A stretch of DNA of 64,000 nucleotides from Candidatus Fraserbacteria bacterium (GTDB lineage Bacteria > Bipolaricaulota > Bipolaricaulia > RBG-16-55-9 > DRXL01): NCBI GenBank assembly GCA_947085185.1, contig CAMTVK010000021.1, positions 72,409 through 136,408 of the forward strand, in the 5' to 3' direction. The notes beneath the pieces are model-generated. The model had not been told where the DNA came from. It was given only the letters and a program-made list of their open reading frames with translations, and ran no database searches. Both the position numbers and the translations under genes were made by a program. Below are positions 1 through 64,000 of this stretch, piece by piece (the first letter of the stretch is position 1; every line of letters begins with the position of its first letter).

Positions 1-1153
1 TAAGCTCATCGAAGGCTTTCTTGAACTCGTCTACGCCCACAATCGCCCCAGGCGGGTTAGAGACGATGCGCAGCCGGTCACGCAGAGCCGTCCCCGTAAT
101 GGCAGCTCTGTCTACGATGGCCTTGGCGATAGAGAGCCCGATGACCGCCACGGCGTCGTAGGCCGAGTCCATGAAGGGCAACGGAGGCTTGGTGCCATAC
201 TTCTTCTCATAAGCCCCTGAGAACGCCTTGAAGCCTCCCCGCTCGGGGTCGGAACCTGGAGACGTCCCCAGCTTGCCTTCTAAGTCCTTGGCTCCGATCG
301 CCTTGATGATCTCCTCTGACTGCGTGCCGTCCACAAACTGCCAGCTCGTGTATTTGAAGATGTCGCGGGACTCCTTCAAGTAGACGGTGGCATGGCCCGG
401 ATAGCCGATGGCCAAGAGCACTTCGGGATCGTCCTTTAAGGCCAGTGCTAGCTCTGACGTGTAAGTGGGCTTGGGCTCCTCAGGGTGAGGCACCTGAGCC
501 GTCACCACGCCGCCCCTAAGCTGGAAGGAGCGAGCGAAGACGTTGCTCAACCCCTGGCCGTATGGGTTGTTCACGTATATCGTCGCAGCGGTCCTGTACT
601 TCTTGCCGATGGGCAGGAACTCGCCGCGGGCCAGCTGGGCGGCTACGACGCCCTGAAACGCATCGGAGGCTGTGGTGCGGAACAGAAAATCTTGGCCCAC
701 ATCGGCGGGCAGGATGGTGATGAGCGGCGAAGTGGATGCGGGTGAGATTTGCAACACCTTATTCGGGATCGTCACTGTCGTGGCAATAGGGATGGTCACA
801 CCGCTGGCGAGTGAGCCCACGATGGCCGGAACCTTATCGACCTCCACGAGCTTCTTGGCCTTGTCAACGCCGATGGCCGCTGTGGTGCCTGAGTCCTCGT
901 GGATCAGCCTGATGATCGGTCCGCCGAGGACGGCTCTGGCGGCTTCGTTGATCTGCTCCGCTGCCAGCTCAGCAGCGTTGCGGAAGGGCGGGCCGAACTC
1001 TGCCAACGCTCCCGTATAGTCAAATAGCGTACCCACGGGCACGACCGGCGGCTGGGCGGCGAAGATCGGCCCTCGCAAGACCCCGCTCAACGTGGCCGTC
1101 CCAACAGCAAGCCCAATCCCCTTCAAGAACGTACGGCGTTTGAGAGCTTTCAT
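1..1153 (-). CDS. ABC transporter substrate-binding protein, branched-chain amino acid (LivK/PBP1) family, Tat-exported; runs off the window end
   Basis: Manual translation from ATG at 1153: MKALKRRTFLKGIGLAVGTA (twin-arginine signal), then VPVGTLFDYTGALAEFG...AAELAAEQINEA, typical of PBP1 amino-acid binding proteins. Missing from the ORF track because it is truncated. Confidence 0.85.
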   Translation of the reverse strand, partial: MKALKRRTFLKGIGLAVGTATLSGVLRGPIFAAQPPVVPVGTLFDYTGALAEFGPPFRNAAELAAEQINEAARAVLGGPIIRLIHEDSGTTAAIGVDKAKKLVEVDKVPAIVGSLASGVTIPIATTVTIPNKVLQISPASTSPLITILPADVGQDFLFRTTASDAFQGVVAAQLARGEFLPIGKKYRTAATIYVNNPYGQGLSNVFARSFQLRGGVVTAQVPHPEEPKPTYTSELALALKDDPEVLLAIGYPGHATVYLKESRDIFKYTSWQFVDGTQSEEIIKAIGAKDLEGKLGTSPGSDPERGGFKAFSGAYEKKYGTKPPLPFMDSAYDAVAVIGLSIAKAIVDRAAITGTALRDRLRIVSNPPGAIVGVDEFKKAFDEL

Positions 1154-1307
1154 CAAAACACCCCCTAAAGTTTTGGCGTTGGAGCCGTCGAGCACCGCAA
1201 AAAATAACTACACTCAGATTCCTCCATTATTTTTTGCCAACCACCTCCTGGCATCTGATTTTCGTCAGCTGTTCTTCCGGCGCTCGACGGCTTTTTGAGT
1301 GAGCAAT

Positions 1308-1336
1308 ATTATATATCTGTCCCTTTGGGGAGTCAA
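1308..1336 (-). promoter_or_regulatory. Sigma70-type promoter for the ABC binding-protein gene
   Basis: TTGACT-17 nt-TATAAT on the minus strand. Confidence 0.7.
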
Positions 1337-1394
1337 GACCCCCCCTGAGCGTCATTTGCTAGTTGAGCCTCGGCTATGCTATGCTTAAATATCA

Positions 1395-1958
1395 ATGAAA
1401 GAACACAAAGCGATAGCTGATCTCGTGCGGCGTTTGCTCGCTCATATTGGGGAGGATCCCCAGCGCGAGGGCCTGCGCCAGACCCCACAACGCTTCACAG
1501 AGATGCTCGAAGCGCTCACCATGGGCTATCGCCAAGATCCAAAAGAGATCATCTCCGGGGCGATCTTCCCCGTAGCCTACGACCAGATGATCGTCGCCAA
1601 AGATATTCTCTTTTACAGTTTGTGCGAGCATCATATCCTGCCCTTCTTCGGCAAAGCTCATGTGGGCTATATCCCCGACGGCAGGGTGCTGGGCATGAGC
1701 AAGATCCCCCAGATCGTCGAACACTTCTCGAAGAGGCTGCAAATACAAGAGCGCATGAGCGAGGAGATCGCCGATTTCTTAATGGAAGCGCTCACTCCCA
1801 AGGGGGTCGGCGTCGTCGTCGAGGGCTTTCATCTGTGTATGGCCATGCGAGAGCTCCAAAAAGACGCATGGCTTGTCACCAGCGCTGTCAGGGGCCTCTT
1901 CAAGAGAGATCCGCGCACCCGCGCGGAGTTCATGGAGCTTATTGGGCGACGCTTATGA
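1395..1958 (+). CDS. folE: GTP cyclohydrolase I
   Basis: GEDPQREGLRQTP, SLCEHHILPF, RLQIQER and HLCMAMR motifs. Confidence 0.95.
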   Translation: MKEHKAIADLVRRLLAHIGEDPQREGLRQTPQRFTEMLEALTMGYRQDPKEIISGAIFPVAYDQMIVAKDILFYSLCEHHILPFFGKAHVGYIPDGRVLGMSKIPQIVEHFSKRLQIQERMSEEIADFLMEALTPKGVGVVVEGFHLCMAMRELQKDAWLVTSAVRGLFKRDPRTRAEFMELIGRRL

Positions 1959-2338
1959 GACGGCATCAAGACTGGCTTCGTCAAGCCAAGCGCAAGCTGG
2001 AGTCAGCTCAGTGGGCTATCCAAGGGCAGTTCTACGAAGATGCGTGCTTCGCTGCCCAGCAAGCAGCAGAGCTCGCCGCCAAAGCCCTTTTAGAGAGCCA
2101 AGGACGGATCGAGCTCGGCCATTCTGTGCTGCAACTGCTCAAGGCTGCCGGAGTGCGCCAGCGCAAGATCCTCGCCGCGGCTCGCCTCCTGGATCGGTAT
2201 TATATACCCACACGATACCCTAACGGCTTTGCTCAAGGGGCTCCTATGGATTATTATGATAAGCCCACAGCCCAGGAGGCGGTACGCCGTGCGCAGGATA
2301 TCGTGGACTTCGTGGAAACCCAGATTAGCAGCGTATAA
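1955..2338 (+). CDS. HEPN domain protein (HEPN/MNT toxin-antitoxin)
   Basis: ATG overlaps the folE stop. ACFAAQQAAELAAKALL...GHS...LDRYYIPTRYP is the HEPN signature. Confidence 0.85.
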   Translation: MRRHQDWLRQAKRKLESAQWAIQGQFYEDACFAAQQAAELAAKALLESQGRIELGHSVLQLLKAAGVRQRKILAAARLLDRYYIPTRYPNGFAQGAPMDYYDKPTAQEAVRRAQDIVDFVETQISSV

Positions 2339-2342
2339 GCAC

Positions 2343-2753
2343 GTGGCAGCGCTCGAGGCCTTCCTGCAACGCGCCCAAAGCCACCTCCACCCAGCTGCCC
2401 TCATTCTCTTCGGCTCGCTTGCTAAAGACGATTATCACCAACAGAGCGACGCCGATGTCTGCGTCATCTTAGATCACCCCTCGGTGGACTTCTTTGCAGG
2501 GTACGATCGCGTCGCACGCTTAGACCCAGAGGGCATCGTCCAGCCCGTCGTCTTTGGCACAAAGCAATTTCTTGAGCAGATATCTGCGGCCAACGCGCTC
2601 GCCTTGGAGATCTGTCATGATGGCATCGTCTTGGCTGGGCGTGAAGACTATCTCGATCAAGTAGCGTTGAGCTTCGCTCGTGTCCGCTACGCCAAGACTG
2701 CTACGGGCTGGATTAAAATCCCGCACCGTCGCTCGGCGTATACGAGATCGTGA
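2343..2753 (+). CDS. Minimal nucleotidyltransferase (MNT) antitoxin
   Basis: ILFGSLAKDDYHQQSDADV (GS..DxD). The GTG start at 2343 is inferred. Confidence 0.8.
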   Translation: MAALEAFLQRAQSHLHPAALILFGSLAKDDYHQQSDADVCVILDHPSVDFFAGYDRVARLDPEGIVQPVVFGTKQFLEQISAANALALEICHDGIVLAGREDYLDQVALSFARVRYAKTATGWIKIPHRRSAYTRS

Positions 2754-3390
2754 ATTCTGCTAAAAATCCACTAAAATCCCGAGGCGGCCCAGGGACTCTC
2801 TCAGAGAAATGCTCCCATGCCCCAGACCAGGGCGACCAACTGTACCCCAGCGACGCCCTCAGCGTAATCACATCGGTCAGCACGAACTCGATCCCACCCC
2901 GCAGCACTATCGCCAAGAACATGCGACGTAAGAGCGTGTCGTGGGCCGTCTGCAGGAGACTTTCAAACGTCTCTTCAGTGATGGCACGCACCCCCAAGAG
3001 CAACGTCGCCGTGCCCACACCAAGACCGCCGCTCCCAAAGGCGCGCAGCGCCGGAACTCTCTCCGAGAGCGCCCAACGACGATCTACAAACGCACTAAAA
3101 TAGAAGAGCGTGAGGCTCACCCGGCGCGCTCCGCGCTCCGCGCCCACAGAACCCTCGGCAATAGACAATCCTAAGGGAAGCCATGCGACTGCGCGCACCC
3201 GCGTCCAGCTCCCTGTCATGGCGATGGGCGCAGAGATTTTCGGGAAGTCACTCTTCTCCAAAAGCCCATTGAGATCGCTCAGATTCACATAGAACAGCGC
3301 GGAGACCGGCTCAAAAGTCGGCCACGGCTCTTGGGCGCAGGCAGCCCCCGCCCACACGAGAACCCCCAACAGACCGAGCAGCTTGTTCAT
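2713..3390 (-). CDS. Secreted hypothetical protein, possibly outer-membrane beta-barrel-like
   Basis: Signal peptide, GGAGG RBS, amphipathic beta-strand pattern (GGLGVGTA, LRGGIEF, FTISY). Confidence 0.55.
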   Translation of the reverse strand: MNKLLGLLGVLVWAGAACAQEPWPTFEPVSALFYVNLSDLNGLLEKSDFPKISAPIAMTGSWTRVRAVAWLPLGLSIAEGSVGAERGARRVSLTLFYFSAFVDRRWALSERVPALRAFGSGGLGVGTATLLLGVRAITEETFESLLQTAHDTLLRRMFLAIVLRGGIEFVLTDVITLRASLGYSWSPWSGAWEHFSERVPGPPRDFSGFLAEFTISYTPSDGAGF

Positions 3391-3405
3391 GATCGAACCT
3401 CCTTC

Positions 3406-3440
3406 AACTTGGAACTTCGAACTTGCAACTGTGAACTGTT
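3406..3440. repeat. Intergenic heptamer tandem repeat (AACTTNN x5)
   Basis: aacttgg aacttcg aacttgc aactgtg aactgtt. Confidence 0.6.
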
Positions 3441-4331
3441 CTAATGCTCATACCCCCGATCGGGCAGAGTATAGCTTTCTGGGCCAAGCTGTAGAGTTAT
3501 GCCCTGGTCTTTGGACACGACTCGCCCGATCACCGTGAATTCACAGACCCGCCGCGCCTCAAAGAGTTTCTCTTGAGGGAGCGTAAAGAGCAGCTCAAAG
3601 TCTTCCCCGAAAAAGAGCCCCATCTCGAAGATCTCGTCTTGATCGCGCGCCAGCTCTTCGACTTCGAGGGCGAACGGGATCGCCGTCGCGTCAATCTTGA
3701 ACCCAACTTGACTGGCTTCGCCAAGCTGATAGAGCGAGCGCGCCAGCCCGTCAGAGATATCTATCATACTGCTGGCGAGGGGTGCGAGGGCCTGACCCTG
3801 GCGCACTCGGGGCAGAAAGCGCAACAGCTCATTGGCTTGCTCAAAGTCCTTCTCTGTGAGGAGCTGCAAGGCTGCCGCCGTCCGCCCCAGATCGCCCGTC
3901 ACGCAGACTAAGTCCGCGACGCGAGCACCGGAGCGCAAGACGGGTCTGGGCGCCTCCCCAAGTGCCGTCGTCACAACTGTGAACTCACTATGCCGATCAG
4001 TGTCCCCGCCCAAAAGGGGAGTCTGGCACGCGGTGCAGCACGCCAGCGCTCCATCCAAAAACTCCTTGAGAAATTTCCGATCAAACTGCGGCGCCCCAAG
4101 GGCGATCACAACCCCTATGGGCCGCCCGCCCATCGCGGCGATGTCGCTCAACGAGACAGCTACAGTGCGCCACCCCATCGTATAGGGCGCCATCCCTTCG
4201 GGAAAATCCGTCTGACGGTGGAGCATATCGGTGGTCAGCAAGAGATTGGTCTTCTTAAACGGAACGACGGCGCAATCGTCGCCGATGGGGAGTCTCTCGC
4301 GTAAGAGCTTGATGACGTCGCGCTCGCGCAT
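3441..4331 (-). CDS. thiL: Thiamine-phosphate kinase
   Basis: IGDDCA, SLSDIAAMGG, LGGDT, IDISDGL, GEDFELLFT, C-terminal GYEH. Start set at MRERD. Confidence 0.95.
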   Translation of the reverse strand: MRERDVIKLLRERLPIGDDCAVVPFKKTNLLLTTDMLHRQTDFPEGMAPYTMGWRTVAVSLSDIAAMGGRPIGVVIALGAPQFDRKFLKEFLDGALACCTACQTPLLGGDTDRHSEFTVVTTALGEAPRPVLRSGARVADLVCVTGDLGRTAAALQLLTEKDFEQANELLRFLPRVRQGQALAPLASSMIDISDGLARSLYQLGEASQVGFKIDATAIPFALEVEELARDQDEIFEMGLFFGEDFELLFTLPQEKLFEARRVCEFTVIGRVVSKDQGITLQLGPESYTLPDRGYEH

Positions 4332-4346
4332 GGGCTTACTATACAC

Positions 4347-5105
4347 TCACGGCGACCTCTTGTCCATGTCGCCCATAATGGCCGCGATGTGCCTCTCTAA
4401 TTTGGGGTAGTGCGTGCCGCGCCAGTAGGGCTTCTGGCAGCTTGTACAGATAAGAAACTCATCGTGCTCGACGGCGACCCGCGGGGGGATGTGGGAGAGA
4501 ATCTGTTCTTTGGCGATGGGCTCAAGCAGCCCGTTGCACACCAAGCACCGTCGGAACGGGTCGATGAGCGCTTCTAAGTTGAAGCGTCGCACGACGGCAC
4601 GGGCTTGCTTGAGGGGATCGGTCGAGCGCAGCCAATAGCCGTGAGTGACGGCGTTGTGCTTGAGCAGATCGCGGTCGCGCGTGAGTACGATCCGCCCCTC
4701 TGCCGCCGCGATAGCTACAAGCTCCCTGTCTTCGTAGGAGTTTGAGTGCAGGGTGTCGAACCCCAAAAGCCGCAACAGACGCGCCAACTTCCCCAAGTGC
4801 ACATCAGCAATGAACGCCATCTGTCTGAGTGGCTTCTCCCGCAGCTGCACGATGGGCGAGATGTCGAAGCTCTCGAAGACTGGGTAGACCGCAACGCGAT
4901 CCCGATCGCTCAAACGATACAAAAACCCTACGGACTGCCCATTGACAATGATGAGATCAACTTCGGTGTGCGGCACCCCTAGGGCTTCAATAGCGTCCTT
5001 CACTGCCGGAGTGTTCTGAAATCTGTACTCGATATCACACTGGCGGTGTTTGGGCGGGAGGAAGTCGTTGAGTTCGCCGTAGAACCGAAAGACTGCTGTA
5101 CTCAT
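4347..5105 (-). CDS. Mut7-C RNase (PIN-like) protein with N-terminal ubiquitin-like domain
   Basis: FRFYGELNDFLP, IEALGVPHTEVDL, FIADVHLGKLARLLRLLGFD, RCLVCN...CTSCQKPYWRGTH. Confidence 0.9.
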   Translation of the reverse strand: MSTAVFRFYGELNDFLPPKHRQCDIEYRFQNTPAVKDAIEALGVPHTEVDLIIVNGQSVGFLYRLSDRDRVAVYPVFESFDISPIVQLREKPLRQMAFIADVHLGKLARLLRLLGFDTLHSNSYEDRELVAIAAAEGRIVLTRDRDLLKHNAVTHGYWLRSTDPLKQARAVVRRFNLEALIDPFRRCLVCNGLLEPIAKEQILSHIPPRVAVEHDEFLICTSCQKPYWRGTHYPKLERHIAAIMGDMDKRSP

Positions 5106-5973
5106 GGTCTGGGATGTATTTTACCAAGTTGGCACGCGTGAGCACAGTACGCTACACTCAATTCAGTGCAGGGCGGTCTTCCTTGACCGCTGGGATGGCA
5201 CGTGTCCGCCGTGCGATGCAGCCATCAGCGCGGGATTGCAGCTGATTCTCACCGTGCGTGCCAACGGCGGCCCCCGCCTTCCCACAGCACCCCCAGCTCA
5301 TCTTCATGCCTACCAAACGGCTCTTGCGGCGGTCCTCGATCGGTATCGCCCTGCAGTGCTCGTTGTGGAGAACGAAGAGAATTCGGCCCTGTTTTACTCC
5401 GGCACCCCGGAAGAATACGGCGTCCAAGTGCAAGCGGCCTGCGACGTTGCCCATCACAAACATATCCCCTGCACCAACGGAGGCTTGGTGAGTACGTTGG
5501 TAGCTCTCTTAGTGTACGATTATTACTTGTCCACAGGGCAGCTTTCTGCGGCTCGGGACTTTGCCTCACGAGCGTTCACCGCGGAGCAGCAACAGCAGCT
5601 TGGGAGTGCCCAAGCTCAGGAGCAGATTCGCAAGGGCAAGGCACTACTTGCGGCTTACCGCGCCGCAGGTGTGGATTTTGTGAACTTTCATTGGTACATA
5701 GCCGATCCGGGCGCGCTGAAAGAAGCCGTAACGTATCTGCGGGCTCAGCTTGGCCGCCCTGTCATCACGAACGAAGTCGGGCAATTCACTGATGATCCCA
5801 CTGAGACGTGGAGCAAGATGAATACGATTGTGGAGCTGGGCCTGCCCATGGCCGTGTGGTTTGCCCAAGACGGGCCACAGGCCCGCGGGCTCGTCAACCC
5901 AAACGGCTCTCTGCGCCCAACAGGCGAAGCATTCCGACGCTTCATCGCCCAGACTTTTGGGACCAAACCATGA
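5104..5973 (+). CDS. Hypothetical glycoside-hydrolase-like TIM-barrel protein, possibly N-terminally truncated
   Basis: VENEEN, DFVNFHWY and VITNEVG resemble clan GH-A catalytic motifs. The start overlaps the divergent gene and has no signal peptide. Confidence 0.5.
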   Translation: MVWDVFYQVGTREHSTLHSIQCRAVFLDRWDGTCPPCDAAISAGLQLILTVRANGGPRLPTAPPAHLHAYQTALAAVLDRYRPAVLVVENEENSALFYSGTPEEYGVQVQAACDVAHHKHIPCTNGGLVSTLVALLVYDYYLSTGQLSAARDFASRAFTAEQQQQLGSAQAQEQIRKGKALLAAYRAAGVDFVNFHWYIADPGALKEAVTYLRAQLGRPVITNEVGQFTDDPTETWSKMNTIVELGLPMAVWFAQDGPQARGLVNPNGSLRPTGEAFRRFIAQTFGTKP

Positions 5974-6014
5974 CGCTTGACAGAGCTCGCTCAGAGAGCT
6001 ACAGTAAGAGTGCT

Positions 6015-6611
6015 ATGGGAGAGTCGGCCAAGACCAGGCTCAGCTACGAGGAGTTCTTAAAGCTCTACGACGAAGACGTCCACGCCGAGTGGATGGACGG
6101 CGAGGTGATTCTGTTGTCCCCAGCATCGAGTCGTCATCAAGATCTCTCAGATTTCTTAACAGCCATCTTGAGAGCGTATGTGGAAGCCAAGCGGCTTGGT
6201 GTCGTGCGATCAGCACCCTTCCAGATGCGCCTTGGGCTTTCTGGGCGCGAGCCCGATCTGCTCTTTGTAGCCCAAGAACATATAGAGCGCCTCCAAGAGA
6301 ACTATCTTGACGGCCCAGCAGATCTCGTCATTGAGATCGTCTCACCGGAGAGCCGCCTGCGCGACCGAGGCGAAAAATTAGCTGAATATGAGCTCTCTGG
6401 CGTGCGTGAGTATTGGCTCATTGACCCCGAGGAGAAGCGCGCCGATTTTTATATTCTCGGCGATGACGGGCGCTATGACCGCCGTCGGTCTGGACCTGAG
6501 GGGCGCTATCGCTCCGAAGTCTTGAAGGGCTTTGAGCTGGACACAAACTGGCTCTGGCGTTCTCCTCTGCCCCCGGTGCTCGAGGTCCTGCGGGAGCTCC
6601 GGCTCGTCTAA
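6015..6611 (+). CDS. Uma2 family (PD-(D/E)XK) endonuclease
   Basis: SYEEFL...EWMDGEV...H, REPDLLFV, DGPADLVIEIVSP, GVREYWLIDP. Preceded by TTGACA-17-TACAGT. Confidence 0.9.
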   Translation: MGESAKTRLSYEEFLKLYDEDVHAEWMDGEVILLSPASSRHQDLSDFLTAILRAYVEAKRLGVVRSAPFQMRLGLSGREPDLLFVAQEHIERLQENYLDGPADLVIEIVSPESRLRDRGEKLAEYELSGVREYWLIDPEEKRADFYILGDDGRYDRRRSGPEGRYRSEVLKGFELDTNWLWRSPLPPVLEVLRELRLV

Positions 6612-6635
6612 AGCTCGCGTGTTCCCCTCAAACAC

Positions 6636-6679
6636 TTGACAAAATCTTTGTTTGCCCATATAATTAGGACTCCTAATTA
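6636..6679 (+). promoter_or_regulatory. Consensus promoter with overlapping palindromic operator
   Basis: TTGACA(6636)-17-TATAAT(6659). Perfect inverted repeat TAATTAGGA-C-TCCTAATTA at 6661-6679. Confidence 0.85.
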
Positions 6680-6706
6680 AATCTCGCAACGCTCAGGAGG
6701 TTCGCT

Positions 6707-7285
6707 ATGACGACTATTCCCGGCTACGCCTACGGGAGCGCCGCTCCCTCGCCCGTCACAATGAAAGAGCTCAATGAGCTCAAGCAAGCCGTGCTCTTCA
6801 CCCCCGAAGACGAAAGATATCTCAAGATGGCCGGCGAAGTCCTCAAAGACCAGATCGAAGAAGTGCTCGATCTGTGGTACGGCTTTGTGGGGTCCCATCC
6901 CCACCTGGTCTATTATTTCTCTGGGCCAGACGGCAAGCCCGACGCAAATTATCTTGCTGCGGTGCGCAAGCGCTTCGGCCAGTGGATCTTGGACACGTGC
7001 ACCCGTCCGTATGATCAGACTTGGCTGAACTATCAGCACGAGATCGGGCTGCGCCACCACCGCACCAAGAAGAACCAAACAGATAGAGCTCGTTCAGTGC
7101 CCATCGTCCCATTACGATATCTCATTGCGTTCATCTATCCCATCACGGCGACGATCAAGCCCTTCTTGGCCAAGAAGGGGCACAGTCCCGAAGATCTTGA
7201 GAAAATGCATCAGGCATGGTTCAAGTCGGTGACGCTCCAAGTGGCGTTGTGGAGCTTCCCCTATGCGAAAGATCGAGATTTCTGA
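6707..7285 (+). CDS. Protoglobin
   Basis: IPGYAYG, LDLWYGFVGSHPHL, YQHEIGLRHHRTKKNQTD, MHQAWFKSV. Confidence 0.92.
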   Translation: MTTIPGYAYGSAAPSPVTMKELNELKQAVLFTPEDERYLKMAGEVLKDQIEEVLDLWYGFVGSHPHLVYYFSGPDGKPDANYLAAVRKRFGQWILDTCTRPYDQTWLNYQHEIGLRHHRTKKNQTDRARSVPIVPLRYLIAFIYPITATIKPFLAKKGHSPEDLEKMHQAWFKSVTLQVALWSFPYAKDRDF

Positions 7286-7875
7286 TGAGTGAACTCGACG
7301 AGAAGCTGGTGGCGGCGCTGGAGCGGCTCTCGCATGTGATGCGAACGCTTCTGTGGGAAGAGGCTGTGCAGAGCCGCCTCAGCCCCATTCAGATTCAGAC
7401 GCTGATCTATCTGAGTTCACATCCGGAAGAGCTTTGCCGGGTAGGGCAGCTCGCCCACGAGTTCGGGCTCACCCCAGCGACCATCAGCGATGCTGTGGAT
7501 GCCCTCGCAGAGAAGGGTCTTCTTGTACGTCGGCCCTGGCCTGAAGACGGGCGCGTCTTGACGTTGTGCTTAACGACCGAGGGCCAGCGTCAAGCGCAAA
7601 GGCTTTCGCGTTGGACCGAAGCGCTTCAAGAGCAGATCGCGCCCTTCCCCCTCGCAGAGAAGGAGCGTGCCTTGAGGTTCTTCTTGGAGCTCATCGAGCG
7701 GCTCTATCGCGCGGGGATCATCACAGTTGCGCGGGTGTGCTTGACGTGCCGGTTCTTCCGCGCGAACGCCCATCCCAACTCGCAGACCCCGCACCATTGC
7801 GCATTAATGGACAAGCCCTTGGCCGAGAGCAAGCTGCGCGTCGATTGCCCCGAGCATGAAGCGGCTCATTGCTGA
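7285..7875 (+). CDS. MarR family regulator with C-terminal Cys/His metal-binding tail
   Basis: wHTH (LSPIQIQ..LAHEFGLTPATISDA..DGR), then CLTCRFF..HHC..DCPEH. Translationally coupled to protoglobin. Confidence 0.88.
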   Translation: MSELDEKLVAALERLSHVMRTLLWEEAVQSRLSPIQIQTLIYLSSHPEELCRVGQLAHEFGLTPATISDAVDALAEKGLLVRRPWPEDGRVLTLCLTTEGQRQAQRLSRWTEALQEQIAPFPLAEKERALRFFLELIERLYRAGIITVARVCLTCRFFRANAHPNSQTPHHCALMDKPLAESKLRVDCPEHEAAHC

Positions 7876-8423
7876 GCGCTCCTAGAGCTTTTTGCCAACA
7901 GCCAGATCACTCCCACCCCTAACAGCACATCCCCCACGCTGAACGCATTAGCAAACGGCACCCAGCTTGGCACCCAAAAGATATCTCCCAAAAGATTGAG
8001 CTTCGTCTGATCGCTCATCATGATGACATTCCCGAAGACGCCTTCTGTCAGCAATCTCTCGACTGTGGCTGTTCTGCCCGCAGCCCGCAGGGCTTCAAGG
8101 GACGCTGGCATATGCCCCCCATTGACGGTAATGACAAGAAAATTCGAGAGCATCCCCAGGGCCATCAACCACAGGGCCTTCTCGCGATAATTGAGCCCCA
8201 CAAAGAGCAGTAAGAGCAGATACGACCCTATGTGTAAAAACTCCATGCCCCAAGTGACGAGGGGCTTCGATCCTGCCCCTAGGGGCAGGATCAGAATTTG
8301 CACGAGCACAGCGAGCAGCACCAGCCAGCTTGCACGCAGTTTCAGCTCTGCTAAATGGGCTATCCCTCGATGGCGTACTAGTCCAACGAGAAGCCCTAAG
8401 AGAATCGCCCAGAGGAGAACCAT
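7866..8423 (-). CDS. DUF5317-like membrane protein
   Basis: NFLVITVNGGHMP and LLGDIF...NAFSVGDV motifs with about 5 TM helices. Confidence 0.8.
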   Translation of the reverse strand: MVLLWAILLGLLVGLVRHRGIAHLAELKLRASWLVLLAVLVQILILPLGAGSKPLVTWGMEFLHIGSYLLLLLFVGLNYREKALWLMALGMLSNFLVITVNGGHMPASLEALRAAGRTATVERLLTEGVFGNVIMMSDQTKLNLLGDIFWVPSWVPFANAFSVGDVLLGVGVIWLLAKSSRSAQQ

Positions 8424-9703
8424 AGGGGTTCTTTCAGTTCATCGGAGATGACGCGCACGAGCGCCTCGACGACCTTTGGGTCGAACTGGCGGCCGCTTTC
8501 TGCTTGGATGAGGCGCACGGCCTCGGCGGGCTCGTAGTGTCTGGGTTTCCCTTGGGATTCGCGATACAGACGATCGCTCGTCAGAGCATGGTAGACATCA
8601 GCGACGTGGATGATGCGTGCGCCCAGGGGGATCTGTTCGCCCTTGAGGCCGTCGGGGTAGCCGGAGCCGTCCCAGCGCTCATGTTCGTATTTGACCAAGT
8701 GGGCGGCTTCGCTGTACATCTCTAAGTTTTTGAGCAGATCGAAGCCGATGACGGTGTGTTGTTTGACGAGCTGCCATTCGGGGTCATTGAGGGGGCCGGG
8801 CTTATTGAGGATATCGTCGGGGATGCCGACCTTGCCGATGTCATGGACGAGTGCGGCGGTGCGGATCGTCTCGATTTGGTCTTCGGGGAGTTCCATCTCG
8901 CGCGCGATCTTTTCGGCCAAGTCCGCGACTTCTTCGGAGTGTTCTGCCGTGTAGGGATCGCGCTCGTGGAGCATTTTGACCATGGTTTCGATGGTGCGTT
9001 GGGTTTCCCTGCGGAGCTTGGAGTAGCCGCGCAGGGTGAGGTGGACGCCGACGGCAGGGATGAGCACCAAGAGCGTCTGCCAGGGAGCTTGGACGTAGAC
9101 GACAGCAGTCAAGATCGCAATGATGCCGATAGCAAGAACTTGGAAGGGGAGATGACGAATATGGAAGGTCACGAGTTTTGAGAACCTGATGCGCTGAGTT
9201 AGGTGAAGGATCCCAGAAACGAGGATTGTATTTGTTGCCGCGTAGCCGGCATAAGCGAGAACGAGCGGAACTATCTCAGCCAACGATTTATACGGTGGCG
9301 AATGGCCGCCAAATGCCTGAAAGATCAAGACAGCTGCCCAACTGCTGAGTACTATTTGGCTTGTGTTGAAAGCAACACGAGAGAAAAAATATAGCGGATC
9401 CTCTCGTAAACGATACCATCGCAAGACGATCTCAGCAAAGAGCGTTCCTAGTAGGACGCTCCAGAGCATTGCTGGCGGCCCGGCGATGAACAGTACGGCA
9501 CAGTATATGATCTCAGATGTTGACATACTGCGCCGTGAAGCAATTTCGACTTCGAAGAGGTCAGCCAAAAACGCAAGGATCGTAGCGATCAGCACCAGCA
9601 TTATCGGTGTCGGATCGTTCTGGATGCGAGGCAAATAGAAACTAAGCGGGGCAAAACTTAGAAGGACGACAAACCAGACATACACTCTTACTTGCCAACT
9701 CAT
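8396..9703 (-). CDS. Membrane-anchored HD-GYP cyclic dinucleotide phosphodiesterase with multi-TM sensor domain
   Basis: About 7 N-terminal TM helices. RDPYTAEHS, VHDIGK, HERWDGSGYPDG, DVYHALTSDR. Start set at MSWQV because the longer ORF begins inside a terminator. Confidence 0.9.
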   Translation of the reverse strand: MSWQVRVYVWFVVLLSFAPLSFYLPRIQNDPTPIMLVLIATILAFLADLFEVEIASRRSMSTSEIIYCAVLFIAGPPAMLWSVLLGTLFAEIVLRWYRLREDPLYFFSRVAFNTSQIVLSSWAAVLIFQAFGGHSPPYKSLAEIVPLVLAYAGYAATNTILVSGILHLTQRIRFSKLVTFHIRHLPFQVLAIGIIAILTAVVYVQAPWQTLLVLIPAVGVHLTLRGYSKLRRETQRTIETMVKMLHERDPYTAEHSEEVADLAEKIAREMELPEDQIETIRTAALVHDIGKVGIPDDILNKPGPLNDPEWQLVKQHTVIGFDLLKNLEMYSEAAHLVKYEHERWDGSGYPDGLKGEQIPLGARIIHVADVYHALTSDRLYRESQGKPRHYEPAEAVRLIQAESGRQFDPKVVEALVRVISDELKEPLWFSSGRFS

Positions 9704-9721
9704 GTTGGCAGCATTATATGC

Positions 9722-9755
9722 AAAATAAAAAAGGGAGTCCAATCCGGACTCCCTT
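9722..9755 (-). terminator. Intrinsic terminator after the small peptide gene
   Basis: AAGGGAGTCC-GGATT-GGACTCCCTT followed by TTTTATTTT on the minus strand. Confidence 0.85.
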
Positions 9756-9776
9756 GGGGAATTTCAGAGTTTGAGC

Positions 9777-9920
9777 TTATGTCCACTTCTGACCGGCACC
9801 GCTCATGAGCACGAAGGCGCTGATGATAGCGAGAATATAGAGCACCCGCGCCCCGATCTTCTCCTTCACCCAACCGGCTACTCGCTCTGCTACCTGCCCG
9901 TTGTATTCTCCCCACTTCAT
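9777..9920 (-). CDS. 47-aa small peptide MKWGEYNGQVAERVAGWVKEKIGARVLYILAIISAFVLMSGAGQKWT (candidate signalling-peptide precursor)
   Basis: Strong AAAGGAGG RBS, own promoter and terminator, one hydrophobic helix and a short polar tail. Confidence 0.75.
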   Translation of the reverse strand: MKWGEYNGQVAERVAGWVKEKIGARVLYILAIISAFVLMSGAGQKWT

Positions 9921-9956
9921 GGTCGTTGCCTCCTTTATGTTGTTGTTGATGGCCAT

Positions 9957-9985
9957 ATTTTATATGCACTTGTATGTTTTGTCAA
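9957..9985 (-). promoter_or_regulatory. Sigma70-type promoter of the peptide gene
   Basis: TTGACA-17 nt-TAAAAT. Confidence 0.75.
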
Positions 9986-10017
9986 GAGCTATAACAAAAA
10001 TCGCGAGTGATTCTTTT

Positions 10018-11403
10018 TTAAGAGGGCCGAAATTCCCGCCGAAAGACCCGCTCACCCCCAGTATCAATGTACTCCACCGTGAGCCGCCCGTCGCCTAAGA
10101 CCGTGATCTGCCCGAAATTCCAATGCTGATTGCTCCCGAAAATCCGCGTGGGATTGAGCGTTTCATCGAGCTGCCCCATGTACGACGTCAGGGCGCTCAG
10201 CGGCCCCGCAGTAAACTCATAAAAGTCTATCGCCCCATCGCGATTGGGATCATAGTGAATGACATCGATGAGGTGCTCGTCCCCGGTGAGCCAGACGACG
10301 TTCTTGATCTTGTTCTGCATGATGAAATCGCTGATCTCGATGAGCTCGCGCTCAAAGCCCGTCTCGCTCTCGCCGTTGGCCCAGCTGTCGCACGCCGCCG
10401 GACAATCCGAAGGGAACGAGAGCTTGACTGTCGAGGCAATGAACTTCCAGGTCGCGTTGGAGGTGCGCAGGCTCTCTTTGAGCCACGCAAGCTGCTCTCG
10501 GCCGAGCATGGTCTTATCTGGGCCATCGGGGCGCTTATTGTCGCTACGGTACTGCCGTGTGTCCAAGATAAAGATCTCGACGTGCTGGCCCCACCGGAAC
10601 GAACGATATAAACGATGGGGATCTTGGGGGTTCACCGTGATGGGGAAGAACTCGAAGAAGACTTGCCGACCGATAGCTAATCTCTGGGGATCTACGGTCG
10701 TGCCCGAAAAGTTATTGATCACCTCGTGATCGTCCCAGATCATATACAGGCTCGTAGCGGCGCGCGCTTTTTGATAGGGCTTATCGGCAAGCTGATATTT
10801 CTGCTTGGCCCGATATTCTTCTAGCGTGTTGGCGACGAACTCACTGCCGGGGGCATTGGGCGGACTAGGGCAGCGCTCGTCGTTATACACCGTGTCGCCG
10901 AGGAAGAGAAAGAAATCGGGCTGGGCTTCAGTCAAGTGATTGAAGATAAAATACTCTGGGCGGCGGCACATGCCCTGACCCCCCAAGTCAGCGCTCCAGG
11001 CGAATTTCACGGGACTAGGGGCGTTGGCTTGTGGAGCCGTGATGAACGTCCCGGCGACGGGCGCGCTCTGCTCACTCCCCAATACTTGGCGCACGCGATA
11101 GGAATAGCGTGTCGCTGGAGTAAGCCCCGTGAGCACGACCTTGCCGGTGAAGTCCGACTCTGGCTTGAGGACAACAGGCTCGGCGCGCTGCACGTCGCGG
11201 AAGTCCTCGCTGGTGCTGTACTCCACCACGAGCGTTGAGTTGGGGGCTTCCGCCCCGCGCGCCCAGATGATCGCGCTCTGGGGGGTGACGTCGCCGGAAG
11301 AGACCCCATGGGTGATCGCAAGTTTGGCGCCCGCTCCCACACTGAAAGGAGCAAGAGCCCCGCCGATGAACAACAGAACCCCGACTCTGAAGAGATTTTT
11401 CAT
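10018..11403 (-). CDS. phoD: Alkaline phosphatase D (PhoD) family
   Basis: HGVSSGDV, FLGDTVYND, IWDDHEV, LDTRQYR, LTGDEH. AGGAGG RBS before MKNLF. Confidence 0.88.
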   Translation of the reverse strand: MKNLFRVGVLLFIGGALAPFSVGAGAKLAITHGVSSGDVTPQSAIIWARGAEAPNSTLVVEYSTSEDFRDVQRAEPVVLKPESDFTGKVVLTGLTPATRYSYRVRQVLGSEQSAPVAGTFITAPQANAPSPVKFAWSADLGGQGMCRRPEYFIFNHLTEAQPDFFLFLGDTVYNDERCPSPPNAPGSEFVANTLEEYRAKQKYQLADKPYQKARAATSLYMIWDDHEVINNFSGTTVDPQRLAIGRQVFFEFFPITVNPQDPHRLYRSFRWGQHVEIFILDTRQYRSDNKRPDGPDKTMLGREQLAWLKESLRTSNATWKFIASTVKLSFPSDCPAACDSWANGESETGFERELIEISDFIMQNKIKNVVWLTGDEHLIDVIHYDPNRDGAIDFYEFTAGPLSALTSYMGQLDETLNPTRIFGSNQHWNFGQITVLGDGRLTVEYIDTGGERVFRREFRPS

Positions 11404-11492
11404 AGTCCTGCACCTCCTGAGAGAGATTATAGCCATACTGTGGCGATCTGCCAAATGAGTCGGCAGCCCAATGGAGCATGCGCTCATAAGCT

Positions 11493-11702
11493 TCATAAAT
11501 ATTTTTTGAACTCTTCTTCAGTCATGCCGATCTGCTTCAGGATAGCCCGATAGAGCCCAGACTTTAGCTCTCGGCTATGGACTGGCACGGTTGTCCATCG
11601 TCCATCAGGATGGGCATAGATAGCCTCACTGCCCTTCTGGCGTTTGCGGCGAAACCCCAGCTTTTCTAGGGCCTTCTGCACCTCAGGGGAGCGCGGCGGC
11701 AT
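11493..11702 (-). CDS. hicA: HicA family toxin
   Basis: LEKLGF..RQKGS..HPDGR.TTVPVH...ILKQIG. The usual GSH His appears as Glu (KGSE). Confidence 0.85.
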   Translation of the reverse strand: MPPRSPEVQKALEKLGFRRKRQKGSEAIYAHPDGRWTTVPVHSRELKSGLYRAILKQIGMTEEEFKKYL

Positions 11703-11898
11703 AGTCTGGTTCTGGGATGGGCTGCCCAGCTTCCCTCAAATGCTCGATGACAAGCTCCATCGCATCAAGGACGTTCTGCAAGGTCTCTTCATATGTTTCG
11801 CCCTCAGCGAAACATCCTGGAAGTGCAGGGACTTCCGCCCAAAAGCCCCCCTCTGGCGCAGGGTGAATGACGACTCTATACCGGCGCTCGCTGCTCAT
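11683..11898 (-). CDS. hicB: HicB family antitoxin
   Basis: EGGFWAEVPALPGCFAEGETYEE. Confidence 0.9.
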   Translation of the reverse strand: MSSERRYRVVIHPAPEGGFWAEVPALPGCFAEGETYEETLQNVLDAMELVIEHLREAGQPIPEPDYAAALP

Positions 11899-11911
11899 GT
11901 ATGATCATCTC

Positions 11912-12820
11912 CTAGCGCATCAAGAGCACGAGCACAGCTTTTTGCGCGTGGAGTCTGTTTTCGGCTTCGTCGAAGATCGCGCTCTGCGGCCCGTGCGCGA
12001 CTTCGTGCGTGATCTCCTCCCCATAGTGCGCCGGCAGACAGTGCATAACTAGAGCATCGGGCTTGGCCAGCTTGAGCAGCTCTTGATTGATCTGAAAGTC
12101 TCTAAATCTCTTGCGGCGCTCTTCGGCTTCACGCTCTTGGCCCATCGAGGTCCACACGTCGGTGTAGAGAATATCGGCTCCTTGAGCAGCCAGCTTGGGA
12201 GCGTGAACGATCTCGACTCTGCCCAGGCGCCGCGCTCGATCTAAGATCTGTGCGTTCGGCTCATGCCCTGTAGGGCACGCGACTATGATCTCCATGCCGA
12301 GCTTGGGCCCGGCTTCCAGCCAGGAATTGCACACATTGTTCCCGTCGCCGATCCACCCGAGCTTCAGCCCCTCCAATCTGCGCTTCTTCTCATAGACCGT
12401 CAGCAGATCCCCCAAAATCTGACAGGGGTGCAGCAGATCCGAAAGCCCGTTGATCACGGGCACGTCAGAGTATTTCGCAAGCTCCTCGACGATCTCATGG
12501 CCGAAGACCCGCGCCATGATCCCGTCGCAGTACCGAGAGAGCACTTTGGCGATATCCTCGATCGTCTCGCGCTGGCCGAGCTTAATATCGTCTGGGCCCA
12601 GATAGATCGCATGGCCTCCAAGCTGGGTCATGCCCACTTCGAACGAGACCCGTGTGCGCAGTGACGGCTTCTGAAAGATCATGGCGAGCGTCTTGCCCGC
12701 CAGCATGCTATGGGCGATGCCGGCGCGGTGCTCCCGCTTGAGCTGCACCGCCGTCTCCAGAAGCTCCCACACGTCTTCAGCCGTATAGTCAGCAAACGAG
12801 ATGAGATGCCTATGGCGCAT
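11912..12820 (-). CDS. argF: Ornithine carbamoyltransferase
   Basis: PSLRTRVSF, HPCQ, TDVWTSMGQE, HCLP, ENRLH. Confidence 0.95.
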   Translation of the reverse strand: MRHRHLISFADYTAEDVWELLETAVQLKREHRAGIAHSMLAGKTLAMIFQKPSLRTRVSFEVGMTQLGGHAIYLGPDDIKLGQRETIEDIAKVLSRYCDGIMARVFGHEIVEELAKYSDVPVINGLSDLLHPCQILGDLLTVYEKKRRLEGLKLGWIGDGNNVCNSWLEAGPKLGMEIIVACPTGHEPNAQILDRARRLGRVEIVHAPKLAAQGADILYTDVWTSMGQEREAEERRKRFRDFQINQELLKLAKPDALVMHCLPAHYGEEITHEVAHGPQSAIFDEAENRLHAQKAVLVLLMR

Positions 12821-12923
12821 ATCTCGCCTCCTTCTGCTAGGATGATACTGGAATCCGACCGAGGCGCCAAGTTGATTTTTTCGCGCCCGTGCTTTAGAGT
12901 GAAATCTCAGAAGGAGGCGAGCG

Positions 12924-13802
12924 ATGAAGGTCTATCTCAACGGCGAGTTCGTCCCCGAAGAAGAAGCAAAGATTAGCGTCTTCGATCACGGCTTGCTCTA
13001 CGGCGACGGGGTCTTTGAGGGCATCCGAGCCTATGACGGCTACGTCTTCAAGCTCGAGCGACATATGGATCGGCTCTACGACAGTGCTCAAGCTATTGCG
13101 CTGGAGATCCCGCTTGGTCGAGAGCAGATGACCCAAGCTATCCTTGAGACGTTACGGGTCAACAGGCTGCGCAGCGCGTATATTCGCCCGATCGTGACGC
13201 GCGGGCCTGGAGACTTAGGGGTGGACCCACGCCGCTGCCACGGCAAGCCCTCAGTGATTATCATCGTCAAGGAATGGAGATCGCTCTATGGGGAAGAAAA
13301 GATGCGCACCGGCCTGCGAGCGATCGTTGCCCACACCCGCGCCCGCTCCCCTGATAGCCTCTCGCAGAATATTAAATCTCTGAATTACTTATCGAACATT
13401 ATGGCCAAGATCGAGGCCAATCACGCCGGAGCTGATGAGGCGATCATGCTTGATAGCAACGGCTTTGTTGCCGAGGGCACTGCCGACAACGTCTTTATAG
13501 TAAAGCGCGGCACGATCTTCGTGCCCCCAACAGTCACGAATCTCCCCGGCGTCACCCGCGAGACGGTGATCGAGCTTGCCCAAAGAGAGCAGATTCCCGT
13601 GCGTGAGGAGTTCTTCGGGGTCCCAGCGCTCTATGGGGCTGATGAGTGTTTTATCACCGGGACGGCCGCGGAGATCGCACCGATCGTCGAGATCGACAAA
13701 AGAGTGATTGGGACGGGCAAGCCCGGTCCGATCACGCAAAGGCTGATGGAGCGATTCCGAGCGATCACGGGCATCCCTGAGACAGGCACGCCCATCTATT
13801 GA
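12924..13802 (+). CDS. ilvE: Branched-chain amino acid aminotransferase
   Basis: [42 protein letters not shown]. Confidence 0.95.
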
Positions 13803-13852
13803 AAGCGCTGCTGGGCTTGGAATCTCAAAGTGCACTGTGTATACTTCATCCT

Positions 13853-14095
13853 ATGAAGGCGAAGGTTCAGAAGTGGGGCAATAGTTTGGCTCTACGCATT
13901 CCGAAGGCTTTTGCTGCCGAGGTCGGCTTGTTTAACGAAGCCACGGTCGAAGTGACAGTTAAAGGCCGTAAACTCATCGTTGAACCACTGAAGCAGCCGG
14001 GCTGGACCCTGCACCAGCTTCTCAAAGGAGTTACGAGAAAGAACTTGCACGCAGAGATTGCCACCGGCCTGCCTCAAGGGAATGAAGCGTGGTAA
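13853..14095 (+). CDS. mazE: MazE/AbrB-type antitoxin
   Basis: VQKWGNSLALRIPK...GNEAW. Confidence 0.9.
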   Translation: MKAKVQKWGNSLALRIPKAFAAEVGLFNEATVEVTVKGRKLIVEPLKQPGWTLHQLLKGVTRKNLHAEIATGLPQGNEAW

Positions 14096-14433
14096 CGGGT
14101 GTGTCTCCAGTGCCTGATCGTGGCGACATCGTCTGGATCTTACTGAGTCCGCAAGTAGGTCATGAACAAGCAGGGAGGCGACCGGCGCTGGTGCTCTCAC
14201 CTGCGGCTTATAATCGCAAAGTAGGCTTGGCGCTCCTTTGCCCTATAACAAGCCAGGTCAAGGGCTATCCTTTTGAAGTGCGCCTACCTCAAGGATTGCC
14301 CGTGGCTGGTGTGATCTTATCTGACCAAGTCAAAAGTCTAGATTGGAGGGCGCGAAAGGCTGAGATAGTTTGTAAAGTACCTGATGAGATCGTCCAGGAA
14401 GTGTTGTTGAAGTTAGGGACCCTGCTCTCTTGA
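14089..14433 (+). CDS. mazF: MazF endoribonuclease toxin
   Basis: GHEQAGRRPALVLSP..YN, CPITSQVKGYPFEV, DQVKSLDWRAR. Confidence 0.93.
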   Translation: MVTGVSPVPDRGDIVWILLSPQVGHEQAGRRPALVLSPAAYNRKVGLALLCPITSQVKGYPFEVRLPQGLPVAGVILSDQVKSLDWRARKAEIVCKVPDEIVQEVLLKLGTLLS

Positions 14434-14454
14434 GAGCGAGCTAGGAGGTGATCT

Positions 14455-15900
14455 ATGGGGGTTCGAGTTCGGTTTGCCCCAAGCCCAACGGGGGAATTAC
14501 ACGTCGGGGGAGCGCGCACCGCGCTCTTCAATTGGCTCTTCGCACGCAAGCACCAGGGCGTCTTTATTCTGAGATTCGAAGATACTGATATTGAGCGCAA
14601 TCGCCTGGAGCTGATCGAGCCCATCTTAGAAAGTTTGCGGTGGCTTGGACTGCTCTGGGACGAAGGGCCGTACTTCCAGAGCCAACGCTTGAGCCTCTAT
14701 CAAGAGTGGGCCAAGCGACTGCTCTCCGAGGGGAAGGCGTATAAGTGTTACTGTACTCCTGAAGAGCTGGAGAAGAAGCGCCAAGCTGCGCTCGCTGCCA
14801 AACAGAAGCCTCGCTACGACGGGCACTGCCGAGCTCTCACCCCCTCCCAAGAGCAGAGGTTCATCAGCGAAGGGCGCAAGCCCGCTCTGCGACTGAAGAT
14901 CCCTCAATCGGGCACGATCGTCGTCGAGGACGTCATTCGCGGGCGGGTCGAGTTCGATCTCGCCGAGCTCGACGATTTTATCATCCTTCGTTCTGATGGC
15001 CGGCCGACATATAATTTTGCCGTCGTCGTAGACGACGTCACGATGGGCATCACCCACGTCATCCGCGCCGACGAGCATCTCAACAACACTCCAAAACAGA
15101 TCCTGATCTATCACGCGTTTGGAGAAGGTCTGCCCGTCTTCGCTCATGTTCCCATGGTCTTGGCCAAAGATCGGAGTAAGCTGTCCAAGCGCCACGGCGC
15201 GACGGCGGTGTTTGAGTTTCGCGACCGTGGGATTTTGCCAGAAGCGCTCGTCAATTATCTGGCTCGTTTAGGCTGGTCGCACGGCGACCAAGAGATCTTT
15301 ACTGTCCAAGAGCTGATCGAGAATTTTTCGCTTTCGGCTGTCCACCCCTCCGCGGCAATCTTCGACGAAGAGAAATTATGTTGGGTGAATCAGCACTATC
15401 TCAAGACGAGCGATCCCCATGGTCTGGGGGAGCTCTTACGCCCGTTCTTGGTGAAGCTCAATATTATGAGCGAGGCTGAGGCCCACGCTGTGCCCAGTGG
15501 AAGACTCGCGCAGATCGTGGTGCTCTTTCGGGAGCGGGCCAAGACGCTCATCGAGCTGGCCGAGCCGGCTCGGTATCTGCTGACAGATACTGTTTCGTAT
15601 GAACCGGAGGCGGTGCAGAAGTTTCTCACCCCAGAGAAGATTGAGCTTGTGCGTGGGCTGGCGGAGGCGCTCGCTGTGGTGGAGCCGTTTACGGCGTCGG
15701 AGCTAGAGAGGGCCACGCGGGCATATCTTGAGCAGCAAGGCAAGGCGCTCAAAGATATGGCGCAGGCGTGTCGGGTGGCGCTGACGGGGCGAACGGCAGG
15801 GGCGGGGCTCTTCGAGACGATGGAGCTGATCGGGCGAGAGCGAGTCATTGCCCGACTGCGGCAGGCGAGCGCCAAGCGGCTAGAGCAGTTTCACGTATAG
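14455..15900 (+). CDS. gltX: Glutamate--tRNA ligase
   Basis: RFAPSPTGELHVGG (HIGH-like) and KLSKR. Confidence 0.96.
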   Translation: MGVRVRFAPSPTGELHVGGARTALFNWLFARKHQGVFILRFEDTDIERNRLELIEPILESLRWLGLLWDEGPYFQSQRLSLYQEWAKRLLSEGKAYKCYCTPEELEKKRQAALAAKQKPRYDGHCRALTPSQEQRFISEGRKPALRLKIPQSGTIVVEDVIRGRVEFDLAELDDFIILRSDGRPTYNFAVVVDDVTMGITHVIRADEHLNNTPKQILIYHAFGEGLPVFAHVPMVLAKDRSKLSKRHGATAVFEFRDRGILPEALVNYLARLGWSHGDQEIFTVQELIENFSLSAVHPSAAIFDEEKLCWVNQHYLKTSDPHGLGELLRPFLVKLNIMSEAEAHAVPSGRLAQIVVLFRERAKTLIELAEPARYLLTDTVSYEPEAVQKFLTPEKIELVRGLAEALAVVEPFTASELERATRAYLEQQGKALKDMAQACRVALTGRTAGAGLFETMELIGRERVIARLRQASAKRLEQFHV

Positions 15901-16208
15901 ACAATGCCGTCGCGGGCGGCATTTTCTAAGAAGGCCCACTCCCCATGCGCCCACTCCTCGGGCGTGACCCCAAAAGCTTCAATGGGCTCTAAGATGCGCG
16001 CTGCGGCTACTCCCAACAGCTCTAGGCGCTCCCGCAAATCCTTGCCTGCAAAGTCTTGAGAGATGACGACGAGATCAATGTCACTCCAGGCCTCATTGTG
16101 ACCGCGTGCACAGGAACCGAATAAGATCAAACGCTCAGGCCGCACACCCATGATGATCAATTGTTGCTTGAACCGCTCGAGGACTGAGGCAATTGTGTCT
16201 TCAGCCAT
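15891..16208 (-). CDS. Minimal nucleotidyltransferase (MNT)
   Basis: ILFGSCARG...SDIDLVVIS. Confidence 0.88.
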   Translation of the reverse strand: MAEDTIASVLERFKQQLIIMGVRPERLILFGSCARGHNEAWSDIDLVVISQDFAGKDLRERLELLGVAAARILEPIEAFGVTPEEWAHGEWAFLENAARDGIVYT

Positions 16209-16567
16209 CGTAGTACCTCCTTGGTTTTCTTGAGATATTCTTGAGTCACACGCCGGGGATAGGCTCGTATAGCTTTTTGCAGGTCTTCCGGGTAGCGTGT
16301 CACCACACTGGCGTCATTGAGCTTACCGATGAAATCGAGCAGTTCTTGGGGCACGAGCAAAGCCAACTCTTTGATGAAAAAGAGCAAGCTATGCGTCCTG
16401 GGTGGAAACCGCCCTGTGAACTCCCAATAGAGTGCCTTGAGCGCTTTCTCAGTTGCCAGATGGCACATAAAGATGCAGTACACATAGCGTCGAGAACGGA
16501 ACATCACCTGAGCCGTTTTCCAGTCGTAGTCAGACATCTCCAGCCATTTGCGTGTCTGTTCTTTCAT
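16157..16567 (-). CDS. HEPN domain protein
   Basis: WLEMSDYD..A..YCIFMCHLATEKALKAL...PPRTHSL...TRYP. Confidence 0.88.
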   Translation of the reverse strand: MKEQTRKWLEMSDYDWKTAQVMFRSRRYVYCIFMCHLATEKALKALYWEFTGRFPPRTHSLLFFIKELALLVPQELLDFIGKLNDASVVTRYPEDLQKAIRAYPRRVTQEYLKKTKEVLRWLKTQLPQSSSGSSNN

Positions 16568-16620
16568 ACCGGAGCCTTCTTGCATTTGCAATAAGATCAT
16601 GACGGATCGGGTAGGCTTTG

Positions 16621-16893
16621 TCAAACTTCAGGCGAGAGCGAGTCATTGCCCGACTGCGGCAGGCGGGGGCTTGAGCACAGCAAAAGGCGCTTTTGTAAGC
16701 GCTTAACCTCTTTTTGGCGAATGCGAATCTCTTTCTTCCAGTAGGTGATAAGCCGTTGATTGGGGTGAGCTTTTTTCTGCTCTTCTGAGAGCTTGCGTTG
16801 GTGCTCCCGGATGGTCTCTTGCAAGCCTGCTATGCGTTTTTTGAGTGCCTTGCGGCGTCGGTGTTGGTCACGCTTGCTCAAAGCTCTCCTCAC
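16621..16893 (-). CDS. Small very basic coiled-coil protein
   Basis: Lys/Arg-rich: IAGLQETIREHQRKL...LITYWKKEI. Lies 8 nt downstream of the partner gene. Confidence 0.6.
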   Translation of the reverse strand: MRRALSKRDQHRRRKALKKRIAGLQETIREHQRKLSEEQKKAHPNQRLITYWKKEIRIRQKEVKRLQKRLLLCSSPRLPQSGNDSLSPEV

Positions 16894-16901
16894 AGAGCGA
16901 A

Positions 16902-17144
16902 TTAAGCTTCAAGTTCAACGCGGTCCCACTCCTTGATGAGGGTGGACAGATCATGCTGTAGAGAGATGAGGCGGCCGTAGAGAGAACTTTCAAGTCGTTG
17001 GTGAAGCTTGCTGTTTGGCTTTGTCTTCTTCAGTTGCTCGAGCAACCGAAGGGTTTCTCGGCATTCGCTTTCAAATTCCTTGACCAAACCGTCGAGGAAC
17101 TCATGAGAAGTAGAGAGCACCTGGCATGGTGAGTTTGCAGCCAT
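16902..17144 (-). CDS. Small helical hypothetical protein (partner of 16621-16893)
   Basis: GAGGTG RBS, amphipathic helices. Confidence 0.6.
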   Translation of the reverse strand: MAANSPCQVLSTSHEFLDGLVKEFESECRETLRLLEQLKKTKPNSKLHQRLESSLYGRLISLQHDLSTLIKEWDRVELEA

Positions 17145-17267
17145 TGTGTGTCACCTCGCGCTGATATTGTGTCAAAGAGGAGGGCCGTTGTCAACTTCAA
17201 AAATCCGCCATCGGCTCGTCGGTTGCATCTCCGCCCTACTCAAGCTACAATGACCTCCTGAACGACT

Positions 17268-18965
17268 ATGAGCCAAGCCCCCAAAGACTTCATCCGCGAG
17301 ATCATCGAAAACGATAGAAAAATGGGCAAGTACGGGGGAAGAGTCCACACGCGCTTTCCCCCTGAACCCAATGGATACCTGCACATCGGCCACGCCAAAA
17401 GCGTCTTGCTCAATTACTGGATCGCCCAAGAATTCGGAGGCAAGTTCAACCTGCGCTTCGACGACACCAACCCCGAAAAAGAAGAGCAAGAGTACGTGGA
17501 CGCCATCAAACGCGACCTGCGCTGGCTTGGCATCGACTGGGAAGATCGCGAATTCTACGCCTCGGATTATTTCGAGCAGCTCTATCAGTGGGCCGAAGAG
17601 CTCATCAAGAAGGGCAAAGCGTACGTGTGCGATCTCTCCCCACAAGAGATCAGCGAATACCGAGGCAAAGCGATCGTTCAAGACGGCAAGATCATCACCC
17701 CGCCGGGCAAAGAGAGCCCCTATCGGAATCGCTCCGTCGAAGAGAATCTCGAGCTGTTTCGGCGAATGCGCGCCGGAGAATTCCCCGACGGTGCCAAAAC
17801 GCTGCGCGCCAAGATCGACATGGCCCACCCGAACTTAAATATGCGCGACCCCGTCATGTATCGCATCATGCACGTCCCACACTATCGCACCGGCACGCAA
17901 TGGTGCATCTATCCGACCTATGACTGGGCGCACGGACAGTCGGACTCCATCGAAGGGATCACGCACTCCATCTGCACGTTAGAATTCGAAGATCATCGGC
18001 CCTTGTACGACTGGTTCTTGGAGCAGTTGGGGATTCATCATCCGCGACAGATCGAGTTCGCCCGGCTTAATCTCACGTATACCGTGATGAGCAAACGTCT
18101 GCTCTTGCAGCTCGTGCAGGAGGGCTACGTGCGCGGCTGGGATGATCCCAGAATGCCCACGCTCGCCGGGATGCGCCGGCGCGGCTACACCCCCGAAGCA
18201 ATCCACGAATTTGTCCGACGCGTTGGGGTCTCCAAGCGCGAGAGCATCACCGAGATAGAGCTGCTGGAGCACTGCGTCCGACAAGACTTAAATAAGCGCG
18301 CCCCGCGTCGCCTGGCCGTGCTCGACCCGCTCAAAGTCGTCATCACCAACTACCCCGACGGCCAAGTCGAATGGCTCGAGGCTCTCAATAACCCCGAAGA
18401 CCCTGGGGCCGGCACACGCAAGGTCCCGTTCTCTAAAGTCTTATATATCGAACGCGACGATTTTATGGAGAACCCACCGAAGGACTTCTATCGCTTGGCC
18501 CCCGGACGCGAAGTGCGCCTGCGCTATGCGTACTTCATCACGTGCGTGGACGTCCTCAAAGATTCCCAAGGGAACGTGATGGAGCTGCTCTGCACCTACG
18601 ATCCGGCGACGCGCGGGGGAGACGCGCCCGACGGGCGCAAAGTGAAAGCGACGATTCACTGGGTCTCAGCGCAGCACGCCGTCGACGCTGAAGTTCGTCT
18701 GTATGACCGTCTCTTCACCAAGCCCGATCCGTTGGATGTGCCCCAGGGCCACGACTGGAAGGAGAATATCAACCCCAATTCGCTCATAGTGCTGCAAAAC
18801 TGCAAGCTCGAGCCAAGCCTCACCGACGCCACAGTCGGAGATCGCTTCCAGTTTGAGCGCAAAGGGTACTTCTGCGTCGATCCGGATTCGACGGAGAAAA
18901 GGCTCATCTTCAACCGCACGGTGACGCTCAAGGGGGAATGGGAGAAAGTCAAACAGTCCAGCTAG
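17268..18965 (+). CDS. glnS: Glutamine--tRNA ligase
   Basis: [41 protein letters not shown]. Confidence 0.97.
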
Positions 18966-18998
18966 CCCCGCGCGCTTCTTTGGAGTACAATACCCTCG

Positions 18999-19766
18999 AT
19001 GCGTGCGATCTCGATTGCCCCTGGACTGACACTGATAGACCTGGCGCTCTTCTTGCCCACCGAGGGAGTGCTGGCCATTGCCGACGTGCATTTGGGAATC
19101 GAAGACGCCCTTCGAGACGAGGGCATCCTCGTGCCCAGAGCCCATCTTGCTCAAGTGCAGCAGCGACTGGCGCGGATCTTCCAGGAGCTGCACATCACGC
19201 CCTCGCATCCTCTGCGCAAGATTCTTATCAACGGCGACCTGCGCCATCAGTTTGGGCCATGGTCGCGCATCGAACACCGGGAGTCCCAAGAATTCTTGCG
19301 TTGGCTGGAGCACTGGGCAGACCAGATCATTCTCGTTGAGGGCAACCATGATCGCTCGCTCCAGAGATGGGGCAGCGAGCGTGTGACCGTCGTCAAGAGT
19401 CATATCGAGAACGATTGTTGGTTCGTGCATGGGGATGGGGAAGTCTCCCCTCCCCGTGTCAGGGAGGGGCTGGGGGAGAGGTCTCCATGGATCGTCATCG
19501 GCCATGAGCATCCCGCCGTCGGATTGAGAGACCCCATCACGCGGCGCGTCGAAGTCTACAAGTGCTTTCTTGTCGGAAGATTTGCGCAAAAAAATCTCGT
19601 GGTGTTGCCCTCGTTCAATCAGCTCGTTCGGGGAAGCGACGTGCTCACAGAACAGCCCCTCTCGCCGTTTGTGCAGCAGAGCGATCTCGAAGATTTTTCG
19701 GTCTACGTCGTCTCTGACGCCGGGGATATCTATGAATTTGGCCCGCTGCGCCGATTGCTCTTATGA
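18999..19766 (+). CDS. Calcineurin-like metallophosphoesterase (PdeM/archaeal-type)
   Basis: ADVHLG, NGDLRH, GNHD, HGD, GHEHPA, LPSFN. Confidence 0.85.
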   Translation: MRAISIAPGLTLIDLALFLPTEGVLAIADVHLGIEDALRDEGILVPRAHLAQVQQRLARIFQELHITPSHPLRKILINGDLRHQFGPWSRIEHRESQEFLRWLEHWADQIILVEGNHDRSLQRWGSERVTVVKSHIENDCWFVHGDGEVSPPRVREGLGERSPWIVIGHEHPAVGLRDPITRRVEVYKCFLVGRFAQKNLVVLPSFNQLVRGSDVLTEQPLSPFVQQSDLEDFSVYVVSDAGDIYEFGPLRRLLL

Positions 19767-21031
19767 CCTACGAAGCGATGTTCCAGAAGCTCTATAATCT
19801 TAAGGGGGCTGGGCTGGATCTGGAGCGCATCTTAAGCGCTCTTGGCGCCCCACACAAGAGCTTTCGCGCGGTGCGCGTGGCGGGCACGAACGGGAAGGGC
19901 TCCGTCTGCGCGTTTCTCGCTCAGATCCTCCAAGAGTCTGGGTTCCGAGTAGGGCTCTTCACATCGCCCCATCTGGTGCGCCCTGAGGAGCGCATTCGTA
20001 TCAACAATCGCGAGATCTCACCCCAAGAGTTTCACGCGCAGTTCGAGCGCATCTGGGCAGCAATTGAAGCGTTCTATGGGAGCGCCAGTGAACACTATGC
20101 GCGCTTCTTTGAAGTGCTTACGTTGATGGCCTTAGATTACTTTCGCAGCCAGAGCGTAGACTGGGCGGTGATCGAGTGTGGGGTGGGGGCGCGCAAAGAC
20201 GCCACGCGCGTCGTCTCTTCTGCAATCTCGGTCTTGACCAACGTCGAGCTCGATCATCGCGATTCGCTGGGGGAGACGATCGCGCAGATCGCTTATCAGA
20301 AAGCTGCCGTGGTCTCTCAGGGGGGGATACTGATCACAGCCGAGACCAAGCCCGAAGCGCTGAGAGAGATCGAGCGCGAGTGCCATCTCAAGAATGCTCA
20401 AGTGATTCGGCTTGATCTTTCAGGGCTGCACCCCACATCTTACAGTTGGGATGGCCAACGCTTCGCGTGGCGGGAATGGGACGATCTAGAGATCTCACTG
20501 TTGGGGAGCTATCAGCTTGGCAATGCCGTCTTGGCGTTGGAGGCCGCGCGCCTTTTGGGGATCTCAGAGAGCGCGATTCGGGCGGGGCTCCGCAAGACGC
20601 GCTGGCCCGGACGGATGGAGTTGCTCCAAAAAAATCCCTATGTTATGCTAGATGGCGCGAAGAACCCTGCTGGGGTTCGGGCCCTGGTGAGCGCGTTAGA
20701 ATCGCTAGAGTATAAGAGACTGATCGTGATTTTAGGGATATCAGACCGGAAGGATGCCGAAGCGATGATCCGGGAGATCGCACCGCGGGCGTCGTCGGTG
20801 ATCGTCACGCGCGCGGCCTATCGTGGGATTGATCCAGCGCAGCTGGCTCTGCTCATCCGCCCCTATGGGGTGCCCTATGCGTGTGCGGCTACGTGCGACC
20901 AAGCGCTCCAGAGCGCGTTATCCCAAGCTCATGAGGACGATCTCATCTGCGTGACCGGCTCGCTCTTTGTTGTTGGCGAGATCCGAGCGCGTTGGAAAGG
21001 ACTGACACATTCTGTCAAAAATCTCCATTGA
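19763..21031 (+). CDS. folC: Folylpolyglutamate/dihydrofolate synthase
   Basis: VAGTNGKGS, FTSPHL..ERI, WPGRME, TGSLFVVG. Confidence 0.93.
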   Translation: MTYEAMFQKLYNLKGAGLDLERILSALGAPHKSFRAVRVAGTNGKGSVCAFLAQILQESGFRVGLFTSPHLVRPEERIRINNREISPQEFHAQFERIWAAIEAFYGSASEHYARFFEVLTLMALDYFRSQSVDWAVIECGVGARKDATRVVSSAISVLTNVELDHRDSLGETIAQIAYQKAAVVSQGGILITAETKPEALREIERECHLKNAQVIRLDLSGLHPTSYSWDGQRFAWREWDDLEISLLGSYQLGNAVLALEAARLLGISESAIRAGLRKTRWPGRMELLQKNPYVMLDGAKNPAGVRALVSALESLEYKRLIVILGISDRKDAEAMIREIAPRASSVIVTRAAYRGIDPAQLALLIRPYGVPYACAATCDQALQSALSQAHEDDLICVTGSLFVVGEIRARWKGLTHSVKNLH

Positions 21032-21374
21032 GAACTTGCAGCTTTTTGGGCATCACGGCGTGCGCGACGACGAGCGCGAGCGCGGCCAGCTCTTCTCTAT
21101 TGACGCTGAGATTGAATTCGACTTCCCTCAACACGATGATCTCTCTGAAACAGTAGACTATACTCACGTGATCGAGCGCATCTGTGAGCTCAACGAAACG
21201 CACACGTTTCGCTTGATCGAGACGTTCGCACACGCGATCGCTGAGAGAATTCTGAGAGATTTTCGGCAGATACGGAACGTCCGAATTCGGGTGAGGAAGC
21301 TCAATCCGGCGATAGCTTCTGGGATCACTCTCGACGCCGTAGCTGCCGAAGTGATACGAACGAGTTCCACCTGA
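21009..21374 (+). CDS. folB: Dihydroneopterin aldolase; start probably non-canonical (ATT 21009 or CTG 21012)
   Basis: KISIENLQLFGHHGV..ER..GQ, DDLSETVDY, LIETFA. Confidence 0.88.
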   Translation: MLSKISIENLQLFGHHGVRDDERERGQLFSIDAEIEFDFPQHDDLSETVDYTHVIERICELNETHTFRLIETFAHAIAERILRDFRQIRNVRIRVRKLNPAIASGITLDAVAAEVIRTSST

Positions 21375-21385
21375 GCACCGTCTGT

Positions 21386-21892
21386 ATGAGAGTATTTATC
21401 GGCCTGGGGTCGAACCTGGGCAAGCGGGAGGATTTGATCGAGAGGGCTCTTCTGTTGCTGGCGCAGACGCCCGGGATTGTGCTGCGTCGGCAAGCTGGGC
21501 TCTATGAGACCGAGCCCGTGGGCGTGCCTGATCAACCCTGGTTTCTCAATACGGTCATCGAGATCGAGACCGGCTTGGCTCCCCGTGAGCTCTTGGCGGT
21601 GTGCAAGCAGATCGAGCGTTCGTTGGGCAGAGTCCCCCGAGAGCGAGGGGGCCCACGCGAGATCGATCTAGATATCTTGCTCTACGACGACCTCATCGTG
21701 GACGAAGAAGACCTTCAGATTCCCCATGCGCAGCTGCACCGGCGGCGCTTCGTGCTCGTGCCGCTATGTGAGATCGCCCCGAGGGCCGTTCATCCGATCT
21801 TGCACCAGACGGTCGCTCAATTGCTCCAGAGCTTGGACGACCCCAAGGAGGTGAGGCCCCTACGATCACGGAGATCCTTATCGAAACAGTAG
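21386..21892 (+). CDS. folK: 2-amino-4-hydroxy-6-hydroxymethyldihydropteridine diphosphokinase
   Basis: IGLGSNLG, YETEP, PREIDLDIL, IPH..RRFVLVPL. Confidence 0.95.
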   Translation: MRVFIGLGSNLGKREDLIERALLLLAQTPGIVLRRQAGLYETEPVGVPDQPWFLNTVIEIETGLAPRELLAVCKQIERSLGRVPRERGGPREIDLDILLYDDLIVDEEDLQIPHAQLHRRRFVLVPLCEIAPRAVHPILHQTVAQLLQSLDDPKEVRPLRSRRSLSKQ

Positions 21893-23076
21893 CCCCAACG
21901 ACACGCATCGCGCTGCTGGAGGATGGGCGCCTCATGGAGATTCACTATGACGACCCCAAGCGCATCTTGGGCAATATTTATAAGGGCATCGTGCGGGATA
22001 TCTTGCCGGGGATCAACGCGGCGTTCGTGGATGTGGGGCTCGATGAAAAGCTCTTTCTCTCGATGAAAGAGCTCAGTGACAATCTCTGGCGCGAGCATCG
22101 TCTGCGCAAAGGGCAGAGCCCGCAGATCCAAAAACTACTCCAGAGCGGCCAACAGATCATTTTGCAAGTGAGGCGTGAGGGGATCGGCACGAAAAACCCC
22201 CAAGGGACGATGAAGATCAGTCTTCCTGGGCGCTACTGGGTCTTCCTGCCCACGGACAAGCGCTTAGGGGTTTCGCGGCGCGTAACGGACGACCATGAGA
22301 GCCGACGGCTCAAGCGCATCGCGAAGAAGCTCAAGCGTGAGGGCGAGGGACTGATCGCACGCACCGCAGCTCAAGGCGCTTCTGAAGAAGACCTCGAGCG
22401 AGACTTTAACTATTTGCTAGGGACGTGGAAGGGGATTGAGGAGCAGGCGCAGCGTGCTCAAGCTCCAGCGCTGCTCTATCGCGGGCTCGATCTCGTGCGC
22501 GCGTTCTTGCGGGATCGCCTGCTTGACGACGTGCAGCGCGTCGTAGTGGATAGCGAGAAGACGTACCAAGAGATCAAAGATTTTTTGAACTATATGCACA
22601 TGGAGGAGTTTCTCGATCGCATCGAGCTCTATCGTGGGAAGCGGCCGCTCTTTGAAGCCCGTGGGGTGGAGGAACAGCTGCGGGAGAGCTTACAGCCGCG
22701 GGTGCGCTTGCCGGGGGGCGGCTCGCTCGTGATCGCCGAGACAGAAGCGCTCACAGCGATTGACGTCAACACCGGCAGCGATATTAAGTATCCCAACCAA
22801 CACCAGGCGATCCTCAACACCAACTTAGAAGCAGCGGTGGAGATCCCCCGACAATTGCGGTTGCGCAAGCTGAGCGGGATCATCATCGCCGATTTTGTGG
22901 ACATGAAGCGAAAAGATCACATTGAGAGAGTGATTAAAAAACTCCAAGAGGAGCTGAAGAAGGATCGCGTTCCTGCGGACTTTGTGGACATCACGAAGCT
23001 GGGGCTGATCGAGATGACGCGCAAGCGCGAGGGGGAGAGTTTAGCAGGGATGCTCGAGGAGGAAGACGAGTCTTGA
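21862..23076 (+). CDS. rng: Ribonuclease E/G family; start probably non-canonical (ACG 21862 or ATC 21865)
   Basis: EILIE...TRIALLEDGRL N-terminus lies upstream of the first ATG. GNIYKG, AAFVDVG, TEALTAIDVNTG, GIIIADFVDM, EMTRKR. Confidence 0.9.
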   Translation, partial: TITEILIETVAPTTRIALLEDGRLMEIHYDDPKRILGNIYKGIVRDILPGINAAFVDVGLDEKLFLSMKELSDNLWREHRLRKGQSPQIQKLLQSGQQIILQVRREGIGTKNPQGTMKISLPGRYWVFLPTDKRLGVSRRVTDDHESRRLKRIAKKLKREGEGLIARTAAQGASEEDLERDFNYLLGTWKGIEEQAQRAQAPALLYRGLDLVRAFLRDRLLDDVQRVVVDSEKTYQEIKDFLNYMHMEEFLDRIELYRGKRPLFEARGVEEQLRESLQPRVRLPGGGSLVIAETEALTAIDVNTGSDIKYPNQHQAILNTNLEAAVEIPRQLRLRKLSGIIIADFVDMKRKDHIERVIKKLQEELKKDRVPADFVDITKLGLIEMTRKREGESLAGMLEEEDES

Positions 23077-23137
23077 AAGTGCTGACAAAACACGCTAAGA
23101 TATCTGGCCTTGAACTGGAGACTCAGAACTGTCTCTT

Positions 23138-23212
23138 GGGCGCATAGCTCAGCGGGAGAGCGCCTGCTTCACACGCAGGAGGTCCGAGGTTCAAGTCCTC
23201 GTGCGCCCACCA
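23138..23212 (+). tRNA. tRNA-Val(CAC)
   Basis: GGGCGCA/TGCGCCC acceptor stem with encoded CCA, anticodon arm CCTGC-TTCACAC-GCAGG, T-arm CGAGG-TTCAAGT-CCTCG. Confidence 0.97.
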
Positions 23213-24765
23213 TACTCATGCTCGCGGGCTGTCCCTTTGGGCAGAAAGAGCGTCACGATCAGGGCTAAGGCTGCCACAACGAGCCCAACGACAAATACCC
23301 AGTGGAGCGCCGTCGCGAGGGTCTGTTGGAGCGCTTCTAAGACGGGAGGCGGAAGCTGCGCCCGCGCCGCAGGGCTCAGGAGCGCATCGGGATGATGCAA
23401 GAGATCCATAAGCTTCTCCGGGAATGCGTTCGCTTGCACGCGCATCTGCGCGCTCAAGACCGCGCCCATCACTGCAACCCCAACGGCGCCGCCAATGGAC
23501 CGAAAGAAGACTGTGCCCGAAGTCGCGATCCCCAACTGATCGCGCGGCACAGAAGTCTGAACAGCAATGAGCAACGTGACCATCGAGAACCCCATGCCCG
23601 CCCCAGCTATCGCCAAGTACCCCATCACGGCCAGCCGGCTCGCTTGAGCGCCCAGCGTAGCCAGCCCTATGAAGCCCACTACTAATAAGCCAACGCCAAG
23701 GAGCGCCGTGGTGCGGTAGCCGATCTTGAAAATCATACGACTCCCCACGATAGAGAACCCCACCCAGCAAAGCATGAACGGCGTCAGTGCCGTGCCCGCT
23801 TCGGTCGCAGTCGTCCCGATCACCCCTTGGACGAAGAGCGGGATGAACGAGAGCGAGCCGAACATCGCCATGCCCACAAAGAAGCCGTTCGCACAGGAGA
23901 CGCTAAAAATTCTGTGACGAAAGAGCGAGAGCGGCACAATGGGCTCTGCGGCGCGCCGCTCCAGAGCAAGAAAGAGCACCATGAAGAGAGCACAGACGCT
24001 CCAGAGCCCCACCATGACTGCCTCCCCCAAACCCTGCTGCCCTAAGGTGATCAAGAGCAACGTCACAAGGGCCGTGAGCGTGAGAGCTCCGGCGTAGTCT
24101 ATAGAGACGTTCTGTCGATGGTCGCGCGGCTCGACGAGCGCCAGGCCGATCAGCAGGGCTGCCGCGATCCCAAAGGGAATATTGATATAAAAGACCCAGC
24201 GCCACGAGAGCTGGTCCGTGATAAATCCGCCAATAAGCGGCCCGATCATGCTCGCCAGCCCCCAGACGCCGCTGAAAAACCCTTGCATCCGCGCGCGCTT
24301 CTCTAGGGGATAGATCTCGCCAATGATGGTCATGCCCAAGGGCAAGAGCGCTCCCGCGCCCAAGCCTTGGATCGCACGGAAGAGCACGAGCTGGGCCATT
24401 GAGGTCGCCGCGCCTGAGAGCGCCGATCCCACAAGAAAGATGGCAATGCCCGCGAGGATAAAGCGCTTGCGCCCATAGAGATCCGACAGCCGCCCCCACA
24501 ACGGAACAGTGACCGTGGACGTCAAAATATACGCGGAGAAGACCCAGCTGTAGATGCGCAAGCCCCCTAAACTCGCGATGACCGTGGGCATGGCCGTGCC
24601 CACGACGGTCAACTCCAGAGCTCCCAAGAAGAGCCCAAGCATGACGCCGAGCGTGACGATCTTCTGCTGGGAAGGCGTCAGCGGGACTGGCTCAGCAACA
24701 GCCCTCTCGACGGCAGCCTTCGACTTTGAAGAAGCAACTTCTGTGGGCGATGACGATTCGTTCAT
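23191..24765 (-). CDS. MFS multidrug efflux transporter, DHA2 (EmrB/QacA) family
   Basis: About 14 TM helices. WGRLSDLYGRK, FRAIQGLGAG, GPLIGG...WRWVFYINIP. Confidence 0.92.
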   Translation of the reverse strand: MNESSSPTEVASSKSKAAVERAVAEPVPLTPSQQKIVTLGVMLGLFLGALELTVVGTAMPTVIASLGGLRIYSWVFSAYILTSTVTVPLWGRLSDLYGRKRFILAGIAIFLVGSALSGAATSMAQLVLFRAIQGLGAGALLPLGMTIIGEIYPLEKRARMQGFFSGVWGLASMIGPLIGGFITDQLSWRWVFYINIPFGIAAALLIGLALVEPRDHRQNVSIDYAGALTLTALVTLLLITLGQQGLGEAVMVGLWSVCALFMVLFLALERRAAEPIVPLSLFRHRIFSVSCANGFFVGMAMFGSLSFIPLFVQGVIGTTATEAGTALTPFMLCWVGFSIVGSRMIFKIGYRTTALLGVGLLVVGFIGLATLGAQASRLAVMGYLAIAGAGMGFSMVTLLIAVQTSVPRDQLGIATSGTVFFRSIGGAVGVAVMGAVLSAQMRVQANAFPEKLMDLLHHPDALLSPAARAQLPPPVLEALQQTLATALHWVFVVGLVVAALALIVTLFLPKGTAREHEYGGRTRT

Positions 24766-24800
24766 AGGGAGAGCGAGTATAGCGGAAAGAGCTCGAGCGC

Positions 24801-25619
24801 TCAAGTCCTAAAGCGATTGATCTCATCTCGAAGGGCCAGCGCTGCTGTTCGGGCGGCTTGCGCAAAATCTTCGCCCTGGGACGCAAAAAGCACGCCGCGC
24901 GAGACCGCAATAATCCCGAGCTCTTTTTGGGAGTTTACGCTGTTTTTGACAGCGTGCTCAAGGTCGCCCCCCTGCGTGCCCACGCCCGGCACTAAGATGG
25001 ACATCTCGTCGCCGATGATCTGCCGAACAAGAGAGAGCTCGTGCGGGGCCGTCGCCCCAACGACAACACCTACGTTCTTGCGGGTATTCCAGTGGCGAGC
25101 TTTCTCGGCTATGTGCTGATAGAGGGGCTTGCCCCCACAGGTGAGCTCTTGGAAATCCCGCGCTCCGGGGTTGGACGTGCGCACCAAGAGAAACGTGCAC
25201 TTCTCTGAGTATTCAAGAAACGGCGCGACCGAATCGAAGCCCATCAAGGGGTTGACGGTCACGGCGTCGAAGCGATAGTGTTCAAAGAGCGCTCTGGCGT
25301 AAGCGCGCGCAGTGTGCTCAATGTCGCCGCGCTTGGCGTCGGCAATGACTGGGATCTCAGGGGGTATCAGCTCGCGCGTGCGAGAGAGCATCTCTAATCC
25401 TAGGGGGCCGAGCATCTCATAGAACGCCAGATTGGGCTTGTACGCACAGACGAGATCGGCCGTCGCTTCGATGATCGCTCTATTAAATTCTAAGAGGGCT
25501 TTGACGCCGTGGCGCTCGCGCAAAAATGCAGGAAGTCTCGACAGCTCTGGATCGAGCCCGACACAGAGCCAACTGTTATTTCGATGTGCTGCAGCGCGAA
25601 GCTTTTCCACAAAGATCAT
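24801..25619 (-). CDS. pyrF: Orotidine-5'-phosphate decarboxylase (type 2)
   Basis: LCVGLDP, YKPNLAF, DAKRGDI, RTSNPG, LVPGVGTQGG. Confidence 0.95.
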   Translation of the reverse strand: MIFVEKLRAAAHRNNSWLCVGLDPELSRLPAFLRERHGVKALLEFNRAIIEATADLVCAYKPNLAFYEMLGPLGLEMLSRTRELIPPEIPVIADAKRGDIEHTARAYARALFEHYRFDAVTVNPLMGFDSVAPFLEYSEKCTFLLVRTSNPGARDFQELTCGGKPLYQHIAEKARHWNTRKNVGVVVGATAPHELSLVRQIIGDEMSILVPGVGTQGGDLEHAVKNSVNSQKELGIIAVSRGVLFASQGEDFAQAARTAALALRDEINRFRT

Positions 25620-25644
25620 GGTCGCTCTCCCCGGACCAGAGTAT

Positions 25645-25679
25645 AACTTGTAACTTGGAACTTTTCACTTTAAACTCTC
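25645..25679. repeat. Heptamer tandem repeat (AACTTNN x5)
   Basis: aacttgt aacttgg aactttt cacttta aactctc. Confidence 0.55.
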
Positions 25680-25683
25680 TCGT

Positions 25684-26994
25684 ATGCGTGTGGTGATCAT
25701 TGGGGCGGGGGAGGTGGGGCGGAGCATCGCTGCCGCCCTGCAAACAGATCACGATGTCGTGGTCATCGAAAAAGACCCGGAACGACTTCAGCTTCTGCAA
25801 GAGCTCGACGTGCTAGGAATTTCTGGGAACGGCGCGAGCTTAAAGACCCTCAAGGACGCCGGGGCCGACAGAGCCGATCTTGCGATCGCGAGCACAGATA
25901 TTGATGAGGTCAACATCGTTGCCTGCGCCGCGGCCAAGCAATTGGGCACAAAAATTACCGTTGCCCGCGTCCAAGACGCCGAGTATCTGCAGACCTGGAA
26001 GCGCGGCTATCTCGGGGTCGACGAGATGGTCTGCAGTGAACTGATCACATCTCACGCGATCGCTGATGTGATTGGGCTGCGCGGGGCGAGGCTCTCTGAT
26101 GAGTTTGCCAACGGGAAGATCTTAATGACCGAGACCGTCGTTGAAGAGAACTCGCCGCTCATTGGGCTGCGCCTGCGCGAAGCTCTCATTCCCCCCCAGT
26201 GCAACGTGGCCAGCATCATTCGGGGAAATTCTGTGATCATCCCCCATGGGGACGACCTCTTGCTTGCGGCCGATCGGCTGGTGCTCATTGGGACACCAGA
26301 AGCCGTCCATGAGTTTCACCGTCGGCTGAGTCTCTCTCCCCCGGCAAAGGAGGTGCTGATCGTGGGAGGGGGTCGGATCGGCTTCCGGTTGGCTCAGACT
26401 TTGCAGACCCGCGGCTTAAAACCCAAGCTCATCGAGCCTGACGAGGAGCGCAGCCGTTGGCTTGCCGAGAACCTCCCCCACACTCTAGTCTTTCATGGTG
26501 ACGGCACAGATATAGAACTGCTCGAGCGCGAGGGGCTCCATCGTTGCGACGTCGCGGTGAGCGTCATTGGAACGGACGAGCGCAATCTCCTCTGTGGGCT
26601 GCTGCTCAAGCGCATGGGCGTCTCGCAAGTGATCGTCCGCGTGGAAGACCCGAATTTCATAGCGATCTTTGAGCGCGTCGGCATCGATATTGCGATCAAC
26701 CCTCGGCGGCTGATCGCAGAGGAGATCATTGGGTTTACGCGGGGGCGGATCGAGCGCGCGCTCTCTCTTGAAGAGGACCGCGCGGAAGTGCTGGAGATCG
26801 AAGTCTCTCAACAAAGCCCGCTGATCGGAGTGAAGCTTGCGCGTGCTCCGCTGCCTGTCGGGGTGCTGATCGGCGCGATCGTCCGTGAAGGGCGCGTGAT
26901 CATTCCGCGTGGGACCGATGCGCTCCAGCCCGGAGATCACGTGATCGTCTTCAGCACCAAAGAAGCTGCCCCTCAGATTGAGAAGCTCCTATGA
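25684..26994 (+). CDS. trkA: Trk potassium uptake protein TrkA
   Basis: Two RCK domains (IIGAGEVG, IVGGGRIG). Confidence 0.93.
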   Translation: MRVVIIGAGEVGRSIAAALQTDHDVVVIEKDPERLQLLQELDVLGISGNGASLKTLKDAGADRADLAIASTDIDEVNIVACAAAKQLGTKITVARVQDAEYLQTWKRGYLGVDEMVCSELITSHAIADVIGLRGARLSDEFANGKILMTETVVEENSPLIGLRLREALIPPQCNVASIIRGNSVIIPHGDDLLLAADRLVLIGTPEAVHEFHRRLSLSPPAKEVLIVGGGRIGFRLAQTLQTRGLKPKLIEPDEERSRWLAENLPHTLVFHGDGTDIELLEREGLHRCDVAVSVIGTDERNLLCGLLLKRMGVSQVIVRVEDPNFIAIFERVGIDIAINPRRLIAEEIIGFTRGRIERALSLEEDRAEVLEIEVSQQSPLIGVKLARAPLPVGVLIGAIVREGRVIIPRGTDALQPGDHVIVFSTKEAAPQIEKLL

Positions 26995-28457
26995 TACGCC
27001 AGTGGGATCTCTCTGTGGACGTGCGGGCGGCGCTGCATTATGTGGGAGGGGTGATCAAATGGTTCAGCGTCGCCTTTGTCGTGCCCCTGATCTATGCGAT
27101 TGGTGCTCGTGAGCCCTGGTGGCCGTATGCTCTCTCAGGAGCGATAGCATGGGCAGGTGGCTGGGCTCTTGAGCGCGTTTCGTTCACTGATAGGGACATT
27201 CGAACGCGCGAGGGGTTTTTCGTCGTCGCTTCGGCATGGTTGATCGTTGCCGGGTTGGGAAGCGTGCCCTTCGTGAGCTTGGGAGTTTTGGACTTTCTTG
27301 ATGCGTACTTTGAAGCGATGAGCGGTTTCACGACCACCGGTGCGACGATGATCGCGCACGTGGAGGGGGTGCCCAAGGCGTTACTCTTGTGGCGAGCGTT
27401 CACCCAATGGCTTGGGGGGATGGGGATCATCGTCTTGGCGGTGGCGCTCTTGCCCAAGCTCAGAATTGGCGGCTCCCAACTGATGGACGCCGAAGCCCCA
27501 GGGCCAACGCTGGAGAGACTGACCCCACGCATCCGCGAGACCGCGCGATTGCTGTGGGGCATCTATGTCGGTTTGACCGCGTTAGATGTGCTCTTGCTCG
27601 TCTTTGTCGGGAGGCTCAGCTGGTTCGACGCGGTCGCCCATGCGTTCACCACGCTCTCCACAGGAGGGTTCTCCACGAAAGATAGGGGGTTCGAGAGCTT
27701 CTCCGCTGCAGCCCAATGGATCACCGTGCTGTTTATGGTTATAGGAGGGCTCAACTTCGCGCTGCTCTATAGAGCTCTCATGTGTCGTCAGCTGCGCGCT
27801 CTGGTCACCGACACAGAAGCACGCTTCTATGGGGCGCTCTTGCTGGGAGCCGCTGGAGCTCTTCTCGTGAGTGTGGGGGTCGGGCTCGAAAATCTTAGAC
27901 ATAGCGTATTTCAAGCCGTCAGCATCATGACCACAACAGGATATGCGAGTACGGATTTTGAGCACTGGACCCCCGCAGCGAAGATGATCTTGCTCGTCTT
28001 GATGTTTCTTGGGGGGTGCGCAGGGAGCACAGCGGGTTCGATCAAAGTGATTCGGACGTGGCTGGTCTTCCGGTTCATCATTCGGGAGACAAGAAACGTC
28101 ATTCATCCCCAAGCGGTCTTGCCCATCCGGGTCAGCGGACGGGTGGTGAGCGAAGAGATCGCGCGAGCGGTCACAGTCTTCGCGATTTTGTATGTGACGA
28201 TCTTTGCTTTGGGAAGTGTGGTGCTCTTGTGGGATGGGGCACGTGCTGGGCTGAATATCAGTATAGTTGAAGCAGCCAGCGCGGTGGCGGCGACATTGGG
28301 CAACGTCGGCCCGGGGTTTGGGGTCGTCGGGCCGATGGGGACCTATGCCCCGCTGCCGGCGACTTCGAAAGCCCTGTTAATATTTCTCATGTGGGCCGGC
28401 AGATTAGAGCTCTTCCCCGTCATTGTGCTCTTTGTACGCAGCTACTGGAAGGGATAA
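26991..28457 (+). CDS. trkH: Trk potassium uptake membrane protein TrkH
   Basis: SGFTTTG, QWLGGMG, STGGFS, TTTGY, GSTAGSIK, GNVGPG, GRLE. Confidence 0.94.
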   Translation: MIRQWDLSVDVRAALHYVGGVIKWFSVAFVVPLIYAIGAREPWWPYALSGAIAWAGGWALERVSFTDRDIRTREGFFVVASAWLIVAGLGSVPFVSLGVLDFLDAYFEAMSGFTTTGATMIAHVEGVPKALLLWRAFTQWLGGMGIIVLAVALLPKLRIGGSQLMDAEAPGPTLERLTPRIRETARLLWGIYVGLTALDVLLLVFVGRLSWFDAVAHAFTTLSTGGFSTKDRGFESFSAAAQWITVLFMVIGGLNFALLYRALMCRQLRALVTDTEARFYGALLLGAAGALLVSVGVGLENLRHSVFQAVSIMTTTGYASTDFEHWTPAAKMILLVLMFLGGCAGSTAGSIKVIRTWLVFRFIIRETRNVIHPQAVLPIRVSGRVVSEEIARAVTVFAILYVTIFALGSVVLLWDGARAGLNISIVEAASAVAATLGNVGPGFGVVGPMGTYAPLPATSKALLIFLMWAGRLELFPVIVLFVRSYWKG

Positions 28458-28458
28458 G

Positions 28459-29070
28459 ATGCGCGCGTTTATCGTGTTAGGACATAAAGCCCCGGTGATG
28501 CCCCAGTTCTCCCTGAATGATCTGCCCGGCAGTGCCGGACGATTAGATATTCTCTGTCGGTGTGTCACGGCCGCGTTCTGTCTGTCGCACGGGATCCGCC
28601 GCGATGTCGCAGTCTATCTTGTCTTACAGAATCAAATTATGCTGCGCTTTGAGGGGGCTTCGTTAAGACATCTCAACCCCGATGAGCGCTCCACCGCCGC
28701 GCTCATTCAAAGAGCTCTCAAATCGTTCATCGAGCGCACGGGCTCCACGCGAGAGCTCGAGAGCACACCGGGGATCTTTATCTCTGCGGGAGGGCTCTCC
28801 GACGCGCTGGCGCGCGTGACGAGCTTAGGGCTGACGGCCTATTGGCTGCACGAGCGGGGCGTCCCCATCCGTCAGAGTGAGCTCGAGCCCAACGCGGCGT
28901 TCGTCTTGAGTGACCATCTTGAGTTTTCCCCTGAAGAGGCCGCGATCTTAAGGGGGCTGCCCCAGCTGAGCTTGGGGCCCCTGTCGCTCCATGCCGATCA
29001 CTGTATTGTCATTGCGCATAACGAGCTGGATTTGCGAGCGGGGCTTGCATCTTCCAGCCCTTTGGTCTAA
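28459..29070 (+). CDS. trmY: tRNA (pseudouridine(54)-N1)-methyltransferase TrmY family (SPOUT)
   Basis: FSLNDLPGSAGRLDILCRC..SHGIRRD, LNPDERS, FVLSDH, LSLGP..LHADHCI..HNELD. Confidence 0.85.
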   Translation: MRAFIVLGHKAPVMPQFSLNDLPGSAGRLDILCRCVTAAFCLSHGIRRDVAVYLVLQNQIMLRFEGASLRHLNPDERSTAALIQRALKSFIERTGSTRELESTPGIFISAGGLSDALARVTSLGLTAYWLHERGVPIRQSELEPNAAFVLSDHLEFSPEEAAILRGLPQLSLGPLSLHADHCIVIAHNELDLRAGLASSSPLV

Positions 29071-29082
29071 GATTAAGAAAAT

Positions 29083-29469
29083 ATGAGGGAACACGAAGGA
29101 TCGGGCTTCATGGAAGTGCGCGAGGTCCCGCTCGATCTGTTGCATGAGCATGAGCAGATCGAGAGCGAGCGCCTCCGCCAGATCCGTGACGAGATTCAAC
29201 GAGAGGGCAAGCTGCGCCATCCCATCTTGGTTGATAAGCGTTTCTTCGTGATCCTTGATGGGCACCATCGCTTTCGCGCTTATAAAGAGCTGGGGTTCGA
29301 GACGATCCCCTGTCTCTTGGTAGATTATCAGTCGGAGATCGTCTCGGTGCGGCCGCGCCGGCCCGATATAGCTGTCTCCAAAGACGAAGTGATCCGGCGC
29401 GCCTTGGAGGGCAGGCTCTTTCCCCCCAAGACCACCCAGCATATTCTGCACGTCTCTGTGCCCTCATGA
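29083..29469 (+). CDS. ParB/sulfiredoxin N-terminal domain protein
   Basis: LHEHE, HPILVD, ILDGHHR, PPKTTQH. Confidence 0.8.
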   Translation: MREHEGSGFMEVREVPLDLLHEHEQIESERLRQIRDEIQREGKLRHPILVDKRFFVILDGHHRFRAYKELGFETIPCLLVDYQSEIVSVRPRRPDIAVSKDEVIRRALEGRLFPPKTTQHILHVSVPS

Positions 29470-29512
29470 TCGAGTTGTCTTGCCCCATGGGATGGGAGTA
29501 CAATAAAGAGAG

Positions 29513-30220
29513 ATGCACAACGGAGATGATCTCTTGAAGGACGTTTCATCGAGCGGATCGCCCCAGAAAGATCGCGTGGAGATGGTGCGACGCCTCGAGG
29601 CACAAGGCATCACCGATCAGAAAGTCTTAGAGGTTATGCGTCGCATCCCACGGCATCTGTTCATCGCTAACGCTCTGTGGGATCATGCGTATGCCGATCA
29701 TCCCGTACCCATTGACCGGGGGCAGACGATCTCTCAGCCGTATATTGTCGCCCTGATGACCCAAGCGCTCCGTCTAGAGAAGACCGATCGAGTGCTGGAG
29801 ATCGGCACGGGCTCGGGGTATCAAACGGCGATCTTAGCCGAGCTCGCTCAACACGTCTACACGATCGAGCGCTTTGCGGAGCTCTCCGAGAAAGCACAAA
29901 AGCTCTTAGCCGACGCAGGGTATACGAACATCAGCTTTCGTGTGGGTGACGGGACGTTGGGGTGGCCGGAAGAGGCACCATTTGACAAGATCATCGTCAC
30001 CGCAGCTGCGCCGGAGGTGCCAGCGGCCCTGCTTGAGCAGTTGGCGGAGGGAGGGCGCCTGGTCATCCCCGTGGGAGGGCGCCAGCTCCAGACGCTCCTT
30101 GCTCTCACAAAAGAGCATGGGAAGCTTCAGAAAGAGGAGCTCTGCGCGTGCAGCTTCTTGCCACTCATCGGGAGAGAGGGCTGGCCGGATCAAGAAACAT
30201 GGCTGCAGCAGCTCCTGTAG
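29513..30220 (+). CDS. pcm: Protein-L-isoaspartate O-methyltransferase
   Basis: GQTISQPY, VLEIGTGSGYQTA, GWPEEAPFD. Confidence 0.95.
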   Translation: MHNGDDLLKDVSSSGSPQKDRVEMVRRLEAQGITDQKVLEVMRRIPRHLFIANALWDHAYADHPVPIDRGQTISQPYIVALMTQALRLEKTDRVLEIGTGSGYQTAILAELAQHVYTIERFAELSEKAQKLLADAGYTNISFRVGDGTLGWPEEAPFDKIIVTAAAPEVPAALLEQLAEGGRLVIPVGGRQLQTLLALTKEHGKLQKEELCACSFLPLIGREGWPDQETWLQQLL

Positions 30221-30306
30221 GCAGGGAAGGGGGATACACAGAAAGAACTCAAGAGTGCTATCTACATTCTCAATCTCAAGAAACACCAGGGAGGTAAAGA
30301 TAGCAT

Positions 30307-31266
30307 ATGAAAACCGTGAAGAAGACGCAGTTCTTTGTGATTGGGATACTCTTCGTTATTGGGACGCTCTTGACGGGCTGTGGTGGCAGAGTCAAGCCGC
30401 CGACGGCTGTTATCACCAGCCCGCAGAGCGGCGCTCAGTTCACAGTCAATCAATCTATTGAGTTTAGCGGATCGGCCAAGGACGACGCGGGCAAAGAAGT
30501 CACCAAAGATATCGTCTACGAATGGGATTTTGGCGACGGCACGAAAGGAACCGGCCAGACCGTCTCTCACGCCTACAGCACCAGTGGAACGTACACCGTG
30601 AAGCTGACGGTGAAGACGACAGCGCAAGCGAAAGAGACGAGCCCCAGGCTCGAATCAAAGCAGACGGCTCAGATCGAGATCACCGTGACGCCAGCGCTCT
30701 CGGTGGCGATCTCGGCGAGCGTCACTGAAGGGCCGGCGCCGTTAGAAGTGTCGTTTACTGCAGAAGTCCAAGGCACGGCAGCAAGCTATACCTGGGACTT
30801 CGGCGATGGCACGACGAGCACTGAAGCCAACCCCAGGCACACGTTCACAACTGAGGGCACGTACACGGTGAAGCTTGTCGTGACTGGCTCTGACGGCACC
30901 ACAGCTTCTGCTGAAAAGACGATCACGGTGACGGCGCCGCAGCAGTCCTCCCAAGGGCAGCTGCACATCGTCAAGATGGTCAGCACCAAAGACGGTCGTC
31001 AGTTCTTCGATCCGGCGGAGCTGACCATTAAAGTCGGCGACACGGTCCGGTGGGTGAACGAGTGTGAGCCGGGCGTAGCGTGTGTCCATTCGGCTCAAGC
31101 CTATCCTGACAAGATCCCCGCGGGGGCAGAAGCGTTTGACTCCGGGTTGTTGACGGAGCAAGGCCAACAATATGAGCACACGTTCACCGTCCCTGGGGAG
31201 TACGAGTACTTCTGTTTGCTCCATGAAGCCCTGGGGATGAAAGGGAAGGTCATTGTGCAGCCATAG
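30307..31266 (+). CDS. Lipoprotein with two PKD domains and a C-terminal type-1 copper (cupredoxin) domain
   Basis: LLTGC lipobox, WDFGDG twice, H...[11 protein letters not shown] copper ligands. Confidence 0.88.
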
Positions 31267-31280
31267 GAGAGTAGAGAAGC

Positions 31281-31313
31281 CCCTCATCCCAGTTGTGGGG
31301 TGAGGGCCTTTTT
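31281..31313 (+). terminator. Intrinsic terminator-like hairpin
   Basis: CCCTCATCCCA-GTTG-TGGGGTGAGGG followed by CCTTTTT. Confidence 0.65.
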
Positions 31314-31315
31314 CT

Positions 31316-32338
31316 ATGGTCAAAATAATAGACTTGCGCAGCGATACGGTCACCAAGCCCACGCCCGCGATGCGGCGCGCCATGGCCGAAGCCGAGGTCG
31401 GCGACGACGTCTTCGGGGAAGACCCGACCGTCAACGCCCTGCAAAGACGCGCAGCCGAACTCTTCGGCTGCGAAGCAGCGCTCTTTGTCCCTTCAGGGAC
31501 GATGGGGAATCAGATCGCCATCAAAGTCCACACCCAGCCCGGCGACGAAGTTATTCTCGAAGAAGCTTCGCATATTTTTAATGCAGAGATGGCCATGATG
31601 GGGGCGTTTTCGGGAGTGATCCCGCGCCCCATCCCCAGCGAGCGGGGGTTCTTGCGCTGGGCTCAGATCGAAGCTGCTATTCGCCCTAAAGTCTATTACT
31701 ACGCCCAGACACGACTGATCTGTCTAGAGAACACCCATAACTTCAAGGGCGGAGGGGTCTATCCCCTGGAGTGGGCCGGGGAGATCATAGAGAGAGCCCA
31801 TGAGCGCGGCTTGGCTGTGCATCTAGATGGAGCGCGCATCTTTCATGCTGCGGTCGCGACGGGGCTTTCGGTCAAAGAGCTCACGGAGGGCTTTGATTCC
31901 GTGATGTTTTGTCTCTCCAAAGGGCTGGGAGCGCCGGTGGGCTCGATGCTTGTGGGGTCAGCAGAATTTATCGAGAAGGCCCGAAGGGTTCGCAAGATGC
32001 TCGGCGGCGGGATGCGCCAAGCTGGGATGCTCGCGGCCGCGGGGCTCTATGCGTTAGAGCATCACGTCGAGCGTCTTGCGGAAGATCACGAGAACGCCAA
32101 ACTCTTGGCACAAGCCCTGCAAGAGATTCCCGAGGTGCACGTGGAGCCCGTTGAGACAAATATTGTTATCTTTGAGCTGGCCAAGACGCCTGCTGAAAGG
32201 CTCATCGCCGAGCTGAAGAAGCGCTCTATCTTGGCGTTGGCGATCGGGTCGCGGCGGGTGCGCTTGGTGACGCATCTTGACGTGTCACAAGACGACGTCC
32301 TCCACGCCGCTCAAGCCATCCGAGAGATCCTCAGCTGA
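31316..32338 (+). CDS. ltaE: Low-specificity L-threonine aldolase
   Basis: [40 protein letters not shown]. Confidence 0.95.
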
Positions 32339-32453
32339 AGAGACACAATCGCATTGAAACTTTTGTCCGTCTCAATAGTATTTATATCGGTCCAGCCCTC
32401 TAGGCATGAAGAGCGCTTCGTGCTATAATGGGTCGGACCGAAGGAGGCCATCT

Positions 32454-33719
32454 ATGCGCGCAGCCATGAGCCGACGTACGTTTCTGCACGCCCTGGGCGT
32501 GACAGTGGGGGCTTTGCTTGTAGGGCGCACTGGGGGCTACGGCCAGCAGACGCTCACCCTTGGGGTTTTAGGCAGCACAAGCACGCCATTGGGACAGGGG
32601 ATCATCACCGGGGCGCAGCTCGCTGCCGAGGAATTGAAGTTCAGAGTTCTCGTGGGAGACTTGGGAAGCGAGACCGATCCTGCGCGCGCCCGCGCGGTGC
32701 TCGGCGAGCTCACTAGCAAAGGGGCCGACGCCATCGTAGGCCTCTCTCGCTCAGAGACGATACCAGAGCTCTTGAAAGACATCCCGACCTTGAAGAAGCC
32801 GCTGGTGATCACAGGGACACCGCTGTTGGGCACTGACGCTGTCGCGGGGGACTTTGCTAAGTACAAATATATCTTCCGCGCAGGCATCGTCAATAGTGCT
32901 GCGCAAGCTTTCGATGGCGGCGAGTTTGGTCGAGAATTTTTAGTTGGGGAACTGATCAAGAAAAAAGTGCTGCCGTCGAACGCCGTTGCCCTGGTGGGCG
33001 ACTCCTCCAAGCAGAGCGCAGACTTTCGCGCGGCGCTCTTGCCCAGGCTGACGCGAGCAGGCTTGGACGTCGTGGGCAATCTTGCCGATGGCCAAGCTGC
33101 CCCTCTGTTGGAGCGCCTGCAGAAGATCAATGTGCCGGCAGCGATCACGGCATTCTTCGACGCGAAAGTTGGGGCAGAGTTCGCCCGAGGCTGGTCGGCC
33201 AATAGAGTCAAAGTTGCCCTCTTTGGCTGGAACGAAGCGTTGCTCTCTGATGACCTCAAGGGCGCTGCCGCCGGCTCTGTTCTAGTAGACTTTGTCGGCG
33301 AGACCGCCAAAGTGGGCCCCAAGACCCTCGAGTTCTACCAAAAATACCAAGCGAATTTTCGAGCACGACCGGCCTTTACGGCAGCTACAACGTATGATGC
33401 TGTCTATGCGCTCGCTGATGCGCTCGCGCGCGCTCGCACGACCGACGCCGAGGCGCTCGTCACGGCCCTAGAAGGCGCGAAAGTGCATGGCGTCGTGGGT
33501 CTGATCCGGTTCTATAGTGTCGAAGAGCAGCAGCGGGACCCGCTCAAATTGGCGGTCGCCCACGATCAAGTCTATGGGATCAACAAGACGGGCGGGACCC
33601 CAGCGTTTGACGGCGTGCGTCCCTTTTATACCCAGCTCACACCGGACGGGCGGCGGATCGTGCTCTATCCCTATGAGTATGCAACCGGCTCGTACGTTCT
33701 GCCGCCGCATTTTAGATAA
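32454..33719 (+). CDS. ABC transporter substrate-binding protein (PBP1, Tat signal)
   Basis: SRRTFL signal, GAQLAAEE, YDAVYALADA. Confidence 0.8.
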   Translation: MRAAMSRRTFLHALGVTVGALLVGRTGGYGQQTLTLGVLGSTSTPLGQGIITGAQLAAEELKFRVLVGDLGSETDPARARAVLGELTSKGADAIVGLSRSETIPELLKDIPTLKKPLVITGTPLLGTDAVAGDFAKYKYIFRAGIVNSAAQAFDGGEFGREFLVGELIKKKVLPSNAVALVGDSSKQSADFRAALLPRLTRAGLDVVGNLADGQAAPLLERLQKINVPAAITAFFDAKVGAEFARGWSANRVKVALFGWNEALLSDDLKGAAAGSVLVDFVGETAKVGPKTLEFYQKYQANFRARPAFTAATTYDAVYALADALARARTTDAEALVTALEGAKVHGVVGLIRFYSVEEQQRDPLKLAVAHDQVYGINKTGGTPAFDGVRPFYTQLTPDGRRIVLYPYEYATGSYVLPPHFR

Positions 33720-33750
33720 AAAGATTTAAAGATTTGAGGAGGTCGAACGT

Positions 33751-35646
33751 ATGGGACGCAGGGGAAATCGCGTCGGTCGGGTGCTCCTTGCTGCTTTTCT
33801 TGTGGTCGTCATTGGTCTGAACACGCCAGGGCTGCTGTCGCAATCGCAGATTGAAAGTCCTGAAGCCCCGCGCGTGACCTATGTGCTTCTCCCCAAGACC
33901 CGGTGTGTGGTCGCGCCGCCGGGGTTGCCTGCTGACAATTGCCCTCCAGGGACCCTCCCCCCACGAGAGACGTCTATCAACTGGATCGCCGCCGACGGAA
34001 GCGACTTTGAGGGAGCTATCGGATACCGAGATATAAATAGAGATATCGTCAAAGTCTCTTTCCGCGTGCTTGAGGCAACGGACGTGAAAGACGCCCCGCC
34101 TGGGACGTTTAAAGTCGGGCAAATCTTCAGCTTTGAGCCCCCGGCCCAGCCCAGCGACACAGGAGAGTTCGGCTTCCGCATCTTCACCAATGTGCCGCAG
34201 GACGTCACCCTCGAAGTGACCCTCGAAGACGCCAAGAAGAACGTCAGTCAGCCCAAGGTCTTCTCGTTCAAGACCGTTGGCCCGGAGCCCATCATCAGCA
34301 AGATCATCTTCCCTACGGAGATCCCCTTGGGAGCAAAGCAGAATATCTCGGTGGGATTTGTAGATCGTGAGGGCCAGCTGAGTCGGGTCTATTTTCAGCT
34401 GGTCAACTTCGATCCCCAGCGCGTGGGGGATTGCGACCTTCCCATCGACCCTAGCGGCATCGACGTGAGCGAGAAGGTCCTGGGCGACAAGGAGGGTGAA
34501 CTGAGCTTCTCTCTCGTATGCAACAGCGCGCAGCGCCTCAAGCTCAACGTCGTTCTCGTAGATCGCCAAGGCAATCGCAGTGAGCGGAGCGTCCTGCGCC
34601 AACAGAGCATCTTCGAGTTTATCGCAGGGCGCAAGATCGCCGACGGACTCTTCTTCCTTGATCAATTTGGTCGAGACGGCGCTGAGCCTGGGACGTTTCG
34701 TCGCCCCCAAGGGATCGCCGTGGACAGCAAAGGGTCCATCTACGTCGCTGATACGGAGAACCATCGGATTCAGCGATTCGATCCTGCGACGTTCAAGCTG
34801 AACGAGAAGCTCCCTACTGTTGCATGGGGCAGTCAGTGCCTCTTGCGCACAGGAGATGGTTGTCGTGATCCCGATGGCGGTGGCCCGCTCATCCCTGGCG
34901 ACGGGCAGTTTAATGGCCCAACAGATGTCGTCGTCGATGCGGCAGGCAATGTCTATGTCGTGGACAGCGGCAATCATCGCATTCAGAAGTTCGACTCGAC
35001 GGGAAAGTTCTTGGGCAAGTGGGGCACGCGCGGCAGCGGCCCTGGGCAGTTTGAGACCCCCATCAGCATCGCTCTCGATAGCTCAGGGAGATTCGTCTAC
35101 GTTGTCGATAAAGGGAACCATCGCGTGCAAAAATTTGACGTCAGCAGGTCTCCCGTGCAATTTGTGACCCAATGGGGAAGCCCGTGCAACCTCACGGTGA
35201 CGCCTCCCACGGGACGCTGCGTGGACCCCGATGGCTCCGGCCCACTCCAAGTGGGCGACGGTCAGTTCTATGAGCCCCAGGCTATCGCCGTAGACAGCGC
35301 CGGGAATATCTACGTCTCCGATACGGGCAACCATCGCATACAGAAATTCGACGCGAATGGAAAGTTCTTAACCAAGTGGGGGCGCAATGGCATTGCCCCA
35401 GGGCAGTTTGACGTCCCCCGTGGACTGGCGTTCACCCAACAAGGGGTCTTGCTCGTCGTGGATCAGAACAACCATCGTGTTCAAGAGTTCACTCTCGACG
35501 GCACTTTTGTGCGCCAGTGGGGGGAACAAGGCTCTGGGGAAGGAGAATTCAAAGCCCCTCAAGACATCGCAGGAGACAGCGCCGGCAATCTCTATATCGT
35601 TGAGCTCTTGAATAACCGTGTGCAAAAGCTTGGGGACTTAAAATAA
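33751..35646 (+). CDS. Secreted NHL-repeat (6-bladed beta-propeller) protein
   Basis: Six G.F..P.GIAVD..GN.YV.D..NHRIQKF repeats and a signal peptide. Confidence 0.88.
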   Translation: MGRRGNRVGRVLLAAFLVVVIGLNTPGLLSQSQIESPEAPRVTYVLLPKTRCVVAPPGLPADNCPPGTLPPRETSINWIAADGSDFEGAIGYRDINRDIVKVSFRVLEATDVKDAPPGTFKVGQIFSFEPPAQPSDTGEFGFRIFTNVPQDVTLEVTLEDAKKNVSQPKVFSFKTVGPEPIISKIIFPTEIPLGAKQNISVGFVDREGQLSRVYFQLVNFDPQRVGDCDLPIDPSGIDVSEKVLGDKEGELSFSLVCNSAQRLKLNVVLVDRQGNRSERSVLRQQSIFEFIAGRKIADGLFFLDQFGRDGAEPGTFRRPQGIAVDSKGSIYVADTENHRIQRFDPATFKLNEKLPTVAWGSQCLLRTGDGCRDPDGGGPLIPGDGQFNGPTDVVVDAAGNVYVVDSGNHRIQKFDSTGKFLGKWGTRGSGPGQFETPISIALDSSGRFVYVVDKGNHRVQKFDVSRSPVQFVTQWGSPCNLTVTPPTGRCVDPDGSGPLQVGDGQFYEPQAIAVDSAGNIYVSDTGNHRIQKFDANGKFLTKWGRNGIAPGQFDVPRGLAFTQQGVLLVVDQNNHRVQEFTLDGTFVRQWGEQGSGEGEFKAPQDIAGDSAGNLYIVELLNNRVQKLGDLK

Positions 35647-35688
35647 TCTGCCCCGTCTGAGAGAAGCTGGGGCGACAAGGAGGCGGCC

Positions 35689-36966
35689 ATGCGCCATACT
35701 ATGAGAGTGCTCGCCGTCGCTGTTGTAGTGGGCGCGCTCAGCGCCATGGGGGTAGCGCAAAGCACGCTCTTACAATTAGTCTTCCGTGTGCCCGACGGCA
35801 GCCCCATTCGGTCTTCACCCGTGATCGATCTTGCCAAGAACGCCATCTATTTTGGGGCCGATGACGGCAATCTCTATGCGATCCCTTTAGAGAGCGCCGA
35901 GCAACCGCGACGCCCTAAGTGGGTCTTCTCCCCTGACCCAGACCCCACCAAACGTCGTCCCATGCGCACTCCACCGGTCATTGACGAGGCGCGCAACAGA
36001 ATCTATATCGGAGCTGATGATGGCAAACTCTATGCTGTAGACCGAGACACCGGACAACCCGTTGAGGGGTTCAATGCCCTTGCTCGATCTGCTCCTATCC
36101 GTGTGCCTCCGACTTTAGATCAGCCTCGTGGCGTGCTTTATGTGGGTGCAGACGATCAACAAGTGCTGGCGCTCAAAGCTGTCGATGGCGCATTAGCGCC
36201 TCAGGGGAACCCTACGTTCAACGCCGCCAAAGGGGCCATCCGCGCCGCGCCCGTGATTGACTTCGTCAAAACAGCAGTCTATTTTGGCTCCGACGACGGC
36301 AAATTCTACGCCATTGATCGAGAGGACTTTACGCGCAACCGTTTCAGCCCTGTAGAAATCAATAGTCCCATCCGGGGCTCCCCGCTCTTGGATCTTCTTC
36401 TTGGGACGGAAGCTGCGATCTACTTCGGTGCGGACAACGGCGTCTTCTACGCGATTGATCGTGAAGGGAAAGAGCTCTATAAGTTCGAGACGCGCGGGCC
36501 GGTGCGCACCAGAGCGACCGTAGACCCTGTCAAGAATGCCGTCTACTTCGTCTCCGACGACGGCAAGCTCTACGCGCTCTTCCGCACCGATGAGAAAGAT
36601 AGCAGGGGCCAAGTCATCCCCGGCCGGAAGCACGGCACGCAAAAATTCGCGTTCACCGTCGTCACCGATGGCAGCCCCAATCCCTTCGATGGCGACCTGC
36701 CACGCTCTTCTCCGGTCGTAGACCGCCGTCTAGGAGCCACAGGGACGGGAACGATCATCGTCGGCTCGGTAGACGGCAATCTCTACGGGGTTGATCCCGA
36801 CAGCGGGCGCTTGCGCTTTCTGCACTCGGTGCCCGGCGCGGGCACCGATCCGCGGGCGGCCATCCGCACCACCCCGGCTCTCTACGTCCGTGGGCCTGGG
36901 TCATTCTTGGATATCTATGTCGGTGCCGACGATGGGGGGCTCTATATAGTCACGCGGCGCCCTTAG
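35689..36966 (+). CDS. Secreted PQQ-like beta-propeller repeat protein
   Basis: Repeated PIRSSP....IYFGADDG.LYA units. Confidence 0.85.
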   Translation: MRHTMRVLAVAVVVGALSAMGVAQSTLLQLVFRVPDGSPIRSSPVIDLAKNAIYFGADDGNLYAIPLESAEQPRRPKWVFSPDPDPTKRRPMRTPPVIDEARNRIYIGADDGKLYAVDRDTGQPVEGFNALARSAPIRVPPTLDQPRGVLYVGADDQQVLALKAVDGALAPQGNPTFNAAKGAIRAAPVIDFVKTAVYFGSDDGKFYAIDREDFTRNRFSPVEINSPIRGSPLLDLLLGTEAAIYFGADNGVFYAIDREGKELYKFETRGPVRTRATVDPVKNAVYFVSDDGKLYALFRTDEKDSRGQVIPGRKHGTQKFAFTVVTDGSPNPFDGDLPRSSPVVDRRLGATGTGTIIVGSVDGNLYGVDPDSGRLRFLHSVPGAGTDPRAAIRTTPALYVRGPGSFLDIYVGADDGGLYIVTRRP

Positions 36967-37000
36967 GGGCTAAAATAGCTCTGAGAAAATCTTTCAGGAG

Positions 37001-40000
37001 GTGGCATGCATGAGCACAGGGTACATGAGGGGCAGAGCGATGCTGGGTCTAGGGATCATTACGATCGTCGGTATTTTGTTGTGGGGAGTTGGGTCGAGTC
37101 GTCTGACGGGATGGAGCCAAGGGGGAGCCCCGGCCTTGCCCGAGCTGCACCCTATCAGCTTAGTGCTCAGCCCCGCCTCCCCGGTTGATAAGGGCGTCTC
37201 TATAGCGGCTCGCACCAAGATCGTCAACACCGGCGGCAGCGCCGCGCCACGCTTCTCTGTAGAATTTTCTTATCGGGTCAAGAGCGATCCCCCTCGCCCG
37301 TGGGTGAGCTTCCCCGACGGCAAAGGGCTCATTATACTCTCGGCCGGGCTTGCCCCTCGTGACCAAGCGATCACCGTCGAGGGGACGCTGGACACCTCAA
37401 AGGCCGAAATCGAGCCAGGCACTTATGAAATTCGAGTCTTGGTCGATTCCACCAATCAGATCTCTGAAGAGGACGAGACGAACAACGAGTTGATCGTGGG
37501 GGTACAGATACGTCCGTCGCAGCTGAACAAGCCCGATCTTGTCCCGATCGCGCTCTCCTTCACCCCGCCATCCCCCCTTGATATTGATGGTCGGACAACC
37601 GTGACGGTGACGCTGCGCAACAGCGGTCCTGTAGACGCGGGTGCCTTCGAAGTGCAGTATCTCTTCTGCAAGCTCCCCACGCCGCGCAGCACCTGCACGC
37701 CGGCTCAGCTCATCGAGTTCGGGCGGGCGAGCGTTTCAGGGCTAAAATCAGGAGAAGAACGCTCAGAAAAGACAGAATTCCCCAACCCCCGCGACCCCAG
37801 CACCGTCAAGCTCGATCCCGGCACATATCTTATCCAAGTGCGAGTAGACCCCACAAGCAAAGAGCAGCCCAACGGCGCTGTCGAAGAGCAAGACGAAGCG
37901 AATAATACCCTCACAGCATCTCTGATGGTCAAGGGTCCGGAGCTCCACCCTGAGAGCATCATGCTCACTCCCACGCCGCTGCGCACCGGCGATGAGGCGC
38001 TCATCACCGTACAAATTGCCAACGCGGGCATGGCTCCAGCGGAGAACGTCACAGTAGCGTTCTCTGTCGATGGGCGGCGCTTCGCGACCGCGACCGTGCC
38101 CCAGATACCCGCAGCCTCTCCCAATGAGCCCGCTCGTCAAGCTGTCCAAGTCAGCCTCAAGACAGCGGAGCTCTCGTTGCAGCCTGGCGCACACGAGCTA
38201 CGGGTCGTCGTCGACCCTGATGATCGCATCAGTGAGCTTGATGAGTCAAATAATACGCTGGCGACGGCGCTGACTCTCCAGCCCCCCTTGCCCCAGCTGC
38301 CCGAGCTCACCCCCAAGAGCCTCCTCGTGACCCCGGCCTCACCCGTTGAGCAAGGGAAGGGCACAGTCACAGCGGAGCTCATCAACACCGGCTTGCGGGT
38401 CGCTGAAGCGTTCGACATTGAGTTTTCTGTGCGCGAGGCCGGGCGAGCCCGCTGGAACCCCATACCGTGTATAGCCAACTGCACCAATAATAAGCTCAAT
38501 CCCAATGCTGAGCTGACCGCCCAAGCGCAGCTACCTTCGCTGGCCCCAGGGGCTTATGAGGTCCGCGTCGTTGTGGACCCCCAGGGGCGCGTCGCTGAAC
38601 TCGACGAGACGAATAACGAAATGCTCATAGGCTTCCGTGTCATTCGACCGCGCCGGCCCGATCTGACGATCACGGAGCTCGCGTTCGATCCGCCCTCGCT
38701 GGCGGCGCACCGTGGGCAGCCCGTCCGTATTCTCTTCACCGTCGAGAACATCGGCGATGCCCCAGCTGACGCCTCAGAAGCTCAGTGTACGTACCGTCGC
38801 CTAGAGGACATCACAAGCATACCCGTTCCCTTTGCGAAGGTCTCCGTGCCGGCCCTCATCGCGGGCGGCAAGTTTGCCGCAGCGTGTCGGCTGGAGACGG
38901 GGCCGCCGCTGCGCCCGGGCTTCTATGAGCTCACGGTAACGGTAGATCCCCAGAACCGTATAGAAGAGCAAAACGAAGGGAATAATATTGCGACCAGCGG
39001 CACAGGGATCCCGGGCCAACCGGGCCAGGGGCAAGCTCTCCTCATCTTCGGGCCTGATCTCATCCCCGATCGCGCCACGTTCAAAGCCAAGCGCCCCAAG
39101 ACCCCAGAGACTATAGCCATGCCGCTCAGCCTTGAAATCACCCAAGGCGAGCTGCTCGAGCTTGAAGTGACCGTCAGAAATGTCGGACAAATCCCGGCCG
39201 GCGGCTTCGACGTCGCCTTCTGCATTCGAGAATATTTCTCTCAGCAACCGTGCACAGAAGTCGGAACGCGATCCCGCACGACGGGCTTAGGGCTGACCGA
39301 TGAGTTCATCGCCAAGACTCAAGTGAGCACTGAGCCCTTGGCGCCGGGAGTCTACGAGCTCGGGGTCCTCGTTGACCCGCCCACGCCGGAGCAGCCCTTT
39401 GGACGCGTCGAAGAAGTCAGCGAGCACAACAATAGTATCGGCGGGCCTCGGGGCACCCGTGGCTTCCAAGTCCTCATAGTCGGGAAACCCGATCTGACCT
39501 TCCGCGAGTCGTTGGTCTTCCAGCCCAGCGGAGCCGTGCCCATTGGCACACCGTTGGGAGTCTTCGCTGATGTCCAAAACATCGGAGCAGGACGGACAAC
39601 CCGCGACTTTAAGGTCGAATACGCCTTCCGACGCGTGGACGACCCTGCTCAGCCCACCCCAGACTTTACGGTCTTTGGCACAGCGACGATCACCGAGCTT
39701 GATGTAGGCCCGGAGAAGGCCAAGCAAGTCAAGGCCGAGCTCGATACGCGCAATCTCGCCCCAGGACTCTACGAGATCCGCGTCACGCTCGATCCGGATA
39801 ATCTCATCCCGGAGCTGAACGAGACGAATAACATACAGACAGCTCGGGTGGTCATCGGCGGAGGTGTTGGATTGGTGGACCTCGCCGCGGTCAGCTTGAC
39901 TATGACCCCCAATCAACCAATAGTATCTCGTGGGCAGATCGTGCGGTTCTCTGCAGTGATCGCCAATCTGGGGTCTGCTCCTTCGGGGCCGTTCACGGTT

Positions 40001-40231
40001 GAGTTCAGCTATCGCGATCTGATGGGGGCGTCAGGGACGGAGCCGGTCTTCAGCCGTCAAACGGTGTCGAACTTAGAAGGTGGAGCACGGACGACGCTCG
40101 TGGCCCATCTGAACACGATCTCGCTCTCCCCTGGGACGTATGAGATCGCCGTCACTGTAGATCCGGAGAACCGCATCTCCGAGCCGAATGAGACCAACAA
40201 TCGCCTGGTGATCTTTCTCACTGTTAACTAA
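37001..40231 (+). CDS. Large surface protein with about 8 CARDB (Ig-like) domains
   Basis: Eight PDL/PEL...N.G...PG.YE..V.VDP...E.[DN]E.NN repeats. Confidence 0.88.
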   Translation: MACMSTGYMRGRAMLGLGIITIVGILLWGVGSSRLTGWSQGGAPALPELHPISLVLSPASPVDKGVSIAARTKIVNTGGSAAPRFSVEFSYRVKSDPPRPWVSFPDGKGLIILSAGLAPRDQAITVEGTLDTSKAEIEPGTYEIRVLVDSTNQISEEDETNNELIVGVQIRPSQLNKPDLVPIALSFTPPSPLDIDGRTTVTVTLRNSGPVDAGAFEVQYLFCKLPTPRSTCTPAQLIEFGRASVSGLKSGEERSEKTEFPNPRDPSTVKLDPGTYLIQVRVDPTSKEQPNGAVEEQDEANNTLTASLMVKGPELHPESIMLTPTPLRTGDEALITVQIANAGMAPAENVTVAFSVDGRRFATATVPQIPAASPNEPARQAVQVSLKTAELSLQPGAHELRVVVDPDDRISELDESNNTLATALTLQPPLPQLPELTPKSLLVTPASPVEQGKGTVTAELINTGLRVAEAFDIEFSVREAGRARWNPIPCIANCTNNKLNPNAELTAQAQLPSLAPGAYEVRVVVDPQGRVAELDETNNEMLIGFRVIRPRRPDLTITELAFDPPSLAAHRGQPVRILFTVENIGDAPADASEAQCTYRRLEDITSIPVPFAKVSVPALIAGGKFAAACRLETGPPLRPGFYELTVTVDPQNRIEEQNEGNNIATSGTGIPGQPGQGQALLIFGPDLIPDRATFKAKRPKTPETIAMPLSLEITQGELLELEVTVRNVGQIPAGGFDVAFCIREYFSQQPCTEVGTRSRTTGLGLTDEFIAKTQVSTEPLAPGVYELGVLVDPPTPEQPFGRVEEVSEHNNSIGGPRGTRGFQVLIVGKPDLTFRESLVFQPSGAVPIGTPLGVFADVQNIGAGRTTRDFKVEYAFRRVDDPAQPTPDFTVFGTATITELDVGPEKAKQVKAELDTRNLAPGLYEIRVTLDPDNLIPELNETNNIQTARVVIGGGVGLVDLAAVSLTMTPNQPIVSRGQIVRFSAVIANLGSAPSGPFTVEFSYRDLMGASGTEPVFSRQTVSNLEGGARTTLVAHLNTISLSPGTYEIAVTVDPENRISEPNETNNRLVIFLTVN

Positions 40232-40376
40232 GATGAGAGCGGGCCTTAACCTGGTGATCGAACCGCGCCTTCAGGGAGATATTCAGGGAGACCCCGCCCA
40301 GGCCCTGAAGGGAAGGATGCATCAACCCGTGGTTAAGGCCCTCTCTTCACTTTTAGATGAGAACAAGGAGGCCATC

Positions 40377-40949
40377 ATGAGACGCACACTCGTGTTCTTC
40401 ATACTTGTGGGGATCGCCACAGGAGCGCTCGCCCAACAGGGCGGCTTCTTTCAGAACTATCCCGGCGGCGCAAGCAAGTCCGTCTACAAGATCACCCAAG
40501 AGAAATCAAGCTATCCCATTCTCCTCACGATGGAGATCCAACCGAGCTCTTCGGATACGTTCACCGTGAAGACAACGAACGAAGTCACGGGCACCCGGGC
40601 AGACCTAGAGCGCGGCGTGCTCGAAGGGTTGGCGCGCGCTCAGCTTGAGGTCAACAGCGAATCTCTCACGGCCCTGAGAAGATTCCTCCCCGATATTCAG
40701 CCCAATACAGTCTATGTGCTCCCCAACGGGGCGCGCTTTGAAGCGGGCGAACGCGATAAGATCGCGGGGGTGGACGTCATCCGTGGGGTGCTCACCGACC
40801 CCAAAAAGCCCAATCAGCGCACTCTGTTAGCCCTGACGCTCAACAGAGCCGTGCCGTTCCCCCCGCTCTTGCAGATTGACGAGCGCCGCGGATTGCTCTT
40901 TGTAAGAGTGTTTACGCTCGAACTGATAGAGTTTTCGATACGCCCGTGA
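40377..40949 (+). CDS. Secreted hypothetical protein
   Basis: AAGGAGG RBS, signal peptide MRRTLVFFILVGIATGALA. Confidence 0.65.
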   Translation: MRRTLVFFILVGIATGALAQQGGFFQNYPGGASKSVYKITQEKSSYPILLTMEIQPSSSDTFTVKTTNEVTGTRADLERGVLEGLARAQLEVNSESLTALRRFLPDIQPNTVYVLPNGARFEAGERDKIAGVDVIRGVLTDPKKPNQRTLLALTLNRAVPFPPLLQIDERRGLLFVRVFTLELIEFSIRP

Positions 40950-40950
40950 T

Positions 40951-42117
40951 ATGCTGCGCGATCTGACGCTCTTAGCTGTGCGCAATCTTGCGGCGCGCAA
41001 AGCCCGCAGCGCGCTCACGCTGATTGGGATCGCCATCGGCATCACGGCCGTAGTGTCGCTGGTCTCGCTGAGTTTAGGAGCGCAACGCGCGATTGAACGA
41101 GAGTTTGCCAAGCTGGGCGCCGATGTCGTTCTAGTCGTACCCGCGGGGAGCTTGGGCGAGCCCAGGCCGGTCCAGCTTGATCTGGCTTTGTTCAAAGATA
41201 TCTCCGGGGTGAGGAGCGTCGGAGCAGTGCGGCGCGAGATACTCTCTGTCAAGAGCGCGTCAACCCCAGGATTTCTCAACGTCGTGGGAATTCTCACAGA
41301 AAGAGGGCTTTCAGGAGAGCTCTTTGGCGGACTTGAGATAGCTTCAGGGAGGCTCTTTGCGCCCGATCAAGACGAAGTCGTGCTCGGCGAGGGCGCCGCG
41401 CGCGATCTGAAAGTAACACCCGGCGAGAGCGTTACTATTCAGGGTCGCCCGTTTCGCGTCGTTGGCCTTCTTAAGCGCACGGGCAATGACCAAGACGACC
41501 ATGCACTGTATCTAGCGCTGGGGAAGCTCGAAGAGCTCGTGGACGAGAAGGGCTTGATCTCGCTCGTGTTTGTGCGAGCCGCCCCAGAGAGAGATCCAAC
41601 AGCGTTGGCCCAAGAGATCCAAAGAGTGTTGAGAGAGTCTGTTGCCGAGCGAGAGTTTGTGGTGCGGTCGTCGAAGCAACTCAGCGACTTGGTGAGCGGG
41701 GTGTTGACAGTGCTGCGGTGGACGCTTGGGGCAATTGCAGGGATCTCCCTGCTGGTGGGTGGGATCGGGCTCACGAATACAATGCTCATGGTGATCGTGG
41801 AGCGCACGCACGAGATCGGGATTCTCAGGGCCATGGGCGCCAGGCGCAGTCACATTATGGTGCTTGTTCTCATAGAATCGGGCATGCTGGGGCTGGCGGG
41901 GGGGCTCGTTGGGCTGCTTGTTGGCGGAGCGATGGCCCAGTCTGTCGCTATCGCTGCTCAGCAGCTTCTCAGAACAGATCTAGTCAGTGCTGCATTGGAC
42001 GGGGTGCTCATCCTAGGGGCTTTGGGGCTTTCGGCGTTCTTGGGAGCAGCGGCGGGGCTATGGCCGGCATGGCAGGCGGCACGACTTGATCCTGCGCAAG
42101 CTCTGCGCTATGAATAA
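40951..42117 (+). CDS. ABC transporter permease, MacB/FtsX family
   Basis: RSALTLIGIAIG, ISLLVGGIG..NTM...ERTHEIGILRAMGA, PA..AARLDP..ALRYE. Confidence 0.9.
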   Translation: MLRDLTLLAVRNLAARKARSALTLIGIAIGITAVVSLVSLSLGAQRAIEREFAKLGADVVLVVPAGSLGEPRPVQLDLALFKDISGVRSVGAVRREILSVKSASTPGFLNVVGILTERGLSGELFGGLEIASGRLFAPDQDEVVLGEGAARDLKVTPGESVTIQGRPFRVVGLLKRTGNDQDDHALYLALGKLEELVDEKGLISLVFVRAAPERDPTALAQEIQRVLRESVAEREFVVRSSKQLSDLVSGVLTVLRWTLGAIAGISLLVGGIGLTNTMLMVIVERTHEIGILRAMGARRSHIMVLVLIESGMLGLAGGLVGLLVGGAMAQSVAIAAQQLLRTDLVSAALDGVLILGALGLSAFLGAAAGLWPAWQAARLDPAQALRYE

Positions 42118-42147
42118 TTATGAATAATATAGTATAATAAACTCCCT

Positions 42148-42435
42148 ATGGCCGCAGCGAAGGATCGTCAGATACGCTCTATACTTGAGGCGCTTGGCGC
42201 ACCCAACGGGCGCGATCTTCTCACCCGCACTGACGCACTCCTGCGCACCTTAGGCGTCTGGGAAGTTGCCCATCGCCTGCGCCCACTTCTGTGTGAACGC
42301 CCTCAGGAAGCGTCAGCGTTTTTAGAATATCTGGCCCAAGAATATCCAGCAACAGCGGATCGCATCCAAATTCTGCTTACGGCCACTAAGGGCGAGGATA
42401 AAGACTTGCTCAAGCGCGAGTTCGGTGGAGATTAA
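42148..42435 (+). CDS. Hypothetical protein
   Basis: ORF with TATAAT 9 nt upstream. No recognised motif. Confidence 0.4.
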   Translation: MAAAKDRQIRSILEALGAPNGRDLLTRTDALLRTLGVWEVAHRLRPLLCERPQEASAFLEYLAQEYPATADRIQILLTATKGEDKDLLKREFGGD

Positions 42436-42457
42436 ACACTACAGGAGGTTACGCTCT

Positions 42458-43132
42458 ATGCAGATCACATTCATCGGTCACGCCGCCGTCGAGATCAAAA
42501 CAGATCAGCACTCCATACTCATAGACCCGTTCATCACCGGAAACCCAGTTGCCAAGCACAAACCAGAAGATTTTCACCCCGATGCTATTCTCTTAACCCA
42601 TGGCCACAGCGACCATCTTGGGGACGCCATTGCGATCAGCAAGCGCACTGGCGCCCCAATCATCGCGATCTTTGAGCTCGCCACATACTGTCAGTCTCAG
42701 GGGGCCAAAGCCATCGGGATGAACATGGGCGGGCCGGGTCGCTTCTCCTTCGGAACCGTGCAGCTCACCCCTGCTTTCCATAGCTCCAGCCATGACGGAC
42801 ATTACTTGGGCGACCCCTGCGGGATCGTGCTCACGACCCTTGAGAACCGCAAGATTTATCACGCGGGCGACACTGCGCTCTTTGGCGACATGGCCCTCAT
42901 CGGAAAACTCGGACTGGATATAGCGTTTCTCCCCATCGGCAGCTACTATACTATGGACCCTGAGGCCGCTGGAGAAGCCGTGCAGTTGCTCAAACCCAAG
43001 ACGGTCATCCCCATTCACTACAACACCCTGCCCGCGATCCAGCAGGACCCCCAACAGTTCAAAGCAAAAGTGGAGGCACAGACCAAAACACACGTGATCA
43101 TCTTGCGCCCCGGCGAAAGCTGGACAGTTTGA
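42458..43132 (+). CDS. Metal-dependent hydrolase (metallo-beta-lactamase fold, UPF0173)
   Basis: IDPFITGNP, THGHSDH, YHAGDT, IPIHYNT. Confidence 0.9.
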   Translation: MQITFIGHAAVEIKTDQHSILIDPFITGNPVAKHKPEDFHPDAILLTHGHSDHLGDAIAISKRTGAPIIAIFELATYCQSQGAKAIGMNMGGPGRFSFGTVQLTPAFHSSSHDGHYLGDPCGIVLTTLENRKIYHAGDTALFGDMALIGKLGLDIAFLPIGSYYTMDPEAAGEAVQLLKPKTVIPIHYNTLPAIQQDPQQFKAKVEAQTKTHVIILRPGESWTV

Positions 43133-43177
43133 GTGAGGGAGCCCGCTGTTATTGAAAAGCTGTGACGGCTGTCGCCC

Positions 43178-43206
43178 TTGACACGGTGAGGGCACTGCCC
43201 CATAAT
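43178..43206 (+). promoter_or_regulatory. Sigma70-type promoter upstream of nrdJ
   Basis: TTGACA-17 nt-CATAAT. Confidence 0.6.
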
Positions 43207-43385
43207 GCTCTGATGAGCGACAGAAGACGCCCAAGCGGAGTGCGCATCACGTTGCGGCACGCCGCGAAAGCGTTATAATCTCCATGAGAAGGGACTTCTC
43301 GTTCCAGCGGCCCGCTCAGCGTGTGACCGATTGGAGTCAGACGTCCAAGAAAGTTTAAGAGAAAGAGATTGAAGAAAGGGGAACG

Positions 43386-46300
43386 ATGGCGCAGAAGACT
43401 CGCACGACCAAGACCACGCCGACTGCCAACGAGACGGTCGAGTTCTTCGGGGGCGACGAGCTGCGGATTCGCTGTTTTTTAGATAAATATGCCCTGCGCG
43501 ATCTGTCGGGAAAGATCATAGAGAAGACACCACTAGAGATGTGGGAGCGTGTGGCGCGCGAGATCGCGTCAGTAGAGACTGATCCCAAGAAGCGTCGCGA
43601 GTGGGAGAAGAGATTCTCTTGGCTCTTGGAAGACTTTCGGTTTATCCCTGGGGGACGGATTATGTTTGGTGCGGGGCAGCCCCGACGCGCTACGTTGCTC
43701 AACTGTTACGTCATTCCCATTAAAGAAGATTCTATTGAAGGAATCTTCGAGTGGTGTAAAGAAGCCGCGCGAACATATTCTCTTGGGGGCGGCGTCGGCA
43801 CGGATATCTCTATCTTGCGCCCCAAAGGCTCCCCCGTCAATAACTCGGCGATCTATTCTTCAGGTTCAGTCAGCTTCATGGAGCTCTTCTCGACCACAAC
43901 GGGGACGATCGGACAAAGCGGCCGGCGCGGCGCCCTCATGATCACCATCAGCGTCGACCATCCTGATATATTAGATTTTATCGAGATCAAGAACGATCCG
44001 GAGCGTCGCAAAGTCCAGTATGCCAATATCAGCGTGCGGGTCACCGACGAGTTCATGAGAGCTGTGGAGCGCGACGAAGAGTTCCTGCTGCGTTATGAGA
44101 GTGAGCGAATCGGGCGGTTTGAGAAGAGGGTTCGGGCGCGCGAGATCTGGGAGAAGCTCGTGAAGAACGCGTGGGCCTCTGCCGAGCCGGGGGTGATCTT
44201 CTGGGACACGGTCAAGCGCGAGTCTACTACCGAATATAACGGCATGGAAGTGATCACGACCAACCCGTGCAGCCTCACAGGGGAGACGCGGGTCTTCACC
44301 CCACAGGGGTTGATACGGCTCGATGAACTTGTGCTCTCCGCGACGCTGACACGCCAGATGCCGCGCGTTCTCATTGACCGTCGCGCTCAAGACAAGAGGG
44401 GCATTGAGGCAGTCGCCGCCGATCGCGTAGCCTTCACAGGGATCAAGCCGATCTGGCGAGTCGAGACCTCTTCGGGGTTCACGCTGAGGGGTACGTGCGA
44501 GCACAAGGTCAAAGTCCTCAACAGCTCAGAGTATGACCCGGAGCACCAGTCATATGGCTGGAAGCGCATAGACGAGCTACGCCCCGGCGATCTCTTAGCT
44601 TTGCCTGATCTGAACGATGAGACTTGGATAGAGCAGGTCTTCAGCGGTCGTTCCTGGGAGCTCCACATCGATGAGAGCTATGTCCAGCCGCGTCGGCGAG
44701 ATGCCCACTATCGCTTCATAAATATCCCCAAGCGCTGGACAGAGGACTTGGCGTATCTGTTGGGATATGCTGTGGGCGATGGCCGGCCTCACAGCAAGCG
44801 TCTCGATTTTGCTGCACCGTTCCAACGCCTGCTCCAGCAGCTAGGGCTTCACCCGGAGAAGGGCGTGGCCAAGCATGTGCCGGAGACGATCTTCCGCGCC
44901 CCACAGGAGATCACCGCAGCGTTCTTGCGTGGGCTCTTCGACGCCGACGGCACAGTCTCCAATCCCTCCCAGCGCCCCATGATCTCACTCTCCTCGATCT
45001 CGCGACAGCTCATCGAAGAGGTGCAGCTATTGCTCCTGCAATTTGGCATCTTCTCCAGCATCACTATCTACAAAGCTGCTGACAAGAACAGATGCCGGAC
45101 GACGCCGTTTTGCTATCGTACAGTCAGCGGAGAAGAGCGCATCTATCAAGCGAAGCACGATCTCCATAAGCTTTGCATCACGAGCTATCCGTGCTTGGAG
45201 CGCTTCTCTCGGTATATCGGGAGTGCGCTCACGGCCCGAAAGCACAAGATCGCGGCACTGCTCGCGCACCGCACCATGCCGCTCCGCCCTGTGACGACCA
45301 CTACCAAAGTCACGCGAGTCGTTCCAGAAGAAGTCTGCGAACCCGTCTACGATCTGACGGTCCTCGATACAAAATCTTTCTTGGGGAACGGGCTCATCGT
45401 GAGCAATTCGGAGATCCCCCTTGAAGCCTACGGCGCGTGCTGTCTGGGCAATATCAATCTTGCGAAATTTGTGCTCGACAGCTTCACTCCCACTGCTCGG
45501 GTCGATTGGCCCACCTTAGAAAAAGCCCTGCGCTACGCGGTGCGCTTTTTAGACAACGTGCTCGACTACAACGCCGACAAACACCCGCTGCCGGCGCAAC
45601 GCGAAGCCTCGCTGAGATCACGCCGGATTGGCGTGGGCTTCACAGGCTTTGGCGATATGCTCATCAAGCTCAATCTCAAATATGACTCCGAGGAAGCTCT
45701 CAAGTTCACAGATAAACTCTTCGAGCGCATCAAGCACATCGTCTACGATGAGAGCACAGAGTTAGCTGTGGAAAAGGGGGTTTTTCCGGCGTTCGACTGC
45801 GAGCAGCATCTGGGGAGCGCGTTCATCAAGCGTCTCGATCGGGCTCTCATTGAGAAGATCAAGAAGAACGGCTTAAGAAACGCGGCGCTGCTCACGGTGC
45901 CGCCGGTGGGGTCCGGATCGGTCTTGGCCGGCTGCTCCTCGGGGATCGAGCCGATCTTTAGTCTGAGCTATGTGAGAAAGTCCAAGTCGCTCAGCAAGAG
46001 CGAGTTTGAGGTCAGCCACCCTCTGGTGCGCGCGTACCTGGAGAAGACAGGACTTTCCAGCATCAATGAGCTTCCCCAGACGTTCGTCACGGCGCACGAG
46101 ATCGAGCCTATGATGCGCGTGCGCATGCAAGCGACCATTCAGAAGCACATTGACCATGCGATCTCCAGCACCGTGAATTTAGCCAAGGACGTCTCGCCCG
46201 AGACTATTGGGGATATATACTTTGAAGCGTGGAAGGCCGGGTGCAAGGGGATTACTGTGTATAGAGAGGGCTCGCGCGAGGGAATCCTGCTCACACAAGC

Positions 46301-46847
46301 AGAGGCCAAAGAGCGCGAAAAACCCGGACGCGCGACGCTCGTGCCGCGCCCACGCCCTAGAGTCGCCAAGGGCAAGACCTACAGAATGAAGACCGAGCTG
46401 GGCACAGTCTTCATCACCGTCAACGAAGACGAAGAGGGGATCTTTGAAGTGTTTGTGCAGGGGCTGGGCAAGTCTGGCACTTCAACCGCCGCGTTCACTG
46501 AGGCGATCGGACGTTTGATCTCACTGGCGTTGCGCTCTGGGGTCAAGCCCAGCGCGATCATCGATCAATTGAGCTTGATTCGTGGCTCGCGCCCAGTCGT
46601 CCAAGAGGACGGCACCGTGGTCTTCTCTGTGCCCGATGCGATCGCGAAAGCACTCGCAGAATATCTCAAAGGTGGGGAGCAGCTGACGCTGCTGGCAGAA
46701 GTGAAGCCGCGGCTGCCGCAACCAACGGAGATCAACGGGCACGATGCCAAGCGCGACGTCGAGCTCTGCCCCAGCTGCGGCGGCGTGCTGATGTTCACCA
46801 ACGGCTGCTATATCTGCAGCGACTGCGGCTTCTCCGAGTGCGATTAG
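43386..46847 (+). CDS. nrdJ: Adenosylcobalamin-dependent (class II) ribonucleotide reductase containing an intein
   Basis: NCYV, RRGALM, NISV, EPG, TNPC|SEIPL...CCLG, RRIGVG, CKGITVYREGSR, C-terminal TSCPD-like domain and Zn ribbon. Confidence 0.95.
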   Translation: MAQKTRTTKTTPTANETVEFFGGDELRIRCFLDKYALRDLSGKIIEKTPLEMWERVAREIASVETDPKKRREWEKRFSWLLEDFRFIPGGRIMFGAGQPRRATLLNCYVIPIKEDSIEGIFEWCKEAARTYSLGGGVGTDISILRPKGSPVNNSAIYSSGSVSFMELFSTTTGTIGQSGRRGALMITISVDHPDILDFIEIKNDPERRKVQYANISVRVTDEFMRAVERDEEFLLRYESERIGRFEKRVRAREIWEKLVKNAWASAEPGVIFWDTVKRESTTEYNGMEVITTNPCSLTGETRVFTPQGLIRLDELVLSATLTRQMPRVLIDRRAQDKRGIEAVAADRVAFTGIKPIWRVETSSGFTLRGTCEHKVKVLNSSEYDPEHQSYGWKRIDELRPGDLLALPDLNDETWIEQVFSGRSWELHIDESYVQPRRRDAHYRFINIPKRWTEDLAYLLGYAVGDGRPHSKRLDFAAPFQRLLQQLGLHPEKGVAKHVPETIFRAPQEITAAFLRGLFDADGTVSNPSQRPMISLSSISRQLIEEVQLLLLQFGIFSSITIYKAADKNRCRTTPFCYRTVSGEERIYQAKHDLHKLCITSYPCLERFSRYIGSALTARKHKIAALLAHRTMPLRPVTTTTKVTRVVPEEVCEPVYDLTVLDTKSFLGNGLIVSNSEIPLEAYGACCLGNINLAKFVLDSFTPTARVDWPTLEKALRYAVRFLDNVLDYNADKHPLPAQREASLRSRRIGVGFTGFGDMLIKLNLKYDSEEALKFTDKLFERIKHIVYDESTELAVEKGVFPAFDCEQHLGSAFIKRLDRALIEKIKKNGLRNAALLTVPPVGSGSVLAGCSSGIEPIFSLSYVRKSKSLSKSEFEVSHPLVRAYLEKTGLSSINELPQTFVTAHEIEPMMRVRMQATIQKHIDHAISSTVNLAKDVSPETIGDIYFEAWKAGCKGITVYREGSREGILLTQAEAKEREKPGRATLVPRPRPRVAKGKTYRMKTELGTVFITVNEDEEGIFEVFVQGLGKSGTSTAAFTEAIGRLISLALRSGVKPSAIIDQLSLIRGSRPVVQEDGTVVFSVPDAIAKALAEYLKGGEQLTLLAEVKPRLPQPTEINGHDAKRDVELCPSCGGVLMFTNGCYICSDCGFSECD
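44271..45407 (+). mobile_element. Intein (379 aa) with LAGLIDADG homing-endonuclease remnants
   Basis: Block A SLTGETRV, block B TCEH, LLGYAVGDG and FLRGLFDADG, block F VYDLTV, block G GLIVSN|S. Removal restores TTNPCSEIPL. Confidence 0.9.
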
Positions 46848-46986
46848 ACTGCTCTGGTGCTGGCGGGGAGCCCTCACCCCCAGGCTTCGCCTGGACCGTA
46901 CGCCGTGCCGCCGTAGGCGGCACGATGAACAGTCCAGACGGAGTCTGGCGAAGCCTGGGGGGAAGGCCGCGCACCGGTGGGTGACG

Positions 46987-47790
46987 ATGCCTGAGCTTCC
47001 CGAAGTCGAAACTCTCTGTCGCGCGCTCGCCCAAGAGCTTAAGGGGCACACGCTCATAGCCCTAAAAATCCACGAGCCGCGCTTGCTCCAGAACGCCTCA
47101 GAGCGCGAGTTTCAACGCGCGCTCGTCGGCTGTCGTCTGCGCACGATCAAGCGTCGGGCAAAGTTCTTGCTCTTCGACTTTGGGGAGTACACAGCGGTGT
47201 TGCACCTGCGCATGACGGGATGGCCGACGCTGCACCCCATAGAGCGCCCACGCTTCATCTTTGAGTTCGACCAAGAGAAGACCCTTTACTTCAGCGACAC
47301 GCGACGCTTGGCCACGCTGCATCTGATCGAGAGCGCGCGCTTACATAGAGTGCCCCCGTTGGGAGAGCTTGGGATAGAGCCGTTTCAGCCCACGTACACT
47401 TTTGAAAACTTTTGGGCACTCTTGCAAACAGACCAAGAGATCAAGAGGCTCTTATTAGATCAGCGCAAGATCGCGGGAGTGGGGAATATTTATGCGTGTG
47501 AAGCGCTCTTTGCGAGTAGAATTCACCCGCAGCGTCCGGCGCAAAGCCTTTCACGTGGTGAAGCGCGACGGCTCTTCATCCAGATCGAGAAGATTCTCGC
47601 GCAGGCGATCGCCGAGCAAGGGACGTCAGTGCGAACGTATCGGGTGTTGACGGGGGAGCCCGGAAATTTTCAGAATTTTTTGAGAGTCTACGATCGTGCA
47701 GACAAGCCGTGCGTAGAGTGTAAGACTCCCCTTGTGCGCATCGAGCAAGGCGGACGTGGGACATATCTGTGCCCCACGTGCCAGAGATAG
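46987..47790 (+). CDS. mutM: Formamidopyrimidine-DNA glycosylase
   Basis: MPELPEVET, HLRMTG, LLDQ..IAGVGNIY, C-terminal Zn finger. Confidence 0.95.
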   Translation: MPELPEVETLCRALAQELKGHTLIALKIHEPRLLQNASEREFQRALVGCRLRTIKRRAKFLLFDFGEYTAVLHLRMTGWPTLHPIERPRFIFEFDQEKTLYFSDTRRLATLHLIESARLHRVPPLGELGIEPFQPTYTFENFWALLQTDQEIKRLLLDQRKIAGVGNIYACEALFASRIHPQRPAQSLSRGEARRLFIQIEKILAQAIAEQGTSVRTYRVLTGEPGNFQNFLRVYDRADKPCVECKTPLVRIEQGGRGTYLCPTCQR

Positions 47791-47812
47791 GGCCCTCACC
47801 CCCTGTTTAGAC

Positions 47813-49942
47813 TTACACGCTCTTCGATCTCAAGTCTACATACAGAACATTCCCGCATGCCGTCACGGTATTGCTCGCCGGCACGTCATACTCTATGACC
47901 GTGCTTCCGTCAGGCAGCGTCACTTGGATGCGCTGCGTTTCGGAACTATTATTGGTATACACCAAGCACCCGTCGCGCTCGCTGCGCATCCACACCGACG
48001 GATTGACAAACTCTAACTTACTGAAGAAGAGGGTGATGAGCGCTGCGGGCGGCCCCTCGGTGATCTGAATTTCTACGGGTACGGTGAGCGGGCTGTTTTG
48101 GGCGTTCTCTGCGGTAATGATGATCGCGCTCTCGTAGGTGCCCACGGCTAGATTACCGAGATCTAGGCTGACTTGGATGAGCGCCCGCCCTACGCCTCCA
48201 GATGATGAGAGCTTGAGAGAGTCCGTTTGCGCTTGCGCCGACCAAACGAACTCCCCTGACCCAATGTTGGCAATCTCAAGCAGCTGCGGTGCGGGAGCCG
48301 GGCCATTGACCTGTGCGACAAACTTCAAGCGCTCTGGAAAGACCCCAATGGTGACGGCTTGGGGCTGCTCTTCCTTGAGGGGCTCGCCCAGTGCGATGCG
48401 CCCCTTCCCGTAGGTGTTGTCTGGGCCGTCCTCCCCACGATCAGCGGCGCGCGACGCGAGAAAATCCGCGATCTCCTTAGGGCCCCAGGCAGGGCGAATG
48501 CTCTTGACGAGAGCCGCAGCGCCCGCTGCGTGCGGGCTGGCCGCTGAAGTGCCGAAGAACGGCCTAAACGTCACGGTGCGCACGCCATCGGGGGCGGAAA
48601 AATCGGGCTTGATGCGCCCGTCTTTAGTCGGCCCGCGCGAACTATACCGTCGCGCAGCATCATTGCGAAAGTCCACTGCTCCGATGCTGAACGCGCTAGG
48701 AGATACAGCCGGCTCGAAGACCCCAACGCTTCCCTCAAAGACTAAATATTCCGGCTCGATGTTTATAAGAGAGATATCAAGCCGAGCGGGCTTGGTCCCA
48801 GTGCGCTGGCGAATCTTTAAGTGATATCTTCCCGAATCGCGCGCGGTGAAGAAGAGCACTCGCGACGGCCAGCCGAAGCGCAACTGACCCCCGCTGGCGC
48901 GCCGCCGCCCCGCGTTGTCAAAGAGCAAGAGCTCATAGTTCTCTGTAGCCCGGCCGCACTTGTCCTCCCAGCTGAGCACGGCGATCACAGCGCCGACTTC
49001 GTCAGCGTCTACATCAAACGAAAGATCTTCGTCGTCACCTAAGAAATTGTGAAATCCGTCTTTGTCGGGATCGTCGAAGACCCCTTGCCAATGCTCGGTC
49101 GCGTGATTGCCCACCGAGACCGCCCAGAAGATCCCGGCGTCGCGCGCGCGCTTCACAATGGGCTCGATCAGCCCGGTGCCCTCCCATGGGCAGCCCGTGC
49201 CCAAGAAATTAAAAGAAGTGTTGATGACTTGAACGCCCTCGGAGATGAGAAAGTCTACGGCGCGCCCAAGATCAACGTCGGTGTCAAAGTTCACTAAATA
49301 GAGGGTCGCTTCTGGGACCATGTCGTAGACGATCTCGGCAACGGCTGTGCCGTGGCTCTTCCCAGCTTCGATGTCTTCATCCCGGGTGAACGACCGCACG
49401 ATGACGCGCTCAGCCGGGGGCAGCTCGCCCCCCAAGAGCCTCTGATAGCCTCTAAAGCCCGCGTCTATAATAGCAACCTTGACTCCTTGGCCCTTGATCC
49501 CCGCGCTGTGCCAAAAGTTAGCCCCCAGCACCCGCACGCCCTCACTGATAGTGTTCCCCTGCTCCCACACGGGCGTAAGAGGCGTGCGCACCCACGCGAC
49601 CGAGTTCACAGACGCCAGAGCGTTCACAGCTCTCATGGGGACGAACGCTTGCACAAGATTCTGATAGACGGCCTCGACGCGCCCTCCCAGAGCCGTCACG
49701 CGCGCTTGCAGCGCTGGCACCTCTGAGGCTCCGGTCGCTTCAAGCACGATCCGCACTCGCCCAGATCGTACGTCTTCGGGCTTATTGGCGGGCAAGAAGG
49801 GCATCTCCATGCCCGACTCAAACGCCGTCAAGCTCTCGGCAAGCAGATCTTGAATCTTGGGCGGACGCACATCTTGAGCCTGAGGACTGAGAGACCCTCC
49901 CACGACAAAAAGCAACACTCCCACAATCAAGAGCCTTTTCAT
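47813..49942 (-). CDS. Secreted S8 (subtilase) serine peptidase with C-terminal BACON-like domain
   Basis: VAIIDAGF, HGTAVA, GTSAASPHAAG catalytic triad motifs. Confidence 0.92.
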   Translation of the reverse strand: MKRLLIVGVLLFVVGGSLSPQAQDVRPPKIQDLLAESLTAFESGMEMPFLPANKPEDVRSGRVRIVLEATGASEVPALQARVTALGGRVEAVYQNLVQAFVPMRAVNALASVNSVAWVRTPLTPVWEQGNTISEGVRVLGANFWHSAGIKGQGVKVAIIDAGFRGYQRLLGGELPPAERVIVRSFTRDEDIEAGKSHGTAVAEIVYDMVPEATLYLVNFDTDVDLGRAVDFLISEGVQVINTSFNFLGTGCPWEGTGLIEPIVKRARDAGIFWAVSVGNHATEHWQGVFDDPDKDGFHNFLGDDEDLSFDVDADEVGAVIAVLSWEDKCGRATENYELLLFDNAGRRRASGGQLRFGWPSRVLFFTARDSGRYHLKIRQRTGTKPARLDISLINIEPEYLVFEGSVGVFEPAVSPSAFSIGAVDFRNDAARRYSSRGPTKDGRIKPDFSAPDGVRTVTFRPFFGTSAASPHAAGAAALVKSIRPAWGPKEIADFLASRAADRGEDGPDNTYGKGRIALGEPLKEEQPQAVTIGVFPERLKFVAQVNGPAPAPQLLEIANIGSGEFVWSAQAQTDSLKLSSSGGVGRALIQVSLDLGNLAVGTYESAIIITAENAQNSPLTVPVEIQITEGPPAALITLFFSKLEFVNPSVWMRSERDGCLVYTNNSSETQRIQVTLPDGSTVIEYDVPASNTVTACGNVLYVDLRSKSV

Positions 49943-50016
49943 ACCTTCGACCCCTTTCACAATCAATCGTGTCGCTATTATATCAGATCAATGGGGATGG
50001 CTGACAGTAATGGGGC

Positions 50017-50469
50017 TTACTTGGTGTCGGGCTTGGGCCGGACCGGCAGACGGATGAACTCAATATGGGGATGGGTCGCGAGCTTCAGCAGCGCTTTGAT
50101 GGGAACGAGCGCTTGCAACTGATTCTCATAATCCGTCTCTACCCTGCCCTCTAGGGCTTCTTCTATAGCCCAGCGAAGTTCTTCGAGCGCCTCGGAGTTT
50201 ATTGCTTCAATCACGACGACGACTTTGCCATCTTGGAGATCTTGCTCAAAGCCGTTCTCCTTGGCGAACTTTGCGGGATCAGGCGCGACAATCAGCCCGA
50301 CCAACCGCTCTTGCAGCTTCGGGTAATCATCAGGATTGAGAGTCATCGTTGGCTCCGGCTGAGAGATGGGGGACGAGCTTGGGCGCGGCGCCATAGCGAT
50401 ATACCAGAACGCCCCAGCCACAAGCACAAGCACGACCAACGCTAAAAAAAATCCCGGCGTCCTCGGCAT
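50017..50469 (-). CDS. Membrane-anchored stand-alone S8 pro-domain-like protein
   Basis: AAGGAGG RBS and N-terminal TM helix. The C-terminus aligns by eye with the propeptide of the adjacent S8 protease. Confidence 0.65.
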   Translation of the reverse strand: MPRTPGFFLALVVLVLVAGAFWYIAMAPRPSSSPISQPEPTMTLNPDDYPKLQERLVGLIVAPDPAKFAKENGFEQDLQDGKVVVVIEAINSEALEELRWAIEEALEGRVETDYENQLQALVPIKALLKLATHPHIEFIRLPVRPKPDTK

Positions 50470-50482
50470 AGCGTGACCTCCT

Positions 50483-51802
50483 TTAGGCTCTCCGGACGAT
50501 GAGCGTGCCGTTCTCAATGCGCTCGACGCGCACTGATTCACCAGGCTTGATCGGTCCGTCTACCGCCGTCGCTCTCCAGTACTCGCCCGTGATAAAGACC
50601 ATCCCCGTGGGGTTGAGCTCGTCGCGCGCGGTGCCCACCGCGCCGATCATCCCTTCTTTGCCCGTGGCTACGGGCTTGCGCTGAATCAATAAGCCCTTCG
50701 TCACCATGAAGACAAAAAGTGCCGTGATCGTCCCAACGGTCGCAAAGATACTGATGGGCGAGATACTGAGCGCCGGAGCTTCGAAGCTCTCAAAGTTAAA
50801 GAGCATAAACGACCCGATCAACAGCGAGATCACTCCACCAATAGTCAATGCTAGATGCGTCGGCGTAAAGAGATCGATGACCATTAACGCTGCTCCCAAG
50901 AGCATGAACGCGAGCCCTGCGACGTTAAAGGGCAAGACCTGCAAGCCCAATAGCGCCAGCAACAGACAGATCGCGCCGCCGATCCCCACCCCAAAGCCGG
51001 GCGTGAAAAACTCTGCGATCAGTGCGTAAATCCCAATAGTCAGCAACAGATAGACCACATTAGGGTCGGCCAAGTAATTCATCACTAGTTCTTTGAAGGT
51101 GCGCTCGTAGGTCTTGAGCGCCACGCCGGACGTCTGCACGCGTATCGTCTGGCCGTCGCGCTGGAGCTCATAGCCGTCCAGACGCGCAAGAAGCTCTTCG
51201 CGGCTGTTGGCGATCAGATTAATAATATTATTCTGCAGGGCTTCTTTGGCGGTGAGCGACTTGCCTTCCAAGACGAACTTCTCGGCCCATTCTTTGGAGC
51301 GCCCGCGTTTTTCTGCGATCTTCCGTGCTTCCGAAGCCACGAATTCTAAGATCTTTCTGCGGGCGGGGTCTTCTGAGCTGGGCTGCTCGCCCTCGCCGGG
51401 GCCCATGGAGATTGGGGTCGAAGAGCCGATATTAGTCCCTTCGGCCATGGCGGCGATATCCGCGGCCATGGTGATAAATGCTCCAGCAGAAGCAGCGCGC
51501 GCGCCTGCAGGTCCCACCCAGACCACTATGGGGATTGGGGCATTCAAGATCGCCGTGACCATGTCTTTGGTGGACTCGAGCAATCCGCCGGGGGTGTCCA
51601 GACGAATCACTAACAGCGATGCGCCATCGCGATGGGCTTCAGCAATGATGCGCAGCAGAAAATCTTTGGTGATGGGGTTGATGGAGCTTTCCAGCTCGGA
51701 GTAAGCGACCAATGGGGTAGGGGCTTGGGGCTGGCCCAGCGCGAGGGCGACTCCCAAGCCCAGCGATATCAACCCGAGCCCGACTCGTATGACGTGGCGC
51801 AT
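50483..51802 (-). CDS. nfeD: NfeD family membrane-bound ClpP-class serine protease
   Basis: LDTPGGL, ARAASAG, C-terminal OB fold GEYWRA. Confidence 0.9.
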   Translation of the reverse strand: MRHVIRVGLGLISLGLGVALALGQPQAPTPLVAYSELESSINPITKDFLLRIIAEAHRDGASLLVIRLDTPGGLLESTKDMVTAILNAPIPIVVWVGPAGARAASAGAFITMAADIAAMAEGTNIGSSTPISMGPGEGEQPSSEDPARRKILEFVASEARKIAEKRGRSKEWAEKFVLEGKSLTAKEALQNNIINLIANSREELLARLDGYELQRDGQTIRVQTSGVALKTYERTFKELVMNYLADPNVVYLLLTIGIYALIAEFFTPGFGVGIGGAICLLLALLGLQVLPFNVAGLAFMLLGAALMVIDLFTPTHLALTIGGVISLLIGSFMLFNFESFEAPALSISPISIFATVGTITALFVFMVTKGLLIQRKPVATGKEGMIGAVGTARDELNPTGMVFITGEYWRATAVDGPIKPGESVRVERIENGTLIVRRA

Positions 51803-51826
51803 ACTACAATGGTGGAGGTGGCGGGA

Positions 51827-52536
51827 CAGCATTTCCAGTCCTTTCGAACTGGGCTGGACTATGCCTTCATCCCTTGCGGGATGCGGGGCGTGTTAGCGCT
51901 TGCATGAAGCGCTCCTAGTACCCACCCTCCCCACAAAGAAGAGTGGAGTCGGTGGGCCTATGAGTCTCTACAGGGCCGGCCTGAGGTTAGCCCCCTTCCG
52001 ACCCCTCGGCGTTGCCATCGTGTGTTTGGGCACACAAGCAGGCTTCGCCGATGTGAGCCCCGTTGTCACCTAGACATCGCTGCCTAGGGCGACCTTGTGA
52101 GGTTATGGCGAAGAATTCTTTAATAAACTGCTCTCGTTGCTTTAATAGCTCGGCAGAGTATCTGCCGTTGCGGGGTGTAAGAGCTCGATAGCGATATAGC
52201 ACCAGCTCTGCTCGGTGTCGTTTGTAGCTTCGCAAATGAGACGCAACTTGCTTAAGAAGAGCAAGAGCTTGGGCGTTAGATATGGCATACGTATAGCTAG
52301 GCGTATGCTCAGGCTTATAGACGCGCTTCGTTGTAATCCGACCGGCGCCAACCACCTTCTGCACCCACGCCAGCACTGAGTGCTCCGTACTGCTGATCGA
52401 AACCAGCAGATGTCGATGGGCGCCTCGGTACTTACGAGTGAGGGTGATGGTGCCCTCACCGTCAATTAATCCGGCAAGATAAGCGCGTTCAGCTGTGGTC
52501 AGCTCTCTGACACCCTGCACCATAACCTCGATGTTG
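51827..52536 (-). mobile_element. Group I intron in the tmRNA T-loop
   Basis: Exon ends in U and the intron ends in G. IGS GGUCG pairs with CGAU|C through a U.G wobble. P3 CGGGGC/GCCCCG, R element GTAGAGACT, S element GAAGGCATAGTCC, P8 CATCCC-GCAA-GGGATG, P9 with a GAAA loop. Confidence 0.9.
51987..52523 (-). CDS. Single-motif LAGLIDADG homing endonuclease (intron-encoded)
   Basis: AYLAGLIDGEG motif. Lies entirely within the intron. Confidence 0.9.
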   Translation of the reverse strand: MVQGVRELTTAERAYLAGLIDGEGTITLTRKYRGAHRHLLVSISSTEHSVLAWVQKVVGAGRITTKRVYKPEHTPSYTYAISNAQALALLKQVASHLRSYKRHRAELVLYRYRALTPRNGRYSAELLKQREQFIKEFFAITSQGRPRQRCLGDNGAHIGEACLCAQTHDGNAEGSEGG

Positions 52537-52940
52537 ATCGAACCCGCGTCCGGAGATGCTTTCGCTTGGCATCTACAGGCTTAGTTCGGTGTTTTGCTTT
52601 GAGATCAGCCGCTCCCACCGAACAGGATCGGCTGATCCGAGCTCCATTGAGAGATTCCCACGCGCCCCAGAGCTGAGCGCGCGGTCAGCCCGTTTTGTCG
52701 GTCCCTTGCGCGAGCCAACGGGCAAAGCTCCGCGCAAGAGATGCCTCCCTTAGTTCAGAGAAGCAGTAGCGTAAGCAAAGTTGTTGGCACTTATGGGCCA
52801 TCGGCCGTTTTTGGGAGGTGGCCGCAACTCCGCCTGCAGCCTCCCTGCCGCATCCCCGTCGAATCCAGTGCACCCCCATGTCAAAGACCATGCGCGCTGC
52901 GCACCTTATATTATAGCAGAAGATTGTGCGCCTTCAACTA

Positions 52941-53900
52941 TTACGGGCGCTCCAGCTGGAGCGTCGCCTCCGGGAAGGCTTCTAAGACCGGGATGCCCAG
53001 CCAATCCGAAGGAATGACCAATCCCAACGCGGCCAGCACCGTTGCTGCCGTATCGTAGATACGAATGGGCTGAGCGAGCTCGCGCCCGATCTCGATCCGT
53101 GAGGTCCACAATATCCAAGGGATCGTCAGGTCTCTGGGGTCGTCGGTGCCGTGGATGCGCCCATGCCCCCCATGATCGGCTGTGACGATGATCACGGAGT
53201 CATTGAGGATCTTTAAGTCTTCGAGATTCCTGAGCAAAAGCCCAATCGCCTTGTCCACCCGCTCAATCGCTTGGAGCTGCCGCACGGTCATCCAGCCATA
53301 GCGATGGCCCACGTCGTCCACGTCCGACAGATGCAGAAAGACCAATCGCGGACGGTGCTCTGAAATATATTCTATCGCTTCTTTGATCAGGGTTTGCGCA
53401 TCGCTATTGATGACAAAGAGCGGGGTCTTTGGTGGGAAGAGCTGCTCGAGCTTGCGCTTGCTCACAAACGCTGCGGTCGAGATATGGTCTCCCTGGGCGA
53501 TCTCAAAGATAGTGGGCACGGTGATGCGTCCCAGCTCGGGAGCCCAGTAATTCCAAGTAATGCGATGGCGCTCCGGAGGGACGCCGCTCAGCAGCGACGC
53601 TATCGCGGGCAACGTCAAGCTGGGCAGCACCGTCTGGGCGGTCCAACTGTAGAGCCCGGACTGCCAGAGTCTGTCAAGATTTGGAGTCTGAGCCCGCTGC
53701 AGCGCATCAGGGCGCAGCCCATCAACGACGATGACGAAAACAAAATAGTCTTTCACCGTGAAATGGCGTACTTTTGGAGGCAGCGGGGAGATCGTCGGAG
53801 GAGGCGGCGGGGGCGCCACGACTGAAACCGAAGGGGCCTGAGGAGGCGGCAGGCTCCCCAAGGCGACAAAGAGCAAAAAGAGCAAGAATTCAAAGCGCAT
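52941..53900 (-). CDS. Alkaline phosphatase/nucleotide pyrophosphatase superfamily protein
   Basis: VDGLRPD, SLTLP, DVDDVGH, TADHGG, HG. Confidence 0.88.
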   Translation of the reverse strand: MRFEFLLFLLFVALGSLPPPQAPSVSVVAPPPPPPTISPLPPKVRHFTVKDYFVFVIVVDGLRPDALQRAQTPNLDRLWQSGLYSWTAQTVLPSLTLPAIASLLSGVPPERHRITWNYWAPELGRITVPTIFEIAQGDHISTAAFVSKRKLEQLFPPKTPLFVINSDAQTLIKEAIEYISEHRPRLVFLHLSDVDDVGHRYGWMTVRQLQAIERVDKAIGLLLRNLEDLKILNDSVIIVTADHGGHGRIHGTDDPRDLTIPWILWTSRIEIGRELAQPIRIYDTAATVLAALGLVIPSDWLGIPVLEAFPEATLQLERP

Positions 53901-54423
53901 AGAGCTCTGGGCGCAAGCGGGGGATGAGCGCCATCAGCACGGCTTGCTCAGTGAGCTGCTCGCGCGTCAAGAGATTCTTGGAGAGATAGCCAATCGCGCC
54001 CCCTTTGTGACCGATCTTGTCTATGCCCGTCAGCTCACTCATGACGTCTCCCACGGTCCGTCCCTGAAGCACCTGCTCGATCACTCTGAGCGGATAGACA
54101 AACCCTGAGCCGTGCCCTACCGTAAGCGTGCCATCTTGGCCGATAATCGCACAGAACTGCACGTCGAAATAGAGCTGTAAGCTCTTGTGCCACATCAGCC
54201 CCGCTTCGATTCCTACGCCAAAGTCGGCGTCTTGGAGGGCTCTTTTGGCGCGTTCGCAGGCCCCTTTCGCGATATCATCGTCGAAGGGCTGCAAGGGCAC
54301 GCCCGACTCGACAGAGATCAGACGGACTTCTGTCGGGCCCAAGGCGCGCACAAAGACCCTCTTCACCGCTTGTGCTTTGATGGGGTTGTTCGACCCTACA
54401 TGCACGCGTATCACAGCGTTCAT
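53890..54423 (-). CDS. yjjX: Inosine/xanthosine triphosphatase (YjjX family)
   Basis: VGSNNPIK, SGVPLQP, GVGIEAG, GAIGYLS. Confidence 0.88.
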   Translation of the reverse strand: MNAVIRVHVGSNNPIKAQAVKRVFVRALGPTEVRLISVESGVPLQPFDDDIAKGACERAKRALQDADFGVGIEAGLMWHKSLQLYFDVQFCAIIGQDGTLTVGHGSGFVYPLRVIEQVLQGRTVGDVMSELTGIDKIGHKGGAIGYLSKNLLTREQLTEQAVLMALIPRLRPELYAL

Positions 54424-54596
54424 ATTATGACAGAAGATCTCACACGAGGCAATGACACCCTTCTCAGTATCACGGGATTTTCACGCCCTCACCCCTTGCG
54501 CTCCCCTCTCCCTTCTTAAGGTGAGGGCTCCCTACTAGCCAAAACGCCATCCTTCCGTTACAATAAGCGTCATCCAATACCCTCAAGGAGAGACCC

Positions 54597-55877
54597 ATGC
54601 TGGACATCAAACCGATCCGTGAGAACCCTCAAGAGATCGAGCGGCGTCTGCGCACCAGAGATGAGACTCTTTCGCTAGGCCCGCTGCTTGCGCTCGATGA
54701 GGAGCGCCGCAGGCTCATCAGCCAAGTGGAGCAGCTCAAGGCGCAGCGCAACAAAGCCACAGAACAGATCGCGCAGCTTAAGCGCTCCGGCAAAGAGAGT
54801 GAAGCACAGAATCTCATCGCCGAGATGGGGCATCTTGCTGATCAGATCAAGGTGCTCGATGGCAAGCTCGCCCAGATCGAACACGAGATCGAAGATCTCT
54901 TGGCACGCCTGCCCAACCTGCCCCACGAGAGCGTCCCCGTCAGCCCCAATAAGGGCGACAAGAAAATCCTGAGAGAGTTCGGGCAGAAGCCGAATCTTTC
55001 GTTCCCGTTTAAGAGTCACGTCGAACTGGGAGAGCACCTAGGGCTATTGGACTTCCCTCGGGCAGCAAAGATCGCCGGCTCGCGCTTCCCCCTCTATCGG
55101 GGCAAGGGCGCCCTCGTGGAGATGGCCCTCGTCTTCTTCATGCTGCGCTACCAGACCGAAAAGAACGGCTACATCCCAATCTTCCCGCCGTTTTTGGGCA
55201 ACCCCGAAAGCTTCTTTGCCGCAGGCCAGCTGCCCAAGTTCGCCGACCAAGTCTACTTCTGCCCCGAAGATAAACTCTATCTCAACCCGACCGCTGAAGT
55301 CTTGCTCGCCAATCTCCATCGCGATGAGATCTTAGATGGCGCCCAGCTCCCCCTAAAATATTGCGCCTATACCGCGTGCTTTCGCAGGGAGGCCGGCACC
55401 TACGGCGAAGAAGAGAAAGGGCTCATCCGGATGCATCAGTTCAACAAAGTCGAGCTGTTCAAGTTCACCAAGCCCGAAGAGTCCTACACGGAATTAGAGA
55501 GCTTGGTCGAGGACGCCGAAGATATTCTCAAAGAGCTCAATGTGCACTACCGGGTCGCGCTGTTGCCCACGTGCGACTTGGCGCAACAGTCAGCAAAGAC
55601 TATAGATCTTGAAGTCTGGATCCCCTCGCAGAACCGCTACTATGAGGTAAGCTCCATCAGCAACTGTGAAGACTTCCAAGCGCGGCGTGGCAATATACGC
55701 TTTCGCCGCGAGAAGGGGAGCAAGCCCGAGTATGTGCACACGCTCAACGGCTCGGGCTTGGCCACTTCGCGGCTCTTTGTGGCGATCTTGGAGAACAATC
55801 AGCAGCCCGACGGCTCAGTGCTCATCCCCAAGCCGTTGCAGGAGTACGTGGGCACAGATCGTCTGACGCCGCCATGA
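54597..55877 (+). CDS. serS: Serine--tRNA ligase
   Basis: MLDIK, PTAEV, FRREAG..GLIRMHQFNKVE, HTLNGSGLA. Confidence 0.97.
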   Translation: MLDIKPIRENPQEIERRLRTRDETLSLGPLLALDEERRRLISQVEQLKAQRNKATEQIAQLKRSGKESEAQNLIAEMGHLADQIKVLDGKLAQIEHEIEDLLARLPNLPHESVPVSPNKGDKKILREFGQKPNLSFPFKSHVELGEHLGLLDFPRAAKIAGSRFPLYRGKGALVEMALVFFMLRYQTEKNGYIPIFPPFLGNPESFFAAGQLPKFADQVYFCPEDKLYLNPTAEVLLANLHRDEILDGAQLPLKYCAYTACFRREAGTYGEEEKGLIRMHQFNKVELFKFTKPEESYTELESLVEDAEDILKELNVHYRVALLPTCDLAQQSAKTIDLEVWIPSQNRYYEVSSISNCEDFQARRGNIRFRREKGSKPEYVHTLNGSGLATSRLFVAILENNQQPDGSVLIPKPLQEYVGTDRLTPP

Positions 55878-57136
55878 GAGCTTTCCAAGCTCTAGTGAGT
55901 TTAGCAGTCTTATTGGGCAGTGCTGGGGCGTGGGCGCAGCAGCGCGAAGCCCCCGATCTTATCGTGCGCTCGGTGCGGCTTGAGCCGGCCTTCCCCACCC
56001 CAGGGGCTACAGTCCAGATCATCGCGACTATTGCTAATGCGGGCACCCGCACGACGAATGACGTCTTCGCTATTGAGTTTAAAGCCGATCGCGTCCAGAT
56101 CGGCGTGCGCTTCCTGGCTGATCTTGCTCCTGAGCAGTCGCTTGAGGTCCCTGTGACGTGGGAGGCCAAGCCCGGCGAGACCGTCTTCCGCATTACAGTA
56201 GACCCATTCAAGACTGTCTCCGAGCTTGATGAGAGCAATAATACTCTCTATAAGATCGTCAACGCGACGACGCACGAATTTACCGGGGCTGATTTGATCG
56301 TCAGAAATCTCCGTGTCGTAGGGGAATCGCTGCTTGGGGGGCAGGAGGCGCGCCTTGTCGCAACAGTATCGAACATTGGGCCAGGGCCGGCGGCGTTCGT
56401 CCCCGTGGGTTTTTATGTGGATGGCGAGCTTCTTATGGTACAGACTTTGCTGGAGAGCCTGCCCGCGGGACAAGAAGCGACTATAGAGATTCCCTGGACC
56501 ATTGAGATCGGCGAACGAGTTCTGCGTGCCAAGGCCGACCCCAACGGAGAGCTCTTTGAGCTTGACGAAGCAAACAACGCCTGGGCGGACTACTTCGAAT
56601 TTGCTCCCACCCCAAACAGATGCGCTCAAACCGTCTCGCTCGAGTTCGCCAGCACCAGTATGACTCTATTGGAAGAGATGACGTCGCTGCCTGTCTCTGA
56701 GTTAGTGAACGTCTTCATCCCGGCGATCCGGCGCCAGATGGAGCGCGACTACGAGGGCGTCAACGTGCGATTCTATCTGCGCCAGCCTACGGGAATCTTC
56801 AGCACTGTCTTCTTCTCGCCGGAGAATCGCGCTCCCATTTTGGGGTTAGCGCCGTTAGATTTTGGGAACCTGCGCAAGGACGACCGCGGGTTTGTCTTTG
56901 TTGGGAGTTTTCATGTCAATCGTGGGTTGCGGCTGGCGCCGCCGGAGCTGCTCGCGATACTCTTTGCCAAAGTTGCCAGCCATGAGCTAGGCCATATGCT
57001 TGGGCTGGGACACAACCCCAACGGGGGAATCATGAGCGCCCAGGCGGAGATCAACCCCTACTTGGTGCAGAACGAAAGATTCCGTCCGGAAGATTTGGAG
57101 TATCTCAAGAGAGTTCTTCCCCTGGACTGCCGGTAA
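55874..57136 (+). CDS. Secreted CARDB-domain metzincin metalloprotease
   Basis: Two CARDB repeats, HELGHMLGLGH and a Met-turn (GIM). Confidence 0.85.
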   Translation: MRAFQALVSLAVLLGSAGAWAQQREAPDLIVRSVRLEPAFPTPGATVQIIATIANAGTRTTNDVFAIEFKADRVQIGVRFLADLAPEQSLEVPVTWEAKPGETVFRITVDPFKTVSELDESNNTLYKIVNATTHEFTGADLIVRNLRVVGESLLGGQEARLVATVSNIGPGPAAFVPVGFYVDGELLMVQTLLESLPAGQEATIEIPWTIEIGERVLRAKADPNGELFELDEANNAWADYFEFAPTPNRCAQTVSLEFASTSMTLLEEMTSLPVSELVNVFIPAIRRQMERDYEGVNVRFYLRQPTGIFSTVFFSPENRAPILGLAPLDFGNLRKDDRGFVFVGSFHVNRGLRLAPPELLAILFAKVASHELGHMLGLGHNPNGGIMSAQAEINPYLVQNERFRPEDLEYLKRVLPLDCR

Positions 57137-57167
57137 GTGATTCACAGCCCTGAAACTAGCAGCTCTC

Positions 57168-57194
57168 TTGACGAAAAAAAAAAGCGACTATAAT
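57168..57194 (+). promoter_or_regulatory. Promoter with an A10 tract in its spacer
   Basis: TTGACG-AAAAAAAAAAGCGAC-TATAAT (15-nt spacer). Confidence 0.6.
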
Positions 57195-57259
57195 ATTGTG
57201 CAAGCATTGAGAGGCAACCTTCATCAAGGGCAAACACGGCAAAATGAGGTGAAGCAGCG

Positions 57260-57958
57260 ATGACCAAGCTCTCCTGCGCTCAGTGTCGGCCGCCTTGCCC
57301 GCTTGGAGACCTTTCCCCTCAGGAGACGTGGGCACTGAACGGGCTTATGCGCTCTGTATCGTTTCCTTCAGAGCAGGCACTCTTCGAGCAGGGAGACCCG
57401 CAGAGCGGCTGCTATCTTCTCTGCGAAGGGGTAGCGGTCCTACGGGCTCGCACATGCTTAGGAAAACGGCTGATAATAGGGCTTGTCGGGCCGCACGATA
57501 TAGTCGGTGTGGGGAGCTTCTTGGGGCAGCAACGCCATGAATTGAGTGTGCACGCGCTCACGGAGGTGCGGGCTCTCCATCTGACCAAAGCGGCGTGTGA
57601 TAGTCTGATGCGTGAGCCCTCGGTGTTAGTGAACCGGCTGTGTGTGGTGATGGCTCGGCAGGTGAGGCAGCTTCGCAGGCAAGCGCGGCTGTTGGCGGCG
57701 CGGGCGGGGGTGCGCGAGCGGCTTGCTGCGCTGTTAATGGATCTGGCGGAGCGGTATGGGGAGCCTACGCCAGCGGGGCTGCGGCTCAAGATCCAGCTCA
57801 GCTGTGAGCTGTTGGGCCAGATGCTGGACAGCCATCGCTCGACGGTGAACCTAGAGCTTATTAAGCTGGAGCGGCGCGGGCTGATCGAGAGAGTATCGCG
57901 TCAGATCGTGATTGTGGATGAAGCACGCTTACGGGATCTGGCGCAAAGCCTCTTCTAA
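57260..57958 (+). CDS. Crp/Fnr family transcriptional regulator with N-terminal Cys cluster
   Basis: CAQCRPPC, LFEQGD cNMP-binding fold, RERLAALL..L, HTH HRSTVN. Confidence 0.88.
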   Translation: MTKLSCAQCRPPCPLGDLSPQETWALNGLMRSVSFPSEQALFEQGDPQSGCYLLCEGVAVLRARTCLGKRLIIGLVGPHDIVGVGSFLGQQRHELSVHALTEVRALHLTKAACDSLMREPSVLVNRLCVVMARQVRQLRRQARLLAARAGVRERLAALLMDLAERYGEPTPAGLRLKIQLSCELLGQMLDSHRSTVNLELIKLERRGLIERVSRQIVIVDEARLRDLAQSLF

Positions 57959-58010
57959 TCGTGATCTTCTGGAAAGTGTTGCCAAGCCAACAGTCGAAGT
58001 GTTGTGAAGA

Positions 58011-58109
58011 CGATATACTAACTGTTGCCTGGACGGCAGTCGGGCTCCGCGGGGCGGTGTATGCTGAGCCATCCCAAAACGAGAGGCGCACCGCCTCGAA
58101 AGGGAGACA
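58011..58109 (+). repeat. Structured leader repeat, copy 1
   Basis: GATATACTAA...CTGGACGGCAGTCGGGCTCCGCGGGGCGGTGTATGCTGAGCCATCCCAAAACGAGAGGCGCACCGCCTCGAAAGGGAG. Confidence 0.9.
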
Positions 58110-58280
58110 ATGAAGTGGCGGAAGCTGGTAGCGGTCTGTACGGTCGGAGTGGTGCTGGCGCTGCTGCTGGGTGGGTTGCCCAGTGCGGACCAGATTCATT
58201 CAGCAGTTGTGACTTCTAGCAGTATACACATGGGTGCTCCTGTCAGCTGGCTCGTTTGTGAGCTAGCTGACAGGAGCTAG
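58110..58280 (+). CDS. 56-aa signal-peptide-bearing small ORF or gene stub (MKWRKLVAVCTVGVVLALLLGGLP...)
   Basis: RBS supplied by the repeat. Its 3' end coincides with an 18-bp hairpin at 58236-58277. Confidence 0.45.
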   Translation: MKWRKLVAVCTVGVVLALLLGGLPSADQIHSAVVTSSSIHMGAPVSWLVCELADRS

Positions 58281-58310
58281 TTGTAGAATCAGCTGATCAG
58301 GAGGTGCATT

Positions 58311-59198
58311 ATGTGTAAGCGCATAACATGCTTTGGATTGACGGCATTTTTGCTATTAAGCGGCATAGCGACCGCTCATCCGGCATCACCAGGAGAAGTG
58401 TGGCACAGCGGGTGGACATTGTGGCAATTGGCCGACGAGAATTGGTATTTCCGGCTGACCGTAGGAGCGCTGGCGAACATCTACCCTGAACTGCTCCAAC
58501 CCACAGGCTTCGCACGCCTTACGCTCGGGCTGAGCTGGAGCCCAAACTGGCTGCTAGCGCCCCAAGTGCACGTGACAAGAGCCACCCATGAGATCGGCAT
58601 TGGGCTTGAGAATATCGGAGGTGAACCGCGGTGGGTGCTGGAGCTCACGCCCTTTGTCATCGACTTTGAGATCAATCCTCGCTCATCTGCCCCGGCGCTA
58701 CAGCAGCCGACAGCTCAACTGGATCAGCAAGTCTCACTAGATCTGAAATCATTGGTGCTCGCGCGCTTGGATGACTTACTCAAAGCCATCGAACAGATGG
58801 CCAAAGGCATCCCTACTCTCGATCCAACTGCGTTGCGCGATCCGCTCACCGAGTTCAAGAAGGCCTTTGAAGCGGGCAAGATGAACGATGCCGCCATGCA
58901 GCTCGATACCTTCAGCGTCACGCTGTTGCTCATACAGCGTAACGGGCTTCTGACGAAGTTCCAGGAGACGCATCTGCGAGCCGGGCTGCATCGTTTAGTC
59001 TCGGCGTTCGCCCTGTTTAGAGAGCAAGTCCAACGCCAGACGGTGAAAATCTGCACAGGGCTTTTCGTCAGCGAGGATCAAAAGTCTGAAGAGGTGCTCA
59101 GCCCGCTGTTGACGGAGATACTTAAGAAGCTCACGTTCACCAACACCAAGACGGGGGCCAAGGAGACTTTCACCCTGAAAGAGTCCAAGTGCTTCTGA
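58311..59198 (+). CDS. Secreted hypothetical protein; C-terminal helical domain shared with 61977-62486
   Basis: AGGAGG RBS, signal peptide. Confidence 0.7.
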   Translation: MCKRITCFGLTAFLLLSGIATAHPASPGEVWHSGWTLWQLADENWYFRLTVGALANIYPELLQPTGFARLTLGLSWSPNWLLAPQVHVTRATHEIGIGLENIGGEPRWVLELTPFVIDFEINPRSSAPALQQPTAQLDQQVSLDLKSLVLARLDDLLKAIEQMAKGIPTLDPTALRDPLTEFKKAFEAGKMNDAAMQLDTFSVTLLLIQRNGLLTKFQETHLRAGLHRLVSAFALFREQVQRQTVKICTGLFVSEDQKSEEVLSPLLTEILKKLTFTNTKTGAKETFTLKESKCF

Positions 59199-59253
59199 GG
59201 ACGCTAACGGATCGTGACCGCCGCTCAAGTAGTGGCATCCAAAAGGGGGTATT

Positions 59254-59901
59254 ATGAACAGTCGCAAGGTTCAACTCATATTGGTTGCTCTCACGGCTGC
59301 CGCATTGCCCGTGGGTGCAATAGACATCCCTGCCCAAGCGCAAAGCCCTTTACCCGCGTACTATGCTGCCCAGCTTGCTGGAGGCAGTCTCGCCGCGCTT
59401 GCGGGCGGCTTAGGGGGAACGCTCGTCGGCGGCTTGAGCGGGGCTCTGCTTGGGGTAGCTTTTGAGTTCCTAGAAGCCCCCTTCGCCATCTATCGAGAGA
59501 CTGATCGCCTCTCGCGCGCTGTGGACTGGGCCTTCCTCGGAGCCAAGGCGGGCTTTGGCCTGGGAGCAAGCCTCGGCGCAGCAGCAGGCGTCGTATATAT
59601 TGCTTCGGCCTCTGGCGTGGCAGGTGATCCCCAAGGAGCGATGATCGGTGCCTTCATTGGTGGGATGGTGGGCATGACGATCTTGCTCGATGCGAGTCGC
59701 CCTTTCTTCCAGTGGCGCTTCATACAAACATCTGAAGGGCTGCGCGCCAGAGCCAAGAGGGGCGTTGAGTTCAAGCTCTTGCTCAATCCCGTGACGCTGG
59801 CTGCCTTAGGCGCGACCATCGGGTACAACATGGGAGCTGAGAGAAGCAACGCGAATCAAGCGATTTCCATGCCGCTCATCGTGCTGCAGAGTGTCTTCTA
59901 G
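59254..59901 (+). CDS. Secreted/membrane glycine-zipper protein
   Basis: Signal peptide and several GxxxG helices. Confidence 0.65.
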   Translation: MNSRKVQLILVALTAAALPVGAIDIPAQAQSPLPAYYAAQLAGGSLAALAGGLGGTLVGGLSGALLGVAFEFLEAPFAIYRETDRLSRAVDWAFLGAKAGFGLGASLGAAAGVVYIASASGVAGDPQGAMIGAFIGGMVGMTILLDASRPFFQWRFIQTSEGLRARAKRGVEFKLLLNPVTLAALGATIGYNMGAERSNANQAISMPLIVLQSVF

Positions 59902-59924
59902 TCCCAACTTTTTGAAAAGTGTCG

Positions 59925-60020
59925 CGATATACTAAGTCTGGACGGCAGTCGGGCTCCACGGGGCGGTGTATGCTGAGTTATCCCAAACGAGAGGCACACC
60001 GCCTCGAAAGGAGGATGACG
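59925..60020 (+). repeat. Structured leader repeat, copy 2
   Basis: Near-identical to copy 1, with pairing-compatible substitutions. Confidence 0.9.
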
Positions 60021-60074
60021 ATGATTATCATAATAATAGGTGACGATGTGATAATCATCATCGTGATTATCTAA
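60021..60074 (+). CDS. 17-aa poly-isoleucine peptide MIIIIIGDDVIIIIVII
   Basis: AAAGGAGG RBS 6 nt upstream, at the same position as the start codons after copies 1 and 3. Ile is encoded by mixed ATT/ATC/ATA codons. Confidence 0.55.
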   Translation: MIIIIIGDDVIIIIVII

Positions 60075-60093
60075 AACAAGTTTAGGTTGCTAG

Positions 60094-60136
60094 AACGAAC
60101 AAGGCTATTTATAATGCAAAAATAGCCTTGTTCGTT
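60094..60136. terminator. Perfect 17-bp hairpin (terminator, attenuator or stabiliser)
   Basis: AACGAACAAGGCTATTT-9 nt-AAATAGCCTTGTTCGTT, with only a weak U tract. Confidence 0.6.
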
Positions 60137-60157
60137 ATTAGACTCAAGGAAGGCAGT

Positions 60158-61162
60158 ATGGGTGTAGGGTTACTCGTTCAAAAAGTTTCTAAAGCCTTTA
60201 AGGGGAAATTCGTCCTTCACGATATTAACTTGACTGTGCAACCTGGAGAGGTCGTGCTCCTTAAAGGCCCTAATGGGAGCGGGAAATCCACGCTGGTCTA
60301 CCTGATCTCCGGCGTCTATCTGCTCGATACAGGCGATATCTGGCTAGACGGGATCTCTCTCAAAAAGGAGCCCCGCCGCGCCAAAGCTGCTGTCACAACT
60401 GCTTTTCAGGAGACGTTCTTTGACTCGCTCCTCTCGCCCCTACAGGCACTCTCTCTCCATACCAAGTTCTACGGCGCTCCCTGGAGCAGAAAGCAAATCC
60501 AACAAATCTTAGAAGAGTTTGGCGTTAGCGAACCAACTCGCCCTATCTTCCAATTGTCAGGGGGAACGAAGAAAAAACTCGAGCTGCTTAAGATTCGGTT
60601 GCTCGAGACTCCAGTCTATCTTCTTGATGAGCCCTTTGCCGGGTTGGATGAGTCAAGTCATAAGCAGATCGTAGAGATGATACGCGCTCGTAAGCGCCAG
60701 GGCAGAGCGATCTTGCTCATCAGCCATGAGCTAGAAAGACTCGATTTTGTTGACCGCATCCTATACCTTGAGTCTGGGCGGATCACAGAGAGCGCCAAGG
60801 AGGTTCCCAAGATGCACATTGAAGCTATTATAAGGGGATGGAGAGAGGAGCACCGCACAGCACTTGAGCCTTATCTGGTAGAGGTGCAAAAGTTGGAGCC
60901 GACAGAGGAAGAGATTCAGGAGCTGCTCAAGCCCTTGGGGGTAGATATCTTAAGCAAGCCCATTCGGATCATCCGGGCTGATGGAGCTATCGCTCAGGAG
61001 CTCCTCAAAGGGTTAGGAGGGTCTGTACGCACTATTTCCTCTCATCAGCAAGCTTCAGCGTTGAGAACCAAGCTCAAACTGGCTGGAGAGCTCTCTATCG
61101 CCCAAGCAGCCCAGCTGCTTGAGGAGTGCGGCTTAGAAGTGCTGGAGGTACGACAGGTGTAA
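60158..61162 (+). CDS. ABC exporter ATP-binding protein
   Basis: GPNGSGKST, LSGG, LLDEPFAGLD, ISH. Confidence 0.92.
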   Translation: MGVGLLVQKVSKAFKGKFVLHDINLTVQPGEVVLLKGPNGSGKSTLVYLISGVYLLDTGDIWLDGISLKKEPRRAKAAVTTAFQETFFDSLLSPLQALSLHTKFYGAPWSRKQIQQILEEFGVSEPTRPIFQLSGGTKKKLELLKIRLLETPVYLLDEPFAGLDESSHKQIVEMIRARKRQGRAILLISHELERLDFVDRILYLESGRITESAKEVPKMHIEAIIRGWREEHRTALEPYLVEVQKLEPTEEEIQELLKPLGVDILSKPIRIIRADGAIAQELLKGLGGSVRTISSHQQASALRTKLKLAGELSIAQAAQLLEECGLEVLEVRQV

Positions 61163-61165
61163 GCC

Positions 61166-61903
61166 ATGCAAGCTACGTTGCTGTTATGGTGGGTCTTCCT
61201 CAAAGAAGCTTTTACCCGGTGGGAACTCCTTCTGCCCTTTGCTGTCAATCACCTGCTGGCATTATGGGTCTTCAGCTGGGGATTTCAAAGGATTGCCGGG
61301 GCAGAATACGCCCAAATCTTAGCTATTGGCTGGATCAGCTTTGCCATGGTAACTATTGCTGTCATCGGTAGCATTACCCTGACAATCGATCTGAGCTTGC
61401 AAAAGATTCGTTATTGGCTGAGCTTGCCTGTCTCGCCAGGAGCGATCGTATTGGGAAAGCTCCTCAGCGTTGGCGCTTTAAGCATAGCCGCTTCTTTGTT
61501 CACGTTGGCTCTGGGGCGAGCCCTCTTGCTGCAAATCGAGCCGATTGAAGCCTTGTGGATCTTGCTGGTCCTTGTGCTTCAGGGATTTACGCTCGTCGGT
61601 CTGCTTGCTTCTATCTCTATATTTATACGCGATATCACAAAAGTTGGCGTCATTATCAGCTTGATAGTCGGTGCGCTGCAATATCTCAGCGTCGTCTATT
61701 TCCCTATCGAGATCTTCCCAACGTATGTGAGGGGGCTCATTTATCTTAATCCACTGACTTACGCCGTCAATTTCACAAGAGCGCTCTTGCTCTCAGACCG
61801 GCTCGACTGGCTCTCTTTAGCTATGCTAAGCCTCTTGAGCGTCGGGTGGCTGCTGGTGGGCTGGGCGGTCTTGCAAAGGAAGGTGATCCATCGGGAGCGC
61901 TAA
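61166..61903 (+). CDS. ABC-2 type exporter permease
   Basis: Six TM helices, LPVS...GK, YFP...NPLTYAVN..R. Confidence 0.88.
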   Translation: MQATLLLWWVFLKEAFTRWELLLPFAVNHLLALWVFSWGFQRIAGAEYAQILAIGWISFAMVTIAVIGSITLTIDLSLQKIRYWLSLPVSPGAIVLGKLLSVGALSIAASLFTLALGRALLLQIEPIEALWILLVLVLQGFTLVGLLASISIFIRDITKVGVIISLIVGALQYLSVVYFPIEIFPTYVRGLIYLNPLTYAVNFTRALLLSDRLDWLSLAMLSLLSVGWLLVGWAVLQRKVIHRER

Positions 61904-61976
61904 AATATCACATCTCCCAAAGATGCGGCATCGAAACACCTCAACAGAGAGCAAGGTGAAGAAGGAGGGATTACTT

Positions 61977-62486
61977 ATGATGAATGGCTGGCTGAGGAAA
62001 GTAGCGATTAGCGGTACTCTAGCGCTTATGTTGCTGACAGTTGGAGGTCAAGAGTGGCTGAGAGCGCAAGGTGGACTTGATCTGAAGGCTTTAGTCAACA
62101 CGCGTACTGATGAGCTGATTAAGCTAGCTCAAGACCTCAAGCTTGATATCAGCACCTTAACAGAGTTCAAAAAATCGTTCAATGCTGATCAGGTTGAAGC
62201 AGCGAGCAAGTCCCTCAATGCTTTTCCGGTCATAGTTGTGCTCTTTGCCGACTTGGGGAGGCTAAAAAAACTTGATGAGGCTACTCTCCAAGCGAGTCTT
62301 TACAAACTAATGAGCGCTCTGGAGCTCTTTCTCGAGACTGTCAAAAAGCAAGAGGCTAAGATTTGTGTCGCGCTGTATCTGACGGAGAAGAAGGGAGAGC
62401 GGATCGTCTCACCGTTCATCAATGAAGCCCCTAAGGAGATTGGAGGAACAGTCCCTCTCAAACTCCAAGAACAGCGATGTATTTGA
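61977..62486 (+). CDS. Secreted hypothetical protein, paralogue of the 58311 C-terminal domain
   Basis: AAGGAGG RBS, signal peptide. LDLK.LV, LTEFKK.F.A, KIC and terminal C[IF] are shared. Confidence 0.7.
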   Translation: MMNGWLRKVAISGTLALMLLTVGGQEWLRAQGGLDLKALVNTRTDELIKLAQDLKLDISTLTEFKKSFNADQVEAASKSLNAFPVIVVLFADLGRLKKLDEATLQASLYKLMSALELFLETVKKQEAKICVALYLTEKKGERIVSPFINEAPKEIGGTVPLKLQEQRCI

Positions 62487-62492
62487 GTATCG

Positions 62493-62561
62493 AGCGGCAT
62501 AGCAACCGCTCAGACAACGCCATCAGAACTGAGGCGCGATCTGCATAGCGGGTGGACATTG
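62493..62561 (+). pseudogene. Remnant of a 58311-type gene N-terminus
   Basis: Translates SGIATAQTTPSELRRDLHSGWTL versus SGIATAHPASPGEVWHSGWTL in 58311. Ends exactly at repeat copy 3. Confidence 0.65.
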
Positions 62562-62658
62562 AATACTAACTGTTGCCTGGACGGCAGTCGGGCTCCGCGA
62601 GGCGGTGTATGCTGAGCCATCCCAAACGAGAGGCGCACCGCCCCAAAAGGAGGAGACG
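62561..62658 (+). repeat. Structured leader repeat, copy 3
   Basis: Near-identical to copy 1. Confidence 0.9.
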
Positions 62659-62766
62659 ATGAGAGGGTTAGCGACGGTCGGATTTGTTGCAGTGCTGGTA
62701 GTTGTGCTTGGCGGGTGTGGCTTTTTCACGCGGATCGCCCGTTTTCACAATCCTGAACTCTCCTAG
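62659..62766 (+). pseudogene. 35-aa lipoprotein-signal stub (MRGLATVGFVAVLVVVLGGC...), probably frameshifted or truncated
   Basis: AAGGAGGAG RBS, LGGC lipobox, early stop. An open frame continues to 62908 in another frame. Confidence 0.5.
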
Positions 62767-63014
62767 CCAGCATGACGTACGACTCAACGGCATCCACTGG
62801 GGACAAATCTCATGGAGCGGTGTGTTGAGGCGCATCTTTAGCGGAATATGGAATGTGCAGATGGACCTGGGGGCACTCCTTGTATGCGATCCTTGGTTCG
62901 ACTGCTAGCAAGAGCAAGCGTAGGAGGATTCCAGAACCTGAGAAGACGTAATATAAATGAAGCTTGTTGGGCATCTAGCCCTGGTGAGAAGTTGGCTCAG
63001 AGAAGAGGCGGCCG

Positions 63015-63584
63015 ATGAGGGGAGGACTTTGGCTCCTAAGTGTTCTCTGCGTAGTGTTGCTCATAGCCGTCGGTTGTATTCCGGAGGACAATCTAGGGAC
63101 CATCTCCCTTTGGGTGGAGGTCCCCTCGGAAATACGCTTAGGCGAGCTCGTGCCCTTAAAGCTCAAGGTGAAGAATAACAGCATCTGGCCCGTTACTCTG
63201 GCCCACGGCTACCCACCGCATAACTTCATCGTAATGAAGTCTGACGGCGCGGAGGTCTGGCGTTGGGCAACGGGGCTTTTGGATGTCATCCTCACAACGC
63301 CCCTGTCCCCAGGGGAGGAGTTAGAGTTTACCGCCGAGTGGGATCAACGAAAACTTAAGTGGGATGACCGGAGTGGCTATATCAGAGGTGACCTTGTGCC
63401 GGCAGGCACCTACTGGGTCCAAGGCATCTTGCATGGGAACACATTTGAGAAGGTATATGGGGGTGGTGCAGAACATCTGAAGACCAAGCCCAAGCGATTG
63501 ATCATCAAGCCGTTTGGCTCTGAACCATCTAAGGAAGGCTCCAACAATTCACATCAGACAAAGATGAGGAAAGGAGGGGAGTGA
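63015..63584 (+). CDS. Lipoprotein with BsuPI (intracellular proteinase inhibitor)-like Ig domain
   Basis: AVGC lipobox, LKVKN..PVTL, NFIV..G.EVWRW, LSPGE, WDQ, VPAGTY. Confidence 0.7.
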   Translation: MRGGLWLLSVLCVVLLIAVGCIPEDNLGTISLWVEVPSEIRLGELVPLKLKVKNNSIWPVTLAHGYPPHNFIVMKSDGAEVWRWATGLLDVILTTPLSPGEELEFTAEWDQRKLKWDDRSGYIRGDLVPAGTYWVQGILHGNTFEKVYGGGAEHLKTKPKRLIIKPFGSEPSKEGSNNSHQTKMRKGGE

Positions 63585-63651
63585 ATCTAAATGCTCAAGA
63601 TGCCCGGATTTCTCTTGCTGCTAATACTCATCAGTGGAAGAGGAGCAAAGT

Positions 63652-63783
63652 ATGGATAGAAGATTCATATCACTTCTTGGTACCGTGCTTATCCTCGGTG
63701 GATGCACTCCCCTAGAGCTTCCACCGCTGCCTCAGAGTTGTGAAGAAGTGCCCCCTTGTTGTGATGACTTTTACGAGCCCTAG
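63652..63783 (+). CDS. 43-aa small lipoprotein or stub (MDRRFISLLGTVLILGGCTPLELPPLPQSCEEVPPCCDDFYEP)
   Basis: AGGAG RBS, LGGC lipobox. The stop coincides with the start of the duplicated segment. Confidence 0.45.
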   Translation: MDRRFISLLGTVLILGGCTPLELPPLPQSCEEVPPCCDDFYEP

Positions 63784-63792
63784 AGGTGCATT

Positions 63793-64000
63793 ATGTGTAA
63801 GCGCATAACATGCTTTGGATTGACGGCATTTTTGCTATTGAGCGGCATAGTGACTGCTCATCCGGCATCATCAGGAGAAGTGTGGCACAGCGGGTGGACA
63901 TTGTGGCAATTGGCCGACGAGAATTGGTATTTCCGGCTGACCGTAGGAGCGCTGGCGAACATCTACCCTGAACTGCTCCAACCCACAGGCTTCGCACGCC
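63793..64000 (+). CDS. Second copy of the 58311 gene, 5' part (runs off the window)
   Basis: 63783-64000 matches 58301-58518 with 4 substitutions by my comparison. Confidence 0.8.
   Translation, partial: MCKRITCFGLTAFLLLSGIVTAHPASSGEVWHSGWTLWQLADENWYFRLTVGALANIYPELLQPTGFAR

Follow-up and report, generated by a model that had tools for sequence, protein, structure and literature searches.

A conserved peptide gene, a MASE9-like HD-GYP sensor and DUF5317 as a candidate peptide-signalling module

A 47-codon reading frame in the window, the 64,000-nucleotide stretch of Candidatus Fraserbacteria DNA analysed here, is a real gene, and by sequence comparison with relatives it belongs to one conserved module with a sensor gene and a DUF5317 gene. 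The analysis demonstrates the genes and their linkage, selection acting on the peptide, and the invariant motifs. The explanation that we prefer, at a probability of about one half, is that DUF5317 cuts the precursor peptide and that the freed tail signals through the sensor, likely tuning the HD-GYP domain and c-di-GMP. This would be a form of peptide signalling not yet described in bacteria.

Table 1 Features of the module in window coordinates
Feature	Position	Strand	Basis or remark
Sigma-70-type promoter (predicted) of peptide gene, TTGACA-17-TAAAAT	9957..9985	-	11/12 consensus matches
Shine–Dalgarno sequence AAGGAGG	9929..9935	-	8 nt ahead of ATG 9920
47-aa precursor peptide gene, end LMSGAGQKWT	9777..9920	-	ORF and comparison with relatives
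Codons of predicted released tail A42–T47 (AGQKWT)	9780..9797	-	putative cut between G41 and A42
Intrinsic terminator (predicted) after peptide gene	9721..9755	-	stem 9755-9731 and T run
Second promoter TGGACT-17-TATAAT	9713..9741	-	overlaps terminator; 9 nt before receptor ATG, no Shine–Dalgarno sequence
Receptor gene	9703-8396	-	HD_5 E 6.6e-40; weak MASE9
Divergent MASE9-like membrane sensor, residues 1–235	8999..9703	-	MASE9 E 0.0012
HD-GYP domain, binuclear type, E340 for PmGH H276, H372 for D308	8396..8998	-	profile and alignment
DUF5317, five membrane helices, candidate LspA-like aspartic peptidase	7866..8423	-	DUF5317 E 2.6e-38
Invariant D147 of DUF5317	7985-7983	-	92/92 sequences
Invariant D165 of DUF5317	7931-7929	-	92/92 sequences

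The peptide gene and its distribution

The promoter and strong ribosome-binding site that an earlier note on this DNA had placed ahead of the 47-aa ORF, and the terminator behind it, are all confirmed (Table 1). Shuffled sequence has 2.5 ± 1.7 promoter-like sites where the 6 kb here have 6, and a lone site is within chance; all 5 same-genus loci carry an identical TTGACA-17-TAAAAT 63–65 nt upstream of the peptide, across the phylum sites with at least 10 of 12 promoter matches precede it at 17 of 50 loci, and relatives' peptide genes likewise have a strong Shine–Dalgarno sequence. The terminator stem (−18.5 kcal/mol, z −2.85) is equalled by 1 of 200 shuffles, and a terminator-like element is present at 23 of 62 loci. 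An alternative 59-aa start at 9956 was rejected: it sits at the −10 box and is absent from the sequence collection. The peptide begins with MKWG and continues through a basic n-region (17–25) and a hydrophobic helix (26–40) to a short tail. Its reading frame is under purifying selection (pN/pS 0.23; pS 0.46, pN 0.10), with 92/72/220 differences at the three codon positions in 15 pairs from 6 sequences.

The ORF had been described as unannotated, which does not hold: gene callers already call it, as hypothetical only (8 of 8 look-ups, the 59-aa form excepted). NCBIfam holds no family for the peptide and returned only chance membrane hits, Rfam has no match in window positions 7000–11600, and in the Atlas the peptide matches only unnamed clusters of 44–48 aa. 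Members of 655 and 658 aa in one peptide cluster, considered as fusions, are fungal transcription factors.

The peptide lies directly upstream of the MASE9-like HD-GYP gene, often in tandem copies, with up to 7 matches per genome. Relatives of it occur in 109 of the 149 genomes of the phylum and DUF5317 in 131 of 149; 106 of the 109 peptide-positive genomes also carry DUF5317, even when the two are unlinked. A search of DUF5317 neighbourhoods for small ORFs, as the earlier note had suggested, covered 35 loci picked by DUF5317 alone and found the peptide at 23 of the 23 where upstream DNA is available and the sensor gene is intact; 6 others end at a contig edge and 6 have no intact sensor upstream. 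The same note took the lack of a conserved small ORF near DUF5317/HD-GYP pairs in other genomes as one ground for refutation, and such an ORF is present. Where DUF5317 is located elsewhere, the peptide is still on the sensor at 12 of 19 loci (6 are cut by the contig end, 1 is without it); the peptide is more tightly linked to the sensor than to DUF5317.

Actinomycetota and Bacillota have the trio as well. It is found in all 3 matches in a plasmid collection (Natranaerobius, Subdoligranulum and Euzebya). A scan of a genome collection using one distant DUF5317 gave only 3 loci. In Actinomycetota a candidate peptide is present at 10 of 23 loci (176 kb); control DNA yielded 1 candidate over 102 kb and 10 over 1.03 Mb. 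The genes phoD (upstream) and marR/protoglobin (downstream) were set aside as module parts, the flanks differing among relatives. The literature searched, with most subscription papers outside the search, yielded no paper naming DUF5317 and nothing on the module.

A lipobox-like end without the cysteine

The conserved end of the peptide, [LVIM]-x-[small] followed across the predicted cut by [A/E]-x-x-K-W, resembles in sequence a lipobox minus its cysteine. The cut is predicted between G41 and A42 because each of the 86 distinct peptides has a small residue four before the K, which is itself invariant in them; the residue at K−6 is aliphatic in 94%, and the W is near-invariant (81/86). One Actinomycetota peptide (locus L107), with V at K−4, is an exception to the small residue. 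LspA cleaves ahead of a diacylglyceryl-cysteine; at the corresponding place after the predicted cut the peptides have A, E, Q or S and in no case C, and cysteine is not conserved (C at K−4 in 3/86 and at K+2 in 3/86, none in the window peptide). Tails beyond the cut site vary between 6 and 13 residues. The site matches the 7 lipoboxes found in the same genome, and its pattern agrees with the lipobox described for LspA substrates in PMC6952399. Comparison makes the tail a likely signal, as had been proposed for it under the motif GAGxKW, but the second G of that motif is not conserved.

DUF5317 and its likeness to LspA

The DUF5317 gene overlaps the receptor gene by 28 nt. D147, D165, G90, N94 and F161 of its product are invariant in all 92 sequences and placed like LspA D118, D136, G102, N106 and F132, respectively (PMC6952399); of the 14 conserved LspA residues in that paper DUF5317 keeps these, has S and G at N133 and A135, and has no sequence counterpart of D21, K25, the cradle-loop residues N52 and G54, D109, R110 or V116. 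Positive-inside charge counts put both aspartates on the side of the peptide tail, the outer face.

The likeness covers the last two-thirds of DUF5317, that is, its last three helices, and is weak by every measure. For residues 56–180, LspA came first among 48,161 chains (5DIR, Z 5.6, rmsd 2.9, 84 aligned, 23% identity), and LspA chains rank 1–3 of 123 (6RYO, Z 6.7, rmsd 2.4, 84 aligned; next 3.6); over all LspA matches Z is 5.3–6.7 and rmsd 2.4–3.4 with 83–92 aligned. In the wide fold searches LspA has Z under 8 and is tied within 1 with unrelated rows, and for the full-length model the top rows are generic hairpins on residues 28–80. With Foldseek neither model has a match at E ≤ 0.001 (LspA E 3.5–5.1). 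In sequence, hhalign pairs D147 and D165 with the LspA aspartates at a probability of 2% (E 0.021, 32 columns), the DUF5317 profile has no match in the PDB and no usable Atlas match outside its own family, and the window protein has none to Pfam PF01252. Peptidase_A8 is the second family among DUF5317 members (6/62 at E ≤ 0.1, best 0.0084). The 18-residue spacing of the aspartates is weak evidence, because the phylum's LspA has 14 in 19 of 23. Taken by comparison, DUF5317 likely cuts off the peptide's six-residue tail; of the maturase or exporter role assigned to it in the earlier note, the first part is retained as likely and no evidence points to the second.

The sensor and its c-di-GMP output

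The TATAAT next to the terminator, previously assigned to the receptor as its own, is confirmed and overlaps the stem. With the promoter 9 nt from the receptor ATG and no Shine–Dalgarno sequence, the mRNA is likely leaderless; this layout recurs at 22 of 29 loci outside family f8 and at 0 of 32 within it. A 448-aa receptor start at 9742 was discarded, as it lies inside the terminator and is not conserved. The membrane domain has seven to eight hydrophobic stretches, compared with about 8 in MASE9 (Pfam PF20972), for which the window protein scores 19.3 bits, below the cut-off of 24.3. Among relatives 26 of 62 match MASE9 at E ≤ 0.01 (best 1.9e-10), and PF20972 is annotated on 5 of 44 database homologues. 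S61, F112, N113 and N158 are invariant and W208 near-invariant, in keeping with the conserved aromatic and Asn/Ser residues described for MASE9. By comparison with relatives this domain is the likely reader of the peptide tail.

The HD-GYP domain matches 4MCW at E 2.6e-40. All 63 sequences keep the motifs H287-D288, G348-Y349-P350 and R378-x-Y380-R381 and the metal ligands H255, H287, D288, H316, H341 and D369; Y251 stands in place of PmGH E185 (binuclear type). Glu replaces PmGH H276 in 59/63 and a residue other than Asp replaces D308 in 58/63. In PmGH, H276A abolished activity and D308A was similarly impaired (PMC4159591); because these two needed residues are replaced, phosphodiesterase activity is only predicted here. 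The genome (96.8% complete) has 1 GGDEF, 1 HD-GYP and 0 EAL domains and 2 c-di-GMP riboswitches over the cut-off; the HD-GYP protein is the only c-di-GMP phosphodiesterase found in it, and Pfam MshEN has no match. The cyclic-dinucleotide output that had been suggested is borne out as likely c-di-GMP by comparison, hydrolysis itself being predicted.

Matching of tail and sensor

Within family f8, the 17 loci with E/Q tails form one clade in the sensor tree (92/93, 1 change); in the DUF5317 tree they do not (4 changes, AU p 2e-13), and in a tree of the HD-GYP domain alone the E clade is not rejected (p 0.20). Tail distance tracks sensor distance, with a partial rho of 0.59 from permutations that ignore kinship, and helix distance tracks DUF5317 (0.26) and not the sensor (−0.02). 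That tail type follows the sensor tree and not that of DUF5317 points to ligand–receptor matching. Peptide and sensor DNA are adjacent, and one recombination tract can therefore carry both. At 30 loci outside f8 the tail–sensor correlation is absent (−0.01) and the helix–sensor correlation is 0.54.

Proposed mechanism and alternatives

A short transcript of its own would supply the precursor in large amounts, and the precursor would insert with its N terminus in and its tail out. Its helix would lie in a groove of DUF5317 helices 3–5, as is thought for the signal peptide in LspA, and D147/D165 would cut between G41 and A42, a lipobox-like site with Ala or Glu replacing the lipidated Cys. The tail AGQKWT, with the invariant K and near-invariant W, may then bind among the sensor's invariant polar residues S61, E91, N113, Q116, N158 and Q188. 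The HD-GYP domain would oppose the genome's single diguanylate cyclase, and the two riboswitches would relay the c-di-GMP level, one of them to a surface-protein gene cluster. More tentatively, the module may represent a widespread undescribed pheromone class, in which LspA-derived, lipid-independent DUF5317 peptidases free A/E-x-x-K-W ligands of MASE9 that feed c-di-GMP turnover, exchangeable sensor alleles define pherotypes, and, in this small genome, the module would act as the sole c-di-GMP brake.

MgrB and SafA, which act on PhoQ, are the model for a different reading, in which an uncut mini-protein anchored in the membrane docks through its helix and tail onto the MASE9-like domain, with DUF5317 either destroying the peptide as a reset or serving as a non-catalytic scaffold. 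The closer tie of the peptide to the sensor than to DUF5317 would agree with this, as would the conserved helix face, the conserved N-terminal MKWG (given no role in the preferred explanation), the helix rather than the tail tracking the sensor outside f8, and the intramembrane site proposed for the MASE9 ligand (bioRxiv 2021.11.05.467447). However, a residue that is small in every case and keeps its spacing to KW, with the tail free in length, is what a cut site would show, the tandem copies and a strong transcript of its own fit production in bulk, and in f8 only the tail tracks the sensor; on balance we find an uncut partner unlikely. The tail might instead be freed as a signal by a protease with housekeeping duties, either signal peptidase I or one of the Eep/RseP type, and DUF5317 would then bind, present or clear the peptide via its aspartates without cutting it. 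The S-G-A before G of the window lineage also fits the AxA rule of signal peptidase I, but f8 has L at −3 in that register, against the rule. Nor is a peptide without Cys a substrate for LspA as described. Processing of enterococcal pheromones offers a precedent (PMC7117660) and the LspA scores of DUF5317 are weak, yet DUF5317 is retained in nearly every peptide-positive genome, linked or not, and we consider this route improbable.

A structural or secreted role for the peptide, for example as a pilin-like subunit or a small toxin that DUF5317 matures, beside a sensor that is only co-regulated, would account for the strong expression signals, the tandem copies and locus L044, which has peptide and DUF5317 with no sensor nearby. 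It is very improbable: the peptide remains by the sensor when DUF5317 moves, tail type tracks sensor alleles in f8, and the flanks examined contain no assembly, export or immunity genes. A doubt that concerns the last step only, and is compatible with the other alternatives, is whether the HD-GYP domain is slow or dead and binds c-di-GMP or a partner protein, the output not being hydrolysis. The replacement of both residues needed in PmGH and the existence of a degenerate partner, HdgB, in Streptomyces speak for it. Against it stand the invariance of GYP, RxYR and the six remaining metal ligands, the ability of Glu to bind metal, and a genome in which this is the one such enzyme found, alongside a cyclase and riboswitches; we think an inactive domain the less probable case.

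Comparison with known systems

The MASE9-HD-GYP proteins TM1467 of Thermotoga maritima and HdgA of Streptomyces venezuelae have the same architecture as the receptor, differing in HHE where this lineage has EHE. The MASE9 ligand is described as not known and proposed to bind in the membrane (bioRxiv 10.1101/2021.11.05.467447); hdgA/hdgB mutants showed no phenotype, for which their authors suspected that a signal was missing, and the portions of these accounts drawn on here name no upstream peptide or DUF5317 (bioRxiv 10.1101/2021.11.05.467447, PMC6205966). The module offers a candidate ligand for this orphan sensor, assigns DUF5317 a putative function and catalytic pair, and defines a six-residue peptide exactly; three unknowns are thus open to testing together, including in hosts that can be cultured.

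The logic of a short precursor, a dedicated membrane processor and a membrane sensor would be shared with staphylococcal agr (AgrD-AgrB-AgrC-AgrA; PMC12733317), as would tail variants matched to sensor alleles, suggested here in f8. Instead of a thiolactone cysteine, AgrB, and a kinase with its regulator, the module has a putative signal at the extreme C terminus and a predicted one-component c-di-GMP output. The variable region of agr is mosaic. Kinship with agrD-agrB-agrC, the parallel drawn in the earlier note, is not supported: there is no AgrB match, ring cysteine or kinase. AgrB (PF04647) is not among the families matched by 62 DUF5317 members, the window protein matches DUF5317 only, and none was found in the genome by a search whose positive control matched in 1 of 14 genomes, below the cut-off. 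The sensor output is HD-GYP here and GGDEF-EAL in Euzebya, with no histidine kinase. If the preferred explanation is true, a peptide pheromone controls a c-di-GMP enzyme directly, without a kinase step, for which the literature searched gave no example.

With LspA (PF01252; 5DIR, 6RYO, 6RYP; PMC6952399), DUF5317 shares two invariant aspartates at the outer face, the G-x3-N and F-x3-D motifs, a neighbour gene that encodes a lipobox-like site and, weakly, the fold predicted for its last three helices. LspA differs in having four helices rather than five, an outer beta element before helix 2 rather than after helix 4, and D21, K25, D109 and R110, and the putative substrate here is without cysteine; the genome encodes its own LspA besides DUF5317. 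Enterococcal pheromones such as cCF10 are likewise linear peptides from a signal-peptide-like precursor processed by signal peptidase II chemistry, as proposed here. In that system cCF10 is the portion before the Lsp site; Eep frees it, Opp imports it and PrgX reads it in the cell (PMC7117660). Here it is the portion following the site that would be read, and at the membrane, which, if true, would be a second, lipid-free use of signal peptidase II chemistry.

Layout of the locus

The earlier note described a promoter-driven peptide gene and its terminator, followed by genes for a membrane HD-GYP protein and a DUF5317-like protein; inspection of the window sequence places every listed element where it had been put, on the minus strand. 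Named homologues, at 64–76% identity, belong to Candidatus Bipolaricaulota/Acetothermia, which makes that phylum the probable source of the window.

Features of the peptide–sensor–DUF5317 locus, in window coordinates
Feature	Position	Strand	Basis
Peptide-gene promoter	9985–9957	−	sequence
SD	9935–9929	−	sequence
Peptide ORF	9920–9777	−	sequence
Terminator	9755–9721	−	sequence
Second promoter-like site	9741–9713	−	sequence
Membrane HD-GYP gene, 435 aa	9703–8396	−	Pfam E 6.6e-40
DUF5317 gene	8423–7866	−	Pfam E 2.6e-38

For the receptor start (window 9713–9703) and those of its relatives, 22 of the 29 loci that fall outside f8, one family of the phylum, have a −10-like hexamer 5–10 nt upstream and lack an SD; within f8, 30 of 32 receptor genes have an SD. 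By these start signals, receptor translation probably switches between leaderless (outside f8) and led (f8). Convergent on DUF5317, at window 6636–7875 (+), a perfect TTGACA-17-TATAAT stands ahead of genes for a protoglobin and for a MarR regulator whose end is rich in cysteine. Upstream, window 10018–11898 (−) holds a PhoD-type phosphatase and a HicB/HicA toxin–antitoxin pair, which are not conserved with the module.

A conserved three-gene module

The substitution pattern marks the small ORF, annotated by gene callers solely as hypothetical, as a genuine gene: across six sequences from the same genus pS is 0.46 against a pN of 0.10, and third codon positions hold 220 of 384 differences. Searched at E<=0.01, a 22-peptide profile detects relatives in 109 of the phylum's 149 genomes, a count that includes its source genomes, and in 59 of the 71 high-quality ones; some peptides are missed because many contigs break at the peptide locus. 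Tandem copies occur in many genomes, with up to 7 matches per genome.

DUF5317 is present in 131/149 genomes of the phylum, mostly as one copy. Of the 109 genomes with the peptide, 106 also have DUF5317; of the 18 without DUF5317, the peptide too is absent from 15, a double absence that one lost contig can cause. The small ORF anticipated in DUF5317 neighbourhoods was recovered: at 35 loci chosen by DUF5317 alone, 23 read peptide–sensor–DUF5317, 6 break off before the peptide would be reached and 6 lack an intact upstream sensor (40 further loci, chosen for a nearby peptide match, served for sequence variety and are excluded from counts). Where the peptide stands apart from DUF5317 (19 loci), the sensor lies directly behind it in 12, a contig edge in 6 and no sensor in 1. 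By gene content and order, then, peptide, sensor and DUF5317 form a conserved module.

Beyond the phylum, an actinobacterial sample of 121 genomes has DUF5317 in 45, the only tally to include 4 unpublished genomes; 10 of 23 fetched actinobacterial loci hold a candidate peptide, whereas control DNA gave 1 in 102 kb and 10 in 1.03 Mb. All three DUF5317 matches in a plasmid collection carry the trio (Natranaerobius thermophilus, whose record has the trio genes frameshifted, Subdoligranulum variabile and Euzebya pacifica). The Euzebya sensor carries GGDEF-EAL and its peptide ends ATG/APQKWG (slash, predicted cut); at L193:3839-6379 the same species has DUF5317 fused in front of an EAL-domain protein, ~850 aa in all. 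Several Bipolaricaulota DUF5317 frames are 930–1180 codons long (genomes G217, G218, G212, G219 and G202). Two loci, L041 and L062, have a tandem pair of sensor–HD-GYP genes between peptide and DUF5317. In a further genome, which has three copies of DUF5317, one of them is immediately preceded by a hydrophobic peptide of 31 aa (L044:1706-1798, minus) and lacks a neighbouring sensor.

Peptide end and DUF5317 fold

We aligned 86 distinct peptides from 63 loci, leaving out any that contained N runs or lacked a K-W/F/L/C end. The tail K is invariant and is followed by W in 81/86; the residue four before it is G, A, S, C or T in all 86, and that six before is aliphatic in 94%. One actinobacterial peptide has V, against the small-residue rule. 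The peptide end thus reads [LVIM]-x-[GASC]/[AE]-x-x-K-W, in sequence a lipobox (as given in PMC6952399) minus its Cys; a pattern search found seven lipoproteins of this genome ending LAG/C, LSG/C, LTG/C and similar. The tail is predicted to lie outside because basic residues precede the helix by charge count. The precursor begins MKWG (window 9920–9909) and many precursors end KWG, so that K-W-G is common to both ends; the N-terminal part with MKWG is absent from some tandem copies and from all non-Bipolaricaulota peptides.

Across 92 DUF5317 homologues N78, G90, N94, N101, G103, P106, G116, D147, F161, S162, G164 and D165 are invariant; by charge bias, the loop bearing D147 lies outside, as does D165 where helix 5 begins. 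The predicted structure (pLDDT 92.7) retrieves signal peptidase II, LspA, twice within the top 50 of a structure search (6RYP, Z 5.4, rmsd 3.4, 89 aligned; 5DIR, Z 5.3, rmsd 3.0, 92 aligned). With residues 56–180 LspA ranks first of 48,161 (Z 5.6 versus 5.4 for the next), and in a second comparison it takes ranks 1–3 of 123 (Z 6.7, 6.0 and 5.9; next 3.6). In addition, hhalign aligns both DUF5317 aspartates with LspA's pair at a probability of 2%, and Peptidase_A8 is matched by 6 of 62 members, any other foreign family by 1. Taken together, these individually weak and not fully independent lines make an LspA-like core likely. DUF5317 as an LspA proper was rejected: 7 of 14 conserved LspA residues have no sequence counterpart, and the genome has its own LspA. 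In LspA itself, as found in this phylum (loci L066–L095), only 14 residues separate the two catalytic aspartates in 19 of the 23 sequences.

Tail and sensor

The sensor's membrane domain is, by sequence, probably a divergent MASE9, a domain that bioRxiv 10.1101/2021.11.05.467447 describes as having no known ligand. In f8, E or Q follows the predicted cut in 17 of 32 loci and A or S in 15, classes set before tree building. The E/Q loci form one clade in the sensor tree (support 92/93), which is rejected by the DUF5317 tree (p 2e-13) and by HD-GYP plus DUF5317 (p 9e-6); HD-GYP alone gives no rejection (p 0.20). Five sensor columns separate the classes perfectly; no column of the DUF5317 or HD-GYP alignments does. 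Two members of the genus g45, L152 and L153, pair E tails with E-type sensors; their HD-GYP domains are 78–81% identical to those of A-type neighbours and their DUF5317 proteins interleave with those neighbours' on the tree. Sensor data reject g45, a group taken from an earlier tree, as a clade (p 1e-39). Partial correlations, which ignore kinship, are 0.59 for tail–sensor, −0.02 for helix–sensor and 0.26 for helix–DUF5317 in f8, and −0.01 for tail–sensor and 0.54 for helix–sensor in the other 30 loci. These data, from assembled metagenome bins in which neighbouring DNA can move together, lend moderate support to a tail that is read by the sensor and not by DUF5317. An apparent second sensor swap involves L142 and L138, sisters on the HD-GYP and DUF5317 trees, whose sisterhood sensor data reject (p 0.001).

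Probable cyclic-di-GMP output

The receptor's HD-GYP domain aligns with the reference enzyme PmGH at E 2.6e-40. Six of the metal ligands, like GYP and RxYR, show no variation among 63 receptors, and a Tyr in place of E185 indicates the binuclear type; enzymes of this type tend to go no further than pGpG (bioRxiv 10.1101/2021.11.05.467447). Glu replaces H276 in 59/63 receptors and D308 is replaced in 58/63; both residues matter in PmGH, according to PMC4159591. The phosphodiesterase is likely, but not sure, to be active, because these motifs are kept but H276 and D308 are replaced.

This genome, 96.8% complete, encodes one GGDEF protein, one HD-GYP protein (the receptor) and one DAC-family match, with no EAL found. 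GGDEF occurs in 40 of 41 genomes; in the exception, G020 (92% complete), DUF5317 and the peptide are missing as well. The genome has two c-di-GMP-I riboswitches. One, of GGC type (75.2 bits), precedes a 172-aa secreted protein in a cluster (G000:C19:51365-57609, L169:1867-8110) that also encodes a dockerin-bearing protein, a 1163-aa PKD/SdrD surface protein and a protein of 107 aa, without a Pfam match, in which a pattern search (pattern from PMC5013675) found two MshEN-like motifs; this cluster is likely a c-di-GMP output locus. The other (G000:C17:49345-49419, L170:5846-5920, minus; 50.7 bits) directly precedes a Crp-type HTH ORF with an apparently truncated start.

Proposed mechanism and alternatives

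We propose that the precursor would be produced in bulk, that DUF5317 would cut it at G41/A42, and that the freed tail would be read by the sensor, through which the c-di-GMP level would be adjusted. To this cut-and-sense mechanism as a whole we give a probability of about 0.5; that the peptide is, in some form, the sensor's partner is probable. An uncut mini-protein acting as the regulator is unlikely, processing of the precursor by a housekeeping enzyme distinctly more so, and the peptide as a structural product very improbable. For the last step only, an HD-GYP domain that does not hydrolyse, with the replaced H276 and D308 on its side and the kept ligands against it, is a doubtful alternative to the active enzyme of the cut-and-sense mechanism.

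Comparison with known systems

The literature searched does not name DUF5317 and holds nothing on the peptide–sensor–DUF5317 module, which is real, undescribed there, and probably amounts to peptide signalling assembled from unrelated parts. This locus contributes a longer Bipolaricaulota precursor, tandem arrays, a cysteine-free lipobox, a sensor–tail mosaic and a genome whose only phosphodiesterase found is the module's HD-GYP. Mutating hdgA/hdgB in Streptomyces produced no phenotype; the authors suspected that an activating signal was missing (PMC6205966). With enterococcal pheromones the module would have signal-peptidase chemistry in common (PMC7117660). The earlier note's parallel with agr does not extend to membership, every agr feature tested being absent; it stands in the working logic, which would be alike in principle (PMC12733317).

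Follow-up and report, generated by a model that had tools for sequence, protein, structure and literature searches.

What kind of element is a unit of about 95 nt that recurs in front of three different genes, each time carrying a -10-like start, a foldable leader and a ribosome-binding site? The question is raised by a 64,000-nt stretch of DNA from Candidatus Fraserbacteria (the window; table 1), in which the first-pass annotation had placed near-identical copies at 58011-58109, 59925-60020 and 62561-62658. Comparison within the genome bears these out (E 1e-27 to 1e-36), with identities of 93% between copies 1 and 3, 91% between copies 2 and 3 and 88% between copies 1 and 2; the genome-wide search that it had proposed yields a fourth copy (C15:8087-8189), and a covariance model of the repeat finds exactly four matches in the genome. 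The -10-like starts are also as described (besides that of copy 1, TATACT at 59928-59933 and AATACT at 62562-62567 in copy 3), and a Shine-Dalgarno (SD) sequence precedes the ATG at 58110, 60021 and 62659. The full unit is, however, longer than 95 nt, beginning 35 bp further upstream of the copy start, and the palindromes upstream, together with their tie to the adjoining crp gene, had been overlooked. The repeat is probably a promoter cassette under Crp/Fnr control, in which an array of predicted regulator sites lies over two predicted -10 boxes and leads into a ribosome-binding site, whole or trimmed copies being placed before secreted-protein genes.

Table 1. Features of the crp locus and the adjoining island (positions counted from the first letter of the window).
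Feature	Position	Strand	Remarks
crp promoter	57168..57196	+	TTGACG-17-TAATAT; A10 run in spacer
Crp/Fnr-family regulator, 232 aa	57260..57958	+	Pfam cNMP_binding and HTH_Crp_2
Palindrome 1	57977..57992		TGTTG-ccaagc-CAACA; predicted operator; centre at -41.5 to P1
Palindrome 2	58000..58015		TGTTG-tgaaga-CGATA; predicted weaker operator; overlaps P1 -10
P1 -10-like hexamer	58014..58019	+	TATACT; start of copy 1 in the first-pass annotation
Palindrome 3	58023..58038		TGTTG-cctgga-CGGCA; predicted operator; centre at -41.5 to P2
Imperfect hairpin with anti-SD (CUCC/GGAG)	58045..58106	+	predicted fold; no covariation
P2 -10-like hexamer	58060..58065	+	TATGCT; 46 bp (two periods) after P1; within long stem/loop
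Signal-peptide ORF, 56 aa	58110..58280	+	truncated allele of 82-95-aa secreted protein with Cys-containing C-terminus
Secreted protein, 295 aa	58311..59198	+	no family
Glycine-rich secreted/membrane protein, 215 aa	59254..59901	+	last codons resemble crp 3' end
Copy 2	59920..60020	+	sites 1 and 2 reduced to TGTCG|CGATA; left arm of site 3 missing
Poly-Ile peptide, 17 aa	60021..60074	+	conserved (17-19 aa), synonymous changes, 6 loci
Strong stem-loop	60094..60136	+	after poly-Ile peptide gene; retained in relatives, with other sequences
ABC-2 exporter ATPase and permease	60158..61903	+	profile match
Secreted protein, 168 aa	61980..62486	+	paralogue of the 295-aa protein C-terminal domain; 36% identity, E 8e-26
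Copy 3	62562..62658	+	upstream fusion to remnant of 58348-58421
Lipoprotein stub, 35 aa	62659..62766	+	truncated allele of 430-464-aa lipoproteins
Lipoprotein with proteinase-inhibitor (BsuPI) domain	63015..63584	+	domain match

The full unit comprises three 16-bp palindromes, TGTYG-N6-CRACA-like and 23 bp apart, each with the 5-6-5 dyad form of CRP-family sites, and the first of them lies 21 nt from the stop of the Crp/Fnr gene in all 19 loci with downstream DNA. The 1.7-Mb genome contains no perfect TGTTG-N6-CAACA besides palindrome 1, and no second triple array. The palindrome arms covary across 14 arrays (11 two-sided cells against 0 of 500 shuffles), and what had been annotated as a 5' hairpin is the third DNA palindrome of the array, the left arm of which is absent from copy 2. 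Site 1 of one relative (L097) is letter for letter the CooA consensus TGTCGGCnnGCCGACA as given in the available text of PMC545781. The right arm of site 2 is without the G read by Arg180 in 14/14 arrays. A pattern that describes the array purely as DNA matched 11 of 184 genomes of the phylum, the control giving 0. Among five new arrays examined, four stand at the 3' end of Crp genes that are more distantly related, and one is a detached copy; the array is absent from five loci of another Crp paralogue family. In the second family that has it (f3) the fifth half-site base varies with no simple code, and one member (G028) carries two sites with a 21-bp period.

As to the promoters, the T, A and last T of the P1 hexamer are invariant in all 14 aligned arrays. 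At the P2 offset TA is found in 29 of 32 copies, the other 3 having [CT]AnnnT one base later, and 11 of the 29 hexamers lack the last T; the hexamer persists in f3, which has no hairpin. If both conserved hexamers are -10 boxes, from which the starts are inferred, sites 1 and 3 are centred at -41.5, the class II position of CRP/FNR promoters in the available text of PMC5957442. Neither P1 nor P2 was among the matches of a consensus promoter scan, which is as expected for a class II promoter without a -35 but lends the two no support. The likeness to promoters of this class (PMC5957442, as far as available) consists in a palindrome centre 41.5 bp before the predicted start and no recognisable -35; here, in contrast, there are two tandem units at 46 bp with an intervening site, and the starts come from the hexamers only.

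The same stretch could instead act chiefly as a structured leader RNA, be it a riboswitch, a thermometer or a protein-binding motif, with translation controlled via the anti-SD helix and the palindromes being small RNA hairpins. This is unlikely, even though variation is lower in the stem columns (7%) than in the loop columns (16%), 7 of the 10 pairs of the long stem change on one side only, the deviations of sites 2 and 3 are mostly G.U-compatible, as an RNA reading would also predict, and in most copies the long transcript is predicted to hide the SD (in 18/22 the SD is more open in the short one, copy 1 being among the four exceptions). Indeed, by pair counts two-sided covariation does not exceed that of shuffles for three hairpin structures, a test of limited power because the sequences are about 80% alike; variants that keep G.U and those that make A.C stand at 11:11, without wobble asymmetry; nothing in Rfam reached threshold (RT-3, 16.4 bits against 40.5); and the SD helix shows no consistent melting between 37 and 70 C. 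Moreover, several loci have retained the 5' strand of the stem but not the 3' strand; the latter is lost in G007 (two loci), L091 and G016 and absent in f3 while the array and the P2 hexamer stay, and the downstream genes are of unrelated kinds. The new cis-regulatory RNA suggested earlier is not upheld in view of the lost strand and the missing Rfam family and covariation. Its long stem, GGCGGTGT/RCACCGCC, does appear in all three predicted folds, but it stands out from shuffles in copy 2 only (z-scores -1.5, -3.5 and -0.4 for copies 1, 2 and 3), and the possible pseudoknot GGCTC/GAGCC pairs in 90% of cells with 0 two-sided changes. Of 151 genomes from the phylum, 11 were matched by a covariance model (R1), 6 weakly (<30 bits) and by sequences that proved unrelated on reading. 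The P2 hexamer lies inside the stem. Only transcripts that begin at P1, or that extend from crp by read-through, could form the predicted hairpin.

An intact helix-turn-helix CRP/FNR protein can be assigned to the sites, namely the product of the adjoining gene. It has an N-terminal CxxCxxxC, to be compared with the four cluster-binding cysteines of an FNR-like Fe-S sensor; the motif is present in full-length proteins of its family (f1) and was not seen in the f3 orthologues. The protein also has a recognition helix SHRSTVNLE, in which R193, S194 and L198 correspond to CRP R180, E181 and R185 by alignment to solved CRPs. The Glu that binds cAMP is replaced (GVGS for GELS). Profiles of the named subfamilies (CRP, FNR, CooA, NtcA, FixK) gave at best 46.8 bits against equivalog cut-offs of 211-400, and no viral relatives were found among viral contigs; a structure model, usable for the helix-turn-helix end only (N-domain pLDDT <50), retrieved CRP-family chains in a fold search. 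With CooA (available text of PMC545781) the system shares a CRP/FNR-family regulator and a 16-bp 5-6-5 palindrome; here, however, no coo genes were seen near the regulator, no equivalog cut-off was reached, the three tandem sites lie right behind the regulator's own 3' end and their sequence is strain-dependent. The A run in the crp promoter spacer (57174-57183) measures 8-10 A in 17 homologous promoters.

Helix and sites correspond closely. Ser at the CRP-181 position pairs with CAACA/AAACA (10/10), Ala or Thr with CGACA/GGACA (9/9), and the RR/QR-TTVN.VL helix with GGACA (4/4 versus 0/15). CRP residues 181 and 185 contact the corresponding bases, as stated in the available text of PMC2677863, and these two columns are highly variable in the present family (88th and 97th percentile). 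The association is perfect (10/0/0/9 and 4/0/0/15), with 1 independent contrast on well-supported branches and 2-4 on all; the agreement may reflect shared descent, because helix and sites are tightly linked. The N-terminal tree does not group the type-B helix ends as a clade (AU p 9.6e-7), and the crp gene is evidently mosaic, its helix-coding end having been swapped between lineages. The DNA-reading end of the regulator and its predicted sites appear to change and swap together between strains, and two regulator-promoter types coexist in one genome (G001). The natural helix series (Ser, Ala, Thr, Gly and Gln at 181), each member beside a predicted site, offers a test of the CRP recognition code and could supply orthogonal regulator-promoter pairs from likely thermophiles.

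That the unit is portable, with promoter, leader and ribosome-binding site set before different genes, had been recognized earlier and holds good. The origin then proposed, from the left end of an IS110 element, domesticated or non-autonomous, that encodes a bridge or seek RNA, is scarcely credible. In its favour are only a motif resemblance and the presence of a non-coding structured stretch with a promoter and SD before an ORF, as in IS110 left ends (PMC11208160, available text). In this case, however, the recombinase is absent, the stretch is shorter and one-stemmed, its ends are not fixed and a single lineage carries it. Within the genomes searched no homologue precedes a DEDD recombinase, the finding by which the first-pass annotation had itself proposed to judge the idea: of the 14 genomes of the genus none has PF01548, and one has PF02371, weakly and with an unrelated upstream region. 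A GTDB-wide pattern scan gave 21 matches, of which 4 are genuine, all within this lineage; the 17 others and 2 viral matches have, by eye, no common flanks and lie mostly in long ORFs. BLASTn found no similar DNA in plasmid and phage collections, no HUH transposase is present in this genome, and both left and right ends are ragged rather than fixed around a short core. Compared by description, a repeat of about 70 nt with one irregular stem does not have the architecture of the 177-nt bridge RNA, which has a 5' stem plus two further stems that contain internal guide loops (available text of PMC11208160). On the promoter-cassette reading the supposed mobile RNA becomes a testable regulatory unit.

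The accompanying suggestion of a recombination cassette survives in part: a hybrid of copies 1 and 2 that skips 1908 bp, seen in one low-depth contig of a different study (run X5), fits recombination at the repeat. A dedicated system for shuffling cassettes, either integron-like or served by a trans-acting site-specific recombinase, might also use the repeat as its recombination site, with the hairpin or palindromes as substrate. The repeat recurs before unrelated genes in one orientation, four detached copies (G001a2, G005b, L095a and G019) start no more than a few bases from the left border of site 1, the X5 joint is hybrid, and the genome has three tyrosine-recombinase matches elsewhere. 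Selection for an intact promoter would, however, equally leave starts at site 1; other left ends are located within crp, in between two sites or beyond site 3, right ends extend into common signal-peptide codons, no recombinase was seen in any island examined, no attC-type core was recognized by eye, and neither a linked integrase nor sharp cassette boundaries were found, all of which makes such a system quite improbable.

To return to the promoter cassette, copy 2 keeps both -10 hexamers (59928 and 59969), hairpin and SD, and copy 3 keeps site 3 (62571-62586), the P2 -10 (62608-62613), hairpin and SD; contigs span the junctions on both sides of both copies (runs X1-X3; X2 and X3 belong to the same study as X1, which may be the source sample), and none of the public runs listed with these sequences is an RNA run. 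Judged from sequence, copy 1 is complete in this genome and copy 2 is without its sites, and copy 3, with site 3 and P2, may still be responsive to the regulator. It is very unlikely that copy 1 alone matters, the others being neutral debris of segmental duplication and the helix-palindrome agreement linkage without binding. Sites are indeed missing from copies 2-4, two of the cargo ORFs are truncated, pieces of other genes recur too and independent helix/site contrasts are few; yet detached copies with all three sites intact exist in G001, G005, G009, G012, L095 and G019, both arms change together and the second family shows the same architecture.

In the mechanism proposed here, a regulator dimer on site 3 would activate P2, with a start at about 58072 and a 38-nt leader, and regulator on site 1 would activate P1, with a start at about 58026, whereas occupied sites 2 and 3 would shut P1. 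The longer RNA, from P1 or crp read-through, would fold the hairpin and hide the SD, and cargo would therefore be translated mainly from P2. Three tandem sites about 23 bp apart and of graded quality, lying over two promoters, are also found in the lambda right operator, and specificity that moves with operators by recombination is familiar from phages, lambda having allelic repressor-operator specificity blocks; the present array differs in its Crp fold, same-direction promoters and chromosomal island without phage genes. In IS10 and IS50 the transposase ribosome-binding site is hidden by a hairpin that forms only in transcripts from upstream of the proper promoter; here there is no transposase, and the effect is predicted only and fails in 4/22 copies.

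Helix-coding DNA and operators fit into about 200 bp, so that a reader and its matching sites would travel together in a single recombination event. Crossovers in the common sequence, which measures roughly 100 bp, would likewise stack, delete and exchange alleles of the island, most simply by homologous recombination. The Crp/Fnr regulators CprK/RdhK act locally, the gene cluster beside each one carrying its cognate dehalobox at -41.5, and their effector and DNA-binding domains are exchangeable in engineered hybrids (PMC7062800, available text). The exchange here appears, from sequence comparison, to be natural and between alleles, with the sites travelling along; the cargo is secreted proteins, not dehalogenases, and the box sequence is different. 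In the literature searched, available in part, no comparable regulator-operator exchange was found described for a chromosomal Crp gene, and nothing on topic came up about this regulator or about an RNA motif in Acetothermia.

A wider reading, as a library of locks and keys, is conceivable but tentative when all its parts are taken jointly. A Crp subfamily of this order would bear its operators at the 3' end of its own gene, so that a single 250-bp block, made up of the recognition helix, the operator array and the tandem promoters, would be exchanged and strains would gain orthogonal regulator-promoter pairs; and the promoter block would then be copied before new secreted cargo, with the hairpin silencing read-through. 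Control of the master gene would fall to a c-di-GMP-I riboswitch in certain lineages and perhaps, in others, to slippage of the A-run; the island would in that case be a surface or biofilm programme, linked to c-di-GMP and diversifying, with an exported poly-isoleucine peptide among its products. The locus also directs attention to secreted proteins that are under regulation and change fast, in a phylum for which there is hardly any regulatory biology.

The copies, with their ragged ends, sit in what is, by its predicted products, a mosaic island of secreted-protein genes. The downstream ORFs of 56, 17 and 35 aa are as annotated, but they are not all tiny by design, the first and last being truncated alleles (table 1). 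The 295-aa protein gave no usable protein-atlas match; a second copy starts at 63793 and likely joins contig C15, depth doubles at this duplication, and a contig joins 63782 to 58301. The ABC-2 permease is found in 3 of 184 phylum genomes.

The three elements of about 95 nt that the first-pass annotation had described as structured leaders are present, 88-93% identical, with their -10-like starts, Shine-Dalgarno (SD) sequences and downstream open reading frames of 56, 17 and 35 aa as claimed, and a fourth copy is found on contig C15 of the same genome; a covariance model recovers the same four. Two further palindromes precede the first element and, together with what had been taken for a 5' hairpin, make up a series of three dyads, each of 16 bp, that repeat with a 23-bp period behind a Crp/Fnr-family gene (crp). 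Site 1 begins 21 nt from the crp stop codon in all 19 crp loci with downstream DNA (nine genome and 10 metagenome loci, four truncated loci being excluded); it is the sole perfect TGTTG-N6-CAACA of the genome, and the array the sole triple array. The palindrome arms covary (11 two-sided cells, equalled in 0/500 shuffles) in an alignment of 14 of the 19 arrays, which leaves out G007, G012, G013, G016 and the second G001 locus. The element probably represents an array of Crp operators with class II promoters in tandem, duplicated inside a variable island.

Provided that TATACT is the -10 box (P1), site 1 would have its centre at -41.5, where class II promoters have theirs (PMC5957442). A second hexamer, TATGCT (P2), lies exactly 46 bp past TATACT, within the stem and loop proposed earlier, so placed that site 3 stands at -41.5 to it. 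TA is found at the P2 offset in 29/32 copies (18 retain the final T and 11 have TATA.G), the other three having [CT]AnnnT one base later, and the hexamer is kept both in a second family of more distant Crp genes, where there is no hairpin, and in loci lacking the 3' stem strand. Only RNA that starts at P1, or that comes from crp by read-through, could form the hairpin; between crp and the hairpin no terminator is listed. In 18/22 complete copies, not including copies 1 and 4, the short transcript is predicted to leave the SD more accessible, at both 37 and 60 C. Lambda O_R and the protection of IS10 from read-through are systems for comparison.

That the element acts as a structured leader RNA is favoured by stem columns less variable than loops (7% vs 16%) and by one-sided variation in 7/10 pairs of the long stem. 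With the P2 hexamer persisting where the hairpin or the 3' strand is lost, the 5' strand is likely promoter DNA, which would account for the one-sided conservation. The long stem itself is predicted in 3/3 copies, but a fold better than that of shuffled sequences is seen for copy 2 alone. Three structures were compared for covariation over 23-24 distinct copies, and none beats shuffled alignments: the consensus fold has one two-sided pair (432/500 shuffles), a nested fold two (314/500) and the pseudoknot of the first-pass annotation none (500/500), tests whose power is low since the copies are about 80% alike. Variants keeping G.U and those making A.C are equally frequent (11 vs 11), and Rfam holds no family for the leader. 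The suggested IS110 left end is rejected within what was searched, several genomes being incomplete: a DEDD domain is found in 0/14 genus genomes (controls match in 6/14), PF02371 in 1/14, weakly and with an unrelated upstream region, and plasmid and phage collections hold no similar DNA. Bridge RNAs have three stems over about 177 nt and derive from elements whose ends are defined (PMC11208160), whereas the leader here is of about 70 nt and its copies are ragged-ended. On these searches and tests, the element is not an IS110 end and is not supported as a structured RNA.

In the Crp/Fnr product, R193, S194 and L198 align with R180, E181 and R185 of CRP, which read the site (PMC2677863). Ser194 is paired with CAACA/AAACA in 10/10 loci and Ala/Thr with CGACA/GGACA in 9/9, and GGACA accompanies the RR/QR-TTVN.VL helix in 4/4 vs 0/15; the loci are kin and the traits linked, and since the tree offers a single independent contrast if well-supported branches are used and 2-4 if all are, significance is out of reach for the match. 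Site 1 of one locus (L097) equals the CooA consensus given in PMC545781. On a tree of residues 30-174 (27 rows, eight near-identical or truncated rows excluded) six proteins with a type-B helix end are not a clade (five changes, at least three forced; AU p 9.6e-7), a group that was defined once a smaller tree had been inspected; four type-B C-termini form one starred branch in a 19-row tree. This discordance argues that the helix-coding end, together with the sites where the DNA was at hand, has moved between lineages. In variability, positions 194 and 198 rank at the 88th and 97th percentile. In genome G001 there are two types of helix, and a detached copy there has sites of type B; the locus of its second crp type holds a split cassette. 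The cAMP-binding Glu is missing; CxxCxxxC is kept in the own family and not seen in the second. The N-domain of the predicted structure was unusable. There are 12 Crp-type helix-turn-helix matches in the 1.7-Mb genome, several with N-terminal Cys motifs.

A DNA search matched 8/61 related genomes, namely the own genome, 6/13 of the genus and one 21-base chance match. A GTDB-wide pattern gave 21 matches, four genuine and all in the own lineage; genuine matches elsewhere are recorded as Candidatus Bipolaricaulota or Fraserbacteria. The covariance model hit 11/151 phylum genomes (five strongly, all of the own genus; six weakly and unrelated). The triple-array pattern alone finds 11/184 phylum genomes (control 0), four in another family, and a two-site pattern adds an array in G007. 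Of five newly found arrays, four are placed at the 3' end of Crp genes that are more distantly related, ahead of secreted proteins; the remaining one (G019) is detached and starts at site 1, the G019 crp being at the end of another contig. The helices that go with the new arrays have Gln or Gly at 181, and TGTC predominates in the half-sites. Behind one more orthologue (G028) there are two sites with a 21-bp period, and five loci that belong to a different family of Crp paralogues lack the array.

In most genomes read, the copies sit in a mosaic island that opens with the Crp/Fnr gene, usually flanked by serS and a CARDB/zincin gene on one side and trpS on the other. Detached copies often still bear a piece of crp, from its 3' end, or of its spacer; in copy 2 the sites are collapsed, with halves of the TGTCG type, and copy 3, fused to a remnant of 58348-58421, retains site 3 and P2. 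A hybrid of copies 1 and 2 skipping 1908 bp, with the order crp, element, poly-Ile, ABC, is found in a close strain (one low-depth contig of another study). No recombinase is seen in the islands; copying or exchange of the cassette would most simply occur by homologous recombination between the 100-bp stretches that the copies share. Contig C15 very likely continues the window's locus, since it starts with sequence 59108-59224, the window's end repeats 58301-58518, depth is doubled over the 295-aa gene and one contig links 63782 to 58301.

The genes behind the cassette mostly encode signal-peptide proteins or lipoproteins without a Pfam family, besides proteinase-inhibitor, ABC exporter and toxin-antitoxin genes. 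The 56- and 35-aa frames are truncated alleles of longer secreted proteins. In both families, small Cys-containing secreted proteins occur as the leading gene after the cassette, and the two that were scanned match no Pfam family; a secreted helical domain also recurs, without family match, its 3' end reappearing as short fragments in several islands. The poly-Ile peptide is likely a real gene, being kept in six loci with synonymous changes, which point to selection, and each time followed by a strong stem-loop and an exporter; the order crp, element, poly-Ile, ABC is found in G001, G005, L092, L093 and L094. No modifying enzyme is seen at these loci, and the product may be either an exported hydrophobic hairpin peptide or a leader that senses Ile.

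A c-di-GMP-I riboswitch precedes the crp orthologue in 3/15 loci scanned; Rfam finds none in the window, and its first half alone stands before the start codon in most genus members. The A-run in the crp promoter spacer is 8-10 long in 17 promoters (spacers 15-17 bp); as runs of at least nine A occur 12 times in the own genome, two others in promoter-like spacers, phase variation through it is put forward as a possibility. The same promoter also precedes an M1 peptidase gene in L089.

Coordinates of the cassette, its putative regulator and associated features (window positions unless a locus is named)
Feature	Location	Remark
Element copies 1, 2, 3	58011-58109, 59925-60020, 62561-62658	
crp	57260-57958	232 aa
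Sites 1, 2, 3	57977, 58000, 58023	predicted operators
P1; P2	58014-58019; 58060-58065	-10-like
crp spacer A-run	57174-57183	
c-di-GMP-I first half	about 57229-57259	
c-di-GMP-I riboswitches	L041:2204-2292, L156:1407-1499, L180:593-675, L028:1915-1989	before crp orthologue in G012, G016, G019, and in locus of another Crp paralogue of own genome
Frameshifted crp	L095:6001-6698	near codon 48
Split cassette	L025, reverse strand 1-1100	site 1 only; site 3 (right half) and hairpin follow after ~800 bp of other genes
Poly-Ile peptide frame	60021-60074	17 aa
Peptide locus	60021-61903; L018, L019, L092, L093, L094	17-19 aa, two Ile runs around Gly/Asp turn, stem-loop, ABC-2 exporter
Small secreted proteins	L089:5921-6205, L090:1528-1791, L098:482-727, L175	signal peptide, linker, Cys-containing C-terminus of alternating hydrophobic residues
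Secreted helical domain	58311-59198, 61980-62486; L091, L092, L098, L175	
Lipoprotein frame behind copy 4	L017:110-1500	matches relatives over first 195 aa only; beyond, reverse-strand toxin-antitoxin remnants
tmRNA	52869-51810	
tmRNA insertion	52536-51827 (minus strand)	710 nt, in T-loop; follows T, ends in G
LAGLIDADG frame	51987-52523	within insertion

Apart from the cassette, the tmRNA insertion with its LAGLIDADG frame fits a known form of group I intron; according to PMC11915505, endonuclease genes occur in 36/883 such introns, with none >700 bp among those discovered there. The insertion is not in G001 or G005, and in G013 an insertion begins at the same place.

Follow-up and report, generated by a model that had tools for sequence, protein, structure and literature searches.

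The window, by which we mean the whole 64,000-nucleotide stretch of Candidatus Fraserbacteria DNA that was analysed, carries a gene for a 17-residue peptide rich in isoleucine in front of a strong hairpin and the two genes of an ABC-2 exporter. An earlier note on this DNA had described the peptide ORF, a 17-bp hairpin, an ABC ATPase and an ABC-2 permease, and all of them are confirmed. The features of the locus, with the evidence for each, are as follows.

57260..57958, + strand: regulator of the Crp/Fnr family with a cNMP-type domain (domain search)
57977..58038, + strand: three TGTyG-N6-CrACA-like boxes in tandem at 23-nt intervals, surrounding TATACT (intact promoter copy)
58077..59984, + strand: 1.9-kb cassette between regulator and peptide (locus comparison)
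59928..60015, + strand: −10-like TATACT (59928-59933) and a hairpin leader of ~80 nt (repeat comparison)
60009..60015, + strand: Shine-Dalgarno sequence AGGAGGA, the 3' end of the leader repeat (sequence, repeat comparison)
60021..60074, + strand: poly-Ile peptide gene, 17 aa, MIIIIIGDDVIIIIVII-stop (sequence, orthologues, codon-position test, AlphaFold on an in-frame 34-aa ORF)
60087..60115, + strand: sigma70-like site TTGCTA-17-TATAAT (10 of 12), over the hairpin (promoter scan)
60094..60139, + strand: perfect 17-bp hairpin and U-rich tail, 6 T of 9 (arms 60094-60110/60120-60136; RNA folding)
60158..61162, + strand: ABC ATPase (ABC_tran), 334 aa, likely start 60158 (Walker A, signature-like, Walker B and H-loop motifs)
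61166..61903, + strand: ABC-2 permease (ABC2_membrane), 245 aa, of a distinct subfamily (domain search, tree)
61977..62486, + strand: 169-aa signal-peptide-like protein of no known family (sequence comparison)

The window copy of the peptide gene contains five ATC, four ATA, two ATT and two GTG codons, an inverted repeat (60017-60030/60049-60062) and an additional in-frame ATG at 60015 that overlaps the Shine-Dalgarno sequence. Its isoleucine share of 0.65 is the highest among all 14052 ORFs that start with ATG and encode 12-40 aa in the window's own genome (G000, where the window spans positions 72409-136408 of contig C21); the best unrelated ORF reaches 0.33. ATA accounts for 4 of its 11 isoleucine codons versus 10.7% of those in the long frames of G000. 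The use of all three isoleucine codons had been taken as a sign of selection on the peptide; this is a weak argument for a gene because ATA is limited to the window copy and absent from the four other lineages compared, and it is the comparative data that carry the case. The coding sequence shows zero differing letters in contigs from runs X1, X2, X3 and X5 (four runs from two studies, one of which may be the window's source). Across the window and orthologous peptides, the GRAVY index is 2.3-3.1, the net charge is 0 to −2 and beta-branched residues make up 61-76% of the sequence.

A search for permease orthologues recovered two genomes of the same genus (G001 and G005) and three metagenome loci (L055-L057), and a further locus, L043, a contig of 3 kb from a genome assigned to Bacillota by binning, was reached through the DNA pattern. 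The earlier note had pointed to the region upstream of homologous ABC genes as the place to look for short Ile/Val-rich ORFs with a central GD. The same frame is found there at all six of these other readable loci, and it follows the pattern M(V/I)IIIIGD(G/D)(W/V) plus 6-8 aliphatic residues. The converse outcome that the note had considered, in which relatives keep the DNA palindrome and lose the reading frame, is not what the orthologues show, as they retain the frame. Since L057 repeats G005 and L055 repeats L056, the loci represent five lineages including the window, four of them with an intact copy, and all but L043 belong to Bipolaricaulota or close relatives.

The frame is intact in four of the six other loci and broken in two. 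In the four intact lineages the peptides are 17-19 aa long from start to stop and have no signal or leader sequence; they read MKMVIIIIGDGWIIIIIIT in G001, MVIIIIGDGWIIIIVIT in both G005 and L057, which are identical, and MIIIIIGDDWILIIIVLV in L056. The L055 copy is the L056 version frameshifted by a 4-nt deletion, in a locus otherwise near-identical to L056. In L043 a TAG replaces the Trp codon, the stem is divided by an insertion and the promoter is different; the ATPase and permease frames stay open, so that the exporter persists there without an intact peptide.

The frame is kept under coding-type selection. Changes in the peptide fall mainly at third codon positions, the same profile as in the permease gene: between G000 and G001, the differences by codon position are 3/2/11 of 15 in the peptide and 0.25/0.11/0.51 in the permease (Fisher p 0.0005 for this pair, and p<0.05 in seven of the ten non-independent pairs). 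Summed over the five lineages (10 pairs, which are non-independent), the differences are 26/13/82, with 63 synonymous versus 34 non-synonymous codon differences. The Gly-Asp pair is invariant across copies and is encoded by synonymous codons, Ile runs are present in every copy, and substitutions inside the two aliphatic runs involve only I, V, L and T. None of the 48 internal ATN triplets is ATG. The start, the Shine-Dalgarno sequence and the in-frame stop (TAA or TAG) are preserved, and length changes come as whole codons, L055 excepted. We regard the frame as almost certainly a real, previously unannotated small-peptide gene.

The peptide gene occurs together with a single permease subfamily. 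In a set of 184 genomes from the phylum, many of them incomplete, the permease orthologue is present in three and the peptide pattern in the same three, adjacent each time, with 0 matches to a control pattern in the same 184 genomes; within the genus, the exporter cassette occurs in three of 14 genomes. Close matches to the permease number 23 including its own record (71-100% identity), one of them an orthologue from Ca. Acetothermum autotrophicum. The subfamily comprises 24 rows with an SH-aLRT of 94 in a quick tree of 53 selected proteins, and includes more distant members outside the six-locus comparison (P0014-P0025), one of them from Oceanithermus desulfurans (WP_147145728). A profile of this subfamily searched against PDB sequences gave a single match, 8tsh (E 0.001), and no Pmt chain. 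Weak matches to the permease profile (L124, L125, L127 and L128) proved to be generic DrrAB-like pairs with no peptide in the stretches examined. Neither the peptide pattern nor a permease relative was found in viral contigs, and plasmids gave no match to two permease queries. The ATPase carries a C-terminal extension of ~110 aa; its structure model has a pLDDT of 55, and a fold search from that model was left out of the evidence. ABC-2 permeases as a group handle many different substrates.

AlphaFold was run on the in-frame 34-aa ORF at 59970-60071, which includes 17 non-conserved upstream residues. The model places strands at residues 18-23 and 28-33 joined by a GDDV turn, and the two final blocks of the ORF have pLDDT values of 96 and 91. 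The peptide is accordingly predicted to be a beta-hairpin of two 6-residue strands joined by GD(G/D)(W/V). A prediction of a four-copy complex of the same ORF scored 0.07 and carries no evidence either way.

The peptide gene is preceded by a promoter/leader repeat that has four copies in G000, the others being at 58029, at 62577 and on contig C15, and that has matches in six of 13 other genomes of the genus. AGGAGGA, which had been described as a perfect ribosome-binding site, is present as stated but is not peptide-specific, as it ends this repeat. The other copies precede ORFs that by eye resemble signal-peptide or lipoprotein genes. A riboswitch function for the leader found no support, as the leader alignment shows a two-sided change in one of 22 pairs. 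Rfam gave no match to either the leader or the stem. In the peptide's own leader copy TATACT is kept, but its upstream array of three palindromic boxes has been lost or has collapsed; in relatives the intact three-box promoter precedes the peptide leader. The three boxes are likely operators of the Crp/Fnr regulator, whose gene is the immediate upstream neighbour of the peptide cassette in G001, G005, L055, L056 and L057. The 1.9-kb cassette that separates regulator and peptide in the window is missing in G001, G005 and L056. In run X5, one contig connects 58076 with 59985 and bypasses this cassette; it may come from a strain that lacks the insert, or the two sides may have been joined across the repeat. 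The 169-aa protein follows the permease in the same five loci as the regulator precedes the peptide, and not in L043; it is paralogous (36%) to 58311-59198 over the C-terminal half of the latter.

Between the peptide and the ABC genes, the stem is found at all five loci folded, with a sequence that differs among orthologues and a tail of 5-6 T of 9 in four of four loci scored. It is likely a terminator or an mRNA-stabilising element; its absence from the output of the terminator scan goes with that scan's loop limit of 8 nt. The sigma70-like site over the hairpin may be a separate promoter of the ABC genes. By eye, a similar site is present in L056 and L043.

The best-supported reading of the locus is that it likely encodes a very hydrophobic peptide that has neither leader nor modification, folds as a beta-hairpin and is exported by an ABC-2 transporter of its own. 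That the peptide is the substrate of the exporter and has a structural or membrane-active role seems to us somewhat better than an even prospect. Of the exported beta-hairpin with a dedicated exporter that the earlier note had offered as one option, the conserved frame, the permease linkage and the predicted hairpin now stand, and export and activity are what we infer. In this scheme the Crp/Fnr regulator would control the cassette through the three tandem boxes, the G000 copy being without them. Most transcripts would stop at the stem, leaving peptide mRNA in excess of transporter mRNA, and the ABC genes would be expressed by read-through or from the second promoter. The hydrophobic peptide would insert into the membrane, from which the transporter would remove it, combining export with self-protection in the manner of PmtCD, the staphylococcal transporter that does this for hydrophobic phenol-soluble modulins (PSMs). 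In the weakest step, the exported hairpins would stack into sheets, films or pores, which we consider on the whole rather doubtful. If the peptide does act outside the cell, a surface film, a fibre or a membrane lesion formed by such stacking would be its most likely role. Counting against the reading, the known lineages number only five, the cassette is present in no more than three of the 14 genomes of the genus, and two of the six orthologous frames are broken (L055 and L043).

Poly-Ile beta-strands have a strong tendency to aggregate, and these Bipolaricaulota keep a gene that encodes little else. If the ABC pair does export the peptide, the system would be a beta-hairpin counterpart of PSM/Pmt, and a natural model for making and removing an amyloid-prone peptide without a chaperone, leader or modifying enzyme. 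We tentatively suggest, as a proposal that may well prove wrong, that the locus represents a minimal family of gene-encoded, unmodified, all-beta secreted peptides, in which a poly-Ile hairpin would build up a film, a fibre or a membrane pore of cross-beta type. The ABC-2 exporters dedicated to it would form a subfamily that reaches other phyla (Oceanithermus), and its core has perhaps re-arisen in Flavobacterium. No description of such a secreted peptide was found in the open-access literature searched. The locus points to a class of genes that is overlooked by annotation and resembles attenuators or Fur boxes, and the permease subfamily offers a handle for finding further such peptides. As the peptide has only 17 residues, its structure and activity are accessible by synthesis despite the uncultured organism.

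PSMs lack a signal peptide and are N-formylated, with the formyl-Met retained. They are short hydrophobic peptides able to form amyloid-like fibres, and PmtCD both exports them and protects the producer (PMC9974410, PMC6173799). The two systems have in common a short hydrophobic peptide without signal or leader and an ABC transporter, which here is assigned by gene linkage only. They differ in that a PSM is a 20-45-aa amphipathic helix, whereas the window peptide and its orthologues have 17-19 aa, no polar face save the central acidic turn, and a predicted beta-hairpin fold. The present system would work like PSM/Pmt, yet on its predicted fold, which is not the helix that defines this class, the peptide is not a PSM. 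The leaderless bacteriocins of the aureocin A53 and enterocin K1 types are cationic helical peptides of about 30-55 aa, and were rejected as relatives of a family with 17-19 aa, a net charge of 0 to −2 and a beta prediction. The chaplins of Streptomyces are likewise hydrophobic, surface-active, beta-sheet-forming secreted peptides (PMC6173799). They differ in carrying a signal peptide along with a domain of 40 residues, and the account consulted mentions no ABC exporter.

The invariant Asp in the predicted turn also recalls the pamtides and imiditides, PAMT-modified RiPPs whose hairpin-like region likewise contains a conserved Asp (PMC10787088). A PAMT-like methyltransferase lies ~1.3 kb behind the permease in L055 and L056, with other genes between, and the long PAMT homologues of G001 and G005 are on other contigs and contain internal stops. 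No PAMT is found near the locus in G000, where the only match to the PAMT query is a short one of the canonical PIMT type; the earlier observation that no modifying enzyme is adjacent holds for this genome. A PAMT/RiPP link was rejected, as the enzyme is near the locus only in L055 and L056 and the peptide is without leader or follower.

Among the alternatives to an exported peptide, the one that survives best, though we consider it unlikely, is that the peptide resides in the membrane and serves the ABC transporter as an accessory subunit or a regulator, like the small membrane peptides AcrZ and KdpF, with the transporter exporting something else. The strict linkage to one transporter and the extreme hydrophobicity of the peptide are both consistent with this role, as are the open transporter frames of L043 in the presence of a broken peptide. 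However, known accessory peptides span the membrane as a single helix, and for this peptide, 17 residues long with a central Asp or two, a beta-hairpin is predicted rather than a helix. The strong stem before the ABC genes would moreover suggest an excess of peptide and not a stoichiometric amount.

A second alternative, to which we give slightly less weight, is that the ORF is translated as a leader and that ribosomes stalling on it control the ABC genes, in response to Ile shortage, an IleRS inhibitor or drug-dependent arrest. The ilvGMEDA and thr leaders are amino-acid attenuators of this kind, and together with the S. aureus ilvD leader they share with the present locus a short branched-chain-rich ORF followed by a stem and U-rich tail; two runs of Ile codons before a terminator-like stem are indeed an attenuator layout. 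In the S. aureus ilvD leader the antiterminator pairs with the U-tail only (PMC5794164). With the ribosome at the stop codon, pairing of the tail with upstream RNA here reaches 0.77 in G001 and 0.56 in G005, but tail-CDS pairing is ≤0.04 in G000 and 0 in L056, and it is therefore not conserved. The stem itself stays paired (P 0.99-1.0) at all simulated ribosome positions in five of five loci, and at ≥0.88 in a stricter rerun of four loci. Pairing of upstream RNA with the 5' arm of the stem is no better than in shuffles (479, 429, 308, 449 and 259 of 500), the arm being loosely defined for G001, G005 and L057. The stem and antiterminator results describe equilibrium folding, with kinetic or Rho-dependent control outside its reach. 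The finding of no antiterminator at any simulated ribosome position makes attenuation unlikely. The restriction of ATA to the G000 copy also argues against this reading, as do the promoter-like site at the stem and the invariant Gly-Asp with its I/V/L/T exchanges, unnecessary for Ile sensing and placed, unlike in the known leaders, as a conserved turn motif between two symmetric runs. The downstream genes encode an ABC-2 exporter and not Ile metabolism. The Ile/AUA-sensing leader that the earlier note had listed has lost support on these grounds.

About as improbable as the stalling leader is an exported pheromone-like signal that neighbours would sense and that might feed back on the Crp/Fnr regulator. 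This is favoured by the precedent of PptAB-type ABC transporters, which move very hydrophobic short peptide pheromones (PMC4173765), and by the presence of the regulator gene beside the cassette at five of the six other loci. The likeness to SHP and related pheromones (PptAB/EcsAB) extends to the very hydrophobic short peptide and its ABC transporter; those pheromones, however, have their origin in signal peptides or precursors and target regulators of the RRNPP type, whereas the present peptide has no precursor part, a linked exporter and a Crp/Fnr neighbour with a cNMP-type domain. An SHP/RRNPP system was rejected, as no RRNPP (TPR) regulator is adjacent. The peptide would also be almost insoluble.

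A GTDB-wide scan for the peptide pattern returned 18 loci, of which three are the same cassette (L039, which is G005; L047, which is G001; and L043) and one is a Flavobacterium ORF (L052); the remaining 14 were judged by eye to be frames that arose by chance or run antisense to other genes, and were set aside. The L052 ORF encodes 60 aa, begins like a signal peptide and has GIIIIGDDVIIIIY at its end, a core nearly equal to the window peptide; its neighbours are a GLPGLI gene on one side and an AraC-type regulator on the other. The AraC regulator is TPR-like, which lends some weight to a signalling role, but the ORF is a singleton for which a search turned up no homologue. In its family the pattern is not enriched, with matches in eight of 401 genomes (nine matches) versus ~40 control matches, L052 being the only small secreted-type ORF among them. 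Follow-up Atlas scores of 0.82 and 0.80 are leads only. Among 30 loci of related outer-membrane barrels, one other small signal-peptide ORF lies upstream, without the motif. The resemblance of L052 may reflect convergence or chance.

Least probable by far is that the locus is non-coding DNA, a Fur-family operator array or slipped triplet repeat with the frame as a by-product, even though the best matches to the 19-bp Fur consensus reach 15-17 of 19 in all five lineages, a Fur-family gene (PF01475 over the cut-off) is present in five of five genomes tested, an ATN-periodic DNA site would likewise vary at every third base, and two copies have broken frames. Fur-like repeats as the main explanation are rejected by the lack of internal ATG triplets, by the start, Shine-Dalgarno sequence, Gly-Asp and in-frame stop kept in orthologues with whole-codon length changes outside L055, and by a Fur-like score no higher than that of synonymous recodings, which reach it in 997, 91, 139 and 315 of 1000 trials with genome codon usage (a uniform-codon version of the test was also run). 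A secondary Fur site may lie over the start codon.

Downstream of the Crp/Fnr-family regulator gene lies an array of variable cassettes, each opened by the same promoter and hairpin leader. This shared start comprises three tandem palindromic boxes, TATACT and a stem in which the SD is paired at the base. No Rfam family matched the promoter/hairpin leader, and covariation in the alignment of the hairpin leader is slight. The contents of the leader-headed cassettes vary among genomes, which suggests that recombination takes place through the promoter/leader repeat.

Cassette array, leader copies and associated ORFs
Window 57968-64000: cassette array with leader copies
Contig C15 of the same genome (G000), 8086-8189: leader copy
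Loci L034, L035 and L036: cassette array/leader copies
Window 58113-58280: short ORF after a leader copy
Window 62659-62760 (approximate): short ORF after a leader copy
Window 59254-59901, plus strand: 215-aa Gly/Ala-rich membrane-type ORF within the inserted cassette

The two short ORFs, which follow the window's two leader copies other than the peptide's own, have starts resembling signal peptides or lipoproteins. These ORFs may be truncated cassettes, since a longer homologue of one of them lies on contig C15. The 215-aa ORF is without match in Pfam or NCBIfam and by eye appears glycine-zipper-like. Window positions 63783-64000 duplicate 58301-58518, the start of a 295-aa secreted-type gene, at 98% identity, and this duplicate continues past the window end.

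The peptide cassette also occurs on L043 (G185:C187), a contig in a genome binned as Bacillota, which may reflect transfer or a binning error. There it has its own promoter with a tandem duplication upstream, the peptide frame carries a premature stop and the stem an insertion.

Two metagenome loci with the orthologous permease encode a methyltransferase, beside which an obvious precursor is absent. Its top matches, scoring below cut-off, are the RiPP-associated PIMT-like families TIGR04188 and TIGR04364.

Methyltransferase ORFs
L055 3501-4718: 405-aa methyltransferase
L056 3540-4757: 405-aa methyltransferase

Elsewhere in the window, a tmRNA whose 3′ end stops within the T-loop looks like one interrupted by an intron with a homing endonuclease inside. 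Such introns are already known in tmRNA. ARAGORN detected no tmRNA at this site.

tmRNA site
Window 52535-52869, minus strand: tmRNA, broken off at its 3′ end
Window 51987-52523, minus strand: LAGLIDADG endonuclease ORF directly after the tmRNA

The pattern scan's Flavobacterium locus holds a signal-peptide-like ORF ending C-terminally in GIIIIGDDVIIIIY, flanked by a divergent AraC-type regulator and, on the other side, by a GLPGLI gene and a large outer-membrane-type protein.

Flavobacterium ORF
L052 4860-5042: 60-aa signal-peptide-like ORF
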